DNA of 64,000 bases from Myxococcota bacterium. Its GTDB lineage: Bacteria > Myxococcota_A > Polyangia > Nannocystales > Nannocystaceae. This document shows positions 1 to 64,000 of this stretch, piece after piece. Position numbers and translations under genes: made by a program. Position 1 is the first letter of the stretch. Each line of letters starts with the position of its first letter. Location of the stretch: NCBI GenBank assembly GCA_039028615.1, contig JBCCHT010000011.1, positions 160,001 to 224,000 on the forward strand, read 5' to 3'. The notes under the pieces were generated by a model. That model worked only from the letters and a program-made list of their open reading frames with translations, was not told the origin of the DNA and searched no databases.

Positions 1-57
1 GCTTCGACGCGGGGCACGGCTCGGCGAGGTGACCTCTCCGCGTCGGTCTCGGGGAGG

Positions 58-1464
58 GTGGAGGTGGGGTGGCCCGAGGAGATGCCGCTGGAGTCTTGGG
101 TGCCTTGTGTCGGGGTGAACGATCGGTGGGACGAGCCGGGGGTGCTGTTCGTGTATGCGCGCGAGGGCGGGTTCGTGCTGCACGCGGGGAGCCTCGAGAC
201 GCGAAGGGAAGTGAGCAACACGTGGAAGGACGAGGAAGGACGGCACGGGTTCTACACGTGGCCGGTGTTCGGCACGGAGGAGGAGAGCTGGCTGGGCGTG
301 GACTATGTGCTTCCGTCGTCGGGCCGAGGGCAATCGCGCTGGTACGAGGAGCAGCCGGGGCGGCCGTGGCAAGTAGTGCAGCGCGGAAATGCGGTGGCGC
401 CAGTGATGCAACCGCTCGAGACGTCCTGCTGGGAGCGTGAATCGAGGACTCGTACGGAGGAGCGTTACCAAGAGCACCTGGCGTATGTCGCCCGCACGCT
501 CGACGAGGCGCCTCGCGAACTCGTTCGGAAGCGCCGGGCGCCTTGGTATCGGGGGGCGCCCGCGGAGACTTGGTTTCTGTGCCGCGAATGGGATCACTGG
601 CCTCCTCCGGCGCCGGACTGGATGTACCTGTATCGAACGAAGGAAGGCTGGGAGCTTCACGAGCAGTTCGGGCGGCGGAGGATCCGGCGGACGAATCACT
701 GGGAGGACGAATCCGGCCTGCATTTCTTCTACGTCACGAAGACGTTCGAGAGTCGAGCGGGGATCGAGGTTGTGATTCGAGGGAACGGGTCGGGGGTCAT
801 TTTCTGGTACGAGGATGCGGAAGACAACTGGCGCTTGGTCGAAGACGACGGTGTCGTAAAACCGGAGATGATCGCGAAAGAGACGGAGTGTCTGTCGCGG
901 GTGGATGCATCGCTCAACGAACAGAGCCCGCAGCCACCTCCGCGCGGCATCCGAAGGCCGCTGGCTCGAGGGAGAGCCGCGACGCTCGTTGGGGCGGTGA
1001 ACAACCAGGTGGTGGTGTTCCCCCAAGCACCGCGCCAAGTCGCGTATGGGCTCGATGTGATCACGGGTCTGCGTCGGAAGCTCCATGGGCGTCGGCACGA
1101 CGTGTACTTGGCGGGGCTCCACGTGGGGTACGGGTTACTGACGAACGCCTCCCTGCGAGGGCATGCGGCGGTGATGGGTCCGAAGCTCGGGTTCGGCTCG
1201 GGCTGGGTGATGGGGACGTATTCGCCGATGTTCGTGGCCGGCACGGAGAGGGCACGCGTGGGCGATGCGGCGGCGCTGGGGCGTCGGCGGCAGCTGGGGT
1301 TTCGGCACTCGATCGGGTTCGGGCTCGGGCCCGACGTGCTGTCGTTCGAGGTGCAGCACGGGATGACGTGGCTCGGTCGAAGCGACGTGCCTCGGCATGA
1401 GATTCGAGCGGGGGTGTGGCTCGACGTCATCGAAGGCGTGCAGTGGGTGATGGAGCGGCGGTGA
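58..1464 (+). CDS. Hypothetical protein: two tandem ~120-aa Trp-rich domains plus a C-terminal beta-barrel-like domain; may start upstream of the window
   Basis: Frame is open from base 1. Internal duplication (ESWVPC..SNTWKDEEGRHGFY..RWYEE..ETSCWER vs ETWFLC..TNHWEDESGLHFFY..FWYED..ETECLSR). Amphipathic beta-strand C-terminus. Confidence 0.7.
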   Translation: MEVGWPEEMPLESWVPCVGVNDRWDEPGVLFVYAREGGFVLHAGSLETRREVSNTWKDEEGRHGFYTWPVFGTEEESWLGVDYVLPSSGRGQSRWYEEQPGRPWQVVQRGNAVAPVMQPLETSCWERESRTRTEERYQEHLAYVARTLDEAPRELVRKRRAPWYRGAPAETWFLCREWDHWPPPAPDWMYLYRTKEGWELHEQFGRRRIRRTNHWEDESGLHFFYVTKTFESRAGIEVVIRGNGSGVIFWYEDAEDNWRLVEDDGVVKPEMIAKETECLSRVDASLNEQSPQPPPRGIRRPLARGRAATLVGAVNNQVVVFPQAPRQVAYGLDVITGLRRKLHGRRHDVYLAGLHVGYGLLTNASLRGHAAVMGPKLGFGSGWVMGTYSPMFVAGTERARVGDAAALGRRRQLGFRHSIGFGLGPDVLSFEVQHGMTWLGRSDVPRHEIRAGVWLDVIEGVQWVMERR

Positions 1465-1494
1465 GAAATCGGCGAGACTGATGCCGAGACCGCC

Positions 1495-2889
1495 GTGCTG
1501 CTGACGATCACCACCACCCACGCGCCCGCGACCGACCTGGGCTACCTGCTCGGCAAGAACCCGGCCCGCACGCAGAGCTTCGATCTGTCGTTCGGCCGGG
1601 CGCACGTGTACTACCCCGAGGCCGAGGACGACCGCTGTACGGCGGCGCTGCTGCTCGATGTGGACCCGGTGGGCCTGGTCCGACGCCCTCGGGGTGACGA
1701 GGGCTTTGCGCTGTCGCAGTACACGAACGACAGGCCCTACGTGGCGTCGTCGTTCCTCAGCGTGGCGATTGGTCGGGTGTTCGGGCAGGCGCTGGGCGGT
1801 CGGAGTCGCGAGCGACAGCCCCTGGCCGACGAGGCGATCCCGCTGGAGGCTCGCCTGGCGGTCCTGCCCACCCGCGGGGGAGACACGCTGCTGCGGGCGC
1901 TGTTCGAGCCGCTGGGGTACACGCTGGAGATCGAGCGCCACGAGCTCGACCCCGACTTTCCACACTGGGGCGACAGCATCTATTGCACGGTGACGCTCCG
2001 CGGAACGCTTCGCCTGCAGGACCTGCTGCGGCACCTCACCGTGCTCATCCCGGTGCTCGACGACAACAAGCACTACTGGGTCGGGCGCGAGGAGATCGAG
2101 AAGCTGCTCACGCGCGGCGAGGGATGGCTGGCGACACACCCCGAGCGGGAGCAGATCGCCCAGCGCTACCTCAAGCACCGCCGCTCGCTGGCCCGCGAGG
2201 CGATGCAGCGCCTGGCGGACGAGGACGAGCCGGAGCTGCAGGCCGCCGACGAACGCAAGGGTCGCGAAGAGGAACAGCTGGAGCGACCGCTGTCGCTCAA
2301 CGATCAGCGCATGCAGGCGGTGCTGTCGGCATTGCGCCGCAACGGGGTCCGTCGCGTGGTGGACGTGGGCTGCGGCGAGGGCAAGCTGTTGCGGCACTTC
2401 GTGCGCGACAAGACCTTCGAGCGCATCGTGGGCATGGATGTGTCGATGAGCTCGCTCGAGCGAGCGAAGGCTCGCCTGCACATGGACGAGTTCGGCGAGC
2501 GACAAAAGGCCCGCATCGAGCTGTTCCAAGGGTCGCTGACGTACCGAGACGAACGCCTGGCGCACTTCGATGGGGCGTGCGCGGTGGAGGTGATCGAGCA
2601 CATCGAACCAACGCGGCTGTCGGCGTTCGAGCATGCGCTCTTCGAGGCGGCGCGCCCGGGGTGCGTGGTGGTGACGACGCCGAACGTGGAATACAACGCG
2701 AAGTTCGAGTCGCTGCCCGCGGGCAAGATGCGGCACCGGGATCACCGCTTCGAGTGGACACGCGCGCAGTTCGAGGCGTGGGCCCGCGACGTCGCCCGGC
2801 GGCACGGCTACGAGGTGGACTTCGAGCCCATCGGTCCCGTCGATCCGCAGCTCGGTGCGCCGACGCAGATGGGGGTGTTCTCGCGATGA
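1495..2889 (+). CDS. hen1: 3'-terminal RNA ribose 2'-O-methyltransferase Hen1
   Basis: N-terminal MLLTITTT..ATDLGYLLGKNP, YTNDRPY and VLDDNKHYWVG (ligase-activating domain); SAM motif VVDVGCGEG; EVIEH; TTPNVEYN; HRFEWTR. Confidence 0.95.
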   Translation: MLLTITTTHAPATDLGYLLGKNPARTQSFDLSFGRAHVYYPEAEDDRCTAALLLDVDPVGLVRRPRGDEGFALSQYTNDRPYVASSFLSVAIGRVFGQALGGRSRERQPLADEAIPLEARLAVLPTRGGDTLLRALFEPLGYTLEIERHELDPDFPHWGDSIYCTVTLRGTLRLQDLLRHLTVLIPVLDDNKHYWVGREEIEKLLTRGEGWLATHPEREQIAQRYLKHRRSLAREAMQRLADEDEPELQAADERKGREEEQLERPLSLNDQRMQAVLSALRRNGVRRVVDVGCGEGKLLRHFVRDKTFERIVGMDVSMSSLERAKARLHMDEFGERQKARIELFQGSLTYRDERLAHFDGACAVEVIEHIEPTRLSAFEHALFEAARPGCVVVTTPNVEYNAKFESLPAGKMRHRDHRFEWTRAQFEAWARDVARRHGYEVDFEPIGPVDPQLGAPTQMGVFSR

Positions 2890-5426
2890 CTACCAAGACC
2901 GAACTCGAGCTCCCCGAGCTGTGCCTGGTCGTCCTGGTGGGCGTGTCGGGGGCGGGCAAGTCCACATTCGCGCGCAAGCACTTCCGGCCCACCGAGGTGA
3001 TCTCGTCCGACTTCTGCCGCGGCCTCGTGTCCGACGACGAGAACGATCAGAACGCGTCGGGCGATGCATTCGCGGTGCTGAACTACATCGCGAGCAAGCG
3101 CCTGGCCCGGGGTCGCCTGACGGTGATCGACGCGACGAGCGTGCAGTCGGAGGCGCGCAAGAGCCTGGTGCAGCTGGCCCGGCAGCACGACTGCCTGGCG
3201 GTGGCCATCGTGCTCAATGTGCCGCCCAAGACGGCGAGCACCCGCAACGAGGCCCGACCCGACCGCAACTTCGGCGCCCGCGTGGTCCGGCAGCAGCACA
3301 GCCAGCTCCGCAAGGGCCTGCGCGGCATGAAGCGAGAGGGCTTCTCGCGGGTGCACATTCTCGACTCGGAGGAGGAGATCGACGCGGTCACCATCACCCG
3401 TCGCGCGCTGTGGAACGACAAGCGCACGGAGACGGGGCCCTTCGACATCATCGGGGACGTGCACGGCTGCTACGCCGAGCTTCGCGAGCTGCTCGAGCGG
3501 CTCGGCTACGGGCTCTCCGGGACTCGCGAAGAGCCCGTGGTCACGCCACCGCCGGGGCGCAAGGCGCTGTTCCTGGGCGACTTGGTCGACCGCGGCCCGG
3601 ACTCGCCGGGTGTGCTGCGGCTGGCGATGTCGATGGTGGAGGCGGGCACGGCGATCTGCATTCCCGGCAACCACGAGGTGAAGCTGGTCCGAACGCTCCG
3701 CGGCAAGAACGTCAAGCTGACCCATGGCCTGGCGGAGACGATGGAGCAGATGTCGCGCGAGCCCAAAGAGTTCGGCGAGCGCGTGGCCAAGTTCATCAAC
3801 GGACTGGTGAGCCACTACCTGCTCGACGACGGACGCCTGGTGGTCGCCCATGCCGGCCTGCGCGAGGAGTACCAAGGCCGGGCATCGGGGCGCGTGCGCT
3901 CGTTCTGCCTCTACGGCGAGACGACGGGCGAGACGGACGAGTTCGGCCTCCCGGTGCGCTACGACTGGGCGTCGGAGTATCGCGGGCGCGCGATGGTGGT
4001 GTACGGCCACACGCCGGTTCCCGAAGCGGAGTGGGTCAATCGCACGATCTGCATCGATACGGGCTGCGTGTTCGGGGGCAAGCTCACCGCGCTGCGCTAT
4101 CCCGAGCGCGAGCTGGTGCAGGTCGACGCGCAGCAGATGTACTACGAGCCGATCCGGCCGCTGGCGAAGGCGGACGATGAGCGGCCCGAGCACGTGCTCG
4201 ACATCGCGGACGTCACGGGCAAGACGATCGTCGACACCCGGGTGCGGCACACGGTGACGATCCGCGAGGAAAATGCCGTGGCTGCGCTCGAGGTCATGAG
4301 CCGCTTCGCCGTCGATCCGCGCTGGCTCATCTACCTGCCGCCCACGATGTCTCCGGCGGAGACGGCCCCCTCGGAGGTCCCGCTGCTGGAGCGCCCCACC
4401 GAAGCCCTCGCGTACTTCGCCTCGAACGGGGTCGAGCGCGTCGTGTGCGAAGAAAAGCACATGGGGTCGCGCGCGGTGATGGTGGTGGCCCGCAGCGTCG
4501 ACGCAGCCCAGGCGAGGTTCGGGGTCGGCGATGGCAAGCAGGGCGTCATCTACACCCGCACGGGACGAGGCTTCTTCTCCCGCGACGAGCTCGAGGCGCA
4601 GCTGGTGAAGCGCGTGGCGGCGGCCTTCGAGGCGGCCGAGCTGTGGGAGGAGCTGGACACGGACTGGGTGTGCCTGGATACCGAGCTGATGCCGTGGTCG
4701 CTCAAGGCGGTGGAGCTGCTGCGCACGCAGTACGCGGCGGTGGGTGCCTCGGCCAAGGCGGCGCTGAACGAAGTGGTGGCGAGCCTCGAAGCGGCCCAAG
4801 ACCGCGGTGCGAGCGAGCTGCTCGAGCGCTTCTCGGCCCGCCGCCAGATGGTGGAGGGCTACTCGGCGGCGTGGCGGCGCTACTGCTGGTCCACCGAGGA
4901 CATCGCCGACGTGAAGCTGGCCCCGTTTCACCTCCTGGCCACGGAAGGTCGAACGCACTTCGATCGCTCGCACGTGTGGCACATGGACACGCTGGCTCGG
5001 CTGGCCGAGCACGAGCCCACGCTCGTCGCCACGCCCTACGAGGTCATCGAGCTTCAGGACGACGCGGCCCGGGCGAAGGCCATCGCGTGGTGGGAGGGGC
5101 TGACGAGCAAGGGCGGCGAGGGCATGGTGATCAAGCCGGAGCACTGGATCGTCCGCGGCAAGCGAGGCCTCGTTCAGCCTGCGCTCAAGTGCCGCGGCGC
5201 CGAGTATCTGCGGATCATCTACGGCCCCGAGTACAGCGCCCCGGACAACATCGATCGCCTGCGGGCGCGCGGGCTCTCCACCAAGCGGAGCCTGGCGCTG
5301 CGGGAGTTCGCGCTGGGCCTCGAGGGCCTGTATCGCTTCGTCGAGCGCGAGCCGCTGTGGCGCGTGCACGAGTGCGTGTTCGGGGTGCTGGCCCTCGAGA
5401 GCGAGCCCGTCGACCCGCGGCTATGA
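2886..5426 (+). CDS. pnkp: Polynucleotide kinase-phosphatase-ligase Pnkp
   Basis: ATG at 2886 overlaps the hen1 stop (ATGA). Kinase P-loop GVSGAGKS; calcineurin-like GDVHG/GDLVDRG/GNHE; ligase motifs EEKHMGSR, EGMVIKP and ALKCRG; C-terminus ESEPVDPRL. Confidence 0.95.
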   Translation: MTTKTELELPELCLVVLVGVSGAGKSTFARKHFRPTEVISSDFCRGLVSDDENDQNASGDAFAVLNYIASKRLARGRLTVIDATSVQSEARKSLVQLARQHDCLAVAIVLNVPPKTASTRNEARPDRNFGARVVRQQHSQLRKGLRGMKREGFSRVHILDSEEEIDAVTITRRALWNDKRTETGPFDIIGDVHGCYAELRELLERLGYGLSGTREEPVVTPPPGRKALFLGDLVDRGPDSPGVLRLAMSMVEAGTAICIPGNHEVKLVRTLRGKNVKLTHGLAETMEQMSREPKEFGERVAKFINGLVSHYLLDDGRLVVAHAGLREEYQGRASGRVRSFCLYGETTGETDEFGLPVRYDWASEYRGRAMVVYGHTPVPEAEWVNRTICIDTGCVFGGKLTALRYPERELVQVDAQQMYYEPIRPLAKADDERPEHVLDIADVTGKTIVDTRVRHTVTIREENAVAALEVMSRFAVDPRWLIYLPPTMSPAETAPSEVPLLERPTEALAYFASNGVERVVCEEKHMGSRAVMVVARSVDAAQARFGVGDGKQGVIYTRTGRGFFSRDELEAQLVKRVAAAFEAAELWEELDTDWVCLDTELMPWSLKAVELLRTQYAAVGASAKAALNEVVASLEAAQDRGASELLERFSARRQMVEGYSAAWRRYCWSTEDIADVKLAPFHLLATEGRTHFDRSHVWHMDTLARLAEHEPTLVATPYEVIELQDDAARAKAIAWWEGLTSKGGEGMVIKPEHWIVRGKRGLVQPALKCRGAEYLRIIYGPEYSAPDNIDRLRARGLSTKRSLALREFALGLEGLYRFVEREPLWRVHECVFGVLALESEPVDPRL

Positions 5427-5454
5427 CCCGCAGGCCGAGGCCGGGACCTCCACC

Positions 5455-6276
5455 TCAGTAGGTGGTGGGCACGACGTGCACGGTGGCGCTGAAGGGCTCG
5501 TTGCCCATCTCGTCGTGAAACCACACGTTGGCCTTGCGACCGCCCGCGCGCACGTGCAGGTAGCTCAACGAGCGCGCGACCGAGTCGACATACTCGATGC
5601 GGAAGCCGTTGAGCAGCACCGGTGAAGTGTTTCCGGCCAGCTCGTTCCAGACGAGCTCGACGCGCGGGTTCGAGGGGTCGCTGACGCCGGTCGCCGACAG
5701 CACGTCGCCGCCGTTGACCTCGTTTTCGGGGATATACGAGTACTGAACGGTGGCGTCGTAGGAGAACTCTTCGTCGCCGTCGAGCTCCACCCAGATGTGC
5801 CCGGACTCGGGATCGGGCTCGATCGCGATGGTATGGACCTGGTGCTCGAGACCGTCGTGCGACTCGAACAGAAAACCCGCGAGCACGAGCACCTGGCCGG
5901 ACGGCGGCACGGGAATGCCCAGCTCGCACACGTCGGTGCACTCTTCGCGATGCACGGTGTGGACCTCGCCCGCCCCGGGCGCGGGGTAGTGTTTGACGTC
6001 GTAGCTGTAGGGCGCGGGCGTCTCGCTGGACAGCCAATTGTGCGAGGCCTGCAAGCCCACGAGGTGACCGATCCGAAGCCAATCGTACTCGCCGTCGTCG
6101 TAGTCGAAGTAGAAGTTCATGAACCCCAGCGACTGCGTGTTGTCGAAGGAGAAGCCGAGAGTGTCGGAGCCCACGGCATCGCCTCCTCGTCGCAGCGAGG
6201 GGCCTTGGTCGGCCGCCGCGACGGACGAGAGGGTGATGAGGGCGGGGAGAGACAGGACAGTGAGGAGCCGTTTCAT
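5455..6276 (-). CDS. Secreted hypothetical protein with three beta-rich internal repeats
   Basis: Signal peptide MKRLLTVLSLPALITLSSVAAA; recurring L-x-GF-x-F/I motif. Confidence 0.7.
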   Translation of the reverse strand: MKRLLTVLSLPALITLSSVAAADQGPSLRRGGDAVGSDTLGFSFDNTQSLGFMNFYFDYDDGEYDWLRIGHLVGLQASHNWLSSETPAPYSYDVKHYPAPGAGEVHTVHREECTDVCELGIPVPPSGQVLVLAGFLFESHDGLEHQVHTIAIEPDPESGHIWVELDGDEEFSYDATVQYSYIPENEVNGGDVLSATGVSDPSNPRVELVWNELAGNTSPVLLNGFRIEYVDSVARSLSYLHVRAGGRKANVWFHDEMGNEPFSATVHVVPTTY

Positions 6277-6345
6277 GGTTCGAGCACTACGGTTCCCGCC
6301 CCTCTCCCCGCGTTCCCGCTTTGAACGAAAAAAGTGTTCGTCGTT

Positions 6346-6945
6346 CTAGATTCGCTCGCCGAGGCCGGTCACGGCCCGATCCATCGCGGCTTCGTCCTGC
6401 GTCCCGTCTTCTTCGAGGGCCTTGGCCAGCGCCTTACGGGCACGAAATAGCCGCGTGCGCACGGTGGTGGGCTCGATCTCGAGGATCTCGGCGAGTTCGT
6501 CGTTGGGAACCTCTTCCCAGTAGCTCAGCTCGATGATCTCCTGAAAGTGCAGCGGGATCCGCTGTAGGGCCAGCCGTACGCGCTCCTGGTCGCGCTCGAT
6601 CATCATCACGGTACCGGGGGTCACCCCGAGCTCGGCGACCGAGGACACGCGGTAGTCGAGCACTCGTTTCGAGTCCCGTCGAGCGAAGTCGCGGTGGTAT
6701 CGAAGCAGGACGTTGCGCGCGATGCTGAAGATGAACACCCGAAACGGGGCACCCCCGCGGTAGCGATCGCGACTGGTCACCAGCCCAGTGAAGGTCTTCT
6801 GCAGCAGGTCGTCGACGTCGCGCTCGGGGACCTTGTTGAAGAAGAACCGACGGCAGGGCTTGAAGTAGCGCCGAAACAGGGCCGTGCCCGCGGCCTCGTC
6901 TCCGCGGCCCCACGCTTCGAGCAGCTCCTCGTCGGCTCGAGCCAT
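6346..6945 (-). CDS. ECF-type RNA polymerase sigma-70 factor
   Basis: Region 2 DVDDLLQKTF..FRVFIFSIARN; region 4 ELAEILEIEPTTVRTRLFRARKAL. Confidence 0.92.
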   Translation of the reverse strand: MARADEELLEAWGRGDEAAGTALFRRYFKPCRRFFFNKVPERDVDDLLQKTFTGLVTSRDRYRGGAPFRVFIFSIARNVLLRYHRDFARRDSKRVLDYRVSSVAELGVTPGTVMMIERDQERVRLALQRIPLHFQEIIELSYWEEVPNDELAEILEIEPTTVRTRLFRARKALAKALEEDGTQDEAAMDRAVTGLGERI

Positions 6946-6998
6946 GCGCGTACAGTAGCAGAACGCTCTGCCGTCCCCGGGCCTCGGTCCCGAGGCCG

Positions 6999-9730
<2,732 letters not shown>

Positions 9731-9734
<4 letters not shown>

Positions 9735-10285
9735 CGAAACAGCTCGGCCTGGTAAAAGCGCAGCTCTTCGATCGACTCGCGGATGTCGTCGAGCGCCCGG
9801 TGGGTGTCGAGCTTGGTGGGCGGCTTGAGCTGCGGGTGCCAGCGGCGGGCGAGCTCGCGGACCGAGGCGACGTCGATGAGCCGGTAGTGCAGGAAGTCGA
9901 ACAGCCGCGGCATGTAGTTGGCGATGAAGCGGCGGTCCTGGAACACCGAGGTGCCGCACAGCGGCGACTGCTGGGGCTCGGTCCACTGCTGCACGAACTC
10001 GAGGGTGAGGCGCTCGGCTTCGGCTTCGTCGAGGGTGGAGGCGCGGACCTGCTCGGTGAGGCCGCTGTCGCCGTGGTGCCGGGTGCACCACTCGTCCATG
10101 GCGTCGAGCACTTCGTCGGGCTGGTGCACGACGAGGTCGGGGCCCTCGGCCAGGACCTTCAGGTCACCGTCGGTGATGATGGTGGCGATCTCGAGGATCC
10201 GACAGCATTCGGGATCGAGGCCCGACATCTCCATGTCGATCCAGATCAGCGGGGCGGGACCCTTCCCTGCGCTTCGCTCCGTCAC
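9731..10285 (-). CDS. orn: Oligoribonuclease
   Basis: [54 protein letters not shown]. Confidence 0.95.
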
Positions 10286-10303
10286 GCTACGAACCTTACA
10301 CGA

Positions 10304-11533
10304 TCACGGCACGCCGAGCAGGTCGCGGAGGGCCTCGGCGACCCAGGCCGGGTGATCGTAGCCCGCGGCGTCGCTGGTCTCGCGGGGAGCGACGACCCGC
10401 GCAACGACGTGCTCGACGGGATCGTGATCTTCGGCGGGCCGCTCGACGAGGTGCAGGTCGGCGACCTGGGGGCACGTTTCGCAGCGAGGCACCTTGCCCC
10501 CGCGCCCGGCGTAGGCCTTGGCGATGTCCTCGTAGCCGAGCTCGACGATGTCGTCGACCTCGACCGCGTAGCCCTCTCGATCGTACTCGCCGTCGCGCAC
10601 CATCCGGTAGGCGAGCCCGTAGAGCAGATGGGTCGCGGCCTCGAGCACCTTGGTGTCGCGGCGCAGGCCGTCGAGTTCGAGGTCGACGCTGCCGAAGCGA
10701 CGCATGCCCCGGGTGCTCAGCCGCACGAACTCGCGGCCGTTGCGAGGGTCGGGGAAGGGCACCACGACCACTTGGTCGGCGATGTTGCCCACGGTCGATT
10801 GCAGGCGCCGCGCGCTGAAGACCGGCTCGCCCACGGTCTCGGCGGTGTCGGGGTCGTGGATGAGCGCGCCCTGCTCTTGCGCGACGATGCGGACCAAGGT
10901 CTGCAGCAGGCGAAGACCACGAACCCCGTAGCGATTGCGGTAGTGGGCCCGCAGCACCAGGGCAAAGCGACGCTCGGGCAAGCTGGCGCGCTCTTCGGCC
11001 GACAGCGCCCGGGTGGAGATCGGGTCGCGCAGGACCTCGAGCGGGATCAAGGCCTCTTCACCCGCGGGGGCGAGCGGCAGCAAGGCGATGTGCAAGCCGA
11101 GCAGGTCGGCGTGGCGGATCTGCTGGCTCTCGGAGGGCTCGAGGCCGGGCTCGCTGGCGGCGGGGGCCGGGTCGCTGGCGATGAGCTCGAGCAGGAGCTT
11201 GGCTTCAGGCTCGTCGGCGGCGCCCTCGAGCTTGCGGGACACCAGGGCGGCCAGCTCTTCGCGGGTGGGCGCGGCGGTGGGCGACCCGGTGAGCAGCAAC
11301 AAGTAGGACTGGGTGGTGCGATCGGCGAACACCACGTGGTGCGCCGACTCGGCCCGAGCGTCTTCTTCGCTGGGCGCGACCGCGATGGGGGCCGGCTCGG
11401 GCACGGCGTCGGCCGAGTCTTGGGGCACGGTGGCGCTGGCTCCCCCGTCGTCCCGCTTGGCGGAACAGGCGCAGAGGGCCGCGGACAGGGCCCACAGGCC
11501 TACGGTGCGAAGAGCGGTGGTCGAGTGCGACAT
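10304..11533 (-). CDS. Hypothetical lipoprotein
   Basis: Lipobox-like LCAC; start overlaps the upstream stop (TGATG); coding-like composition; CETC motif near the C-terminus. Confidence 0.7.
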   Translation of the reverse strand: MSHSTTALRTVGLWALSAALCACSAKRDDGGASATVPQDSADAVPEPAPIAVAPSEEDARAESAHHVVFADRTTQSYLLLLTGSPTAAPTREELAALVSRKLEGAADEPEAKLLLELIASDPAPAASEPGLEPSESQQIRHADLLGLHIALLPLAPAGEEALIPLEVLRDPISTRALSAEERASLPERRFALVLRAHYRNRYGVRGLRLLQTLVRIVAQEQGALIHDPDTAETVGEPVFSARRLQSTVGNIADQVVVVPFPDPRNGREFVRLSTRGMRRFGSVDLELDGLRRDTKVLEAATHLLYGLAYRMVRDGEYDREGYAVEVDDIVELGYEDIAKAYAGRGGKVPRCETCPQVADLHLVERPAEDHDPVEHVVARVVAPRETSDAAGYDHPAWVAEALRDLLGVP

Positions 11534-12522
11534 CACGAAGCCATGGAGTGTTGGCCGAGCAGCATGGACACGGTTTTCGGGTCGACGTTGCCGCCCGATA
11601 GGATCACGCCCACGCGCTTCGGTTGTTCCGGGAGACGGCGCTCGAGGGCGACCGACAGGGCGGCGGCGCCCGAGGGCTCGACCAGCAGCTTGCCGTACAT
11701 CAGCAGCTGCACGAGCGCGGAGCCCATCTGCCGGTCGTCGACCCGGAACGAGCCGGCGACGTGGCGCTTGGCGATCTCGAAGTTCAACTCGCCGACCATG
11801 GTGGGCTTGAGGCCGTCGCCGAGGGTGGGCCCGGGCGGCACGGGGACGCGCTCGCCGGCCTCGAGGCTGCGGGCCATGGCGTCACAGCCATGGGGCTCGA
11901 CGCTGTAGATCTTGGCCCCGGTGGGCGCCGCGGCCACGCAGGCCCCGGCGATGAGTCCCCCGCCGCCGACCGGAACGAGCAGGGCGTCGAGCGTCCCGCC
12001 GTCGGTGCGCTGGGCGACTTCCTCCACCAGCTCGAGGGTCGCCGTACCCGCCCCGGCCACGATGTGCGGGTGATCGAAGGGCTGGATCACGGCCGACTTG
12101 CACTTGTCGGCGACCTCCATGGCCACCGCCTTGCGCTCGTCGGAGGTGGTGCCCGCGAAGATCAACTGAGCGCCCAGGGCCCGCACGCCCGCGACCTTGA
12201 TCGCGGGGGCATCGGTCGGCATGACGATGGTGGCATTGCACTGGTAGGTGTGCGCAGCCAGGGCTACCGCCTGGGCGTGGTTGCCCGAGCTGAAGGTGAT
12301 GATGCCCCGAGCGCGCTCCTCCTCGGAGAGCTGGCCGACCGCGTGCAAGGCCCCCCGGGCCTTGAACGCGCCGATGCGCTGGAGGTTCTCCGCTTTGATC
12401 CACAGCTCGGCGCCGGCCAGCTCATCGAGCGCGTCGCTGCGCAGGACGGGCGTTCGGTGGACGCGGCCGGCGATTCGGGTCGCGGCGACACGGACATCCT
12501 CGACATCGGGTAGCGGCGTCAT
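11533..12522 (-). CDS. PLP-dependent threonine/serine dehydratase (serine racemase-like)
   Basis: [44 protein letters not shown]. Confidence 0.92.
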
Positions 12523-14687
12523 CGGGGTCGAAGGCTATCAGCCCCGGATGGAACTCGCACCACGTCGGCGAGGCGAGCCGCCACGGCAGGGGCGGCGGAC
12601 TCCAGGGCCGCGAAGGCGTCCGCCTTGGAGCCAGCCACCAGCACGAGCGCGAGCACGGTCTGGGCACGAGCGGGGTCGGTCAGTGCGATCACCCCCCGAC
12701 GCATGCGAGCGGGTTCACCGTCGAGCTCCACAGGCAGTGCCTGCTCGGCCCGAGCGATCGCCTCGTGAGCCCCTCCCTCGGGCAGGTCGCTCAGTCGCGC
12801 GAGCACGAGCATCCCGGCACAGCCTCGGGCCAAGCGACGACCGAGGCCGTGCACCACGTGGCCGAAGTTCGGGCGCACGTTGACCTCGACCATCGGGCGC
12901 AGGTGCAGCGCGCCCTCGCGATCGCGGTAGATCAGACCATCGATGCCAATGGGGCCGTGGTAGCCCAAGCGATGAGCTCGCGCCGCGACGGCACGGGCCA
13001 CGACGTCCGTGACTCGCGACAGCCGCTTGGGATCGCGTCCGTCGTCGTGCAGCCAGCGGGCGACCTCGGGCGACCACGCGCGAGTGATCGGACCGAGCAA
13101 CGCACCGAGGTACTGGCCACGGCGGTCGGTCAGGAACCGGCCCAGGCCATCGATCCGCGGCTCGCCCGAGGGCAACACGGTGATCCGCAGCGACACGTCC
13201 CCCACCCGGTCGAGCCACGGCTCGATCAGCACTGCCCCCTGGATGGCGAGAGTCCGGTCGAGCCAGCCCTGGGTCGGCGTGTCGAGCGACCCGCACGCGC
13301 TGCGTTGCGATCCACGACCCGAGGTCCCGAAGGGCGCCTTCAGTACCACCTGGTCGTAGCCGCGCCCCTGCAGCTCGTTCAGCGCGGCCCGTGCTTCGGC
13401 GGCATCACGGACCACAATGCCCAGGGTGTGAGGCTCGTCGAGCCACGGTTCGTTCAGCTCGCGCACCAACGCCTCTCGCACCGAGGCCCACTCCGTTTTG
13501 GCGTGCAGCGGCGCGTCGGACTCGGGTGGCGGCGGCGAGAGCATGCACCGCTCGGCGAGGCCACCGAGGCAGGCCCGCGCCCGCGGAGCCCAGCCCCAGG
13601 GGCGAAGCTCGGCCAGCCGCGGCGGCAGCGGATCTCGCCGCTCGTCCTGCAGCTGCGCGCGTTCGATCCATTCGGGGAGCACGATGCCGCGCTCGCGCAG
13701 CGCCGTGAGATACGACGGCGAGGGGCCGCGATGCAGCGCCACCACGTCCTCGGGCGCCGCGGCGAAGGCCGGCAGCAGCTCGAGGTCCTCGATCATCGCG
13801 CGCGTGGCCTGCTTGGGCGTGAACGCAGCGCGGGTGCCCAGCTCCAGCTCGGCAGTGGGCTCGAACAGGTGCACCACGGGGGGCCGCCCTCGCGACGACT
13901 CGAAGCACGACACTCGATCGACGTAGTCCGCGGGAAAGCCCGCGCGGCGCCGGCCCTCGCGATCGAAGCCCAGGCCTCGCGCCCGCCGAGGCGTGACCGG
14001 AGAGCGCAGCGTCTGGCGGTGAGCCTCGAACAGCGACGGCCCCTTGGGGCGCCAGCGATCGAACCACACCCGACCCAGGCGTACGTGGCCGACCTCGTCG
14101 TCGTAGACCTCGTCCAAGATCCTCGCGCTGCGCGGGTCGTCGCAGGCCCGCAGCGTCTGCGCGTAGCTTCGGGCGAAGTCGAGGTTGGCCTGCTCGAAGG
14201 TCAGTGACATGTGGGCCACGAAGTCGAGCGGGCTCGGCATCGGGGCCATGACTCGCCAGAAGAATCCGCTGAGCGGCTGCTCGCCGAGCTCGACCCCCAG
14301 CTCCTTCATGCGCTCGAGGTAGAGGCCGAAGTGGCGTTGCTCGTCCTTCAACGCGTGGGCCAAGCCGCGACGGAACGACCGCGGTGCATCCACGAAGCGC
14401 AGCAAGGACAGCGCCATCAGCTCCATCGCGAGCAGCTCGTGGTTGGCGAACATGTGCAGCAGCCGACCCCGGGCGTGGGCGTCGTGCAGCTGCGCGTCGC
14501 TGGGCACGGCGGTGGTGGCGTTGCTGGGCGCGAGGCCTCGCGGGCGACCGGGCAGCGATGGAACCTCGATCGGCGACCCTTGCTCGTCGTCGTCGAAGAC
14601 CCGCGGCGCCCACTGCTTGTCCGCGAGCGTCGTGCCGAACAGCACCCGCTCTGCCCACGACCGCAGCTGTGTCTCCGTCCCCATCAA
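12519..14687 (-). CDS. Ferritin-like (DUF455-type) di-iron domain fused to an ATP-grasp-like domain
   Basis: N-terminal [27 protein letters not shown]-terminal [35 protein letters not shown]. Confidence 0.75.
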
Positions 14688-14747
14688 AGCGCTCGGAAGA
14701 CCGAGCTAGCACGCTTCACTCCGCTCGAGCTGGCGCTCGCTGCGGCA

Positions 14748-14762
14748 TTGATTTTAAATCAA
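14748..14762. promoter_or_regulatory. AT-rich palindrome TTGATTTTAAATCAA, candidate operator between divergent genes
   Basis: TTGATTT-T-AAATCAA dyad inside a strikingly AT-rich intergenic patch. Confidence 0.45.
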
Positions 14763-14828
14763 AAAGCCAACATCCACCGGATCAATAACTATCTTTTCTA
14801 ACGCACACGGCGTAGTCTCGGAGGGTCG

Positions 14829-15794
14829 ATGCCTCCTCGAGCCCACCTCCGGCCGGGCGCAGCCCGGATGCTGCTCACCGCGACGCTATGCGCCGTCACG
14901 GCCTGCGGACCCACGCTGACCCCCGTCGGCGACTCGGCGGCAGACGAGACCGACACCGCCCCGGGCACCTCGACCGGACCGGGCCTCACCAGCGGCGTGT
15001 CGACCACGAACCCGAATCCATCGACGTCGACCTCGACCTCCACGTCGACAGCCGCCGATCCCGACGACGGCTCCGACGGCGAGGTGGACCCCCCGACCGA
15101 CACGCCGATCATCCCCTGCAACTTCTTCGAGCAGGACTGCGGCGAAGGGCTCAAGTGTGTGCCCTTCGGATTCGCCGACGACGAGCACTGGACCGGCCTG
15201 CGCTGCGTACCCGTGGCGCGAGACGAGCAGTTCCCCGGCGACGCGTGCACGATGCAGGACCATGCACTCAGTGGTTTCGACGATTGCGATGCCACCTCCA
15301 TGTGCGCCCAGCTCGACGACACGCTCGCAGGCCGATGCCTCTCGTTCTGCCAGGCCGACGAGTTCAATCCGATCTGCCAAGACCCCGACACGCAGTGCGT
15401 ACTGGACGAAGGACCTTCGGGTCTGTGCTTCGTGAGCTGCGACCCCCTCATTCAAGACTGTGACGAGGGCATGGGCTGCTACCCGCCCTTCGACCCGCGC
15501 GAAGGCCCCTCCGAGCAACACCCGGTGTGCATGCGCAACACTTCGATGGGCATGGCTGGCCCCGGCGATCCCTGCGACGAGATCAACGAGTGCGCCATCG
15601 GATCGTTCTGCGCCGAAGCGAGCCGTGTGCCCGGGTGCGAAGGACCGAATGGTTGCTGCACCTCCTTTTGCGACCTGTTCATCCCCGAGCCACGCACGCA
15701 GTGTCTCGAAGGCCAGCTTTGTCGCATCCAGTACACCGACCCGTGGGGTCGACAAGCGTGGGGTGCGTGCTCGACCGAGCCCTGGCCTCTTTGA
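14829..15794 (+). CDS. Cys-rich myxobacterial lipoprotein
   Basis: VTAC lipobox; Ser/Thr linker; repeated CNFFEQDC/CDPLIQDC..GLKC/GMGC units; GCCTSFCD. Confidence 0.8.
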   Translation: MPPRAHLRPGAARMLLTATLCAVTACGPTLTPVGDSAADETDTAPGTSTGPGLTSGVSTTNPNPSTSTSTSTSTAADPDDGSDGEVDPPTDTPIIPCNFFEQDCGEGLKCVPFGFADDEHWTGLRCVPVARDEQFPGDACTMQDHALSGFDDCDATSMCAQLDDTLAGRCLSFCQADEFNPICQDPDTQCVLDEGPSGLCFVSCDPLIQDCDEGMGCYPPFDPREGPSEQHPVCMRNTSMGMAGPGDPCDEINECAIGSFCAEASRVPGCEGPNGCCTSFCDLFIPEPRTQCLEGQLCRIQYTDPWGRQAWGACSTEPWPL

Positions 15795-15922
15795 CGCGTC
15801 GTCGCGAGTTCGAGATCGCCCGCGGCCCCGGGGAATCACACGCTCGCGCCGTGTGATCTGATGCACCCGTGCCGCGGGACGCGACGCATGGCCGACCAAG
15901 TCCTGCGTGCTAGCGTCCGCGC

Positions 15923-17485
15923 ATGGTTTCCACTATTCGAGGACGCGCCCTGCACTGGGGCGTGATCGCGGCCCTGGCCACCGGTTGCGGCGACGATGCC
16001 GTCGATCCCGATACCGGCGCGGGCACGGAGGGCTCCGCCACCAACTCCACCGGGCCGGGCACGACCGACGACACGGGCGCGGATTCGGGAACGGGCACGG
16101 GCACGGGCACAGGCAGCTCGGGCGACGCCGTCGACGACACCACGACCGGTGGCACCACCGACGCCGCGACGGACACGGGCACCGACTCCGGCACGGACAC
16201 GGGCACCGAGACGGGTGAAGAGTCCTCGTCGAGCGAAGAGGGCAGCACCGATACCGGCATGATGGCCGAGGGCTGCTACGACCCCGCCGGCTATCCCTAT
16301 GCCGGTGGACTGTGCGGTCCGCTGGGCTCGCCGTGCTCGATCCTCATCGACGAGCAGCTCGACGGCGAGCACTTCCGCAACGACGCGCCCTCGGTGACGC
16401 TCGATGACGACTGCGAGCCGCAGGTGCTCTACTCGGTGGCCGAGGGCGGCTTCGTGGGGCACTTCGCCCAGCGCACCGGTCCCGATACCTGGGACGACCA
16501 GCTCACCCCCTTCGAGATCGCGACCGGCGGGGCGGTGTTCGACCCGACCACGGGCGACACCCTCACGGTGACCGACGACGGTGCCTTCGGCATCGAGGCG
16601 TGGCGCTGGGACGGCGCGTGGACCATGGAGGACGCCGTCAGCCCCTACCACCTCAACACGCACGGCGTGGGCCAGCCCGCCGACGGCACCGTGCACGTGG
16701 CCCTGCGCACCGACGGCAGCGATCTACGACACGGGCACCTGGACGGGACCTTCACGTTCCAGGACATCGACATGCAGGCGCAATCGGCCTCGATCGCGGT
16801 CGGCCCCGGCGGTGCGCCTCACCTCGCGTACTGGCGCAGCAATGCCGGCTGGGATATGTGGTGGGCGCTCGCGGGGCAAGCCCCCGAGCTCGTGGTCCCC
16901 GCGGCGAGCAGCGTCCTCGAGCTCAGCCAGCGGGCGGTGGCCACCGTCGACGCCGGCGGCGACGGGACGCCCCACCTGACCTTCGCCACCCGCACCGCGC
17001 CCGATGGCCTGCACGAGGTCGTGCACGCCACCCGCACCGCGCCTGGGGTCTGGGACGTCACCCCCGTGGCCAGCGAAGACCCCACCATGAACACGCTGTG
17101 CAACACCATCCCGGTCATGGCGGGGCAGCAGTGCATGTACGACTACGTCCGCGTGCGCCCGCTCGACATCGTGGCCAGCGACGGCGGCGACGTGCGGGTG
17201 CTCTACGCCCGCGACCACCACCAGGGCACCCTGCAGGCGGTGTGCATGCCCGGCCCGGGCGGCGGCTTCTGTAGCTGGAACTCGTTCATCGACAACGACA
17301 CCTCCGACCTGCACATCGCCTGGCCCGAGGCGGGCGGCGGCTTCGCCAATGCCGTGCTCGTGAGCGATACCTGGGTGCGCAGCATGACCGCCCAGATCGA
17401 CATCGACGGGCAGCTCCACATCGCCGCCTACGTCGGCCGGGGCAACACCGCGGTCCGCTACTTCCGCATCGGCGAACGCACCTGA
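15923..17485 (+). CDS. Lipoprotein with Thr/Gly-rich linker and beta-propeller-like repeats
   Basis: LATGC lipobox; TGTGTGTG linker; recurring D-x-x-G-x-P-H-L/V-A/S-Y units. Confidence 0.75.
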   Translation: MVSTIRGRALHWGVIAALATGCGDDAVDPDTGAGTEGSATNSTGPGTTDDTGADSGTGTGTGTGSSGDAVDDTTTGGTTDAATDTGTDSGTDTGTETGEESSSSEEGSTDTGMMAEGCYDPAGYPYAGGLCGPLGSPCSILIDEQLDGEHFRNDAPSVTLDDDCEPQVLYSVAEGGFVGHFAQRTGPDTWDDQLTPFEIATGGAVFDPTTGDTLTVTDDGAFGIEAWRWDGAWTMEDAVSPYHLNTHGVGQPADGTVHVALRTDGSDLRHGHLDGTFTFQDIDMQAQSASIAVGPGGAPHLAYWRSNAGWDMWWALAGQAPELVVPAASSVLELSQRAVATVDAGGDGTPHLTFATRTAPDGLHEVVHATRTAPGVWDVTPVASEDPTMNTLCNTIPVMAGQQCMYDYVRVRPLDIVASDGGDVRVLYARDHHQGTLQAVCMPGPGGGFCSWNSFIDNDTSDLHIAWPEAGGGFANAVLVSDTWVRSMTAQIDIDGQLHIAAYVGRGNTAVRYFRIGERT

Positions 17486-17541
17486 GCGGGCGCTGATGGG
17501 CGCCATGGAGGCGTCGCGGCCGGCCCTCGCCTGAGGTACGG

Positions 17542-19725
17542 TTGCGGCGCGCTCCCGTGTCCGGTCCTTCCTCGAAACTCTGGTGGCAGCGCCCAGGCAT
17601 CTGGGCCCTCGTCCTCGCGATCATCGTCATCGCGATCAACCTCGCCTCCATGGCCTCGACCGGGGCCTGGGATCCCTGGGAGACCCACTACGGGGAAGTC
17701 GCCCGGCAGATCCTGCTGCGCCACGATCCCATCGACCTGTGGTGGCAGGCCGGCAACGGGGGCCCCGACGCCACCGCCGAGAAGACCTTCTGGTCCAAGC
17801 CCGCCCTGCCCTACTGGCTGATGGCGCTGAGCATGAAGGTCTTCGGCGTGGGCACCTCGGCCGACCCGGCCGAGATGGTGCAGCCCTTCTGGCCGGAGTT
17901 CGCCATTCGTCTGCCCAGCATGCTGGCCGGGCTCGGCAGCGCGGCCCTGCTCGGCTGGGTCGCGTGGCGGCAGGTCTCGCCGCGGGCGGGCATCGTCACC
18001 GCCCTGGTCCTGGCCACCATGCCGCAGTGGGCCATCGCCACCCGCCAGGCCCTCACCGACATGATCTTCGTGGGCCCGGTGGTGGTCGCGATGGCGGCGT
18101 GGATCCTCGCGTGGGGTGAGCCCGATCGCCCACTGAAACGCCGAGGCAAGGGCTGGAAGAGCCTGCCCTGGGACCGCGCCCACCTCGGCTTCGTGGTGAT
18201 GCTGCTGGTGTGCGCCGTCGCGCCGCTGGCCGTCATCCACCAGCACTCGTTCGACCCGTTCACCTGGTCTCGGCTCGGCAAGATCACCCGCTTCGCCAAC
18301 GCGCTGCGCGAGATCCAGACCCACATGTTCGTCTACTGGGCGCTGGTCGTGGTGGTGCTCGTGGCCAGCCTGCGCTGGAAACGACGCAGCCAGGCGTGGA
18401 TGGGCGTGCTGTACATCGCCGCCGGCCTGTCGCTACTCGGCAAGGGCATGATCGGCCCCGGCCTCGTGGGCGCGGTGGTGCTGGTGCATCTCATCGTCAC
18501 CGGGCGCTGGGATCTGCTGCGCCGCTGTGGGCTCCCCACGGGCATCCTGCTCTTCGCCCTCGCCTCGTTCCCCTGGCACCACGCCATGACCCTGTTCCGC
18601 GGCGAACGGTGGGTCAACGAGCTCATCATCCAGAACAACCTCGCGCGCTTCGGCAGCGGCGAGCAGAAGCAGGCGGTGGGCTCGTTCGCGTTCTATCTCG
18701 AGACGCTGGGCATCGCCGCGCTGCCCTGGATCGCCGTGGTCCCGCTGGCCCTCGCGTCGGCGTTCCGGGCGTTCCGAGGCGGCATCGAGCCCGAAGCGGA
18801 GCCCGCAAAGACCGATGCCGACGCAGAGTCGGGCGAACACGCCGACTCGGACGAGGACTCCGAAGCCACCGAAGCCGAGTCCACGCCGCCGTCGGACTTC
18901 ATCGACTACTCGCTCGCCCAGACGCCGGCCCAGGTCCGACGCACGCTGCATCAGTACGCGCTGCTGTGGTTCGCCGTCTCGCTGTTCGCCATCGGCTACA
19001 GCGTCACCAAGTATTACCACTACCTCCTGCCCAGCCTGCCTCCGCTCGCGCTGCTCGTCGGTCTGTGGATCGAGCAACGCATTCGAGACCACGCCGCCGA
19101 GCGCAAGGCCTCCCGCGGCGCCCTGCTCGTGGGCTGCGTCGTGGGGCTGGCGATCTTGGTGGCCGTCGTTCGCGATGCGTTCAACACCACCGCCTGGCTC
19201 GCCCACCTCACCACCTACCTGTACACAGGCCTGTGGCGCTCGGGCGGCCCCGCCGTGGATGCGCTGCCCTGGCTGGTTGCCCCCTTCGGCCTCGCCCTCG
19301 TGGCCTGGATGCTCGCCCGCTACCGCGTGGCGCTGGTCGGCTTCCTGCTGTCCGGGCTGCTGACCACGGGCTGGGTGATCGTCGACTACCTACCCGCCGC
19401 CTCCGAGAACTGGTCGCAGCGCAGCGCCCTGCGGATCTACTTCGATCAGCGTGGGCCCAACGATCGCCTCGTGAGCTGGTGGTTCTACTACCGGGGCGAG
19501 ACCTGGTTCTCCAAGGGCGACATCTGGGTGATGAAGGACGTCAACCGCAAGGAGCTCGGCGCCCTGTTCCAGGAGTTCGAGGGACAGGACGCCAACCTGT
19601 GGCTGATCACCATCGAGCCCCACGCCCGCCGCCTGCAGGGGCAAGTCCCTCGCCACCTCCGCTCGGAGATCGAGGTCATGTACCAGAGCTTTCACTACGT
19701 GTTGCTCCGGGTCCACGTGCCGTAG
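17542..19725 (+). CDS. ArnT/PMT-like (GT39/GT83) integral membrane glycosyltransferase
   Basis: WDPWETHYGEVAR, FWSKPALPYW, IRLPS, LLGKG, TKYYHYLLP; many TM helices. Confidence 0.85.
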   Translation: MRRAPVSGPSSKLWWQRPGIWALVLAIIVIAINLASMASTGAWDPWETHYGEVARQILLRHDPIDLWWQAGNGGPDATAEKTFWSKPALPYWLMALSMKVFGVGTSADPAEMVQPFWPEFAIRLPSMLAGLGSAALLGWVAWRQVSPRAGIVTALVLATMPQWAIATRQALTDMIFVGPVVVAMAAWILAWGEPDRPLKRRGKGWKSLPWDRAHLGFVVMLLVCAVAPLAVIHQHSFDPFTWSRLGKITRFANALREIQTHMFVYWALVVVVLVASLRWKRRSQAWMGVLYIAAGLSLLGKGMIGPGLVGAVVLVHLIVTGRWDLLRRCGLPTGILLFALASFPWHHAMTLFRGERWVNELIIQNNLARFGSGEQKQAVGSFAFYLETLGIAALPWIAVVPLALASAFRAFRGGIEPEAEPAKTDADAESGEHADSDEDSEATEAESTPPSDFIDYSLAQTPAQVRRTLHQYALLWFAVSLFAIGYSVTKYYHYLLPSLPPLALLVGLWIEQRIRDHAAERKASRGALLVGCVVGLAILVAVVRDAFNTTAWLAHLTTYLYTGLWRSGGPAVDALPWLVAPFGLALVAWMLARYRVALVGFLLSGLLTTGWVIVDYLPAASENWSQRSALRIYFDQRGPNDRLVSWWFYYRGETWFSKGDIWVMKDVNRKELGALFQEFEGQDANLWLITIEPHARRLQGQVPRHLRSEIEVMYQSFHYVLLRVHVP

Positions 19726-19746
19726 CGGCCGCGGTGGCGAACGGGC

Positions 19747-20520
19747 TCAGGCCCCGAGCGCGGCCTGCTGCGGTGCCGCCTCGAGCAGCGCGGGCTGACG
19801 CTTGACGTAGCTCCAGCTGCGCTTGAGCGCGGCGCGTTGGTTGGGCTGCAGGTGCTTGCCCGCGACCCGCCGCGAGATGCCGTTGCGCTGGCTGTCGACG
19901 GCGAGGCCGAAGCAGGCCTCGGGCATGGAAAGGCCCGCGCGCAGCGACTTGAGGTCGATGCCGCAGCCGCCCCCACAGCACGCACTTTCGTAGACATAGG
20001 CGCCGTTGGCCACCCACACGCCCAGGCCCAGCACGATGGCGGCGAGCTCGGCGTCACCTTCCAGGTCCTCGGGGTCATCGACGAGCGAACCGCCGGCCAA
20101 GTGCACGGCGATGCGACCGAGCTCGCGGGCCACACTGCCGAGCGCCAGCTCGGGCACCTTGAAGATGGCGGGCACGGCGACGATCACCAGGTCGTTGCTC
20201 TTGGCGAAGGTGTGCACCATCTGCCCGACGGGATTGCCCAGCGGCTCGTAGCCGTGCTTCGAAGGCGGATCGTCGGGGTCGAGTTCGACCAAACTGAACT
20301 CGACATCCTTTTGGCCGATCTCCGCTTGCACGCCGCACATCAGCTCGAACAGGTCGTCGAGATCGCGCGGCTCGTCGATCGTGGTCTTGGTGATCAGACG
20401 ACCCTTGCGAGCCGCCGGACCGAGCCGTGCCGCGTGATCACGGAGGCCGTCGGCGACCCATGCGCGGGCATCATCAGAGGGCAGGAAGTCTACGTTCGGC
20501 GTGTCGGAAAACCCCAACAT
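19747..20520 (-). CDS. Hypothetical protein, possibly a degenerate zincin-like fold with a CCGGGC motif
   Basis: VARELGR sits where AHELGH would be expected; followed by AIVLGLGVWVAN; CCGGGCG. Confidence 0.65.
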   Translation of the reverse strand: MLGFSDTPNVDFLPSDDARAWVADGLRDHAARLGPAARKGRLITKTTIDEPRDLDDLFELMCGVQAEIGQKDVEFSLVELDPDDPPSKHGYEPLGNPVGQMVHTFAKSNDLVIVAVPAIFKVPELALGSVARELGRIAVHLAGGSLVDDPEDLEGDAELAAIVLGLGVWVANGAYVYESACCGGGCGIDLKSLRAGLSMPEACFGLAVDSQRNGISRRVAGKHLQPNQRAALKRSWSYVKRQPALLEAAPQQAALGA

Positions 20521-20751
20521 CGCTCGGCAGCATAGCCGCCGGTCGGAAGGCCTGCCACGGGCGGGGTCGCGGTTTACCCCCGGCCGCCCCGAGGTCCGAC
20601 ACGGCCCGAAACCGGCCCAGCGATTGCGGGAAACGTCCGGCAGGTCACACTTTATGTAGGGCTTTGTTCGCCCTCGATTCGTAGAGGTAGCGGCATCTCT
20701 TACCCATCACACAGCGTTTTGCGAGCCAGGCGCCGCGGGGACCAACCCACC

Positions 20752-21552
20752 GTGAGCCGCCCGTTCGCAGACGCAGTCGCACAGTCGCGCCTTGCGCGCA
20801 ACGGACGACTGCTGCCCCGCTTGGGCCTGTGGCTCGGCGTCGTGGCTCTATGGATGGGCATCGGCCTGCTGCCGAGCACGGCGGAGGCCCGCGGGCGCCG
20901 CGTGGTGCCCGATCTCCGCAACCCGTCCGAGGTCAGCCTGCACGCCAATCGGCGCATGACCACCGTCGGGCTCACCGTGCACGTGGCCTCGAGAGACGGC
21001 GTACCCGTCGCCTCGCGCCGTCAGATCGTGCAGTGGATCGAGCGCGCCAACGAGGCCCTCGACCCCTTCGACATCGAGGTCCAGCTCCATCGGCAAGTGC
21101 CGATGACCGGCTACACCCGCGTCACCCGTCGCAAGCAGCGGCGACAGCTCGCCTCCATGGCCGAGTACGACGGCACGATCCACGTGTTCGTGGTCGAGAG
21201 CCTCGACGAGCTTCGCGTCGCGGGCCTGCGGCGCCGGGTTCGTGGCCTGCACTGGCGCTACCGCGGCCTCAGCCGAGAGTACCGCCAGCGCGAGTACGTG
21301 GTCGTCACCCTCGGTGCCCCTCGCACCACCTTCGCCCACGAGATCGGCCACCTGCTCGGCCTGCGCCACAGCAACGACGATCGCAACATCATGTGCAGCT
21401 GTCGGCGAGGCTCCAACCTTCGCTTCAACGAAGAACAAGGCGCCATCATGAAGGTCGGCGTGGGTCGCTTCCTGTCCCGACAGCAGCAAGCCCAAGCCCG
21501 CGTGCAGGGTCAGCGCCGCCGCAACCTCGACCGCGCCCGTCGTCGGCCCTGA
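20752..21552 (+). CDS. Secreted metzincin (matrixin-like) metallopeptidase
   Basis: HEIGHLLGLRH zinc motif with Met-turn NIM; signal peptide ending AEA. Start uncertain. Confidence 0.8.
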   Translation: MSRPFADAVAQSRLARNGRLLPRLGLWLGVVALWMGIGLLPSTAEARGRRVVPDLRNPSEVSLHANRRMTTVGLTVHVASRDGVPVASRRQIVQWIERANEALDPFDIEVQLHRQVPMTGYTRVTRRKQRRQLASMAEYDGTIHVFVVESLDELRVAGLRRRVRGLHWRYRGLSREYRQREYVVVTLGAPRTTFAHEIGHLLGLRHSNDDRNIMCSCRRGSNLRFNEEQGAIMKVGVGRFLSRQQQAQARVQGQRRRNLDRARRRP

Positions 21553-21596
21553 GCCGCGCGAGGCGGCTACTCGAGCAGCGCTCGCAGCTCGTCGCG
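21552..21596. repeat. Left copy of an exact 45-bp direct repeat
   Basis: agccgcgcgaggcggctactcgagcagcgctcgcagctcgtcgcg, identical to 25909-25953. Confidence 0.95.
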
Positions 21597-21672
21597 CGAC
21601 ACGGCAACCTGAGCCGCGCAGGGCCGCTAGTCATGCCGCGCCGCACCACCCACAGATTTCCCACGCTAGGTT

Positions 21673-22629
21673 CTACTCGACCAGCACCCTCGTACCGCAA
21701 AACCGATGCTGCGGAAGCACACGCCGTTTCGGCGGACGCCTACTCATCACATGAAGGTACGTCACAGATGCTTCCAAGAGCGCCACAACACCCAGTGCTA
21801 GAGCGTGCGGTTTTGGACCGAGAGGAACGAGACAGAAGTTTGACTCCGAACCGCGTGGCACCAACTCCCGAACGGCAGTAGCGACATCAACTACAGCCTC
21901 CAACGGAGCACGTACCACATTGCGGGCCTGCTCCAACACCAAGCTATTCGTCTCGAGCACTCTGCCAACCGAACTCGCTTCCACTCCAGGATCAGCCAAC
22001 AATGCGTGAACGGCATGAGGTTGAAGCACCTCCAGCAACGCCCCCGACTGAGCACCATCGTAGCCCAAGCCGATCAAAAACTCCTCACGATCGCTTTCAA
22101 TGCCAGCCCCTTCGAAACCAGGAATCGCATAGATATCATCGACCTCCGCGGCATCCCAGTTTCCACAGTCATCGCGTTGGCCCAGATCATACACAAACAC
22201 GACTTCTGCAGGAGCAACAAGACACGCCAACGAAAGCATGCCAACATAGTACGGCTTCGGAAAGCAGCTGTAGTCGACAAGAACCCGAGCCATTCCGTCG
22301 CGTCGCTCCGACACAAGGCGACGGACCTCACGAAAGCACCGTGCGTAATGCGCAATCGGGAGTTCGAGGACATCCGGCATAATCCGGCGCATCTCAACGT
22401 CAACGTTCCTGCGAACATTGTCGTCTTTTCTCTCCTCGAACAGCACCCCCAACCCAACACCCGAGAAAACCCTACGAAACCGAGAAAAAGCTGAACGAGC
22501 TCTTGGCTCAAAGCTCGATGCAGCTAACGCAACATCAAACTCAGAGTCTTCAATCTCCTCAATTTCCTCATGCGTAAGGTCTGAGACTACAACCTGCCGC
22601 CCCCGCCATCGGCCAACCAAACTACTCAC
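21673..22629 (-). CDS. Uncharacterised protein, predicted tandem CARF-like Rossmann domains
   Basis: GTG at 22629 with GGGAGG 5 nt upstream; overlaps the ATPase stop by 8 nt. Two similar halves: ALAASSFEPR..VLVDYSCFPKP..VFVY and LIGLGYDG..LVPLGPKP..TYLHV. Confidence 0.7.
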   Translation of the reverse strand: MSSLVGRWRGRQVVVSDLTHEEIEEIEDSEFDVALAASSFEPRARSAFSRFRRVFSGVGLGVLFEERKDDNVRRNVDVEMRRIMPDVLELPIAHYARCFREVRRLVSERRDGMARVLVDYSCFPKPYYVGMLSLACLVAPAEVVFVYDLGQRDDCGNWDAAEVDDIYAIPGFEGAGIESDREEFLIGLGYDGAQSGALLEVLQPHAVHALLADPGVEASSVGRVLETNSLVLEQARNVVRAPLEAVVDVATAVRELVPRGSESNFCLVPLGPKPHALALGVVALLEASVTYLHVMSRRPPKRRVLPQHRFCGTRVLVE

Positions 22630-24331
22630 CGCTACCTCCCAGACCGAGCGGTAGTTGATACGCCAAAGGCACAGCCTCACCTTTCCTTAAAGCTAGCCAG
22701 AACTTCGGTGCCAAGCCAAAGGAAAGCCAATATTGATGATAGGCCTGAGGAAACCCATCCCTTTCATCGAACTCCCAGGGGCAAAGGACCCCATAGGCGA
22801 TTGAAGTTTGAAGAACCAGAAGCTCCTCGCCTTCGTATTTCGACAAATCGAAAGAAACAGAACAAGAATCACGAACAACGCCATCAGCACGATGAAGACG
22901 ACGCTCCAACATATCACCAATAAACTCTACAAATCGCACGACACTTTTTCCACAACGAGGCAGTGAACTCAGGCGATTAAAGGCTCCTTCTGCAGCTTCC
23001 CTTATCACCGTTGACTGCACACGCATATCCACGAAGCGATCTGTTTCAGCCGCGACGAAGACCCTGTCCATCAAACGAAGAAACCGACGGGGAATACCAT
23101 CAGACGCAGCTACCAGATCATTCCAGCCACCGTACACAGCAGGCTCAGCAGCACCTCGACTGCCGGTTCTAAGCAAACGCATTGCGACCGAAGGCACGTA
23201 CTGCCTAGCGGAGTCTGAGTCAGTCTTCTTTTCCTCAAACGGAAGCAACACCTGCATATCCGAGGGTTGAAGCCGCGCAAAGAAGGCATGTGCATTGCTA
23301 TCAGTCTCCAAAAACTCGGCTGCGCGCTCTCGCAGACTAGAACCACCGAGCCAAGCATCTGGTTTCTGATGTATCTCTGCGCCAGGATGCGCACGCACTC
23401 TTTTCCCGTATACATCCAGACAAAAACGCGCAGTAGATTCGCTTTTTGGATCTAAATACAGGGCAACATATTCGAAGTCTTCACCAGGAACAAGCGGATT
23501 ATTCTCCGCCTGGGTTTCTAGTGTTTTATGACCATGCGGCAAACAAGCCAACTTGAACACCAATGGAAACGACACATTCCGCACCGCTGTGTTTACATGG
23601 AGTTGTTGTCGCACGGAGAGATTATCAAGCTCATCCAGACCAAACACCCATATAACCGGAAGGCTCCGTCCAAGGGATTGATCCAGCTCGGATTGAATCA
23701 GCGCCACAGCTGCGGCAATGGGATCAAAAAAGCCGCTAAGGAGCACTCCTTCCGGTGCCTGGACGTCGTCGCCGAACGCCCCTCGGAGGCAAGCGTCATG
23801 TATCTGCTGCTGGGCTTTACTCAGCCGTCCTCTAAGGTCCCGAACGCCGAAATAGCCTCCTCCATTTATGTCACAGAAGAACTGAGATCCTAGAATCGCG
23901 GCCGCACGCGCCTCCAGCTCAACCCCATTCAGGCCATAGACGGTCCCAACATACTCGCAGAATCGGCTAACGGCTGCGACGAATCGGTCGGCAACCAAAA
24001 GATTGAGGGCGAAAGCAAACAGAACATCACGTCGGCCATCCGAAATCCAACCGCGGCGCTGGAAGCCAGCGACCCAACGCTGACCAAGGGGCACATAGGT
24101 CCCCACCGTGAGCGGTCGCCCCCCCTTTTCAATCTCGTCGACCTTGGGTGGCCTGGTAATCCAGCGAAGAAGTGTAGATTTTCCTGACCCACGGCACCCC
24201 TGAATAATGTGAGTTCTTCCATCCTGAAGGTCCCCCAATTTCGGGCGCTCGCAATACGTGTCGTAGACGTATTCATCGAGCATGCGTTCTGCTCGACGTA
24301 GCCGGAACGGGTTTCTATCTTCCTTAGACAT
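22622..24331 (-). CDS. ORC/CDC6-like (STAND-related) P-loop ATPase
   Basis: N-terminal NPF; Walker A IIQGCRGSGKST; Walker B WVFGLDELD; GIPRRF (GxPR); C-terminal region resembling a winged helix. Confidence 0.85.
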   Translation of the reverse strand: MSKEDRNPFRLRRAERMLDEYVYDTYCERPKLGDLQDGRTHIIQGCRGSGKSTLLRWITRPPKVDEIEKGGRPLTVGTYVPLGQRWVAGFQRRGWISDGRRDVLFAFALNLLVADRFVAAVSRFCEYVGTVYGLNGVELEARAAAILGSQFFCDINGGGYFGVRDLRGRLSKAQQQIHDACLRGAFGDDVQAPEGVLLSGFFDPIAAAVALIQSELDQSLGRSLPVIWVFGLDELDNLSVRQQLHVNTAVRNVSFPLVFKLACLPHGHKTLETQAENNPLVPGEDFEYVALYLDPKSESTARFCLDVYGKRVRAHPGAEIHQKPDAWLGGSSLRERAAEFLETDSNAHAFFARLQPSDMQVLLPFEEKKTDSDSARQYVPSVAMRLLRTGSRGAAEPAVYGGWNDLVAASDGIPRRFLRLMDRVFVAAETDRFVDMRVQSTVIREAAEGAFNRLSSLPRCGKSVVRFVEFIGDMLERRLHRADGVVRDSCSVSFDLSKYEGEELLVLQTSIAYGVLCPWEFDERDGFPQAYHQYWLSFGLAPKFWLALRKGEAVPLAYQLPLGLGGSGE

Positions 24332-25574
24332 GAGATGGAAAAACCTTCCAATACGGAAGATCCTGTCCGACGTCGGTGGCTGTCAACCCACGCACGTTGG
24401 ATTCCTCGACGACGAGTTCACGCAGAATCGTGGTTTCCAGACCATACAACTCAGACTCCCTTTCTAGCGTCCGCCCCAGGTGTGGCGCGGAGCTGCTGTC
24501 ATCTAGGATGCGCCCCACGTGAAGACGTGCGTCGTCAAGAGTCGTCGCACGTCCGAACCGGAAGACGGCGGGGTTCTCAGGATCCGACGGAGGCCTCCAT
24601 CCCGAAGCCGCCTTTTCTATCGTCCGAACCAATCCGTACGTAACACCAGAATCACGACCGGCCACATCAATGCGATGGACCGCACAGCGAGTGTTCCCTC
24701 CGCCTCGCTCGCTTGGTACAGTAGCGAGGGACGCAGCACCGAACACGTGCGCCTGATGGCCCTGTGTACCAGTTTCCCGAAGATATGATCGCTCATGGCG
24801 GTGGCCATGAAGAACCAGATCGATCTTACATCGCTCGACGAAATCTGACAGTGCTGCCGAATTTGTACAAACACTAAAATCGCGCCGACCAGCCCCATCA
24901 GCGCCGGGCTTAGTGTGATGATGCAACACCAACACCCGAAGATCAATGGAAGAAGAAAGAACACCACTCTCTTCAAGGCAGCTCAACTGCCATGGGTCAA
25001 TGTGGCCAGCGTGGAGGTTCACATCATAGTCTTCCCTACAGGCTGAATTTATCCCAAGAATCGCCATACGGCCGACCGTGGACCAATGCACAAAGCCGGC
25101 GACACCATCAAGCGAGTACGGATGCCTTTGATCCGTAGATAGCCCCTCAACCCTCGAGCAAAAACTGAGGTACGGACTAAAGCGCATTGAACGAAATCCC
25201 GAATCGTTATCTTCACCAAACGACACTGCTTCTTTCGGCTCATCAGGCAAAGACAACTTAGTCAGCGCCCATGCAACATCGTGATTCCCAGGCACCGTGA
25301 AGACGGGCGTAGGCACTGAAGACCCCCATAATCTCCCCAGTTCTCGGCAAAACTCTTCCGCTTGCCAAAATTCATACGGTGATGCAGATGTGGTAATGTC
25401 TCCAGAGAGCACGACAACATCAGGGCGTTCCCATGCCTTCAACGCCTCTAGAAGTTCCTTAAAGAGAGGATCTCTCAGAACGGAAGGCGGGTCCGAAGGG
25501 TCGGTAGGAGAAGCCAGACACAACTTACCGAATTGAACGTCGGAAAGATGAAGGATGCTGCCCATGGATTTCAT
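24324..25574 (-). CDS. Calcineurin-like metallophosphoesterase (CpdA/Icc-like)
   Basis: ILHLSDVQFG, VLSGDIT, PGNHD, VLHHH, LHGHRH; stop overlaps the ATPase start by 8 nt. Confidence 0.9.
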   Translation of the reverse strand: MKSMGSILHLSDVQFGKLCLASPTDPSDPPSVLRDPLFKELLEALKAWERPDVVVLSGDITTSASPYEFWQAEEFCRELGRLWGSSVPTPVFTVPGNHDVAWALTKLSLPDEPKEAVSFGEDNDSGFRSMRFSPYLSFCSRVEGLSTDQRHPYSLDGVAGFVHWSTVGRMAILGINSACREDYDVNLHAGHIDPWQLSCLEESGVLSSSIDLRVLVLHHHTKPGADGAGRRDFSVCTNSAALSDFVERCKIDLVLHGHRHERSYLRETGTQGHQAHVFGAASLATVPSERGGGNTRCAVHRIDVAGRDSGVTYGLVRTIEKAASGWRPPSDPENPAVFRFGRATTLDDARLHVGRILDDSSSAPHLGRTLERESELYGLETTILRELVVEESNVRGLTATDVGQDLPYWKVFPSHV

Positions 25575-25597
25575 ACAATGGTCACCCGGCGCGGCTC

Positions 25598-25626
25598 ATT
25601 CTAGGGTAGGCAGAATTTGTTCTCAA
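25598..25626 (-). promoter_or_regulatory. Sigma70-like promoter for the islet operon
   Basis: Minus strand reads TTGAGA-N17-TAGAAT, 23 nt upstream of the phosphoesterase ATG. Confidence 0.65.
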
Positions 25627-25923
25627 TAACCGGTTTTCTGTATTCTAGCCGGCTGCTGGGGCGTATGCGGAACACTCAGAAACACCTACCTGAACGTATT
25701 GCTTGGAGGAAGTGCACGCGAACACAGAAAGCACTGAAGCCTCGTCGAACTGCGTCATGGGGCGCTTTTGATTCGAGATGCGTCACGACGGAGCATCGGC
25801 ACGACGCATTTTGCAAAGGCCCGTTCGTGCCAACTGTCAGTAGTTCGCACCTCCTCGTACTTTCCTGCGGACGGCAAAGACGAACACAGGCGAATAGGCA
25901 AATAGACCAGCCGCGCGAGGCGG

Positions 25924-28893
<2,970 letters not shown>

Positions 28894-28950
28894 GGGGCGG
28901 ACCGTAGCAGGCGTCTACGACCGCCCACCACCCCTGCGACGCCCGTGGGC

Positions 28951-29391
28951 TCAACGCCGACCGCGGAGCCAGCCGTCGATCGACCAGCGGTCGTGGACCG
29001 GAGGGATCATCAGCACGAACAGCAGCAGCACCAAGCGCGGGAAGATGTGATGCGTGGTGTCGTACAGCGCCTCTTGGAGCAGGTGCCCGTAGCTCACCAT
29101 CACCAGCACGACCCCGAGCGCGATGGCGGACTCACGCACGCGGAGCCCGAGGCACAGGGCCGCGCCCGCAATCAGCTCGACGAACGGAATCGCCAGGCCC
29201 GTGGCCCACAGCACGGCGGTGGGGATCCACGTGGAGGCGAACCCGTCGACGAAGAGCTTCTGGGCATGGGCGGTGGGGCCGAGCTCGAAGACCTTCCAGT
29301 AGCCGGCCATGCCGAACATCAGGCCGAGGACCCAGCGGGCGAACAGGGCCGCCCACCCGGCTCCAGTGACGCGTCCGTCGTCGTCGTGCAC
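28951..29391 (-). CDS. DoxX family membrane protein
   Basis: RWVLGLMFGMAGYWK; FVELIAGAALCLG; C-terminal RWSID; four TM segments. Confidence 0.8.
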   Translation of the reverse strand: MHDDDGRVTGAGWAALFARWVLGLMFGMAGYWKVFELGPTAHAQKLFVDGFASTWIPTAVLWATGLAIPFVELIAGAALCLGLRVRESAIALGVVLVMVSYGHLLQEALYDTTHHIFPRLVLLLFVLMIPPVHDRWSIDGWLRGRR

Positions 29392-29728
29392 GGGGATGGG
29401 TACTCGGCGCGGCGGTCCGAGTTACGCCGCGCGGCGGCGGTCGACGAAGCCGGGCGGCAGCGGCATCTGCTCGCGGCGCCGATCGGCGCGGGAGACCTCG
29501 CGAATCGGGGCCGGACGGGCGCCACGCGCGACAATCGCGCGAGATAGCGTGATCTTCGCCAGGCCCACGTTGTGACGGCCTCGGGGCGGTAGGTTCGCCT
29601 GCAGACGCTCCTGCGGGGCATTCCGCGACCGGCGAGGTTCGCGGCCGACGGCCAGGAGGGGGGCGGAACGCTTATCCGACATGTAGGTATGTGTATCAGG
29701 CCACGCGGGTGCCCCCAAGAATCCGGCG

Positions 29729-30970
29729 TCACTGGCCGCTGAGGGCGAAGCCCGCCTGACCGGTGCTGAAGTCGAGCATGAACTGCGTCGACAACGAGTT
29801 CGACAGCAGGAAATCCAGGCCGATGATCGATTGCCGGCTGTCGGAGGTGCCGAGCGTGGCCGCCGACTCTTGCAGCACGTTCACCGACGACGAGCCCTCG
29901 GCGAAGCTCACCGTCAACGAACATGCGTCGCTCGAGCAGTCGGGACCCGCCTGCCCGAAGTTCACGTTCCCGCCCTGCGGCTGGGTGCCGGTATCGAAGA
30001 GCACCGAGACCTCGCCCGACATCGAGCCTCCCGAGTTGAACACATCGATGGTGGCCGGCACATAGGGCGACCACAGCAACGCGCTCACGTGGCTGGGCAT
30101 CGTGGACGGAGGATTGGCGACCGCCGTCAGCGGGCTCGTGGTGAAGGTGTCGACGACGGAGGACGAGAGCCCCACCGTCAGCGTCGGGCTCGATCCGCCC
30201 GTGAGGGTAAAGCCCGTGTCCAGCGGCTCGGGTGCCGCCGACGTATCGAAGTAGATCATCGGGCTCACCAAGCCGCCGCCGACCGAGCTGTTGATCCCCA
30301 CCAAGCCCGCCCCCGCGGGCGGATCGTTGGGGTACTGCGTGACGACGACGAAGGGCATCGGGGCCGAGACCGCGGCGTCGCCCGAACCGAGGATCACGTT
30401 GGAGACCGCGAGGTACCCCGACTGCGCCCCCGCGCCGTAGCAACGGGTGACCTCGATGTCGGTGACGTACACGTTCTGTGTGGACTCGTAGCTGGGTAGC
30501 GTGCTGCTGCTGAAGCCCGAGCACGTGTCGGCATCGAACAGGACTTGGCAGTCCACCGTCACCCCCGCGGAGCCCGTGTCCAAGATGACGGGTTTGACCC
30601 CCGAGGCTGCGATCACCCGGTTGCCGATGGTGAGCGTCGGTGAGAGGCGCTGGCCGTTGTCGGCGAGGGTCAGCGACAGCGAGAGCGGGCCGTCGTCCAG
30701 CCCCGACGCGGGCGGGAGCTTGCCCGTGGTCCCCGTCTGCTGGTCGAAGTAGTTCGTGACGGCCGACGTGGTGTACAGGCCGAGATTCTCGACGGCGGAG
30801 ACCCCCTGGCCCTGGCACTGCGAGTGGTCGGCGGGCGTCGCCGTGCCCGGGCCTCCCTTCGAACAGCCCAGGGTCAGCACCAACGGAGACCCCGCGAGCG
30901 CCATTCGCCAGCGTGACCCGGTCGCGGATCGGGTGAGGATTCGGGGCTCGAACTCGGTGCTTCGTTTCAT
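29729..30970 (-). CDS. Bilobed pepsin-like aspartic protease, lipoprotein
   Basis: VILDTGS, flap YGAG, GLVGI, VLFDTGT, IIGLDFL, C-terminal LDFSTGQAGFA; LTLGC lipobox. Confidence 0.75.
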   Translation of the reverse strand: MKRSTEFEPRILTRSATGSRWRMALAGSPLVLTLGCSKGGPGTATPADHSQCQGQGVSAVENLGLYTTSAVTNYFDQQTGTTGKLPPASGLDDGPLSLSLTLADNGQRLSPTLTIGNRVIAASGVKPVILDTGSAGVTVDCQVLFDADTCSGFSSSTLPSYESTQNVYVTDIEVTRCYGAGAQSGYLAVSNVILGSGDAAVSAPMPFVVVTQYPNDPPAGAGLVGINSSVGGGLVSPMIYFDTSAAPEPLDTGFTLTGGSSPTLTVGLSSSVVDTFTTSPLTAVANPPSTMPSHVSALLWSPYVPATIDVFNSGGSMSGEVSVLFDTGTQPQGGNVNFGQAGPDCSSDACSLTVSFAEGSSSVNVLQESAATLGTSDSRQSIIGLDFLLSNSLSTQFMLDFSTGQAGFALSGQ

Positions 30971-31065
30971 CGCATTTCTCCGCGGGGCGAACTCCCCCGT
31001 GCCACGGGGCCCCCGGGGTTGGTGGGTCGAAGCCCAGCAGTGATCACAAAAACTCGGGCCAATTT

Positions 31066-31941
31066 ATGATCAACTCGACCCATGGTCCCACTGAACCTGC
31101 GATGACGACGACCCAGACCAGCGACCCTACGGTGACCTCGCTCAGCTCATTTGGGCAGTGGCCTTCGTTCTCGAATGACGGCAGCACGGTGGTGTTCTCG
31201 AGCGGCCACTCGCTGCACACGGTTTCGAGCGCGGGGAACGACGCCACGGTGCTGTACCAGGGGAGCGCAGCCTACAGCGCCTCCCGGGCCGACTGGTCGT
31301 GGAGTCCGACCACCATCGCGTTCACCATGAACATGGACGCCCCCGAGGGTCCTCGAGCCGTCACCTGGACCATCGACTCCGACGGCAGCAACGCAGGCGC
31401 GCTCAATTACTCGGGAGGACTGCGCGACACCTACTACCCGTCGTGGTTCGAGGACCTGAAATCCATCGTCGCGATGGACGGGGGCGACGACAAACACGTG
31501 CGCCTGTACCAGTTCGACATCTCGGCCGGCACCGCGACCGCGCTGACCGACTACGAAGACATCACCGCGGGTCGCCCGTCCGTGAACCCCGACGGCACCG
31601 TCGTCGCCTTCGCGGGCAACAAGGGCCCCTTCAGCCAGCAGGACAACCAGATCTGGTCGGTGGACATCGCGTCGGGCGACATCACCCAGCTCGAGCCCGG
31701 CCAAGGCCGCTCCCCGAACTGGTCCCCCGACGGCAAGTGGATCCTGTTCGAATCCGACCGCAGCGGCACCTATCAGCTGTACGTCATGCCGGCAGGCGGC
31801 GGGACCCCGGTCCAGCTCACCGACGGCAGCTCCGGTGCCACCCACGGGGAGTGGAACCGGCAGCAGACGAGCATCGTCTTTCAGGCGGGCCGCAGCGGGA
31901 TCTCGACGTTCCCGGTGCCCAGCGCCTACCAGAGCGCCTGA
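31066..31941 (+). CDS. TolB-like PD40 beta-propeller protein
   Basis: PSFSNDG, PSVNPDG, PNWSPDGKWILFESDRSG. Confidence 0.85.
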   Translation: MINSTHGPTEPAMTTTQTSDPTVTSLSSFGQWPSFSNDGSTVVFSSGHSLHTVSSAGNDATVLYQGSAAYSASRADWSWSPTTIAFTMNMDAPEGPRAVTWTIDSDGSNAGALNYSGGLRDTYYPSWFEDLKSIVAMDGGDDKHVRLYQFDISAGTATALTDYEDITAGRPSVNPDGTVVAFAGNKGPFSQQDNQIWSVDIASGDITQLEPGQGRSPNWSPDGKWILFESDRSGTYQLYVMPAGGGTPVQLTDGSSGATHGEWNRQQTSIVFQAGRSGISTFPVPSAYQSA

Positions 31942-31947
31942 CCCCGC

Positions 31948-32889
31948 TCAGTAGCGGGGCACCGACGAGTCGACCTCGTTCGACCAGGCATCGATGCCGC
32001 CGACGAGGTTGTGCACGTCACGGAAGCCCTGCTGCGTGAAGTGCTGTGCCGCCTGGTAGCTGCGCATGCCGTGGTGGCAGTGAATCACGATGGTCGTGTT
32101 CTTGGGCAGCGCCATCAGGTCGTCGATGTTGTGCGGGGTGACCATCACCGCGCCCTCGATCTTCGCGGTGGCGCGCTCCTGCTCGCTGCGCACGTCGAGG
32201 AAGTGGAAGTCCTTGCCCGCGTCGAGCCACGCCTTCACCTCGGCCGGCGAGATCTGCTTGACCTGCGCGGGCGCGTTGGGATTGTCGAGCTTGAAGCCCT
32301 CTTGGGGCTCGGACACGTAGTCGACGACGAGGCCGCTGGCCCGACGGGCGGAGGCGGGGTCGAGCACGAGCTTGATGCCGCCCGAGATCACTGCGACGTC
32401 GTGGGCCTGCGAGGGCCCGAGCGAAAGGTCGTGGCGGAACGCGGAGTCGATGCTGATCCGCAGGCTGTCGTCGCTGGAGCCCTCGGCCGAGGCCTGGCGG
32501 AAGACATTGGCCGCAGCCTCGGTCACCGTGATCTCCGGCGGGGCGACCTCGGCCACCGCGTCTCCGAGCGCAGGCACGAGCTCGCCGTCGGAGTCCATCT
32601 GCCGCACGATGTCGCAGCCGCCCAGGAACTCACCGCCAACATACAGCTGCGGGATGGTGGGCCAGTCGCTGAACTTCTTGATGCCGTCGCGGATCGCCGG
32701 ATCGGCGAGCACGTTGACGGTGGTGTACTCGGGCAAGTACCGATCGAGGATTTCCACCACGGTGGCCGAGAACCCGCACTGGGGGGCGCTCCGGTTGCCC
32801 TTCATGAACAACACGACCTTGTCGGAAGCGACGAGCTTGCCGAGCTCCTCTTGCGTGGACTGGTCCAGATCCGATTTGACGTCGTTCAT
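31948..32889 (-). CDS. grxD: Monothiol glutaredoxin (Grx4) fused to IscA/HesB-like and rhodanese domains
   Basis: FMKG..PQCGFS..WPTIPQLY..GGCD; middle ITVTEAA..GFKLDNPNA; rhodanese DVR..CHHGMRS..GGIDAW. Confidence 0.88.
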   Translation of the reverse strand: MNDVKSDLDQSTQEELGKLVASDKVVLFMKGNRSAPQCGFSATVVEILDRYLPEYTTVNVLADPAIRDGIKKFSDWPTIPQLYVGGEFLGGCDIVRQMDSDGELVPALGDAVAEVAPPEITVTEAAANVFRQASAEGSSDDSLRISIDSAFRHDLSLGPSQAHDVAVISGGIKLVLDPASARRASGLVVDYVSEPQEGFKLDNPNAPAQVKQISPAEVKAWLDAGKDFHFLDVRSEQERATAKIEGAVMVTPHNIDDLMALPKNTTIVIHCHHGMRSYQAAQHFTQQGFRDVHNLVGGIDAWSNEVDSSVPRY

Positions 32890-33035
32890 GCAGGGCTCCT
32901 GGCCGGCGATGGTACTGCGCTGAGGGTCGGGCGCAAGCCGCCCCGCCAATCCCGCACCCCGCCCGATGCGCGGGGGCCAAAAACGGCCCTCCTTTGGCAG
33001 CCTGCCGCCCACAGCTGCTACGTTAGGAAGGACTC

Positions 33036-33248
33036 ATGCACCCCGCGCTGCTCGTGTTCCTCATCGTCTTGGCCGTCGCCGGAGGGCTCTGGGTCGGCTT
33101 CAGCGCGGGTCGAGCCCGTCCCCTGAGTGCTGAAGCCCCCAACAAGAGCATCGGCAACCGCGCTCGCGATGCGGCCACCAAGGGCGCGCTGGGCCTGTGG
33201 CGGTGGAACCGCGCCCGCAAGAAGAAGGCGCGGGACAAAGACAATTAG
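33036..33248 (+). CDS. Small membrane protein
   Basis: AGGA upstream of the ATG; N-terminal TM helix; basic tail. Confidence 0.55.
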   Translation: MHPALLVFLIVLAVAGGLWVGFSAGRARPLSAEAPNKSIGNRARDAATKGALGLWRWNRARKKKARDKDN

Positions 33249-33368
33249 CGCCCGCGTTTCGGGGCACATCGACCGGCTCGCCTACGGGCACGGGGCACCT
33301 TGCCCCCCGCGCCGCTCGGCTCGGTCGCCTCGCGACGACGCTTCGTCATCGCGCTACTGTCCGCCCGC

Positions 33369-34274
33369 ATGGTCAGCATCATCGCCTGGGTCCCCCTGCA
33401 GAGCGACGTGCTCGACGTGCTCGACTACAAGCTCGTCGAGGTCGGCGGCACGACGGTCACCGTCGCCACCGCCTTGAGCTCGTTGCTCGTCATCCTCGTC
33501 TCGGTGTGGCTGGCCAAGACCACGCGCAAGGGCATCCGCAAGCTCTTCGTGTCGCGCGGCATCGGTAACGCGGGCACGGCCGGCACCGTGGGCGGCGTCC
33601 TCTACTACCTGATCCTCATGATCGGGTTCGGCATCGCGCTGCAGACGATGGGCATCGACCTGGCGGCCCTGTTCGCAGCCGGCGCCATCTTTGCCATCGG
33701 CTTGGGCTTTGCGATGCAGAACATCGCCCAGAACTTCGTGTCCGGCGTCATCCTGCTGACCGAGCGCGCCATCAAGCCGGGCGACATCCTCGAGGTCGAC
33801 GGGGCCATGGTCCGCATCCATCAGATGGGCATCCGCGCCACGCAGGTCGAGACCCGCGACGGCGAGGAGATCATCGTGCCCAACTCGCTGCTCGCCCAGT
33901 CGAGCGTGAAAAACTACACCCTGCAGAGCTCGGGCTTCCGCCTGCGAACGACGGTGGGCGTCGCCTACGACTCCGACCTCACCCGGGTCCGCGCCGTGCT
34001 CGAGCAGGTCGCCGACGAGTGCCCCCATCGCATCGAGAGCCGACCGGCCGAGGTCTTCCTCATCGAGTTCGGCGACAGTGCGGTGATCTACGACGTGATG
34101 ATCTGGACCAACGACGTGTGGCGGGAACGCGCGATTCGTTCGGTGATCAGCGAGGCCATTTGGTCCGCGTTTGCGCGCGAGGGCATCGTGATCGCGTTCC
34201 CCCAGATGGACGTGCACTTCGACGATACGGTGACCTCGGGGCTCCAATCCCTCGGCCGACGCAACGCCAGCTGA
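33369..34274 (+). CDS. Small-conductance mechanosensitive channel (MscS family)
   Basis: GLGFAMQNIAQNFVSGVILL, IKPGD, IIVPNS, VGVAYDSD, IAFPQMDVH. Confidence 0.92.
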   Translation: MVSIIAWVPLQSDVLDVLDYKLVEVGGTTVTVATALSSLLVILVSVWLAKTTRKGIRKLFVSRGIGNAGTAGTVGGVLYYLILMIGFGIALQTMGIDLAALFAAGAIFAIGLGFAMQNIAQNFVSGVILLTERAIKPGDILEVDGAMVRIHQMGIRATQVETRDGEEIIVPNSLLAQSSVKNYTLQSSGFRLRTTVGVAYDSDLTRVRAVLEQVADECPHRIESRPAEVFLIEFGDSAVIYDVMIWTNDVWRERAIRSVISEAIWSAFAREGIVIAFPQMDVHFDDTVTSGLQSLGRRNAS

Positions 34275-34566
34275 CCGCGGCAAAGGCGGAGCGCCAACTC
34301 GCCGACGCCGCCCCTCCGAGGGTTGGCACTCGCGGCCTTAGATGTCCTGCGAAAGGTCGGCGGCGGCATCGAACGCAGGCGTGGTTCCCGTCCGGCGGCG
34401 ATGATTTGAAAGGTCGACAGATCTTAGCCGTACCTTAAGTGTCGACGCCCCCACGGGTCGCGGCCCTGGAAGCCCGAACCGGGGATGACACAGTCCCGTA
34501 GTGGTCCTGAGAAGGCTCATCGCACGCATCGCATGGCATCATCGCTCGGCGGGCTCGGGCGGCGGC

Positions 34567-36261
34567 ATGACGAAGGGACGTGCGAAGGCGTGGACGCGCG
34601 GCGCCTCGGTGCTGGCGTGCGTGCTCGGTGTCGGGTGCATCGTCGAGTACGTCCCCGTGGAGCCGCGACCTCCCGAGCCTCGGAGGGCCGAGCAACGCCC
34701 GAGTGAGCCGAGCCCGGAGATTCGCATCGTCGACATCGAGCCGGGCGCCACGACCCTGATGTTGTGCAGCGCGGTCGCGCGTGGCGAAGGGGTCGCCGAG
34801 GCGTTGGCCGGGGCCGACCCCAACCGGCCGTGTCCGATCGGTCGCCTCCCTCGCCGGGAGAGTGACGACCCGACCATGGCTGACGGAGACGTTATCGGCC
34901 TCCTCCTGATCTCCCTCCTCTTGCCCCCCATCGGACTCTATGCGTTGGAGCAGCGGAACAAAGAGCGGCGTCAACGCCGTGATGCCCCTTTGCGCAGCCT
35001 CTACCTGAGTAGGCCGGAGACGCTGCCTCCGCTTTTCTTGGCGCTGCTGCGGATCGACACCGACGCCATGAAGCTGCTGCTCGACGCAGGTGCCGACCCC
35101 AATATCCGATTCCCCATCGAGGGCAATCCCCCCGCCGTCGAGGTCGCGTTCGACATCGCCGTGGTCGACGGCGTGGAGGAGCCACTTTGGGTCCTGCTCG
35201 ATGCCGGGGCCGGGGTGACGAAAGCCGACCTGAAGGGTCGAGCACTGTTGGACTCCGAGGCCGATGCCGACTGGTTGGTCGAGCGTTCCGAGCTGCTTCG
35301 GCGCATGCTCGAGCGCGGCCTGTCGACATGGTCCGGCTTCATGCGCCTGGCGCTGGGGATGGAAAATCTCGACTCCGTGGAGGTCCTGCTGGAGTTCGGG
35401 GCCGACCCCGAGTGGAACCTGCTACAGGGAGAGCAGAGCCTGGAGTTCGCGCGGATGCTGCTGGAATACGGAGCCGACCCCATGTACGCGGATGCCGAGG
35501 GGCTCAACGCGTTCGAGTACACCCTCGGTCGCTCCGTTCCCTACGACAAAGAGCGAGTGACCGAGACGCTCATCGAGCTCCTTCGCCATACGCGGTCGCT
35601 ACCGAAGGACTACCGCCGGCACTTGATCGCGCGTGCCCGTCGAGCGGGACTCGGACAGCGAGCGATTCGAGCCCTACGGCTGGCCACGGAACCCTACGGC
35701 GATCGCCCCGCGTGGCTCCGCGTCCAGGGCGACACGCCGCCGCCTCCCCCCCGGGAGCCCGTCGCGTTGCAGCGCCGCATCACGGACGAGAGTCGGATCT
35801 GGTTCGGGGACATCTATGGGTCCACTCGCCTCGCCATGGGGCCGACCTTCGAGCTCCAGCCCTTTGCCACCCGCTTCGACCTCGAGCTGGGTGGCGGGGC
35901 CCCGCTGCTCTTCGAGATGCAGTACCGCAGCCCCTCGCTGTGGGTGTGGCCGGAGATCAGCTATGGCCACACCACGGGGACACAGGCGCGCAACGTGGGC
36001 GTGATGGGGGTCGGCGTCGGTCTGGGCGACGACGAGGGGGACTTCGTGGTGACCTATCGGCCGCGCTTTCAAGCGGGCACCCGGGGCTCCGCTCGCAGCC
36101 TCGGTTTCCGCCACGGCTTCGCGCTGCACGTGTTCCAGTTCGCCGGGGGCGCCGAGGTTTTCCACCAGGTCGAGTTCCATCGCTCGACGGTGGGGCACAG
36201 CTTCGGACTCTTGTTCAACCTCAGTCCCTTCAGCTGGGGGATCAACCGCTTGGCTCATTGA
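34567..36261 (+). CDS. Ankyrin-repeat-like protein with C-terminal beta-barrel-like domain
   Basis: LLLDAGADPN, LLEFGADPE, LLEYGADP; lipobox-like GVGC; C-terminus similar to that of 58-1464. Confidence 0.75.
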   Translation: MTKGRAKAWTRGASVLACVLGVGCIVEYVPVEPRPPEPRRAEQRPSEPSPEIRIVDIEPGATTLMLCSAVARGEGVAEALAGADPNRPCPIGRLPRRESDDPTMADGDVIGLLLISLLLPPIGLYALEQRNKERRQRRDAPLRSLYLSRPETLPPLFLALLRIDTDAMKLLLDAGADPNIRFPIEGNPPAVEVAFDIAVVDGVEEPLWVLLDAGAGVTKADLKGRALLDSEADADWLVERSELLRRMLERGLSTWSGFMRLALGMENLDSVEVLLEFGADPEWNLLQGEQSLEFARMLLEYGADPMYADAEGLNAFEYTLGRSVPYDKERVTETLIELLRHTRSLPKDYRRHLIARARRAGLGQRAIRALRLATEPYGDRPAWLRVQGDTPPPPPREPVALQRRITDESRIWFGDIYGSTRLAMGPTFELQPFATRFDLELGGGAPLLFEMQYRSPSLWVWPEISYGHTTGTQARNVGVMGVGVGLGDDEGDFVVTYRPRFQAGTRGSARSLGFRHGFALHVFQFAGGAEVFHQVEFHRSTVGHSFGLLFNLSPFSWGINRLAH

Positions 36262-36441
36262 TCACCCCAGGACCGCGCCACTGGGGCAACGCGAACACCA
36301 ACACGTCGAGAACCTCACAAGCCGCTGATGAACCTCGCTACGGTGGCAGAATCCAGCGTTCCACGGCGAGATGTCGGAGCATGTGAGATCGCGTGAGACG
36401 AATGTCGAAGGGACTGAAGCGTTCCGACCATCCTTTTGTTG

Positions 36442-36636
36442 ATGACTCGGATCACCATTGTTTCATTTGCGCTTGCTTCGGTCGTCGGCGTGGTGGGTTG
36501 TGAGCGAACCGCGACGAACGTGCCCGACGAGGCCGCGCCCGCCCCGGCCGCGAAGGACTGGGAGCCGCCCGAGGGAGACTTCGGAGCCGAGCGTGTCGAA
36601 GAGGAAGAGGAAGCTCCCTTCCTCAGCGCTCGCTGA
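36442..36636 (+). CDS. Small lipoprotein
   Basis: MTRITIVSFALASVVGVVGC signal, then an acidic/Pro-rich tail. Confidence 0.55.
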   Translation: MTRITIVSFALASVVGVVGCERTATNVPDEAAPAPAAKDWEPPEGDFGAERVEEEEEAPFLSAR

Positions 36637-36850
36637 GCAGCGCGACGTCGGGGGACGTCGATCGCTGCCGGGCCGTACGCAACATCCGAAGCCGGGAGGG
36701 GACCGGCCGGAGGTTGATCATGGGGACACGGCCCTTCGTTCGAATGTCGTGGACAGCTTTGGATCGACACTCAACGTCGAACGCTCGCGCCATGGGGTGC
36801 GCTTGCCCGGCGAAGCCAGCGCCTTGGCAACATGTTAGCGTCCGCAGCCG

Positions 36851-37960
36851 ATGCGCTATTCGTTGTTGGTAGGTTGGACGCTCGCCCTGACCACGGTCGC
36901 TTGCCGACCCACCGCCGAGACCACGGAGACGCCCGTCGACACGGGACCCGCTCCTGCGCCCGAAGTCACCGTCGCTGAGCCCACCGCCATCGACGAGCAG
37001 CTGCGCGCCCGCGCCGAGATGGCGGCCGAGTACTCGGCGAGCGTCACCGGCCACGGCGTGCTGATCATGGTGGATGGCCAGGTGGTCTTCGAGGGCGCCC
37101 AGAACGACTGGGCCTCCGATCGCCCGCACAAGCTGGCCAGCGGCACCAAGAGCTTCTGGAGCTCGGTGGTCGCGGCGGCGATCGAAGACGGCATCGTCAG
37201 CGGCTTCGACGAGAAGGCGGCCGAGACCCTCGGCGACTGGGCCACCACCGATGCCCGCAAGGCGATCACGGTACGCCAGCTGCTGAACTTCACCAGCGGC
37301 ATCGATCCCGACCTGGGTATCGAGATCCAGCAGGTGGCCGAGACCGACGTCTTCGCGCTCGCGCTGTCGAAGGACAACGTCAACGATCCCGGCACCCGCT
37401 GGGCCTATAGCGGCACCAGCCACACCGTGCTGGGGGCCTTGCTCGAGCGCAAGCTGGCCGCCCGCGACACCACCCTCGAGGCCTACCTGCGCTCGCGCAT
37501 CCTCGAGCCGCTCGGCATGGAGCTCCAAGACTGGCGCCGCGACGCGGAGGGCCGCTTGCTCATGCCGACCGGGGCTCGCTTCCTGCCGCAGGAGTGGGCC
37601 GCGTACGGCGAGATGGTCCGGCTCGGGGGCGTCACCGCGGATGGAACCCGCGTGCTCCCCGAGGGCGCCGTCGCCCAGATGTTCGAGCCCTCGTCGGCCC
37701 CGCCCGCCGGTCAGTTCTATGCCCTGGGGTGGTGGCTCGACAGCGTCGATACCTATCGCGCCAAGCTCCCCCGCGACCTCGTGCTCGCGGGCGGAAGCGG
37801 CGGACAGATGCTCGCGATCATCCCCTCGCAGAAGATCACCGCCGTACGCTTCGGCGACAGCGACGACTTCAACGAGGCCGAGTTCCTGTGCCGGCTGCTC
37901 TACGGCGTCGACCTGAAGACTCGACTGGCCGAGGGCGCCAGCGAACAATCAGGCGAGTAG
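36851..37960 (+). CDS. Serine hydrolase, beta-lactamase/AmpC-like family, lipoprotein
   Basis: SGTK (SxxK), QLLNFTSG, PGTRWAYS, ILEPLGM; TVAC lipobox. Confidence 0.88.
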   Translation: MRYSLLVGWTLALTTVACRPTAETTETPVDTGPAPAPEVTVAEPTAIDEQLRARAEMAAEYSASVTGHGVLIMVDGQVVFEGAQNDWASDRPHKLASGTKSFWSSVVAAAIEDGIVSGFDEKAAETLGDWATTDARKAITVRQLLNFTSGIDPDLGIEIQQVAETDVFALALSKDNVNDPGTRWAYSGTSHTVLGALLERKLAARDTTLEAYLRSRILEPLGMELQDWRRDAEGRLLMPTGARFLPQEWAAYGEMVRLGGVTADGTRVLPEGAVAQMFEPSSAPPAGQFYALGWWLDSVDTYRAKLPRDLVLAGGSGGQMLAIIPSQKITAVRFGDSDDFNEAEFLCRLLYGVDLKTRLAEGASEQSGE

Positions 37961-38503
37961 CTGATACAGCGACAGGGCGTCGAGGAGATCGAGCTCGAGG
38001 GGCCCGATCTCCAGGCGGCACCCGATATAGAGTCGGACCCGCGTGCCGGGTTCGACCTGGCGTCGATCGAGCTGCATGCCGTTGGTGGATCGATCGATGA
38101 GATCGATGCGCCCCTGATCGTCGATATAGATGTGCGCCTGGAGCTTCGAGATGAAGCCAAAGGGGATGATGATGTCCGAAGTGTTGGTACGACCGATGCT
38201 GATGCGGTCGGGGAACAGGTCGGTGCGCTTGCGAATGGGCAGCACCAACCACCGCGCCGCCCAGCCGCCCAGCAAGTCGGCGCGTACATCGGCCGAGTCT
38301 TGGAGCGACAGCAGGGTCTCGCGCGAGAACTGCTCCGTGTCGAAGCCCCGACGCGCGCCCTCGGCATTGCCCCGCGCGATGGTGTCGGCGAGCGGGCGCT
38401 TGACGAGGTAGAGCCCGCGGTACTTCTCGAGGAAACGGGTCCGCCCCAGCCGGCGAGCGTCGTTGCCGAACGCTTCCTCACCCACCGCTTCCGTCATCAC
38501 CAC
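37949..38503 (-). CDS. FHA-domain protein
   Basis: ISIGRT..DI..ISKLQAHI..D.STNG. Confidence 0.8.
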   Translation of the reverse strand: MVMTEAVGEEAFGNDARRLGRTRFLEKYRGLYLVKRPLADTIARGNAEGARRGFDTEQFSRETLLSLQDSADVRADLLGGWAARWLVLPIRKRTDLFPDRISIGRTNTSDIIIPFGFISKLQAHIYIDDQGRIDLIDRSTNGMQLDRRQVEPGTRVRLYIGCRLEIGPLELDLLDALSLYQLLA

Positions 38504-38660
38504 TGCATGCCATCGTAACAGGCAGGGTCGGTCAGGGTGTCTCTTCGTTTGGGGTCGTTCGACGCGTGGTGGCCCATCGTAGTACCGGGAAAACCACCAA
38601 CCCGTTCGGGTCGATCGACCCGTCTTCGTTCAATCAGTGTTCAGCGCGGGTCGGCCGAAG

Positions 38661-41600
38661 TCACTGGACCTCGATCTCGTCGACGAAGATGAACGCATGC
38701 GCCCCGGCGCCCAGGTGCCACGAAGGGATTCGACCATAGCTCGGCGCCCGCACGCGTACGTAGCGGGCGCGGGTCGTCTTGGTCTCCACTACGAGATCGC
38801 GAACGTAGGTCTTTTCCGTATCGCGGTCGGGCACGTCGTGGGTCGCCCGACCGATCGATCGCCAGCGCTTGCCGTCCCGCGAGACCTCGACCTGCAGCTC
38901 GGTGGGCATCCAGATCCACGAGCGGGCATCCTGGAGGAAGCCGACGGTCACCGTCTTCACCGCCTTGGCCTTGCCCAGGTCGACGGTGGCCTCGAAGTCC
39001 ATGCCCTGGTAACCCTGCCAACCGCCCGTGCGCCAGCGGTCGTTGCCGCGGCGACCGTCGACCAGTCCCTCGGGCCCGCCCGCGCGATAGGAGCGGTGGG
39101 GCTCGTGGGCCAAGCTGACCTTCATACCCTTGCGACGCCGACGTACGGTGGCCTCGACCCACGGGCTGCGCTTGCCGCCCTCGAAAGCGGCGGCGGTGAT
39201 GGTGGTGGTCTCGCGTAGCTCGAGGGGCGCGTCGTAGCGCGGGCTGTCGGCGGTGGGCGGCGTGCCGTCGAGGCGATAGCGGATCTCCGCGTCGCCGCGA
39301 GGCATGCTCAGCTCGATGGTGGTCGAGTCCACGAATGCGGGCTCGGGCACGTGCACCATGGGCACGGGCAGCTGCCCGTGCGGACCCGCGAAGAGCGGCT
39401 CGCCCGGCTCCAACGCTCCCCAGTCCGGGTTGGGCTCGGAGCCCATGTCGAGCACCAGCGTGCCACCGCCCACGAGATCGCCGTGGACCAGCCGCGCCTG
39501 CGCGTGCGGCTTGCCGTCGAGCGTCGCGCTCTGGACATAGAAGGCATCCTCGGACACGCCGGGCGCCTCGATGACGAAGTCGGCCCCGTTCGGTAGATGA
39601 AGGGTGGCGCGCTCGAACAAGGGCGAGCCGATCACGTAGTCGTCGCGACCGGGCGCCAGCGGATAAAAGCCCAGCGCGCTGAGCACGTACCACGACGACA
39701 TCTGGCCGCAGTCATCGTTGCCCGACAGCCCGTCCGGCGCGTCGGTGTACAGCGTGGTCAAGATCTCCCGCACCCGCGCCTGCGTCTTGGGAGCCTGCCC
39801 CACGTAGGGATACAGGTACGCGACGTGGTGACTCGGCTCGTTGCCGTGCGCGTACTGGCCGATGAGTCCGGTGATGTCGACCTGCTGGCGCCCCACCAAG
39901 GACGTGGGCACGACGAAGAGCCGGTCGAGCCGCTGCTCGAGCTTCTGCGGTCCCCCGTGGCGCGCCACCAAGCCGCCGACGTCGTGGGGTACGAAGAAGC
40001 CGTACTGCCACGCGTTGGCCTCGGTGTAGTGAATGTTGACCTCGCGCGGCTCGAAGTCAGGCACGAAGGCCCCGTTCTCGCGCGCCCGAAACAGCCCCGA
40101 GCTCGGGTCGAAGATGTTCTCCCAGTGCTGCGCTCGCGCCATGAAGCGCTCGTGCTCGGCTCGGTTGCCCACCCCCTCCGCGAGCACGGCGATGCACCAG
40201 TCGTCGTAGGCGTACTCGAGCGTCTTGGAGACCGACTCGTGCTCTTGCTCGGCCGGCACGAAGCCGTGGGTGCGATAGCCGGGCAACCCGAGGTGGTCGG
40301 CATCGGCCGAGGCGATGGAGGCCTGCAGGGCCTGCTCGAGGTCGAAATCGGTGATGCCCTTGGCCCATGCATCCACGATGACGGGCACCGCGTGGTAGCC
40401 GATCATCGTGCCCGTGTAGTTGCCGGCCAGCTCCCACATGGGCAGCTGCCCGCCCGTCTGCGCCTGCGATAGCAGGGTGTGCACGAAGTCCCGCGTCCGC
40501 ACCGGATCGATGAGCGTCAGCAAGGGGTGCGTCGCCCGAAACGTGTCCCACAGCGAGAAGACGGTGTAGTTGGTGAAGTCGGGCGACTCGTGGATCTTCG
40601 CGTCCATCCCCCGGAAGCGCCCGTCGACGTCCTCGTAGAGGTTGGGCGCCAACATCGAGTGGTAGAGCGCGGTGTAGAACATGCGCTGCTGAGCCTCGGT
40701 ACCACCCTCGACCTCGATGGTGCTCAAGGCCCGCTGCCAGCTGTCGTGGGCCTCGCCGCGATAGGCCTCGAAGTCCCAGTGGGGCGCCTCGGTCTCGAGG
40801 TTGCGCAGCGCCCCCTGCTCGTCGACGGCGGACAGAGCCACCTGCACCAGCAGCGGCTCGTCGCTGGCGGCCGGCTCGAGCAAGAGGCGAACGTCCGGCC
40901 CGACATAGTGGACGGCCCCATCGGTGGAGCCCGGCTGCGGCGTGACGGCACTGACCGCGGTCACCCCCTCCACGGGCCGAGACAGCCGCATGGCAAAGAA
41001 CACCCGCTGGTCGCGAGCCCACGACTTCGAGCGTCGCAGCCCCACGAAATCGGTCGCAGAGACCTGCTTCACCCAGGTATCGAGGACCTCGTCGCGATGC
41101 CGCAGGTCGAGATAGAGCGCCGGTCGCCCGGGCCCCTCGAAGGTGTAGCGATGCACGCCCACGCGCGGCGTCGCGGTGAGCTCGACCTGCACCGCCGGCT
41201 CGTCCAGCCGGACCCGATAGTCTCCGGGGTGGGCCTGCTCGTCCGCATGATCGAAGCGCGCGGCAAAGGGATGCTCGGGATCGCCGAGGCCGGCGGGTGC
41301 CCCCTCGCCCAGCACCGTGGGCATCAGCAAGATGTCGGCATAGTCGGCGATGCCCGTGCCGCTGAGGTGGGTGTGGCTGAAGCCGTAGACCATCGAGTCG
41401 TCGTAGTGATAGCCGGAGCAGCCATCCCACCCGGTGAGCCGCGTGTCGGGGCTGAGCTGCACCATGCCGAAGGGGCGCGTGGCTCCGGGGAAGGTGTGCC
41501 CGTGCGCCTGCGTGCCGATGAAGGGATCGACCAGCGGCGTGGGATCGAAGCGCTCGGCCGTGGCGTCGGGCAGCCGAGGCAAGGGCGGCGTCTCGGCCGG

Positions 41601-41675
41601 CCCCTTCGCTCGGCAAGCGGCGAGGCTCACCAGCGCGACCGTGCAGATCGTGGCAGCAGTGTTCCAACCGGGCAT
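38661..41675 (-). CDS. GH92 alpha-mannosidase with chitobiase/Fn3-like and F5/8-type C-terminal domains
   Basis: PFGMVQLSPDT, GFSHTHLSGTG, FSLWDTFR, YTEANAWQY, YAHGNEPSHH, GNDDCGQMSSW; IRYRLDGTPP. Confidence 0.93.
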   Translation of the reverse strand: MPGWNTAATICTVALVSLAACRAKGPAETPPLPRLPDATAERFDPTPLVDPFIGTQAHGHTFPGATRPFGMVQLSPDTRLTGWDGCSGYHYDDSMVYGFSHTHLSGTGIADYADILLMPTVLGEGAPAGLGDPEHPFAARFDHADEQAHPGDYRVRLDEPAVQVELTATPRVGVHRYTFEGPGRPALYLDLRHRDEVLDTWVKQVSATDFVGLRRSKSWARDQRVFFAMRLSRPVEGVTAVSAVTPQPGSTDGAVHYVGPDVRLLLEPAASDEPLLVQVALSAVDEQGALRNLETEAPHWDFEAYRGEAHDSWQRALSTIEVEGGTEAQQRMFYTALYHSMLAPNLYEDVDGRFRGMDAKIHESPDFTNYTVFSLWDTFRATHPLLTLIDPVRTRDFVHTLLSQAQTGGQLPMWELAGNYTGTMIGYHAVPVIVDAWAKGITDFDLEQALQASIASADADHLGLPGYRTHGFVPAEQEHESVSKTLEYAYDDWCIAVLAEGVGNRAEHERFMARAQHWENIFDPSSGLFRARENGAFVPDFEPREVNIHYTEANAWQYGFFVPHDVGGLVARHGGPQKLEQRLDRLFVVPTSLVGRQQVDITGLIGQYAHGNEPSHHVAYLYPYVGQAPKTQARVREILTTLYTDAPDGLSGNDDCGQMSSWYVLSALGFYPLAPGRDDYVIGSPLFERATLHLPNGADFVIEAPGVSEDAFYVQSATLDGKPHAQARLVHGDLVGGGTLVLDMGSEPNPDWGALEPGEPLFAGPHGQLPVPMVHVPEPAFVDSTTIELSMPRGDAEIRYRLDGTPPTADSPRYDAPLELRETTTITAAAFEGGKRSPWVEATVRRRRKGMKVSLAHEPHRSYRAGGPEGLVDGRRGNDRWRTGGWQGYQGMDFEATVDLGKAKAVKTVTVGFLQDARSWIWMPTELQVEVSRDGKRWRSIGRATHDVPDRDTEKTYVRDLVVETKTTRARYVRVRAPSYGRIPSWHLGAGAHAFIFVDEIEVQ

Positions 41676-41676
41676 G

Positions 41677-42882
41677 TCAGTCCTGTCCTGTCGTTGTCGG
41701 TGATCGGGCGACGGTGGCGAACCACGCGATGTAGCCGTAGGCCAGCGCGGTCGACAGCAGCGCCACGCGATAGCCCCACTGGTCGGCGAGCAACCCCATG
41801 AGCACGGGGATCACCGCACCGCCCACGATGGCCATGACCAGCACCCCCGAGCCGCGGCGCGTCTCCTCGCCCAGGCCGTCGACGGCGAGCGAGAAGATGG
41901 TGGGGAACATGATCGAGTTGCACAGGCCCACCGCGAGCAGGAGCGGCACCGCGGTCGTCCCCATGGCGATGACGGTGAGCACCACCAGGCCGATGGCCAG
42001 GCCACAGGAGGCCACCAAGACCCACGCGGGAGAGACCCGTCGCTGCAGCGCCGCCCCCACGAAGCGCCCGACCATCGCGGCGCCCCAGTAGTACGAGACG
42101 AGATAGCCCGCCTCCGAGGCATCCATGCCCGCGACCTCCGGGAGCCCGAAGAACAGCACGAGCACGCTGCCGATGCCGACCTCGGCCCCCACGTAGACGA
42201 AGATCGCGATGGCGCCGAGCCGCAGCCGACGGTGTCGCCAGATGCTCTGTCCCCCACGAGCGGCCGTGGGCGCGGCGCTGTCGATCGAGGGCAGCCGCAC
42301 CAGCGAGAACACCAGCGCCAGCACCACCAACACCGCCGTGATGGCCAGGTAGGGCATGCGCACCGACTCCGCCCCCTGCCCCTCGAGGATGAGCCAGGCC
42401 CCCAACGCGGGCGCCAGCGTGGTGCCCAGCGAGTTGATGCCCTGCGTCAGGTTGAGGCGACTCGAGGCCGTGCGCGACGGACCCAGCAAGGTCACGTAGG
42501 GATTGGCCGCCACCTGCAGCACGGTGATGCCCGCCGCGAGCACGAACAAGGCGATCAAGAACGCCGCGTACGAGTGGATCCACGAGCTGAGGGCGAAGCA
42601 CACCGCCCCGACCGCGGCGATGCCCAGCCCCGCCACGATGCCGCCGCGATACCCGACCCGACCGATCAGCCACCCCGCGGGGACCCCCATCACGAAGTAG
42701 GCGCCGAAGAAGCTCAGCTGCACCAGCATCGCCATGGTCGCGTTGAGATCGAACAACGCCTTGAGATGCGGCACGAGGATGTCGTTGAGCACCGTGACGA
42801 AGCCCCACATGAAGAAGAGCAGGGCCAGCAGGGCCAACGCCGCCGGGTAGGTGCCTTCGGAGGTGGAGCGCGGATTCGCCAA
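41677..42882 (-). CDS. MFS sugar transporter, FucP/GluP family
   Basis: LFFMWGF..LNDILVP, LQVAANPY, YVGAEV, SIMFPTIF, AIVGGA. Confidence 0.92.
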   Translation of the reverse strand: MANPRSTSEGTYPAALALLALLFFMWGFVTVLNDILVPHLKALFDLNATMAMLVQLSFFGAYFVMGVPAGWLIGRVGYRGGIVAGLGIAAVGAVCFALSSWIHSYAAFLIALFVLAAGITVLQVAANPYVTLLGPSRTASSRLNLTQGINSLGTTLAPALGAWLILEGQGAESVRMPYLAITAVLVVLALVFSLVRLPSIDSAAPTAARGGQSIWRHRRLRLGAIAIFVYVGAEVGIGSVLVLFFGLPEVAGMDASEAGYLVSYYWGAAMVGRFVGAALQRRVSPAWVLVASCGLAIGLVVLTVIAMGTTAVPLLLAVGLCNSIMFPTIFSLAVDGLGEETRRGSGVLVMAIVGGAVIPVLMGLLADQWGYRVALLSTALAYGYIAWFATVARSPTTTGQD

Positions 42883-43106
42883 GGGCCGGACGATACCGCG
42901 GCTTCACCCGCCGCGGGGCCCCACCACGGCCCATCGCCTCGAACCGCGATCGGACGCTCCGCTGTTCGTCAACGCGGGGAAGCCCCCGTGCCGTCGTCGG
43001 GCGGACCCCCTGGTCGCGGGTCGATCCCCTCTCCGATCGAGGGTAGGCACGACGAACTGAGTCGAGGCATGAAACTTCTCGTGCTCTAGCGCGTCGGGAT
43101 GTGCCG

Positions 43107-44264
43107 ATGATGGTGCGGTGGGTGGCGGCGACAGGATTGGTGGTGGGCATGGCCATGGCTTCGGGGTGCACGAAGGTGCGTGCACCCGAGCCGACCGCGG
43201 TGCCCGACCTGGCCCAAGCGACCTCGCAATCGAAGTGCGAGGTCCGTCGCAGCGCCGACAAGCCGCTGGTCATCGAGTGGCCCGCCGCCGACCGAGCCGC
43301 GCTCGAAGCCCGCGCCCGCGACAGCCTCGTCGCCGTGCGTTACCAGGGCTGCACGATGGAGGTGCTCAATCACTGTGACATCTCGGGCAGCTACGACTAT
43401 GTGGCGCTCAATCCCAAGCACGAGCAGGTGAAGATCCGCGAGGCCGACGAGCTGTACGCGCGGCTTCCGGTCGGGGCCGCGGCCCTCGAAGGCAAGCTCG
43501 AGCGTAGCGGCGAGCTGGTCATCGACCTGTCGATCGTGGGTCGACACCAGGCCGATCGCCACGTCGTGTCCGATCGAGAGCTCGAAGGCCGCTGTGAAGG
43601 TGCCACGCATGTGCTCACCGGGCTGACCGTCGGCGCGTTCACGCTGCGCCAGGCCGCCCACGGCGAGGCGGGAGCGCATGCCAAGGCCGGTCCCGCGGGC
43701 GCGGGGGGCTCGATCGAGCGCTCCCACGAGATGCTGGCCCGCGACGGCGATCCCCAGTCATGCGAGCACCCGACCGCGGACGAGCTCGCCTCCAGCCAAT
43801 CGCAGCCCCCCGCCCGCTGCGGCGCTCTGCTGCGCGTCGAAGCGGTCCCGTTGGTTCGCTCCACCGTCGCCAGCACCAGCAACAGCACCAGCACCAGCCC
43901 CACTGCGGCCGAGCCGACTTCCCGAGACCTGAAGCGCTCCCATCGTCGCGCGGTGGCCTGGCGGGCGACGGCCGCGACTTCGGGCGTGCTCGCGGCGGCC
44001 TCCGTGGGCGGAATCTTCGGCGGCGGCGTGCTGATCGCTCAGGCCAACGATCACGCGGTATGGGAAGAGCCCACCGCCGACGACCTGAGAAAGAAGCGGA
44101 TCGGCACGGGCATGCTCATCGGCTCCTCGATTGGGGTGATGGGCTTCAGCACCCTGGCCGTCGTCGCCGCGACCGCGTCCCGCCGCGCTCGCTTCGAACG
44201 CCTCGCCGTCACCCCCACCCTCGGACCCACGGGCGGCGGCCTCCAGCTCATGGCGCGGTTCTAA
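43107..44264 (+). CDS. Hypothetical lipoprotein with C-terminal hydrophobic hairpin and terminal beta-strand
   Basis: ASGC lipobox; Cys pairs; C-terminus GGGLQLMARF. Confidence 0.7.
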   Translation: MMVRWVAATGLVVGMAMASGCTKVRAPEPTAVPDLAQATSQSKCEVRRSADKPLVIEWPAADRAALEARARDSLVAVRYQGCTMEVLNHCDISGSYDYVALNPKHEQVKIREADELYARLPVGAAALEGKLERSGELVIDLSIVGRHQADRHVVSDRELEGRCEGATHVLTGLTVGAFTLRQAAHGEAGAHAKAGPAGAGGSIERSHEMLARDGDPQSCEHPTADELASSQSQPPARCGALLRVEAVPLVRSTVASTSNSTSTSPTAAEPTSRDLKRSHRRAVAWRATAATSGVLAAASVGGIFGGGVLIAQANDHAVWEEPTADDLRKKRIGTGMLIGSSIGVMGFSTLAVVAATASRRARFERLAVTPTLGPTGGGLQLMARF

Positions 44265-44959
44265 GCCGTCGTGTCGGGCGGGTCGCCCAAGTACACCGAT
44301 AGATAGCGGCGCAGCATCAGCTTGGTCTCCGCCACCAACGCCTCGCCTTCCCCCGAGTCTTCGGCGCGCACGACCGCCAGCATCAACGTCACCACCGCGT
44401 TGACCAGCGTGGTGGCGACGATCCTTCGCTTCGCGGCCTCGAGCGTGGGCACCCAGCCCGCGAACAAACCCGCCGTCGCCTCGATGAGCTCTTGCGTCAT
44501 CGCCTGATCGGCCTCGGCAAACTCTCCGTACAGATCGAGGTTGCGCCAGATCGCCTGCATCTCGACGACCTCGTGGTTGATGCGCACGAAGCCGTCGATG
44601 AAGCGGTCGAGCAGCGCAGCCCAGGGTTGCGACAGCGGGTCCGTGCCCAGCATCTCCACATAGGACTGCCGCGTCAGCTTCAGGCAACGGTCGGCCACCT
44701 CGACGAACAACGCCCGCTTGTTCGGAAAGAACTGATAGACCGATCCGATGGACGTGCCCGCCCGCGCGGCGATGCCTTCCATGGTCGTGTCGCCGAAGCC
44801 GAACTGCGCGAACGACTCGGCCGCGGCCTGCACGATGCTCTCGAAGCGGCGCTGACTGCGCGCCTGCGTCGGCCGACGTCGCTCCGATGGGGCCGCGGGG
44901 GCCTTGCGACGCGAACTCGCGACCTTGTTCGTCGCTTTCGCGTTCTTGCTGCGCGCCAC
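44261..44959 (-). CDS. TetR/AcrR family transcriptional regulator
   Basis: TTMEGIAARAGTSIGSVYQFFPNK; PTQARS N-terminal motif. Start uncertain (44959 or 44965). Confidence 0.92.
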   Translation of the reverse strand: MARSKNAKATNKVASSRRKAPAAPSERRRPTQARSQRRFESIVQAAAESFAQFGFGDTTMEGIAARAGTSIGSVYQFFPNKRALFVEVADRCLKLTRQSYVEMLGTDPLSQPWAALLDRFIDGFVRINHEVVEMQAIWRNLDLYGEFAEADQAMTQELIEATAGLFAGWVPTLEAAKRRIVATTLVNAVVTLMLAVVRAEDSGEGEALVAETKLMLRRYLSVYLGDPPDTTA

Positions 44960-44969
44960 TTGCAAAATC

Positions 44970-45012
44970 TGAGGCTAGCCTCATGTTGTTGTCAAACATG
45001 AGGACGGCCTCA
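44970..45012. promoter_or_regulatory. Two TGAGG-N4-CCTCA dyads, candidate TetR operators
   Basis: tgaggctagcctca at 44970-44983 (perfect palindrome) and tgaggacggcctca at 44999-45012. Confidence 0.75.
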
Positions 45013-46383
45013 CATTCTTCCACGCCCCCGTTCGTCGCCGCCCCCCGCGACGGGCTCCCGCCGGGACCACCGGGGGTGCCGCTGCTGGCCATCATTCGTC
45101 TGCTGCGCAATCCGCTGCAGACCCTCACCGCCACCCGCGAGCAGTACGGCGACGTCACCTGCTTCCGGGTGGGGAAGATCCGCTTCGTGTCGGTGGCCGA
45201 TCCCGAGCTCGCGCACCACGTGCTGGTCCGCAACCACCGAAACTACATCAAGAGCGCCAGCTACCAGGGGCTTCAGCTCGTGCTGGGCCAAGGCCTGGTG
45301 ACGAGCGAGGGCAGCCACTGGCGACGCCAACGCAAGCTCGCCCAGCCCGCGTTCCATCGGCAGCGCCTGGCCAAGCTCGCGGAGACCATGGCCGAGTGCG
45401 TGCACGAGCGGCTCGAGCAATGGGACGCCCGCCAGAGCCCCGAGGTCGACCTGCACGAAGAGATGATGCAGCTGACCCTGCGCATCGTGGGACGGACCCT
45501 CTTCGGCACCGACCTCGGCTCGGACCTCGGCGACCTCGGCCCGGTGATCACCACCTGCCTGCACAAGGCCAACGACTACGCCGAGTCCATCGTCAAGGTG
45601 CCGCTGTGGGTGCCCACGCCCTCCAACCTCCGCTTCAATCGCGCCAAGAAGCGGCTCGACGACATCGTCCACGAGATCATCGAGCAGCGTCGCACCAGCG
45701 GGGAGGAGCGCGACGACGTGCTGGGCATGCTCATGGGCGCGACCGACGACAGCGGCACCGAGCGCATGAGCGACCAGCAGCTGCGCGACGAGGTCATGAC
45801 CCTGTTCATGGCCGGGCACGAGACCATCGCCACCGCCATGAGCTGGACCTGGATGCTGCTGCACGAGCACCCGGAGATCGCCCGCGAGGTCCGGGCCGAA
45901 GCGCAATCGGTGCTCGGCGGCTGGGCCCCCGGCTTCGACGATCTACCCAAGCTCACCTACACCGGCCGCGTCGTCGACGAGGTCATGCGGCTGTATCCCC
46001 CCGCGTGGATCGTCGAGCGCGAGGCGGTGGCCGACGACCAGCTCGGTCCGTGGTCCATCCCCGCGGGCACCACCGTCGCCGTCTCACCGTGGCTGATGCA
46101 TCGCCATCCCGACTTGTGGGAGCGGCCCGAGCACTTCGACCCCGATCGCTTCACGGCCGAGCGCGCGGCCGACCGCCCCAAGCACGCGTACCTCCCCTTC
46201 GGCGCAGGGCCGCGGATCTGCATCGGCAATCACTTCGCGCTGATGGAGGCCAAGATCATCCTGGCCACCATGATCCAGCGCTACGACATCGAGCTGGTCG
46301 ACCCCGACGCGATCGTGCTCGACCCCCGCGTGACCTTGCGACCGCGCAACGGTATGCCTGCCCGCATCCGACCTTGCTCGTAG
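44998..46383 (+). CDS. Cytochrome P450
   Basis: AGHETIA, EVMRLYPP, FDPDRF, PFGAGPRICIG. Start uncertain. Confidence 0.95.
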   Translation: MRTASHSSTPPFVAAPRDGLPPGPPGVPLLAIIRLLRNPLQTLTATREQYGDVTCFRVGKIRFVSVADPELAHHVLVRNHRNYIKSASYQGLQLVLGQGLVTSEGSHWRRQRKLAQPAFHRQRLAKLAETMAECVHERLEQWDARQSPEVDLHEEMMQLTLRIVGRTLFGTDLGSDLGDLGPVITTCLHKANDYAESIVKVPLWVPTPSNLRFNRAKKRLDDIVHEIIEQRRTSGEERDDVLGMLMGATDDSGTERMSDQQLRDEVMTLFMAGHETIATAMSWTWMLLHEHPEIAREVRAEAQSVLGGWAPGFDDLPKLTYTGRVVDEVMRLYPPAWIVEREAVADDQLGPWSIPAGTTVAVSPWLMHRHPDLWERPEHFDPDRFTAERAADRPKHAYLPFGAGPRICIGNHFALMEAKIILATMIQRYDIELVDPDAIVLDPRVTLRPRNGMPARIRPCS

Positions 46384-46564
46384 TCTCCACCACAATTGCG
46401 GCAAAAGCCGTGGAACGTCGCCAGGCGAAGGTCGTTCAGCCACCGGCGAACCAACCCGCGGTACCGGTCCTTCCGGCGGCCTATTGAGCAATCCCCATGC
46501 TGGCGGACGCCCCGGTTCGCTCGCCGCTACGCCCGCTGCCGACCCGGTGGTAGGCTCCCGCTCC

Positions 46565-47074
46565 GTGGCGGTCTTCAGCCCCGAAGATGGCGATCATCTC
46601 GACTTCCAAGTCCTCGCCGCCGGCGGCGTGTCGCTGTACTTCCAGCACGAGGTCCTCGCCGAAGACCTCGCGGCGCTCGCAATCGAGAGCTACGAGATCG
46701 TCCAGTTCGACGAAGAGGCGCTGGACTCGGTCGAGGGCTTCCACTTCGAGGCTCGACTCAAGCTCGGCTTCCCCGAGACCTACGAGCCCACCGTGGCGAG
46801 CCTCCGCGACGCGCTGTCGAAGATGTCGATCTCCGAGTCGGGCGGCATGGCGCTGATCCTGCCCGGCATCGAGCGCATCGCGGCCGAAGACCGCAACGGG
46901 CTGCAGGAGATCCTCGACGTCATCTTCGAGCTGTCGCACCGCTTCATGCTCACCGGGCGCCGCTTCCTCGCCCTGCTGCAGAGCGACGACCCCGAGCTCG
47001 AGCTCGGCACACTGGGCGCACGCCCGATCCCCTGGAACTCGCGAGAGTCCGAAGGCTGGACCCGCGGGCTCTAA
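46565..47074 (+). CDS. Barstar-like protein
   Basis: LGFPETY..SLRDAL..ALILPG pattern; LLQSDDP..WN tail typical of long barstar-family proteins. Start uncertain (46484 possible). Confidence 0.65.
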   Translation: MAVFSPEDGDHLDFQVLAAGGVSLYFQHEVLAEDLAALAIESYEIVQFDEEALDSVEGFHFEARLKLGFPETYEPTVASLRDALSKMSISESGGMALILPGIERIAAEDRNGLQEILDVIFELSHRFMLTGRRFLALLQSDDPELELGTLGARPIPWNSRESEGWTRGL

Positions 47075-47089
47075 AAGGTCCCGCTCGCG

Positions 47090-47941
47090 ATGCTCTTCGC
47101 CAGCACCGAGCTCGTGGCTCGCATCGAGCGAGCCGAGTGCAGCCTGCTCACCGACGGCGCCGCCTCGACCGGCCGTCGGCATCCGAACATCGAGGTCTTC
47201 ACCCGTGAGATCTCCGGGGGCGTCGCCACGCATGCCGGACCCGACTCGCCCCTGAACAAGGTCGCGGGCCTGGGCTTCGACGGCTCGGTCGACGAGGCCG
47301 AGCTCGAGGCGATCGAGCAGATCTTCCATCACCGTGACACTCCGGTTCAGGTGGAGCTGTCGTGCCTCGCCGATCCCGGCATCGGGGGCATGCTCAGCGA
47401 CCGCGGCTACCGATTGGTGGGCTTCGAAAACGTGCTCGGGTGCCCGCTCACGCCCGATCGCCAGGCTCCGTCCACGCCCGACATCGAGATCGTCGCCACT
47501 GCCGACGATGATCTCGCCGCCTGGGTCGATGTCGTGGTCACTGGTTTTGCGACGCCTGATACCGAGGGCGTGGCCTCGCCGGAAGAATTTCCTCGCGAGG
47601 CGCTCGAGCGAGTCCTCGGCGACATGGCCAGCTCGACCGGCTTCAGCCGTTATCTGGCCCGACGTGGGGGAGAGATCGCGGGCGGCGGCAGCCTGCGGCA
47701 AAGTGAGGGTATCGCGCAGCTGTGCGGCGCTTCGACTCTACCCGCGCATCGTCGTCGCGGAGTCCAAACCGCCCTGCTGCACACGCGACTGGCCCTTGCG
47801 GCGCAGTCTGGCTGCGACCTGGCGATCATGACCACGCTGCCGGGCTCTCGCTCGCAGAAGAACGCCCAGCGCCGCGGGTTCCAACTACTGTACACCCGGG
47901 CAATCCTTCAGCGCAGCCCCGGCGGCGACAGAACCCTCTAA
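47090..47941 (+). CDS. GNAT family N-acetyltransferase
   Basis: STLPAHRRRGVQTALL; SQKNAQRRGF. Confidence 0.88.
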   Translation: MLFASTELVARIERAECSLLTDGAASTGRRHPNIEVFTREISGGVATHAGPDSPLNKVAGLGFDGSVDEAELEAIEQIFHHRDTPVQVELSCLADPGIGGMLSDRGYRLVGFENVLGCPLTPDRQAPSTPDIEIVATADDDLAAWVDVVVTGFATPDTEGVASPEEFPREALERVLGDMASSTGFSRYLARRGGEIAGGGSLRQSEGIAQLCGASTLPAHRRRGVQTALLHTRLALAAQSGCDLAIMTTLPGSRSQKNAQRRGFQLLYTRAILQRSPGGDRTL

Positions 47942-48128
47942 ACGCGATTCTCAGGGGGCGACGAGGGCCGCGCGATGACGCGCCACGCCCAATTCACGCG
48001 CCTTCGCACGCGCCAATGCGTCCTTTCGCGCTTGCCCTTCCCGGCCGGCCTGCACGATCATCGGGGCCGCTCGGCTCGGCGGGGCTCCTGCCCACGTCGC
48101 CCGCGCAACGGAGAAGAGGATCCGAATC

Positions 48129-51100
48129 GTGCCCAAAGCATTGCGCCCAGCCCTGTCGCGTGCCGCCCTGTCGTTAGGCCTCACGATCGCCGCTCCCCTC
48201 GGTGCAGCGATCGCCCTGATGCCCGGCTCCGCCGAAGCCGCGGAGAACGGAACGATCAGCGGTGTCGTCACCCACGGCAAGACCAAAGAGCGCATCCCCG
48301 AAGCGCTGGTCATCTTGCAGTGCTCCTGTCTCCAGGACGCCCGCGAGACGCAGACCAACTCGAACGGTCTGTACGCGTTCCGCAACCTGCCGCCGGGGAC
48401 CTACACCATTCAGATCCTCGCCGGGCAGGCGGACGTCGCCAAGGTTGCGACCCTGCCCCGCGGCGCAAAGTTTCGCGCAAACTTCACGGTCGACCCGGAC
48501 GACGAGTTCCGCCGGGTGATCCGCGTCGAGTCGGCGCCGGTCGAGCAGCGCACTTCGGTGGGCCGCACGGTGAGCATGGAGGAGTTCCGCAACATTCCGG
48601 TCGGTAACTCCACCGGTCGCGACTTCACCCAGGTCGTCGAGTCCTCCGCCACCGCCTCCCGCGACTCCGCCGGCATCAGCCTTGCCGGTACCACCGGCGC
48701 CGAGTCGAAGTACACGGTCGAGGGCGCCAACGTGAACAACCCCGCCTTCGGTACCGTGGGCGCGTCGATCGTCCAGGAGTTCGTCGAGACGGTCGAGGTC
48801 CAGGAGTCCGGCTACGACGCCGAGTTCGGTGGTGCTTCGGGTGGTCAGGTCAGCGCCCGCCGCGTGTCCGGTACCAACCAGACGCGTGGTGTCGCCCGCT
48901 TCACCTACACGCCGCGACTCGCCACGCCGCGCTTCATCCAGGCCACCGACAACGCGGTCCGGGCCACCGAGACCCCCGACTTCGTCATGCAGGGCGTGGT
49001 CGTGGCCAGCGGCCCCATCATCAAGGACAAGCTGTTCTGGTCCGCGGGCATCTCGGCCACGGGTGGTCGTAGCTCGCTGCTGCAGACCTTCCACAACCGG
49101 ATCGACAAGGACGGGTCCGGCGGCTACGAGGACTGCCCCTACCAAAACGGCAACAACGACTGTGTCGACGGCGGTGACTACATCTCCACCGAGAAGTTCG
49201 CCGACCAGAAGTTCTTCACCGGTGCGGTGCAGGCCGGCTACCAGCTGGGCATCGACTGGGCCATCAACCCCCGTCACCGCATCCGCTTCACCTTGGGTGG
49301 CGCGCCGAACTTCACTCGCCGCACCTACCGTCGCTCGGCGACCAGCCCGCTCAACCCCACGCTGACCGCCGACCCGCTGGGCGGCGGCTCGCTCGTCGCC
49401 AACGGCGTGGTCAACGAGCACTTCGGCTGGGACCGCAACAACTCGATCAACACCTCGGCCCGGTACCTCGGTCGTATCGCCGACGACAAGATCGAGATCG
49501 ACGCCACCTTGGCCTACGCCCAGTTCGCCAACGAGGTGGCCTGGCGGGTCGACAACCCCGAGCTGCTCAACACCCCCGCCACGCAGGAGACCGACTCCGA
49601 GGGCGAGAACCTCTTCGAGTTCCTCGACCGCGACGGCCGCCTCGACCTCGTGCCCGGCGTGGCCGAGGCCTGTAACGCCTCCAGCCTGCCCGGCCTCGCG
49701 TGCCCGGTGCGCCTGTGGCTGTCCGGCGGTGTCGGCCAGATCAGCGTCGACCGCTCGCGTCGCGCCGAGGGTCGCCTGGCCCTGACCCACTTCTTCAACG
49801 CGGCCGGTGCCCACCAGGTCAAGTACGGCGTGCACTTCGAGCACCTCGCTCGACGCACCGTGGCCAGCTACTCCGGCCAGAACGCGGGCGACTTCTACAG
49901 CAACTGCTCGGCCAACGGCCTGGGCGGACAGGCCCCCGACGAGGGCGGCGAGTGGTGCTACGACGCCGCCAACAACCAGTACAACATCACCACCGTCAAC
50001 CGGGTCGACAACCACCGCTACATCCTGGTGGACACCGACAACCCGGACCTGCGGACCTCCGTCGGCTACGGTCGTGTCCGCAAGGAGCAGGGTGAGCTGC
50101 GAGCCATCGCCACCCCGCTCGGCGCGGGTGCTCGCGTCCCCGCCTACGACGAGACGCTGACCACTCAGAACTACGGCGTCTTCCTGCAGGACAAGTGGGC
50201 CATCCTCTCCAACTTGTTCCTCTCCGCGGGTGTCCGCTGGGAGCTCCAGGACATGCGCGACGTCCTCGGCGAGCGCGCCATGCTCATCTGGGACAACGTC
50301 GCTCCGCGCGTGGGCGTCGTCTACGACTGGACGGACGAGGGTCGTAGCCGCCTCTTCGCCAGCTACGGCTGGTTCTACCAGCCCCTGCCCGTGCAGCTGA
50401 ACTCCCGCGTCTTCGGTGGCCTCGTCACCGTGCGCCGGACCTACCGCAACGCGCAGTGCCAGGGCCAGCAGGTCACCATCAACGGCGAGACCTTCTCCCG
50501 CGAGGAGAGCGGTCAGCCCACCGAGTACTGCCCCGACTTCGCCTCGAGCACCACGCAGCTCACCGAGGGCGCCGTCGTCCCGCGGCTCCGCGGTCAGTAC
50601 AACCAGCAGTTCCAGGTCGGGTACGAACAAGAGGTCATCGAGGACCTGACCCTCGGCGTCCGCTGGCTGCACACCGACCTGGGTCGGGCCGTCGAGGACA
50701 TCTCCACCAACGGTGGCCTCAATTTCATCATCGCCAACCCCGGCGTCGCCGTCGACCAAGAGGACCTCAGCCGGCAGCAAGCCGAGTGTGACGCCCTCGA
50801 GAGTCAGCTCGACGGCCTCGACATGGACGCCTCGGACCGCCCGCAGATCGCCCGCGAGCTGCAGCGCTGCCTGTTCCTCGCCGACGCCTTCGGCAAGATC
50901 AACCAGCTCTTCGACCGGCCGCGGCGTAACTTCGACGCCTTCACCTTCGAGGTGAAAAAGCGCTTCGCTCGCAACTGGACCCTGCTCGGCAGCTACACCT
51001 TCAGCCGTCTCATCGGTAACTACGACGGCTTCGTCGACCCCATCAGCGGCAACGTCAACATCGGTGCCAGCGTCCAGTACGACATTCCCGAGCTCGTTCG

Positions 51101-51629
51101 GAACAGCTTCGGTCCCCTGTCCTTCGACACGCCGCACCGCGCCAAGCTCGACGGCTTCTACTCCTTCGACCTTCGCGAGGCCGGCCGCCTGACCCTGGGC
51201 ACCAGCTTCCGCTTCAGCTCCGGCTTCCCCATCTCGCTCCGCGGCGGTCACAACCTCTACGGTGGTGCGCCCGTCTACGTCGTCCCCCGTGGCGCCGGCG
51301 GTCGAGTCGAGCCGAACTACACCTGGAACCTGTCCGCGAGCTACGCGTACCCGCTGCCCGGCAACCTCGAGATCGAGGCCGCCGCCCGGCTCATCAACAT
51401 CACCAACGCCCGCGCCATCATCCGGGTCGACGAGATCTACTCGTTCCAGAACACCCGGGCCGTCGCGGGTGGTGACCTCAACGACCTCAAGCACACCAAG
51501 ATCCAGAACTCCGGTAACCCCACCGAGTTCTTCCAGCGCACCGTGCTGGCGCCGCAGGGCAACTTCGGTGTCGAGACCTCGTTCCAGACCCCGCTGGCCG
51601 CCTCCTTCGAGGTCCAGCTCCGGTTCTAG
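48129..51629 (+). CDS. TonB-dependent receptor (Oar-like) with N-terminal carboxypeptidase-regulatory-like domain
   Basis: Signal peptide; TNSNGLYAFRNLPPGTY; plug GYDAEFGGASGG; FLQDKW; APRVGVVYD; terminal Phe. Confidence 0.92.
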   Translation: MPKALRPALSRAALSLGLTIAAPLGAAIALMPGSAEAAENGTISGVVTHGKTKERIPEALVILQCSCLQDARETQTNSNGLYAFRNLPPGTYTIQILAGQADVAKVATLPRGAKFRANFTVDPDDEFRRVIRVESAPVEQRTSVGRTVSMEEFRNIPVGNSTGRDFTQVVESSATASRDSAGISLAGTTGAESKYTVEGANVNNPAFGTVGASIVQEFVETVEVQESGYDAEFGGASGGQVSARRVSGTNQTRGVARFTYTPRLATPRFIQATDNAVRATETPDFVMQGVVVASGPIIKDKLFWSAGISATGGRSSLLQTFHNRIDKDGSGGYEDCPYQNGNNDCVDGGDYISTEKFADQKFFTGAVQAGYQLGIDWAINPRHRIRFTLGGAPNFTRRTYRRSATSPLNPTLTADPLGGGSLVANGVVNEHFGWDRNNSINTSARYLGRIADDKIEIDATLAYAQFANEVAWRVDNPELLNTPATQETDSEGENLFEFLDRDGRLDLVPGVAEACNASSLPGLACPVRLWLSGGVGQISVDRSRRAEGRLALTHFFNAAGAHQVKYGVHFEHLARRTVASYSGQNAGDFYSNCSANGLGGQAPDEGGEWCYDAANNQYNITTVNRVDNHRYILVDTDNPDLRTSVGYGRVRKEQGELRAIATPLGAGARVPAYDETLTTQNYGVFLQDKWAILSNLFLSAGVRWELQDMRDVLGERAMLIWDNVAPRVGVVYDWTDEGRSRLFASYGWFYQPLPVQLNSRVFGGLVTVRRTYRNAQCQGQQVTINGETFSREESGQPTEYCPDFASSTTQLTEGAVVPRLRGQYNQQFQVGYEQEVIEDLTLGVRWLHTDLGRAVEDISTNGGLNFIIANPGVAVDQEDLSRQQAECDALESQLDGLDMDASDRPQIARELQRCLFLADAFGKINQLFDRPRRNFDAFTFEVKKRFARNWTLLGSYTFSRLIGNYDGFVDPISGNVNIGASVQYDIPELVRNSFGPLSFDTPHRAKLDGFYSFDLREAGRLTLGTSFRFSSGFPISLRGGHNLYGGAPVYVVPRGAGGRVEPNYTWNLSASYAYPLPGNLEIEAAARLINITNARAIIRVDEIYSFQNTRAVAGGDLNDLKHTKIQNSGNPTEFFQRTVLAPQGNFGVETSFQTPLAASFEVQLRF

Positions 51630-51655
51630 GACCCGGCCTCCCGAGGCCACGAACG

Positions 51656-51692
51656 AGGCCTTCGCGACGATGTCGCGGAGGCCTTCTTCTTT
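51656..51692 (+). terminator. Intrinsic terminator
   Basis: 13-bp stem aggccttcgcgac/gtcgcggaggcct (one G-U pair) followed by tcttcttt, 27 nt after the receptor stop. Confidence 0.75.
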
Positions 51693-51711
51693 GGTTCCCC
51701 CCGAAAACGCT

Positions 51712-52245
51712 TCAGCCGCAGTAGGACTGCATCACGTCGTTCTGACAGTCCTCGGCACAGGGCGCGCCCTCGCAGACCATGCACTGCACCAGCTCGGTCA
51801 GGGGCTCGACGCCGCTGGGGATGATCTCGTTGCACTCCGCGACGCAGTCCAGCGTGCCGCCGCAGGCGAAGGGGCAGTCGAGCAGCTGGCTGCAGGCGAG
51901 GTCGGCCTTGCAGGTGTCGAGCGCTTCGCAGGAGGCACTGTTGTCCTCCCAGCAGCCGTAGCAGGCGCGGACCGCCAGGGGGTCGTTCGGATCGTCGGGA
52001 TCGCCTCCGACTTCATCGGCGGCCCCGCCATCGGCTCCGCCCCCCTCGTCGGCGGGGTCGCGCCCGTCGTCGCGGCCGCCCGGGACTTGGCCATCGGCGC
52101 CCGGGTCTCCTCGCTCGTCGCCGGAGCCTTCGTCGGTCTCGCCGTCGGAGGTCGATGCTCCGGGGTCCTCGACCTGGGGGCCGCAGCCGAGGGCCGGTAG
52201 GCAGGCGAGTATGGCGGTGGCCAGGGCTTCTTGGATTCGGATCAT
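51712..52245 (-). CDS. Cys-rich lipoprotein
   Basis: ALGC lipobox; acidic linker; CxxC-rich helical C-terminus. Confidence 0.7.
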   Translation of the reverse strand: MIRIQEALATAILACLPALGCGPQVEDPGASTSDGETDEGSGDERGDPGADGQVPGGRDDGRDPADEGGGADGGAADEVGGDPDDPNDPLAVRACYGCWEDNSASCEALDTCKADLACSQLLDCPFACGGTLDCVAECNEIIPSGVEPLTELVQCMVCEGAPCAEDCQNDVMQSYCG

Positions 52246-52354
52246 CGCGGTCGCTTCCCCGAATCCATGATTGACCAGAAAGGGCTGCGCGTTACACACA
52301 AAGTTGGCGGGCGTGGGGATTTGTCCGGGGTTGGTGAGGGGGCTGTTGGGTGCG

Positions 52355-53824
52355 CTAGAGGGTCCTTAGATGCGACAGCAGGGCGTCGCGATCGCTCTCG
52401 GGAAGGTCGAGGGCGTGGCGGTGGCCGGGGATCGGTCCGGGGCCGCGGGTACCTTGGGTGTAGTCGGAGCTCAGGCGGTCGGAGGAGAGGAGGGCTTCGA
52501 GTGAGGGGAGCGAGCCGTCGTGGAAGTACGGGGCGGCGTCGGCAATGCGGAGCAGAGGGGCGGGGCGGTACTTGCCCGTGCCGCGGGCGCGGCCGAAGGC
52601 GAGGGTGGGCTCGGTGCCGACGGAGGTCGCGGCGACCGGGCGCCCGCCGTGGGCGGCGTTGTCGTGGCACGAGTCGCAGTGTTGGTCGAACAGCTGCGTG
52701 CCGCGGGCGTCCGCGACGACGGCGGGTCGGGGTGGAGGCTGCAGCGAGTAGACGTACATCGCCAGTGCCCAGGCGAGCTCCCGCGGCGGTCGGCTGCGCT
52801 CGCGGTTCGCGTGGAGGATCTGCGTCTCTTGGCGAATGGCCAGGGCGGCGGGATGCAGGTGGACGATGGTGCCGGCTTGGGTCAGGGCGCTCTGCTCTCG
52901 GACGCCCCACAGGTCGGGAATGGCGACCGGATCTTCGTCGTCGTCCTCGGTGATGTCGGCGCGCCCCGGGCCCCAGTTGGCCATGCGCTCGGCCAGATCG
53001 GGCGGCAGGGGCTCGGCGCGGTCGCGGTGGTAGGCGAGGCGGAGGCGGCCGTAGTCGAAGGTGCGACGGGCTCGACCGATGACGAGGTCGTGGCCGTCCA
53101 TGGCGGTGTGGCACAGGGCGCAGGTGATGCCGATGCGGGCGCGGCCGTCGATGTCACCGAAGGCGACGAGGCCAGGCCATTGGCCATCGGGGGTCTGCAC
53201 GAGTCCGGCTTCGTCGGCGACCTCGGGACGGGCGAGGGCATGCTCGGCGAAGACCTCGGGGCGCAACGGGTAGTCGAAGAAGACGCGACGGCCGAGCTCG
53301 ACCCATCCGGCGGTGGTGGTGGGGCGCTCGCCATCCCATACAGGGGTGGCGTCGGAGGGGAGGATGACGGTACCGCTCGAGCGGAGCGGGGCGACGACGC
53401 TGGGCGTGACGGGGGCGGCGCGGGGGACCCAGGTCGGCAGGACGTCCCATCCTCGATCGCCGTGGCCGTAGGCGCTCAGGCGAGCGGCGGAGTAGAGGTT
53501 GTCGTGGTTGGCCAGCGAGCGCTCGACGATGTCGCGGCGAAATGCGGGGTCGTCGAGGTAGCGCGGGGCCTGGGCGAGCATCCAATCGTCGGACCACGGA
53601 GGTGCGGGGAACGACTCGGGGGCATCCGAGGACTCGCGCTCGAGGGCAGCGACCGCGGGCGAATCGGGCTCGGCAGGAGCGGGTGTGGTGGCGGATGGGC
53701 GCGGAGCATCGGGCTGCCCCGAGTCGCACGCGAGTGCAGCCAAGACGAACGTGCCCGCGAGCGCGAGGCGGGCGGTCGTGCTCGCGCCCGAGGGCACGAG
53801 CCGAGGGCGAGCGCCGAGGGGCAC
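52355..53824 (-). CDS. Di-heme c-type cytochrome lipoprotein (cytochrome c peroxidase/RoxA-like C-terminus)
   Basis: CALCH and CDSCH; APYFHDGSLPSL; ALAC lipobox. Confidence 0.8.
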   Translation of the reverse strand: MPLGARPRLVPSGASTTARLALAGTFVLAALACDSGQPDAPRPSATTPAPAEPDSPAVAALERESSDAPESFPAPPWSDDWMLAQAPRYLDDPAFRRDIVERSLANHDNLYSAARLSAYGHGDRGWDVLPTWVPRAAPVTPSVVAPLRSSGTVILPSDATPVWDGERPTTTAGWVELGRRVFFDYPLRPEVFAEHALARPEVADEAGLVQTPDGQWPGLVAFGDIDGRARIGITCALCHTAMDGHDLVIGRARRTFDYGRLRLAYHRDRAEPLPPDLAERMANWGPGRADITEDDDEDPVAIPDLWGVREQSALTQAGTIVHLHPAALAIRQETQILHANRERSRPPRELAWALAMYVYSLQPPPRPAVVADARGTQLFDQHCDSCHDNAAHGGRPVAATSVGTEPTLAFGRARGTGKYRPAPLLRIADAAPYFHDGSLPSLEALLSSDRLSSDYTQGTRGPGPIPGHRHALDLPESDRDALLSHLRTL

Positions 53825-53825
53825 T

Positions 53826-55040
53826 TCAGGTCACGACCACGTGGGGGCGCTCGCGGGGGAACTGCGGGGAGCGAATGGTCTGGGTCTCGTTGCCGATGGA
53901 CAGGTCGACCTCGATGATGAACATCTGGCCGAAGCTGGTGCCGCCGAGCTTCTTCTCGATGGGGCCCCAGTCGGGCACGGTGATGCGATAGGCGGCCTTG
54001 ACCTCGGTGTTGGCGGGCACGCTCTCGTCCCACTTTTCGTAGGTGGAGCCGTTCCAACGGGTGGGGTCGCGCGGCTGCACGGTGCCCACCGGGTCATCGC
54101 TGCCGGGGATGAGCACGCGGATGGCCTCGATGGTGATCTTGTTGGTCTCTTCGCCGTTGGCCGCGAAGTTGAGCTGCATCGCCGACTGCGTACAGAAGCT
54201 GGGCATGGGACCGAAGCTGTCGCCCGGGGCGAAGCCGGCGGCGGGTCGATCGGCGGCGGGAGGCATGGCGCGCCGCATGGGTCGCGCCATTGCACCCGCG
54301 ACGGGAGCCCGGGGGGCGGGCTCGTCGGCGGCGGGAGGTTCCGGCATGGCGCGCGGCGAGGTGGGCATGGTGGGCACGCGTGGACTGGCGACGGGCCCGG
54401 GTGCTGGCGCGGGGCGAGCGGGTGCGGCCGCGGAGGGCTGCCGAGGGTTGATGGGGCTGCCGGCTTTGGGCGCAGGCATGCGAGGGTCCACCGAGGGCAG
54501 CGGCCTGGGCTGCGCGGGGCGAACGGCACTGCCCGTCGTGGGGGGTGGCGGCTCGGCCGATGGAGCGACGGGTTGGGTGCCGCTGGAGGGCAAGCCGGGG
54601 ATGCGCGGGCCCGGCTGGATGGGACGAGCCGAGGGCAGCGATCCGGGGCGTACGGGGCGGGCGGAGGGGGCCGGGGTTTCGGACCCCGCGGGAGGTCTCG
54701 GCTGGGCGGGAACGGCCGCACCGGGTCGCACGGGGCTGGCGGAGGGAGCCGGGGTCGCGGGCCCCTCCGCGGGAGCGGGCTGGGCAGGCGCGGCCGGAGC
54801 CGCGGGAGCGGCCGGAACGGCCCCGGCCCCGCGAGGAGGCGGCGGTGGGTCGTCGACCTGCGGGCAATCTTCGACCATCTGCACCGAAGCGATCGAGGCG
54901 GTGGACACGACCTTCTTGGGTGGCGGGGGCGGTTCGGGCTCGTCCGTCTTCTGACTGGTTTGGGTTTCCTTGGGCTTGTCGGTGGACGTGCAGCCGCTGG
55001 CGAGGACGAGGGACAGGGAGACGAGGATGCGAGTGAGCAT
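53826..55040 (-). CDS. Proline-rich lipoprotein
   Basis: ASGC lipobox; long Pro/Ala repeats; globular C-terminus. Confidence 0.72.
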   Translation of the reverse strand: MLTRILVSLSLVLASGCTSTDKPKETQTSQKTDEPEPPPPPKKVVSTASIASVQMVEDCPQVDDPPPPPRGAGAVPAAPAAPAAPAQPAPAEGPATPAPSASPVRPGAAVPAQPRPPAGSETPAPSARPVRPGSLPSARPIQPGPRIPGLPSSGTQPVAPSAEPPPPTTGSAVRPAQPRPLPSVDPRMPAPKAGSPINPRQPSAAAPARPAPAPGPVASPRVPTMPTSPRAMPEPPAADEPAPRAPVAGAMARPMRRAMPPAADRPAAGFAPGDSFGPMPSFCTQSAMQLNFAANGEETNKITIEAIRVLIPGSDDPVGTVQPRDPTRWNGSTYEKWDESVPANTEVKAAYRITVPDWGPIEKKLGGTSFGQMFIIEVDLSIGNETQTIRSPQFPRERPHVVVT

Positions 55041-55242
55041 GGCGATCTCGGGGGCGAGGGGGCGCGAAGCCGCGGGGGACCCGACGAGCGGTCCCTCTCC
55101 ACGGTCTACGTACGGGACGAGGCTACCAGTATTTGACGAATGAAACGTGGTGCCGACTCCGAGCATCGGCGGACGGCGTTTCTGCTCCGAGCCCCAAAGC
55201 CGGTCCTGCGGGGAGGGTCGGCCCGAGTTGGTACCCTGAGGC

Positions 55243-57435
55243 ATGTTGCGGCTCACCCCCGTGCGGTTGGCGATCACGGTTTGGTGTGTAGCCGTCGTGG
55301 CGTGTGTCTTGCGCTTCCGTCCGCCCGCGCTCGAAGGCGATCAAAGCGAGCACTTCGCGGGGCAGCACGCCCACGAGACATTGCGACGCCTGCTACCCGA
55401 TGATCGCCCGCACCCGCTGGGCAGCGACGCGCACGTGGCCATGCGCGCGCGCATCGAGGCGGAGATCCGTGCGTTGGGCTACGAGCCGACCGTGCGCGAG
55501 CACTGGTCGTGCTCGCGGTGGGGCCAGTGCGGGCGGGTCCGCAACATCACCTTCGAGATCCCCGGTGAGCGCCACGAAGCGGTGCTCTTCGTCGCCCACA
55601 GCGACAGCGCGATGGCGGGGCCGGGCGCGGCCGATGATGCGCATGCGGTCGCGATCCTCTTGGAGCTGGCCCGGCACATCCAGCGCGGCACGGCGACGCC
55701 ACGCAACACCATCGCGTTTCTGATCTCCGATGGCGAAGAAGAGGGCATGCTGGGCGCGGGCAGCTTCGTCGAGCACGATCCGCTCGCCGGTCGGGTGGGC
55801 GTGGCGGTGAACCTGGAGGCGCGCGGCAATGCGGGGATCTCGATGCTCTTCCAGGCGCTGGGCGAAGATGCGTGGCTGATCGATGCCTACGGGCAATACG
55901 CGCGAGCGCCCTACTCGACGTCGTTGGCTCAGGTCGTCTACGAGCTGATGCCCAACTACACCGATCTCACCGTGTTGCGCGGCGGAGGGATCGCCGGCGT
56001 GGACTTTGCGTTCATCGACGGAGTGTCGGCGTATCACTCCCCGCTCGACACCGTGGACAACCTCTCGCCGGGCGCCCTGCAGACACAGGGCGACAACGCG
56101 CTGGCGATGCTGCGAGGGCTGGGCTCGGCCGACCTTCGCGACCGACCTTCGGGGCACTCGGCATGGTTCGATCTGCTGGGAGTGGCGTTGATCCGCATAC
56201 CGCGAGGAGCCGTGTTCCCGATCGCGCTGGCGAGCTTCCTGCTGGTCCTCGGTGGCTGCGTGGTGCTGCGACGGCAGGATCGAGTCACGGCGCGATCGAT
56301 GGGGGCGGCCGCGGGAATCGCCGCGTTGGTCATCCTCGGAGCTGGGTTGGGTGGGGCGTTGCTGAGCTGGGCGGTCTCGATGTTCGATGGCGAGTCCGGA
56401 GCGGTCGCCGTACATCCCTGGCCGTCGGTCGTGGCGATGGGGCTGGTCGCCATCGCGGTGCAGATCGCCATGGTTCGGGGCTCGACGCGCTCGGCTCTCG
56501 AGACCATCGCCGGTCTGCTGTTGTGGGTGACGACGCTGGGCGTGCCCATGGCGTGGTTCGCTCCCGGAGCCGCGTACTTGCTGGTGATGCCGCCGCTGGT
56601 CTTCGGGGTCACCGTGGCGGTGGTCTCCCTCGGTCGTGCGTCACGGTGGTCGTCGGCGTGGCCGTGGGGCTGCGCGGTGGCGGGCTTCGTGTCGCTGGCG
56701 CTGTGGCTCCCCACGCTGCACGGGTTGCGTCTCGCGCTCGGCGTGAACCCGGGGCTCGCCGTGGTCGCGGCGCTGGCCGGTCTGTGGTGCGGGCCCTTGT
56801 GGGTGGGCACCGATCGTCGGGTCGCGCCGACCTTCGCCGCGGGTGCCGTGATCGTGGCGTTGTCGACGCTCGCCCTCGGGGGTCACGACGCGGAGCATCC
56901 CCGTCGCCAATGGCTGACCCGTGTCCTAGGGGCCGACGGCAGCGCTCGAGTGCTGCGAGCCCCCGGAGCGGTCGCCGATGCCCGACTGCGAATCAAGGGA
57001 GACGAACTGGGCGAAGAGGCGCATGAAGCCGCGGCCGAGATCGCCACGCTGCCTCCGCCGCAGATGCTCGACGCCACGCTCAGCCCCGCCGTGACTCCCG
57101 GTCGCCAGCCCATCTCGGTGCTTCTCCAGAGCCCCCGCGGCGCCCCCTCGATCATCGTGTCGATCCCCAAGGCGGCGGGGCTCCAAGAGCTCTACGTCGA
57201 AGATGCCGTGGTGCCGCTGTCGTCGGCGCGCAAGGGCGCGACTCGGGTCGAGATCCACGCGGTCCCGACCGAGGGCGTACGGATCGAGGCCATCCTCGAG
57301 GATCCGCGTCAGCCCTGGCGCATCGCCGATCGCAGCCCGTGGCTCGATCCACCCACGGGCCTCCGCGCCCCCGATGCCCACCGCTCGTGGGATGGCGACA
57401 CGACCTGGGTGGTCGCCGAGGCCGCGCTCCAGTGA
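55243..57435 (+). CDS. M28 family membrane metallopeptidase
   Basis: AHSDS, GAADD, DGEEEGMLGA, NLEARG, YHSPLD; multiple TM helices. Confidence 0.9.
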   Translation: MLRLTPVRLAITVWCVAVVACVLRFRPPALEGDQSEHFAGQHAHETLRRLLPDDRPHPLGSDAHVAMRARIEAEIRALGYEPTVREHWSCSRWGQCGRVRNITFEIPGERHEAVLFVAHSDSAMAGPGAADDAHAVAILLELARHIQRGTATPRNTIAFLISDGEEEGMLGAGSFVEHDPLAGRVGVAVNLEARGNAGISMLFQALGEDAWLIDAYGQYARAPYSTSLAQVVYELMPNYTDLTVLRGGGIAGVDFAFIDGVSAYHSPLDTVDNLSPGALQTQGDNALAMLRGLGSADLRDRPSGHSAWFDLLGVALIRIPRGAVFPIALASFLLVLGGCVVLRRQDRVTARSMGAAAGIAALVILGAGLGGALLSWAVSMFDGESGAVAVHPWPSVVAMGLVAIAVQIAMVRGSTRSALETIAGLLLWVTTLGVPMAWFAPGAAYLLVMPPLVFGVTVAVVSLGRASRWSSAWPWGCAVAGFVSLALWLPTLHGLRLALGVNPGLAVVAALAGLWCGPLWVGTDRRVAPTFAAGAVIVALSTLALGGHDAEHPRRQWLTRVLGADGSARVLRAPGAVADARLRIKGDELGEEAHEAAAEIATLPPPQMLDATLSPAVTPGRQPISVLLQSPRGAPSIIVSIPKAAGLQELYVEDAVVPLSSARKGATRVEIHAVPTEGVRIEAILEDPRQPWRIADRSPWLDPPTGLRAPDAHRSWDGDTTWVVAEAALQ

Positions 57436-57445
57436 GAAACGCTCG

Positions 57446-59374
57446 TCAGGTGCAGGTGCCGGTCGGCGTGCCGCACTCCCCTGCGCCTTCGCAGACTCCG
57501 CTCTCGCACTCCGCATCGAAGCGGCACTCGGCCCCCGACACGATGCCACCGGGGCAGTAGGCCGCGCCGCACTCCTCGGGATAGGCGGCGATGCGCTCCG
57601 CGACCGGAGGCTCGGGCACGACCCCCGAGGCGTCGAGATCGTCGGTGGCCTCGGCCGGGCCGGAGCGCTCGCCCTCCGCCCGCTCCCACATGCGCACGAA
57701 GTCGTCGGCGGAGCGCCGCAGCGGCTCGGTGTCGCTGCCCAGCTGGTCGAGGTCGTCGAGCAGATCGGTCAGCAAGCCAATATGCCCCAGGCCCATCTCG
57801 TCGAAGCCGGTACCCAGGGGCGTGCTGCCTTCCCGCTCGTCGCGAGCCTGGCACTGGGCCTCGAGCGGGAACGAGGCCGAGCAGGCATCGGGGCCGAAGC
57901 GCGGCCGCGTCTGCTGGATGAACCCGTTGAGGTCCGAGCCCATACCGATGGAGACCTTCAGCCCGAGGCGACCGAAGTCGTAGGCCTGGGCGAAGGAGCG
58001 GCTCGAGCCGTGGCACGTGTTGGAGACGGCCGAGCCCTCGTAGCCGTTGACCTCTTCGTGGGCGGTACGCAGGCCCACCATGCCGCCGGTCTCGCGCAGC
58101 ATCTCGATCACCCAGGCGGGGGTGGTCTTCTCCTCGACTTGCTTGTCCGCGAGCATGATCTCGCGGAAGTGGGCGTGGGACAGATAGATCGGGAAGTAGT
58201 CGCTCTGAACGGACAGCTCGTAGACGTCGCGGATGCTCGCCTCCGACAGGTGTGCCGCGTCGATCAGCATGCCGCGATCGATCATCTCCTGGACCAGCTC
58301 GCGGCCTTCCCCGGTCAGCCCCTTGACGTTCTTGCACTCCGAGTCGACGTCGAAGCCCAGCGTCACCGACTCGGTAGTGAGCCCACAGTCCTCGTCGATG
58401 TGGCAGCTCTCCACGTACTGGGCGATCTGGAAGATCGGGTTGTGCGGCGCCGCCCCACCGAAGCGATTGTCGAGCTGGTGCACGGGCTGCAGCGTGCGAA
58501 CGCCCAGCTCGTACAGCTCCTCGAACTGCGGTCGCCAGTCGCCGCCCTCCATGATGTGCGAGGTCTCGACGCTGAGGATGAACGCCAGCTTGTCCTCGGA
58601 CACGATGCGGCGCATGTCGGCGGCCGTGAGCGCGACCTCGACCCAGTCGTTGGCGTCGGCGAAGGCGTTGGCGGCCTGCAGCTGCACCCGTATGTCGTCC
58701 ATCTCGTTGCAGTCGGGGCGCTCGACGTTCTCCTCGGGAATGGCCATGCACAGCCAGTCGAGCGACACGGCCGAGATCACGGCCACGCGCAGGCCGGCCG
58801 CGTGCGCGTCGGCGAGCTGCTCCTCCCAGACCTGCTGATGCGCGATGGCGTCCCAGCGCGGCCAACCTTCGAAGTTCGGGAAGCCGCTGGTGCGATCGAG
58901 ATGCCGCCCCGTATCCCCCTGCGTCCCGGGAATGATGCTGATGAACTCGCTGACCAGCGGCCCTCCGCTCGCGAGCGTGCCCACCAGCGGGACCAGCTGC
59001 TCGAGCTCTTCGAGGGGCATGTCCTCGCAGGTGCCGAGCAGCGGAGCCAAGTCGTCGCGCAGACGACCGTGGTCACCCGGCGAGCCACCGTCGCACGGAC
59101 CGATCGCCGAGCTGCCTGCGCCATCGTGCGTGCCGTGGAACCAACCCCCGCCGAACGCATGCTCGGCGAACATGTGAAGGTGGAGATCGGCGACGCCCAT
59201 CAGCGGCTCGGCGGGCTCGGTTCCGACCGTGTCGTCCGCTCCTTCACTGCCAGCGGTCGTGCCCGCGCCCTCGGTCGCCCCCGACTCGGCCGAGGGCGTC
59301 TCGTTGCTCTTGCACGCCCCTGCCGACACCAACAGAGACGCAACGACTAATTTGACCGACCGACCAGTCAACAT
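57446..59374 (-). CDS. Membrane dipeptidase (M19)-like amidohydrolase lipoprotein
   Basis: ADLHLH, HQLDN, GLTGEG, IDAAHLS, YLSH, GSDLNG; Cys-rich tail. Confidence 0.8.
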   Translation of the reverse strand: MLTGRSVKLVVASLLVSAGACKSNETPSAESGATEGAGTTAGSEGADDTVGTEPAEPLMGVADLHLHMFAEHAFGGGWFHGTHDGAGSSAIGPCDGGSPGDHGRLRDDLAPLLGTCEDMPLEELEQLVPLVGTLASGGPLVSEFISIIPGTQGDTGRHLDRTSGFPNFEGWPRWDAIAHQQVWEEQLADAHAAGLRVAVISAVSLDWLCMAIPEENVERPDCNEMDDIRVQLQAANAFADANDWVEVALTAADMRRIVSEDKLAFILSVETSHIMEGGDWRPQFEELYELGVRTLQPVHQLDNRFGGAAPHNPIFQIAQYVESCHIDEDCGLTTESVTLGFDVDSECKNVKGLTGEGRELVQEMIDRGMLIDAAHLSEASIRDVYELSVQSDYFPIYLSHAHFREIMLADKQVEEKTTPAWVIEMLRETGGMVGLRTAHEEVNGYEGSAVSNTCHGSSRSFAQAYDFGRLGLKVSIGMGSDLNGFIQQTRPRFGPDACSASFPLEAQCQARDEREGSTPLGTGFDEMGLGHIGLLTDLLDDLDQLGSDTEPLRRSADDFVRMWERAEGERSGPAEATDDLDASGVVPEPPVAERIAAYPEECGAAYCPGGIVSGAECRFDAECESGVCEGAGECGTPTGTCT

Positions 59375-59659
59375 CGAATCAACCTACCGGAGCGCTCGTT
59401 CTTCGGTCAAGCGATGGCCGGACATGATCGTTCCGGGACACGTCGCGTTCGTCGACCGCAGCGCCCTGCCATCGTGCAAAAGCGTTGAGTGCGAGTCGGG
59501 AGGCTGCAGCGCGATGGGCGACGACCGAGCGCATCCCCGGGTGCCCGCACCGACGAAGTACGTTGTTGGACCAAGCGGGCGATTGTTTGGAGCTTCATCA
59601 CAGGTTGTTCACGTCAGTGTCATCCGGGTCGCCTACACTCCGCGCCGACGGCCTGCGCA

Positions 59660-61099
59660 ATGAAGAATGTGACTCAGCGACTCATCGTGGTGTCCAACCG
59701 CTTGCCCGTGGCCGTCACCGAGACCGACGAAGGCTCACGGTTGATGCCGTCGCCCGGCGGCCTGGTCACCGCGCTCGGACCGGTGCTGCGCGAACGTGGC
59801 GGCCACTGGATCGGCTGGCCCGGCGCCACCTCCATGACCCCCGACGCCGATCAGGTGGGCGCGCTGGAGACCGAACTCGGCTATCGCCTGCACTCGATTC
59901 CGCTCACCGAAGAGCAGATCGACGGCTACTACCACGGCTTCTCCAACGAGGTGCTGTGGCCGCTGTTCCACGACTTCATCGGTCGCTGCAACTTCGATCC
60001 CTCGCACTGGCCGATGTACCGCGAGGTCAACGAGACCTTCGCCAAGAAGGTGGCCGAGGTCTCCGAGCCCGACGACTACGTCTGGATCCACGACTACCAG
60101 CTCATCTTCGTGGCCAAGGAGCTCGCCCGCATGGGAGTCGAGCGGGACATCGGGTACTTCCTGCACATCCCGTTTCCCTCGCCCGACATGTTCTTCAAGA
60201 TGCCGCGGCATCAGCAGGTGCTCGAAGGGCTGCTCGAGTACGACCTCATCGGGTTCCAGTCGCCTCGTGACAAGCGCAACCTGCTCGACTGCGTGCGCGA
60301 GCGGGTCCCGGGGGCGATCATCGAGGACGCGGGCGACGAGCGCTGCCGCGTGCGCCTCCCCAACGGTCGCAACATCCTGGTGGGGTCGTTTCCCATCAGC
60401 ATCGACTACGACGACTTTCTCAACCGCTCGGTGGAGAACGAGGTCTCCGAGATCGTGGCGCGAGTGCGGGCCAGCATGCCCAACCGCACCATCATCCTCG
60501 GGCTCGATCGTCTCGACTACACCAAGGGCATCCCGCATCGGCTGCGGGCGCTGGGCAACGCGCTCGAGCGCTACCCCGAGCTCCATCGGCGCCTGAGCTT
60601 GCTGCAGGTGGTCATCCCCAGCCGTACACTGGTGGACGACTATCGGCAGCTCAAAGACGAGATCGATCGCCTGGTGGGCAAGATCAACGGGGCCCACGCG
60701 CGGGCGGGGTGGACCCCGATCCACTACCTGTTCCGCAGCCTCGATCCGGCCGAGCTGCTCGCCTACTACCGCGTCAGCGAGGTCGCCCTCATCACGCCGC
60801 TCAAGGACGGGATGAACCTGGTCTGCAAGGAGTACTGCGCGTGCAGCCTCGAGGGCAGCGGGGTGCTGATCCTCAGCGAGTTCGCGGGCGCGGCGTCGCA
60901 GCTGGCCGACGGGGCGCTGATCGTCAATCCGTTCGACATCGAGGAGGTGGCGGACGCGATCTACAAGGCGGTAGTGATGCCAGAGGCAGACCGGCGGCCA
61001 CGGATGGACCAGCTGCGGTCGATCATCCGCGAGCACGACGTGCACCGCTGGGTCGAGGACTATCTCGGGGCCGCCGCGCAGGCGCGCGCCGACGCGTGA
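59660..61099 (+). CDS. otsA: Trehalose-6-phosphate synthase
   Basis: [50 protein letters not shown]. Confidence 0.95.
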
Positions 61100-61100
61100 C

Positions 61101-61883
61101 TCAGCCGCGGCCGACCAGGCGACGCAGGAACACCTCGACCGCGGCCGGATCGGCGAGGCCGTAGCGGGCGGCGGTGTCCCACTGCGGCTGCCCCACGAAG
61201 ATTCCGACCCCGTGCTCGTGCACTTGGGCGAGCGCATCTTCGTCGGTGAGGTCGTCACCGATGAACAACGCGACGGGAGCGGTGCCTCCCGTGGTGGTGG
61301 CGAGGCGCTCGCTCAGCCAGCGCACGGCAGCGCCCTTGTGCCAATCGAGGGTGGGACGCAGCTCGAAGACCTTCTTGCCCGTGCCTTTGCGTAGGCTCGG
61401 GTGCTCCGCGATGATCTCGTCGATGCCGGCCTCGATCTGCGCCGCTGCGGCCGGGTCGACGAGACGGACATGGATGGCGATCGACAGGCCCTTGTGCTCG
61501 ACCACCACGCCTTCGACCCCGGCCACGAGCGCATCGACCCGCTCCCGGAGCGACGCGAAGGTGGGCCGTAGGGTGGGATCGGGCTCGAAGCGGAAGTCCG
61601 GGCCCTCGATCTCCAAGCCGTGGTTGGTGGCATAGGCGAGCGTGGGGATGCCGACGAGCGCCCGTGCGTCGTCGAGGCCGCGGCCGGTCACGATCGCCAC
61701 GAAGTGCTGCGCAGCCAGGTGCTGCACGGCCTCGCGCATGGACGGATCCATGATCGCGTCCTGGGGGCGAGCCTGGATCGGGGTCAGGGTCCCGTCGTAG
61801 TCGAGGAAGACCGCGACGGGAGCCCCCTGCAGCCGTGCCTGCAGGGCGTCCCAGTGCTCGAGGGCGTCGGGGAGTACGGGCAT
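61101..61883 (-). CDS. otsB: Trehalose-6-phosphate phosphatase
   Basis: FLDYDGTL, VTGR, GKKVFELRP, KG, FIGDDLTDED. Confidence 0.95.
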   Translation of the reverse strand: MPVLPDALEHWDALQARLQGAPVAVFLDYDGTLTPIQARPQDAIMDPSMREAVQHLAAQHFVAIVTGRGLDDARALVGIPTLAYATNHGLEIEGPDFRFEPDPTLRPTFASLRERVDALVAGVEGVVVEHKGLSIAIHVRLVDPAAAAQIEAGIDEIIAEHPSLRKGTGKKVFELRPTLDWHKGAAVRWLSERLATTTGGTAPVALFIGDDLTDEDALAQVHEHGVGIFVGQPQWDTAARYGLADPAAVEVFLRRLVGRG

Positions 61884-61896
61884 CGCGGAGCCTACG

Positions 61897-63045
61897 CTAG
61901 TAGGGATAGCCGGGAATCGCCACGTCGACGGAGTAGAGCGCCTCGCCGTTGTTGGGGTCGCCCGCGGTGATGAACAGGGTGCGCCCCTCGGAGCCGCCGA
62001 ACGCAGAGTTCGTGACGCTGGGCGCGACCATGATGACACCCAGCTCGGTCCCGCCCGGGTCGACCACGCGCAGCTGCCCCTGGTTGTGGATGCTGACGTA
62101 CAGGTTGCCCGCGCAGTCGACCGCCATGCCGTCGACCGAGTTCAGCCCCAGCGCGCCCGCGAACTGAGTGCCCGCGCCCAGCGTGCCGTCGGCGGCCACG
62201 TCGTAGCGCATCACCCCCCCGGGCGTGCCCACGTACAGCAGCGACTCGTCGGGCGACAGCGAGATGCCATTGGGCATCGACTGGCTGCCGTCTTCGAGGT
62301 GGATGTTGCCCTCGGGGTCGATGCGGTAGATGCCGGTCTGCCCCTGCGGGTTGGGGTTGCTCGCCTGCCACGACGGATCGGTAAAGTAGATCGTGCCGTC
62401 CGAGCGCAAGGTGAGGTCGTTGGGCGAGTTGAGGCGCGTGCCCTCGTACTCGGCCACGATGGAGGTGCGGGTGCCGTCGAGCGCGAAGCGGGAGATGCCG
62501 CCGTCGTCGTGGGTGCCCGCGAGGATCATCCCGTCGGCGTCGACGGCCAGGCCGTTGCTGCCGCTCCCGGTGATGAACTCCTCGAGCGTGCCGCCTTCGG
62601 TGTAGCGAAGGATCGAGGATTGCGGCTCGGGGCCGGGGCCGAAGTGCGACAGGTACAGCGCGCCGTCGATCCACACCGGGCCCTCGACCAGGCCGCCCGG
62701 GTAGAGGTTGATCCCCGTGTTGGGCAGCTGCGTTGCGGTGACCTCGGGACCAATCAGCGGGGAGTCGGCGTAGGGCCCCCCGGGGCAGATCGCGGGCGGA
62801 GGCTCGCCGGTCTCGGAGGTGTCGTCCTCGCTGCCGTCGGTGGTGTCGCCCGGCGGCGTCGCGTCGCCGGTCTCGGTGGCGGTCGACTCGACCGAGCCCG
62901 GACCGCTCCCCGAGGAGTCGGACGGCGGGTTCAGGGTGGTGGTGGGCGTGCCACCGTCGGTGGCCATGCCTCCGTCGTCCCCGCAAGCGAGGGCGAGCAG
63001 CGAGGATGCGAGGCAGGTGAAGCGAAGCAGAGTAGAACGCGGCAT
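61897..63045 (-). CDS. SMP-30/gluconolactonase family lipoprotein
   Basis: EGPVW, SNGL, LNSPND, PNGISLSPD, DGMAVDCAGNLYV; ALAC lipobox. Confidence 0.9.
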   Translation of the reverse strand: MPRSTLLRFTCLASSLLALACGDDGGMATDGGTPTTTLNPPSDSSGSGPGSVESTATETGDATPPGDTTDGSEDDTSETGEPPPAICPGGPYADSPLIGPEVTATQLPNTGINLYPGGLVEGPVWIDGALYLSHFGPGPEPQSSILRYTEGGTLEEFITGSGSNGLAVDADGMILAGTHDDGGISRFALDGTRTSIVAEYEGTRLNSPNDLTLRSDGTIYFTDPSWQASNPNPQGQTGIYRIDPEGNIHLEDGSQSMPNGISLSPDESLLYVGTPGGVMRYDVAADGTLGAGTQFAGALGLNSVDGMAVDCAGNLYVSIHNQGQLRVVDPGGTELGVIMVAPSVTNSAFGGSEGRTLFITAGDPNNGEALYSVDVAIPGYPY

Positions 63046-63053
63046 CGGTCGGA

Positions 63054-64000
63054 TCACTCGGAGGGCTCGTCGTTCGCGAAGTCGGCGAGGTTGGGCATGC
63101 GGCCGCTCATCATCATCAGGGACATCGCGGTCCACGAGCGCTGGTAATAGCGGCTACGCGTGGTCAGGTCGAGGCCGGCCACCCGCTCGGCGGCGCGGTC
63201 GATGAATTCTTGGTTCTCGGCGTCCGCCATCGCCCCCACGCCCGCGCAGCCGAGGAACACGGCGCTCTTGGTGGGCTCGTCGGAGCGCTCGTCCGGGCGC
63301 GGCGTGCCATCGAGCGCGTAGCCGTCGACGATGTCGTCCGCCCCGATCGACGTGTAAAAGGCGTTGATCTTGTCGAGATACGCCTTGGCGCGCGGCTCCT
63401 CGTTGTAGCACCAGTCCTGACCGATGCGGAACGGGATGCGGGCGGAGTCGTACTGCCAGTTGTCGTCGGGCAGCTGCGTCGGATCGTTGGGCGTGGGCGG
63501 TCGCGGCACGCCGTCGAAGTCGCACCACGCGGGCACGAGGCCGTTGTCGGTGTTGCCGTTGTCCTCGTTGAGCGAGTTTTCGATGATCTCGTAGCTGGTG
63601 TCGATGACCGCCTGCCAGCCCTCGACGTTGTCGGTCACCTCACCGAACACGCGATAGTACGAGGGAGCGAAGTACGAGGGGTTGGTCTGGGCGTAGCCGC
63701 CCCAGCCGTCGCCGGGCTTGAGCACCGACCAGCCATGGTCGACCTCCCACTGGAAGACCGTCTCGATCTGGCGACGGGCCAACACGCCGTAGGTCTCGTC
63801 CAGGCTGCCCTGCCCGCCCCACTTCTTCTCGGCCATGAGCAAGGCCCAGGCAATGTCTTCGTCGGAGTCGGTGGCCGCTCCGCAGGTCAGCTCGGGGTCG
63901 AGCCCGGGACACGCCTCGGTGCCCGTCGGGTCGATGTACCACATCATCAACCCGTGGTTGTCGAGCCACAGCTGCGAGTACTGCCACAGGTCATCGAAGA
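63054..64000 (-). CDS. Glycoside hydrolase family 8, 5' part outside the window
   Basis: GLMMW..AATDSDEDIAWALLMA..W; NPSYFAP; GLVPAW; YDSARIPFR. Confidence 0.85.
   Translation of the reverse strand, partial: FDDLWQYSQLWLDNHGLMMWYIDPTGTEACPGLDPELTCGAATDSDEDIAWALLMAEKKWGGQGSLDETYGVLARRQIETVFQWEVDHGWSVLKPGDGWGGYAQTNPSYFAPSYYRVFGEVTDNVEGWQAVIDTSYEIIENSLNEDNGNTDNGLVPAWCDFDGVPRPPTPNDPTQLPDDNWQYDSARIPFRIGQDWCYNEEPRAKAYLDKINAFYTSIGADDIVDGYALDGTPRPDERSDEPTKSAVFLGCAGVGAMADAENQEFIDRAAERVAGLDLTTRSRYYQRSWTAMSLMMMSGRMPNLADFANDEPSE

Follow-up and report, generated by a model that had tools for sequence, protein, structure and literature searches.

A foreign three-gene islet in a Myxococcota genome carries a probable methylase-less member of a widespread ATPase–CARF cassette class

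We found a foreign islet with genes for a calcineurin-like phosphoesterase (A), an ORC-CDC6-like ATPase (B) and a tandem-CARF protein (C) in a 64,000-nucleotide stretch of a Myxococcota genome (GCA_039028615.1, contig JBCCHT010000011.1, positions 160,001 to 224,000; hereafter the window). The three genes very probably represent a rare, deeply divergent and methylase-less member of a cassette class that is widespread, catalogued and unnamed, and whose canonical form consists of a methylase, a swappable effector, an ORC/Cdc6-like ATPase and a tandem-CARF protein. As a tentative best explanation, they would form a nucleotide-centred, three-protein immune-type module; that the module has an immune function is likely. 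An earlier sequence-only reading of this DNA had proposed a self-contained sensor-switch-effector module acting on nucleotides, probably against phages. As a whole this interpretation is partly supported, and its anti-phage function and action on nucleotides are what we, too, infer. The features are listed in Table 1.

Table 1. Features of the islet and its borders (window positions).
Feature	Position	Strand	Remarks
Flanking metalloprotease-like gene	20719..21552	+	weak metallopeptidase Pfam matches
Left copy of perfect 45-bp direct repeat (duplicated copy)	21552..21596		repeat family D3, 100% identity, spacing 4357
Islet-specific DNA, 4,312 bp	21597..25908		horizontally acquired; low GC; congeners G004 and G003 lack it at the orthologous site
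Degenerate extra repeat/terminator copy, 79%	21608..21641		inside islet end; repeat family D1
Gene C	21673..22629	-	318 aa, GTG start; free-standing tandem-CARF protein matched by CARF6 profiles; predicted to bind B and sense nucleotides
Gene B	22622..24331	-	569 aa; ORC-CDC6-like AAA+ ATPase; predicted switch or scaffold
Gene A	24324..25574	-	416 aa; calcineurin-like phosphoesterase (~1-300) and C-terminal winged-helix-like domain (346-413); predicted effector
Sigma-70-like promoter match TTGAGA-17-TAGAAT	25598..25626	-	consensus match only; ~24 nt upstream of A
Right copy of 45-bp direct repeat	25909..25953		true SNF2 3' end: last codons, stop, terminator hairpin
Terminator-like hairpin	25926-25908		at SNF2 gene 3' end
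Target gene, SNF2-family helicase	25924..28893	-	PF00176 E 5e-59 and PF00271; left intact by repeat

The islet was recently acquired, lacks a recombinase and sits at the terminator of the SNF2 helicase gene, where 45 bp are duplicated. Its GC content, already noticed to be low, is 54.2%, against 69.7% and 68.6% in the 10-kb flanks, and GC3 is 50-55% in A, B and C against 89% in the adjoining SNF2 gene. Orthologues of the SNF2 gene are found in 5/5 congeners with 80-84% DNA identity, and synteny in L004 and L005 places the metalloprotease-like gene of congeners immediately next to the SNF2 3' end; the insertion site is empty in two genomes of the same genus (G004 and G003). The gene C profile has no match in 20 relatives, nor does the gene C protein in 400 further genomes sampled from the phylum. 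The islet does not qualify as a site-specific integrative element, which requires its own recombinase beside an att-type repeat: the 45-bp repeats are present, and the window contains no match to PF00589, the only recombinase family profiled.

The operon is laid out as the sequence-only reading described it. The three genes share the minus strand, the islet's ORF list contains no further gene, and 8-nt overlaps occur at both the A/B junction (24324-24331, ATGTCTAA) and the B/C junction (22622-22629, GTGAGTAG). The promoter match agrees with the consensus at 10/12 positions; among 4 sites in all, against 1.8 +/- 1.3 expected from shuffles, it ranks first. A GGGAGG lies 5 bases upstream of the GTG start of gene C.

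B matches the ORC-CDC6-like family PF24389 with its residues 7-556 (profile positions 1-571; E 1.3e-73, 249 bits against a cut-off of 27), and none of the PADLOC profiles matches it. Across an alignment of 36 homologues, the Walker A residues (G45, R47, G48, G50, K51), the Walker B residues (D233, E234) and, in the GxPR motif, R415 do not vary, and P414 hardly does, in agreement with the intact ATPase motifs reported before. In the B tree, the window and its only close relative, locus L069, form a separate long branch.

The CARF6 profiles of PADLOC match C (best PDLC01915, E 1.4e-22). The AF2 model of C (pLDDT 95.4) aligns to Can1 (6sce_A) with Z 13.0 and rmsd 3.4 over 227 residues, covering both domains. 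Cam1 scores Z 11.5, with Cam1, Csm6, Can2 and Card1 spanning Z 9-11.5 and SAVED proteins Z 7-8, and sequence identity is 6-14% across the CARF/SAVED matches. The invariant residues E41, R43, D119, Y147 and G189 and the PxGPK motif directly follow beta-1 and beta-4 in both halves, the preceding strands being 33-38, 114-119, 182-187 and 264-269. The modelled fold and the placement of these residues are those of the CARF superfamily. The pocket positions Y120, N228, A212 and G174 vary in step with the methylase class, the window having the Dam-type set, and this co-variation is confounded by phylogeny because the two methylase classes are two clades as well.

Complex prediction, one of the checks proposed earlier, suggests that C binds B: the score is 0.84 (0.85, 0.84 and 0.84 in the runs), against 0.00 for the best of three controls, with at least 80% of contacts common to the runs and a partner pLDDT of at least 86. 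Of 157 solved complexes, 116 score this high, as do 2 of 215 mismatched pairs; these counts hold roughly only, as our own alignments were used. In the predicted complex, C docks on the insert that follows strand 2 of B (residues 79-95).

A is a phosphoesterase of the Metallophos family (PF00149, E 1.9e-15), the domain beginning at residue 5, so that all three protein identities given by the sequence-only reading are upheld. Its best family matches are two validated anti-phage phosphoesterases in NCBIfam, namely DS9_1_antiphage (E 7.3e-24, 84.5 bits against a cut-off of 420, profile positions 194-447 of 486) and DS8_antiphage (E 3.4e-8, 31.7 bits against a cut-off of 790). These similarities relate the catalytic domain of A to the effectors of DS-8 and DS-9/Metis, both validated systems. 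In the AF2 model (pLDDT 85.5), the C-terminal tail has the order H-H-H-E-E; the winged-helix family PF24408 gives no score on this protein and scores on 2/8 aligned homologues. The motifs GD (58-59), GNHD (96-99), HHH (218-220) and GHxH (256-260) are invariant among homologues. The retention of GD, GNHD and GHxH had been recognized correctly, but motif I had been overlooked: it reads D12-V-Q14 in A versus D-x-H in 93% of homologues, the other four metal motifs being intact. Since a glutamine replaces a metal-binding histidine, the activity of A may be altered. A differs from the family at several other near-invariant positions, too. The DxQ and HAG changes are common to the A protein of L069, which is just 35% identical, and therefore appear to be a lineage trait under selection, not recent decay.

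Of 39 unrelated genome loci, 29, spread over many phyla, keep A, B and C in this order on one strand, indicating that the arrangement is not due to chance. Three further genome loci (L033, L041 and L019) are truncated where their contig ends, and the order is also seen in 9/24 metagenome loci. The sequence-only reading would have been undermined by homologues that do not travel as a triad; as the triad is conserved across phyla, this objection falls away. In other genomes, defence or mobile-element genes are often present near homologues: MmeI R-M, AbiV, Abi_2, GmrSD, ThsB-TIR with a caspase, NERD, HipA, relaxase/T4SS, integrase and transposase genes. As it had suspected, PADLOC and NCBIfam profile searches gave no full match to a named, validated system, and parts of the cassette are already listed, with dedicated Pfam and PADLOC models (PF24389, PF24408 and the CARF6 profiles). 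The literature searched contained no experiment on any member of the class. The cassette families are reportedly defined in work of Nicastro et al. (2023) and Makarova et al. (2020).

The description as self-contained does not hold for the class. In its canonical form a fourth gene is present: a D12 (Dam-type adenine) methylase adjoins A-B-C in 27 of 29 complete genome loci (L027 being counted on a weak match, E 3e-4) and in 8 of 9 metagenome A-B-C loci. The genome loci without an adjacent methylase are from Vibrio (L031) and Cedecea (L048), and both genomes have a canonical Dam elsewhere. In sister cassettes, a C5-methylase and a PRTase-CE effector accompany PF24389 and a relative of C (L053, L088, L089 and L092), while L086 has an N6/N4 methylase variant. 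Among the defining features of the class, the window has a full-length PF24389 protein, a CARF6 gene directly downstream on the same strand and a nucleotide-targeting effector directly upstream; there is no methylase in the islet. In L069, a host-like ORF with no match to the methylase HMM ends 45 nt upstream of A. Compared with the unnamed CE cassettes (methylase, calcineurin-like/PF24408 wHTH or PRTase-CE PF24390, PF24389 and CARF6 PDLC01912-01923), the window matches three families, their order, strand and coupling, and shares the conserved C pocket, whereas it differs in the missing methylase gene, the long B branch with L069, the DxQ of motif I and the unscored PF24408.

The genome does encode one D12 methylase, its sole PF02086 match, on another contig than the islet (G000:C2:8281-9375). 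This gene is conserved in 5/5 congeners and 11/12 genomes of the same family, and its product has no BLASTP similarity to the cassette methylases or Dam at 1e-5. D12 methylase matches occur in 3-4 of 14 control genomes beyond the two enterics/others (5-6/14 in the ring), so the host copy is weak evidence.

As described in three preprints, Metis type I, DS-9 and PUA-Cal-HAD (MisA/MisB) appear to be one system. The DS-9-type system is triggered by m6dAMP in a Dam-dependent manner, with NAD+ diphosphatase activity or dADP-to-dAMP conversion as reported outputs (10.1101/2025.11.05.686725; 10.64898/2026.01.15.699771). The homologous calcineurin-like effector domain recurs in A, and adenine-methylation dependence or linkage and an abortive logic through nucleotide hydrolysis would be common to Metis/DS-9 and the cassette class. 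In contrast, Metis/DS-9 has a PUA sensor and a HAD partner, where the window instead has an ORC-like ATPase and a tandem-CARF protein. The PUA domain, by which Metis reads m6dAMP, is missing from A, whose DS9_1 match is confined to the profile positions given above, and the islet contains no HAD phosphatase partner gene. DS-8, validated in E. coli, is a metallophosphatase fused to a NACHT NTPase. It resembles the window, with weak homology, in coupling a metallophosphatase effector to a STAND/ORC-type NTPase switch, but the window has separate, translationally coupled genes and a third, CARF component. Defence by DS-8 and DS-9 requires the catalytic residues of the metallophosphatase (10.1101/2025.01.08.631726).

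In our preferred explanation, C senses a nucleotide signal and the module then probably aborts infection by hydrolysing nucleotides. C would rest on the ATPase domain of B, and a small nucleotide ligand would enter the pocket of C, which is made up by the loops following beta-1 and beta-4 in its two Rossmann-like halves. Ligand-bound C would make B switch or oligomerise with ATP, and B would unleash A, a putative binuclear metallophosphodiesterase, which may hydrolyse NAD+, dNDP/dNTP or the cyclic-nucleotide class, so that phage infection is aborted. The likeliest ligand would be a methylated deoxynucleotide from degraded m6A-marked host DNA, as in Metis, the mark coming in this host from the resident orphan D12 methylase and not from the islet; a methylated nucleotide as the trigger is nevertheless doubtful. 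To our knowledge, CARF proteins bind cyclic or linear oligoadenylates, and none is known to have a mononucleotide as its ligand. The explanation also gives a DNA-binding-type ATPase no specific job, and the methylase link is not demonstrated for the lineage of the window and L069.

The methylase linkage and the ATPase type could also be read as epigenetic self/non-self discrimination in the manner of BREX or R-M, without a nuclease. B would scan DNA and fire the effector on unmethylated invader DNA, a methylase (here the host's) would silence it on self, and C would be a modulator only. The near-universal linkage, the winged-helix tail in the AF2 model of A and the predicted seat of C on the insert of B after strand 2, which in ORC-type ATPases faces DNA, are consistent with this. 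One report places an ORC/Cdc6-clade ATPase, BrxC (BrxC/BrxX), in the methylation-based, methylase-linked defence of BREX (10.1101/2025.10.09.681413), but B has 569 aa against roughly 1,200 aa for BrxC, the window lacks PglZ, BrxL, BrxA and BrxB, and its effector is a small-molecule phosphoesterase. We consider such discrimination unlikely. Without a methylase gene, the copy would be toxic to its own cell unless exactly the sites read by B were methylated by the host, and the host methylase has no detectable similarity to the cassette methylases; the Dam proteins of Vibrio and Cedecea are only 25-34% identical to them. Moreover, effectors acting on the nucleotide pool cannot tell which DNA was the trigger, and the strictly conserved, ligand-type C pocket would be left without a role.

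The missing methylase, together with the changes at motif I and other near-invariant positions of A, might instead mark a disabled or non-immune passenger, either inert or useful only for maintaining a mobile element by addiction, and the islet may be a remnant as it has no recombinase. However, all three frames are open and of full family length, with coupling and promoter match kept; nothing is missing from the remaining metal ligands, the ATPase motifs or the C pocket, and DxQ/HAG are shared with L069. A passenger of this kind is therefore quite improbable.

Slightly less probable still is that C senses a cyclic oligonucleotide of another system (type III CRISPR or CBASS) or degrades it as a ring nuclease, with the triad either serving that signal as an accessory effector module or dampening it. 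Structurally, C best matches CARF or SAVED proteins that all bind cOA (Can1, Cam1, Csm6, Can2, Card1 and Cap4/5), and the cyclic-nucleotide phosphodiesterases Rv0805 and SMPDL3A are among the structural neighbours of A. C shares with the CARF/SAVED sensors of type III CRISPR and CBASS, Can1 among them, two CARF-like Rossmann domains per chain and a pseudo-dimeric pocket, but it is without a fused effector domain. No cyclase accompanies it in the cassette: no Cas10 or CD-NTase family was detected among the 194 neighbour ORFs scanned at 39 genome loci, where the only cyclases are two PAS-GGDEF-EAL proteins ~2-3 kb from the cassette, and the genome itself (96.7% complete) has no match to SMODS or Cmr2-type Cas10, the two families searched there. 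The methylase linkage would also be left unexplained.

It is very improbable that A cuts DNA as part of a repair or restriction nuclease that would process DNA ends together with B in the manner of SbcCD/Mre11-Rad50: A weakly matches TIGR00619 sbcD (E 3.2e-5, 23.9 bits, under the cut-off of 77.65) and a PADLOC 'Effector, Endonuclease' profile (E 1.4e-7), and Mre11 chains are present among its Foldseek matches, but YydB, GpdQ, Rv0805, Lmo2642 and SMPDL3A/B all rank above them, B is an ORC-type AAA+ protein and not an SMC/Rad50-type partner, and the slot of A in sister cassettes holds a phosphoribosyltransferase-type effector rather than a nuclease.

The three minus-strand genes lie in a 4,312-bp low-GC islet and encode a calcineurin-like phosphoesterase (A), an ORC-CDC6-like ATPase (B) and a tandem-CARF protein (C). 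The factual points of the sequence-only reading on this islet were confirmed throughout. Both gene junctions are 8-nt overlaps (ATGTCTAA for A/B and GTGAGTAG for B/C), and a GGGAGG Shine-Dalgarno-like run precedes the GTG start of C. The proposed promoter, TTGAGA-17-TAGAAT at 25626-25598, matches the consensus at 10 of 12 positions and is the best among four such sites, against 1.8 +/- 1.3 in shuffles. The GC content is 54.2% in the islet and 69.7% and 68.6% in the flanks, while GC3 is 50-55% in the islet genes and 89% in the adjoining SNF2 gene.

The islet was inserted, and its ends can be placed exactly: it is bracketed by a 45-bp perfect direct repeat, the right copy of which takes in the SNF2 stop codon and a terminator-like hairpin (25926-25908). 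In G004, a genome of the same genus, 45 nt separate the left flank (window 20093-21581) from the 3' end of SNF2 (25921-26500), against 4.3 kb in the window, and G003 is likewise empty between the metalloprotease-like gene and the 3' end of SNF2. The gap between these two genes (junction at window 21552/25909) is variable among the congeners: it is filled by a 375-aa ORF of native GC in G005 (L006 417-1544) and holds about 0.8 kb of extra native-GC DNA in G001 (L008 668-1501). The C-family profile matched in none of 20 relatives, including the five congeners (completeness 72-95%), and the C protein was found in none of 400 other genomes sampled from the phylum. The window has no tyrosine recombinase match, the Rfam families gave no match, and the 334-bp leader has no second copy in the genome. 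A degenerate third copy of the repeat exists at 21608-21641 (79%) and a second degenerate repeat/terminator copy at 21586-21619 (65%), both just inside the islet end beside the left 45-bp repeat. These copies may be what is left of an earlier integration site, or else a target of the hairpin type.

Features of the islet and the adjoining gene (window coordinates), and C-family loci other than complete triads (positions within each locus)
Feature	Position	Strand	Description
A	24324-25574	minus	ORF, 416 aa
B	22622-24331	minus	ORF, 569 aa
C	21673-22629	minus	318 aa, counted from the GTG start
45-bp perfect direct repeat, left copy	21552-21596		spacing to right copy 4357
45-bp perfect direct repeat, right copy	25909-25953		true end of the SNF2-family helicase gene
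SNF2-family helicase gene	25924-28893		PF00176, E 5e-59
L033, L041			A cut by contig end
L019			B cut by contig end
L026, L044, L047			C at contig end
L052, L053			variant cassette
L034	2660-3631		C alone (full gene) beside a TfoX gene, without A or B
L049	6944-7483		truncated C beside an HTH_38 gene and type I HsdR
L073	1124-2245		metagenome; C without B in 1.1 kb upstream

C had been read as a tandem CARF-like protein, and it indeed matches ten PADLOC 'CARF6' profiles (best E 1.4e-22), with no match in Pfam. When its AF2 model (60 sequences; pLDDT 95.4, pTM 0.94) was compared by VIA with 48,161 PDB representatives, the nearest structure was the two-CARF nuclease Can1 (6sce_A; Z 13.0, rmsd 3.4, 227 residues aligned, model 30-300). 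The second half of C matches the single CARF domains of Cam1 (Z 11.5) and of Csm6, Can2 and Card1 (Z 9.4-10.9), and SAVED domains reach Z 7-8. A PDB sequence search with the C profile gave no match. The top Foldseek rows for C, tandem universal stress proteins and KCC C-terminal domains, were rejected (TM 0.22-0.25, rmsd 16-18), and the CARF reading was preferred because of the CARF rows of the VIA comparison and the PADLOC profiles. The ligand site of CARF domains is the region just after the first and fourth strands. The invariant residues of C (E41, R43, D119, Y147, G189, N228, P269, G271, P272 and K273) sit right behind the first and fourth strands of both halves.

B is matched along its full length by PF24389 (ORC-CDC6-like; E 1.3e-73), with no match in PADLOC and no relative in a PDB sequence search. 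Its Walker A/B and GxPR motifs had been described as intact, and no variation occurs in Walker A, Walker B or R415 across 36 sequences. A plasmid tblastn with B at 1e-8 and a viral contig scan gave no match. The multimer prediction that the sequence-only reading had proposed supports a putative binding of B and C to each other: the pair scored 0.84 (runs 0.85, 0.84 and 0.84), and the best of three controls 0.00. Of 157 solved complexes, 116 reached this mark, as did 2 of 215 mismatched pairs; these counts are only rough because our own alignments were used. At least 80% of the contacts are common to the runs, and the partner pLDDT is at least 86. The predicted interface comprises residues 93-103, 133-137, 160-182 and 192-203 of C, and residues 47, 79-95, 111-115 and 167-187 of B, all in the ATPase domain, as well as 453-462.

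A matches Pfam Metallophos (E 1.9e-15), and its top NCBIfam match is DS9_1 (E 7.3e-24; 84.5 bits against a cut-off of 420; profile 194-447 of 486), followed by DS8 (E 3.4e-8). By these matches, A is a relative and not a member of these anti-phage phosphoesterase families. The GD/GNHD/GHxH metal motifs had been reported as kept, which holds; overlooked was motif I, where D-V-Q replaces the D-x-H found in 93% of 30 aligned homologues. The AF2 model of A (36-sequence alignment; pLDDT 85.5) has a phosphoesterase core and a C-terminal helix-helix-helix-strand-strand unit at 346-413. PF24408 ('wHTH-Calcineurin_assc') scores on two of eight aligned homologues and not on the window protein. A PDB sequence search with A returned generic phosphoesterases only. 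In Foldseek, B. subtilis YydB (an integrative model) ranks above GpdQ, Rv0805, Lmo2642 and SMPDL3A/B, and Mre11 ranks lower; this ranking favours a phosphodiesterase acting on small molecules or nucleotides over a DNA nuclease. The best match itself, 9a6c_B, comes from a model of YydB paired with YydD (a metallophosphoesterase and its partner protein) and hints at another phosphoesterase-plus-partner module.

We found 425 clusters of the C family at 50% identity (E <= 1e-3); nearly all of the best 150 are stand-alone proteins of about 290-350 aa, together with a few shorter fragments. Scanning one genome per species gave 39 loci from at least ten phyla (Acidobacteriota, Pseudomonadota, Bacteroidota, Chloroflexota, Gemmatimonadota, Verrucomicrobiota, Nitrospirota, Thermodesulfobacteriota, Planctomycetota, Actinomycetota and others). 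Homologues do co-occur as a triad: A-B-C is present in the window's order and strand in 29 of the 39. Among 24 metagenome loci, A-B-C is found in nine (L081 and L085 apparently being the same sequence), B is cut by the contig end in four, C lies at the contig end in three and seven are variant cassettes; no C relative in the metagenome scan exceeds 33% identity.

Of the 29 complete genome loci, 27 have a D12-class N6-adenine methylase (PF02086) next to the triad: 26 carry it upstream of A and L022 carries it downstream of C, and the L027 match is weak (E 3e-4). Eight of the nine metagenome A-B-C loci have one as well. These counts include family searches of the genomes of L015, L023, L027 and L032, whose methylases are masked by longer spurious ORFs in high-GC DNA, and an HMM search over stop-to-stop frames. 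The two genome loci lacking it, from Vibrio proteolyticus (L031) and Cedecea (L048), form one clade in the B tree, and both genomes encode a canonical Dam elsewhere. In four variant cassettes (L053, L088, L089 and L092; L090 is cut), a C5-cytosine methylase is joined to PRTase-CE (PF24390), a PF24389 ATPase and a C relative. A third form (L086/L087 2001-7522) has an N6/N4 methylase, a PF24389 ATPase of 719 aa (E 4e-112) and a distant C relative, together with a 148-aa protein that falls into no known family. Judged by the Dam-linked triads and these C5- and N6/N4-methylase variants, the cassettes make up a class of methylase, swappable nucleotide-type effector, ORC-like ATPase and tandem CARF, to which the window cassette very probably belongs. 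In the C5-methylase-linked L052 (3641-4571; = L091), the methylase-ATPase slot of about 0.9 kb contains no open frame in the range tried; this effector slot is unannotated or broken.

The core of C is the same in all cassette types: E41 (replaced by Asp in the one N6/N4-linked sequence), R43, D119, Y147, G189 and PxGPKPH. At positions 120, 228, 212 and 174, Dam-linked C proteins mostly have Y, N, A and G (two of the eight shown differ at 174), and C5-methylase-linked ones have I/V, mostly H, P and R; the window C carries the Dam-type set. A pocket with a constant phosphate/sugar site and base-specific contacts would fit this co-variation, which is suggestive only because the two methylase classes are also two clades.

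The window islet contains no methylase gene. The single PF02086 gene of the host genome is on another contig (G000:C2:8281-9375; L054/L063), flanked by two 2-hydroxyacid dehydrogenase genes. At 55-79% identity, it is kept in all five congeners and, within the family, in 11 of 12 genomes, and this conservation across genus and family marks it as a resident orphan methylase. In BLASTP at 1e-5, it shows no similarity to the cassette methylases or to enteric-type Dam. PF02086 matches also occur in six of 14 control genomes, so the host copy lends weak support. IQ-TREE (short search, SH-aLRT support only) was run on 36 B proteins; in the resulting tree, the window B groups with that of the metagenome locus L069 (40% identity, support 99) on a long branch, with a long-branch warning from the program, and away from every Dam-linked cassette. 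The window and L069 also share the DxQ and HAG substitutions in A, although the two A sequences are just 35% identical, which speaks for a lineage trait kept by selection and against decay. The L069 contig ends 154 nt upstream of A, and the methylase HMM did not match the end of a high-GC, host-like ORF found there (E 0.43). This lineage may lack a methylase as a rule, on two members of which one is barely informative. We consider it improbable, though conceivable, that the two cassettes form a methylase-independent lineage parasitising the host m6A methylome, in which a cyclase-less, stand-alone tandem CARF would read a methylated (deoxy)mononucleotide or short self-DNA degradation product as a danger signal and pass it through the bound ORC-like ATPase to a nucleotide-destroying DxQ phosphodiesterase. 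If true, a CARF fold would for the first time be found to sense a modified nucleotide derived from DNA damage, and Metis-type 'genome degradation sensing' would have been invented a second time, independently.

Two validated anti-phage systems have effectors related to the catalytic domain of A. According to one preprint (10.1101/2025.01.08.631726), DS-8 is a metallophosphatase-NACHT fusion that loses defence on phosphatase-site mutation, and DS-9 is a metallophosphatase with a HAD protein in which such a mutation abolishes defence. For a system of DS-9 composition, a second describes m6dAMP from Dam-methylated host DNA as the trigger and NAD+ as the molecule destroyed (10.1101/2025.11.05.686725), and a third describes conversion of dADP to dAMP after the HAD step (10.64898/2026.01.15.699771); both remark on adenine-methylase-linked relatives. 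No Cas10 or CD-NTase family came up among the 194 neighbour ORFs scanned in the 39 genome loci, where the only cyclases were two PAS-GGDEF-EAL proteins about 2-3 kb from the cassette, and the host genome has no SMODS or Cmr2-type Cas10 match. On the analogy with DS-8 and DS-9, the methylase linkage, the swappable non-nuclease effectors and the conserved CARF pocket without a nearby cyclase, we propose that C would sense a nucleotide signal, B would turn it into an ATP-dependent switch and A would drain a nucleotide pool, aborting the infection. An immune function is likely. A methylated deoxynucleotide out of degraded self DNA is the foremost candidate for the trigger of C, as yet a doubtful one.

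The main rival, in which B itself reads unmethylated invader DNA, seems unlikely; the methylase linkage and the ORC-like family of B speak for it, and the conserved pocket in C speaks against it. That the window copy is inert or non-immune is less probable still: its altered motif I and the lack of a methylase in its islet favour this, and the substitutions shared with L069 and the intact ATPase motifs tell against it. There is only a slim chance that C responds to cyclic oligonucleotides made by another system; its nearest structures, Can1 and other CARF proteins, favour this reading, and the lack of Cas10 and CD-NTase families among the neighbour ORFs scanned tells against it. An SbcCD-like nuclease is very improbable for a phosphoesterase whose structural neighbours outrank Mre11.

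As the sequence-only reading had guessed, parts of the class are already catalogued (PF24389, PF24390, PF24408 and the PADLOC CARF6 profiles). The class was reportedly predicted in comparative-genomic surveys, said to be the source of the CARF6 and 'CE' effector families. The earlier failure to match a named, validated system was repeated in the literature searched, which gave no description, experimental test or name for the cassette; preprint supplements, such as the 'type III Metis' table of 10.1101/2025.11.05.686725, may list such operons. New here are the clean insertion with empty sites in congeners, the divergent methylase-less lineage with a changed metal motif, the host bearing one conserved orphan adenine methylase, the strongly scored predicted B-C interface and the C pocket positions tracking methylase class. 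The class is widespread, is built of parts with proven immune relatives and unites three themes of phage defence, namely methylation, CARF sensing and nucleotide depletion. If its CARF reads a methylated nucleotide, CARF biology would extend beyond cyclic oligoadenylates, and genome-degradation sensing would have evolved more than once. The window copy amounts to a 'minus-methylase' experiment set up by nature, its host having one conserved orphan adenine methylase; the islet is easy to clone because its boundaries are cleanly defined, and the predicted interface and co-varying pocket positions are direct targets for mutagenesis.

The neighbours of the cassettes within about 3 kb, listed by family, often include defence genes (MmeI-type R-M, AbiV, Abi_2, GmrSD, ThsB-TIR with caspase, NERD, HipA and PIN) and mobile-element genes (relaxase, T4SS coupling protein, integrase and transposases). 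In the Planctomycetota contig L026 (1502-2866), where the upstream cassette is cut off, genes for a ThsB-like TIR and a caspase-family protein lie directly 3' of C.
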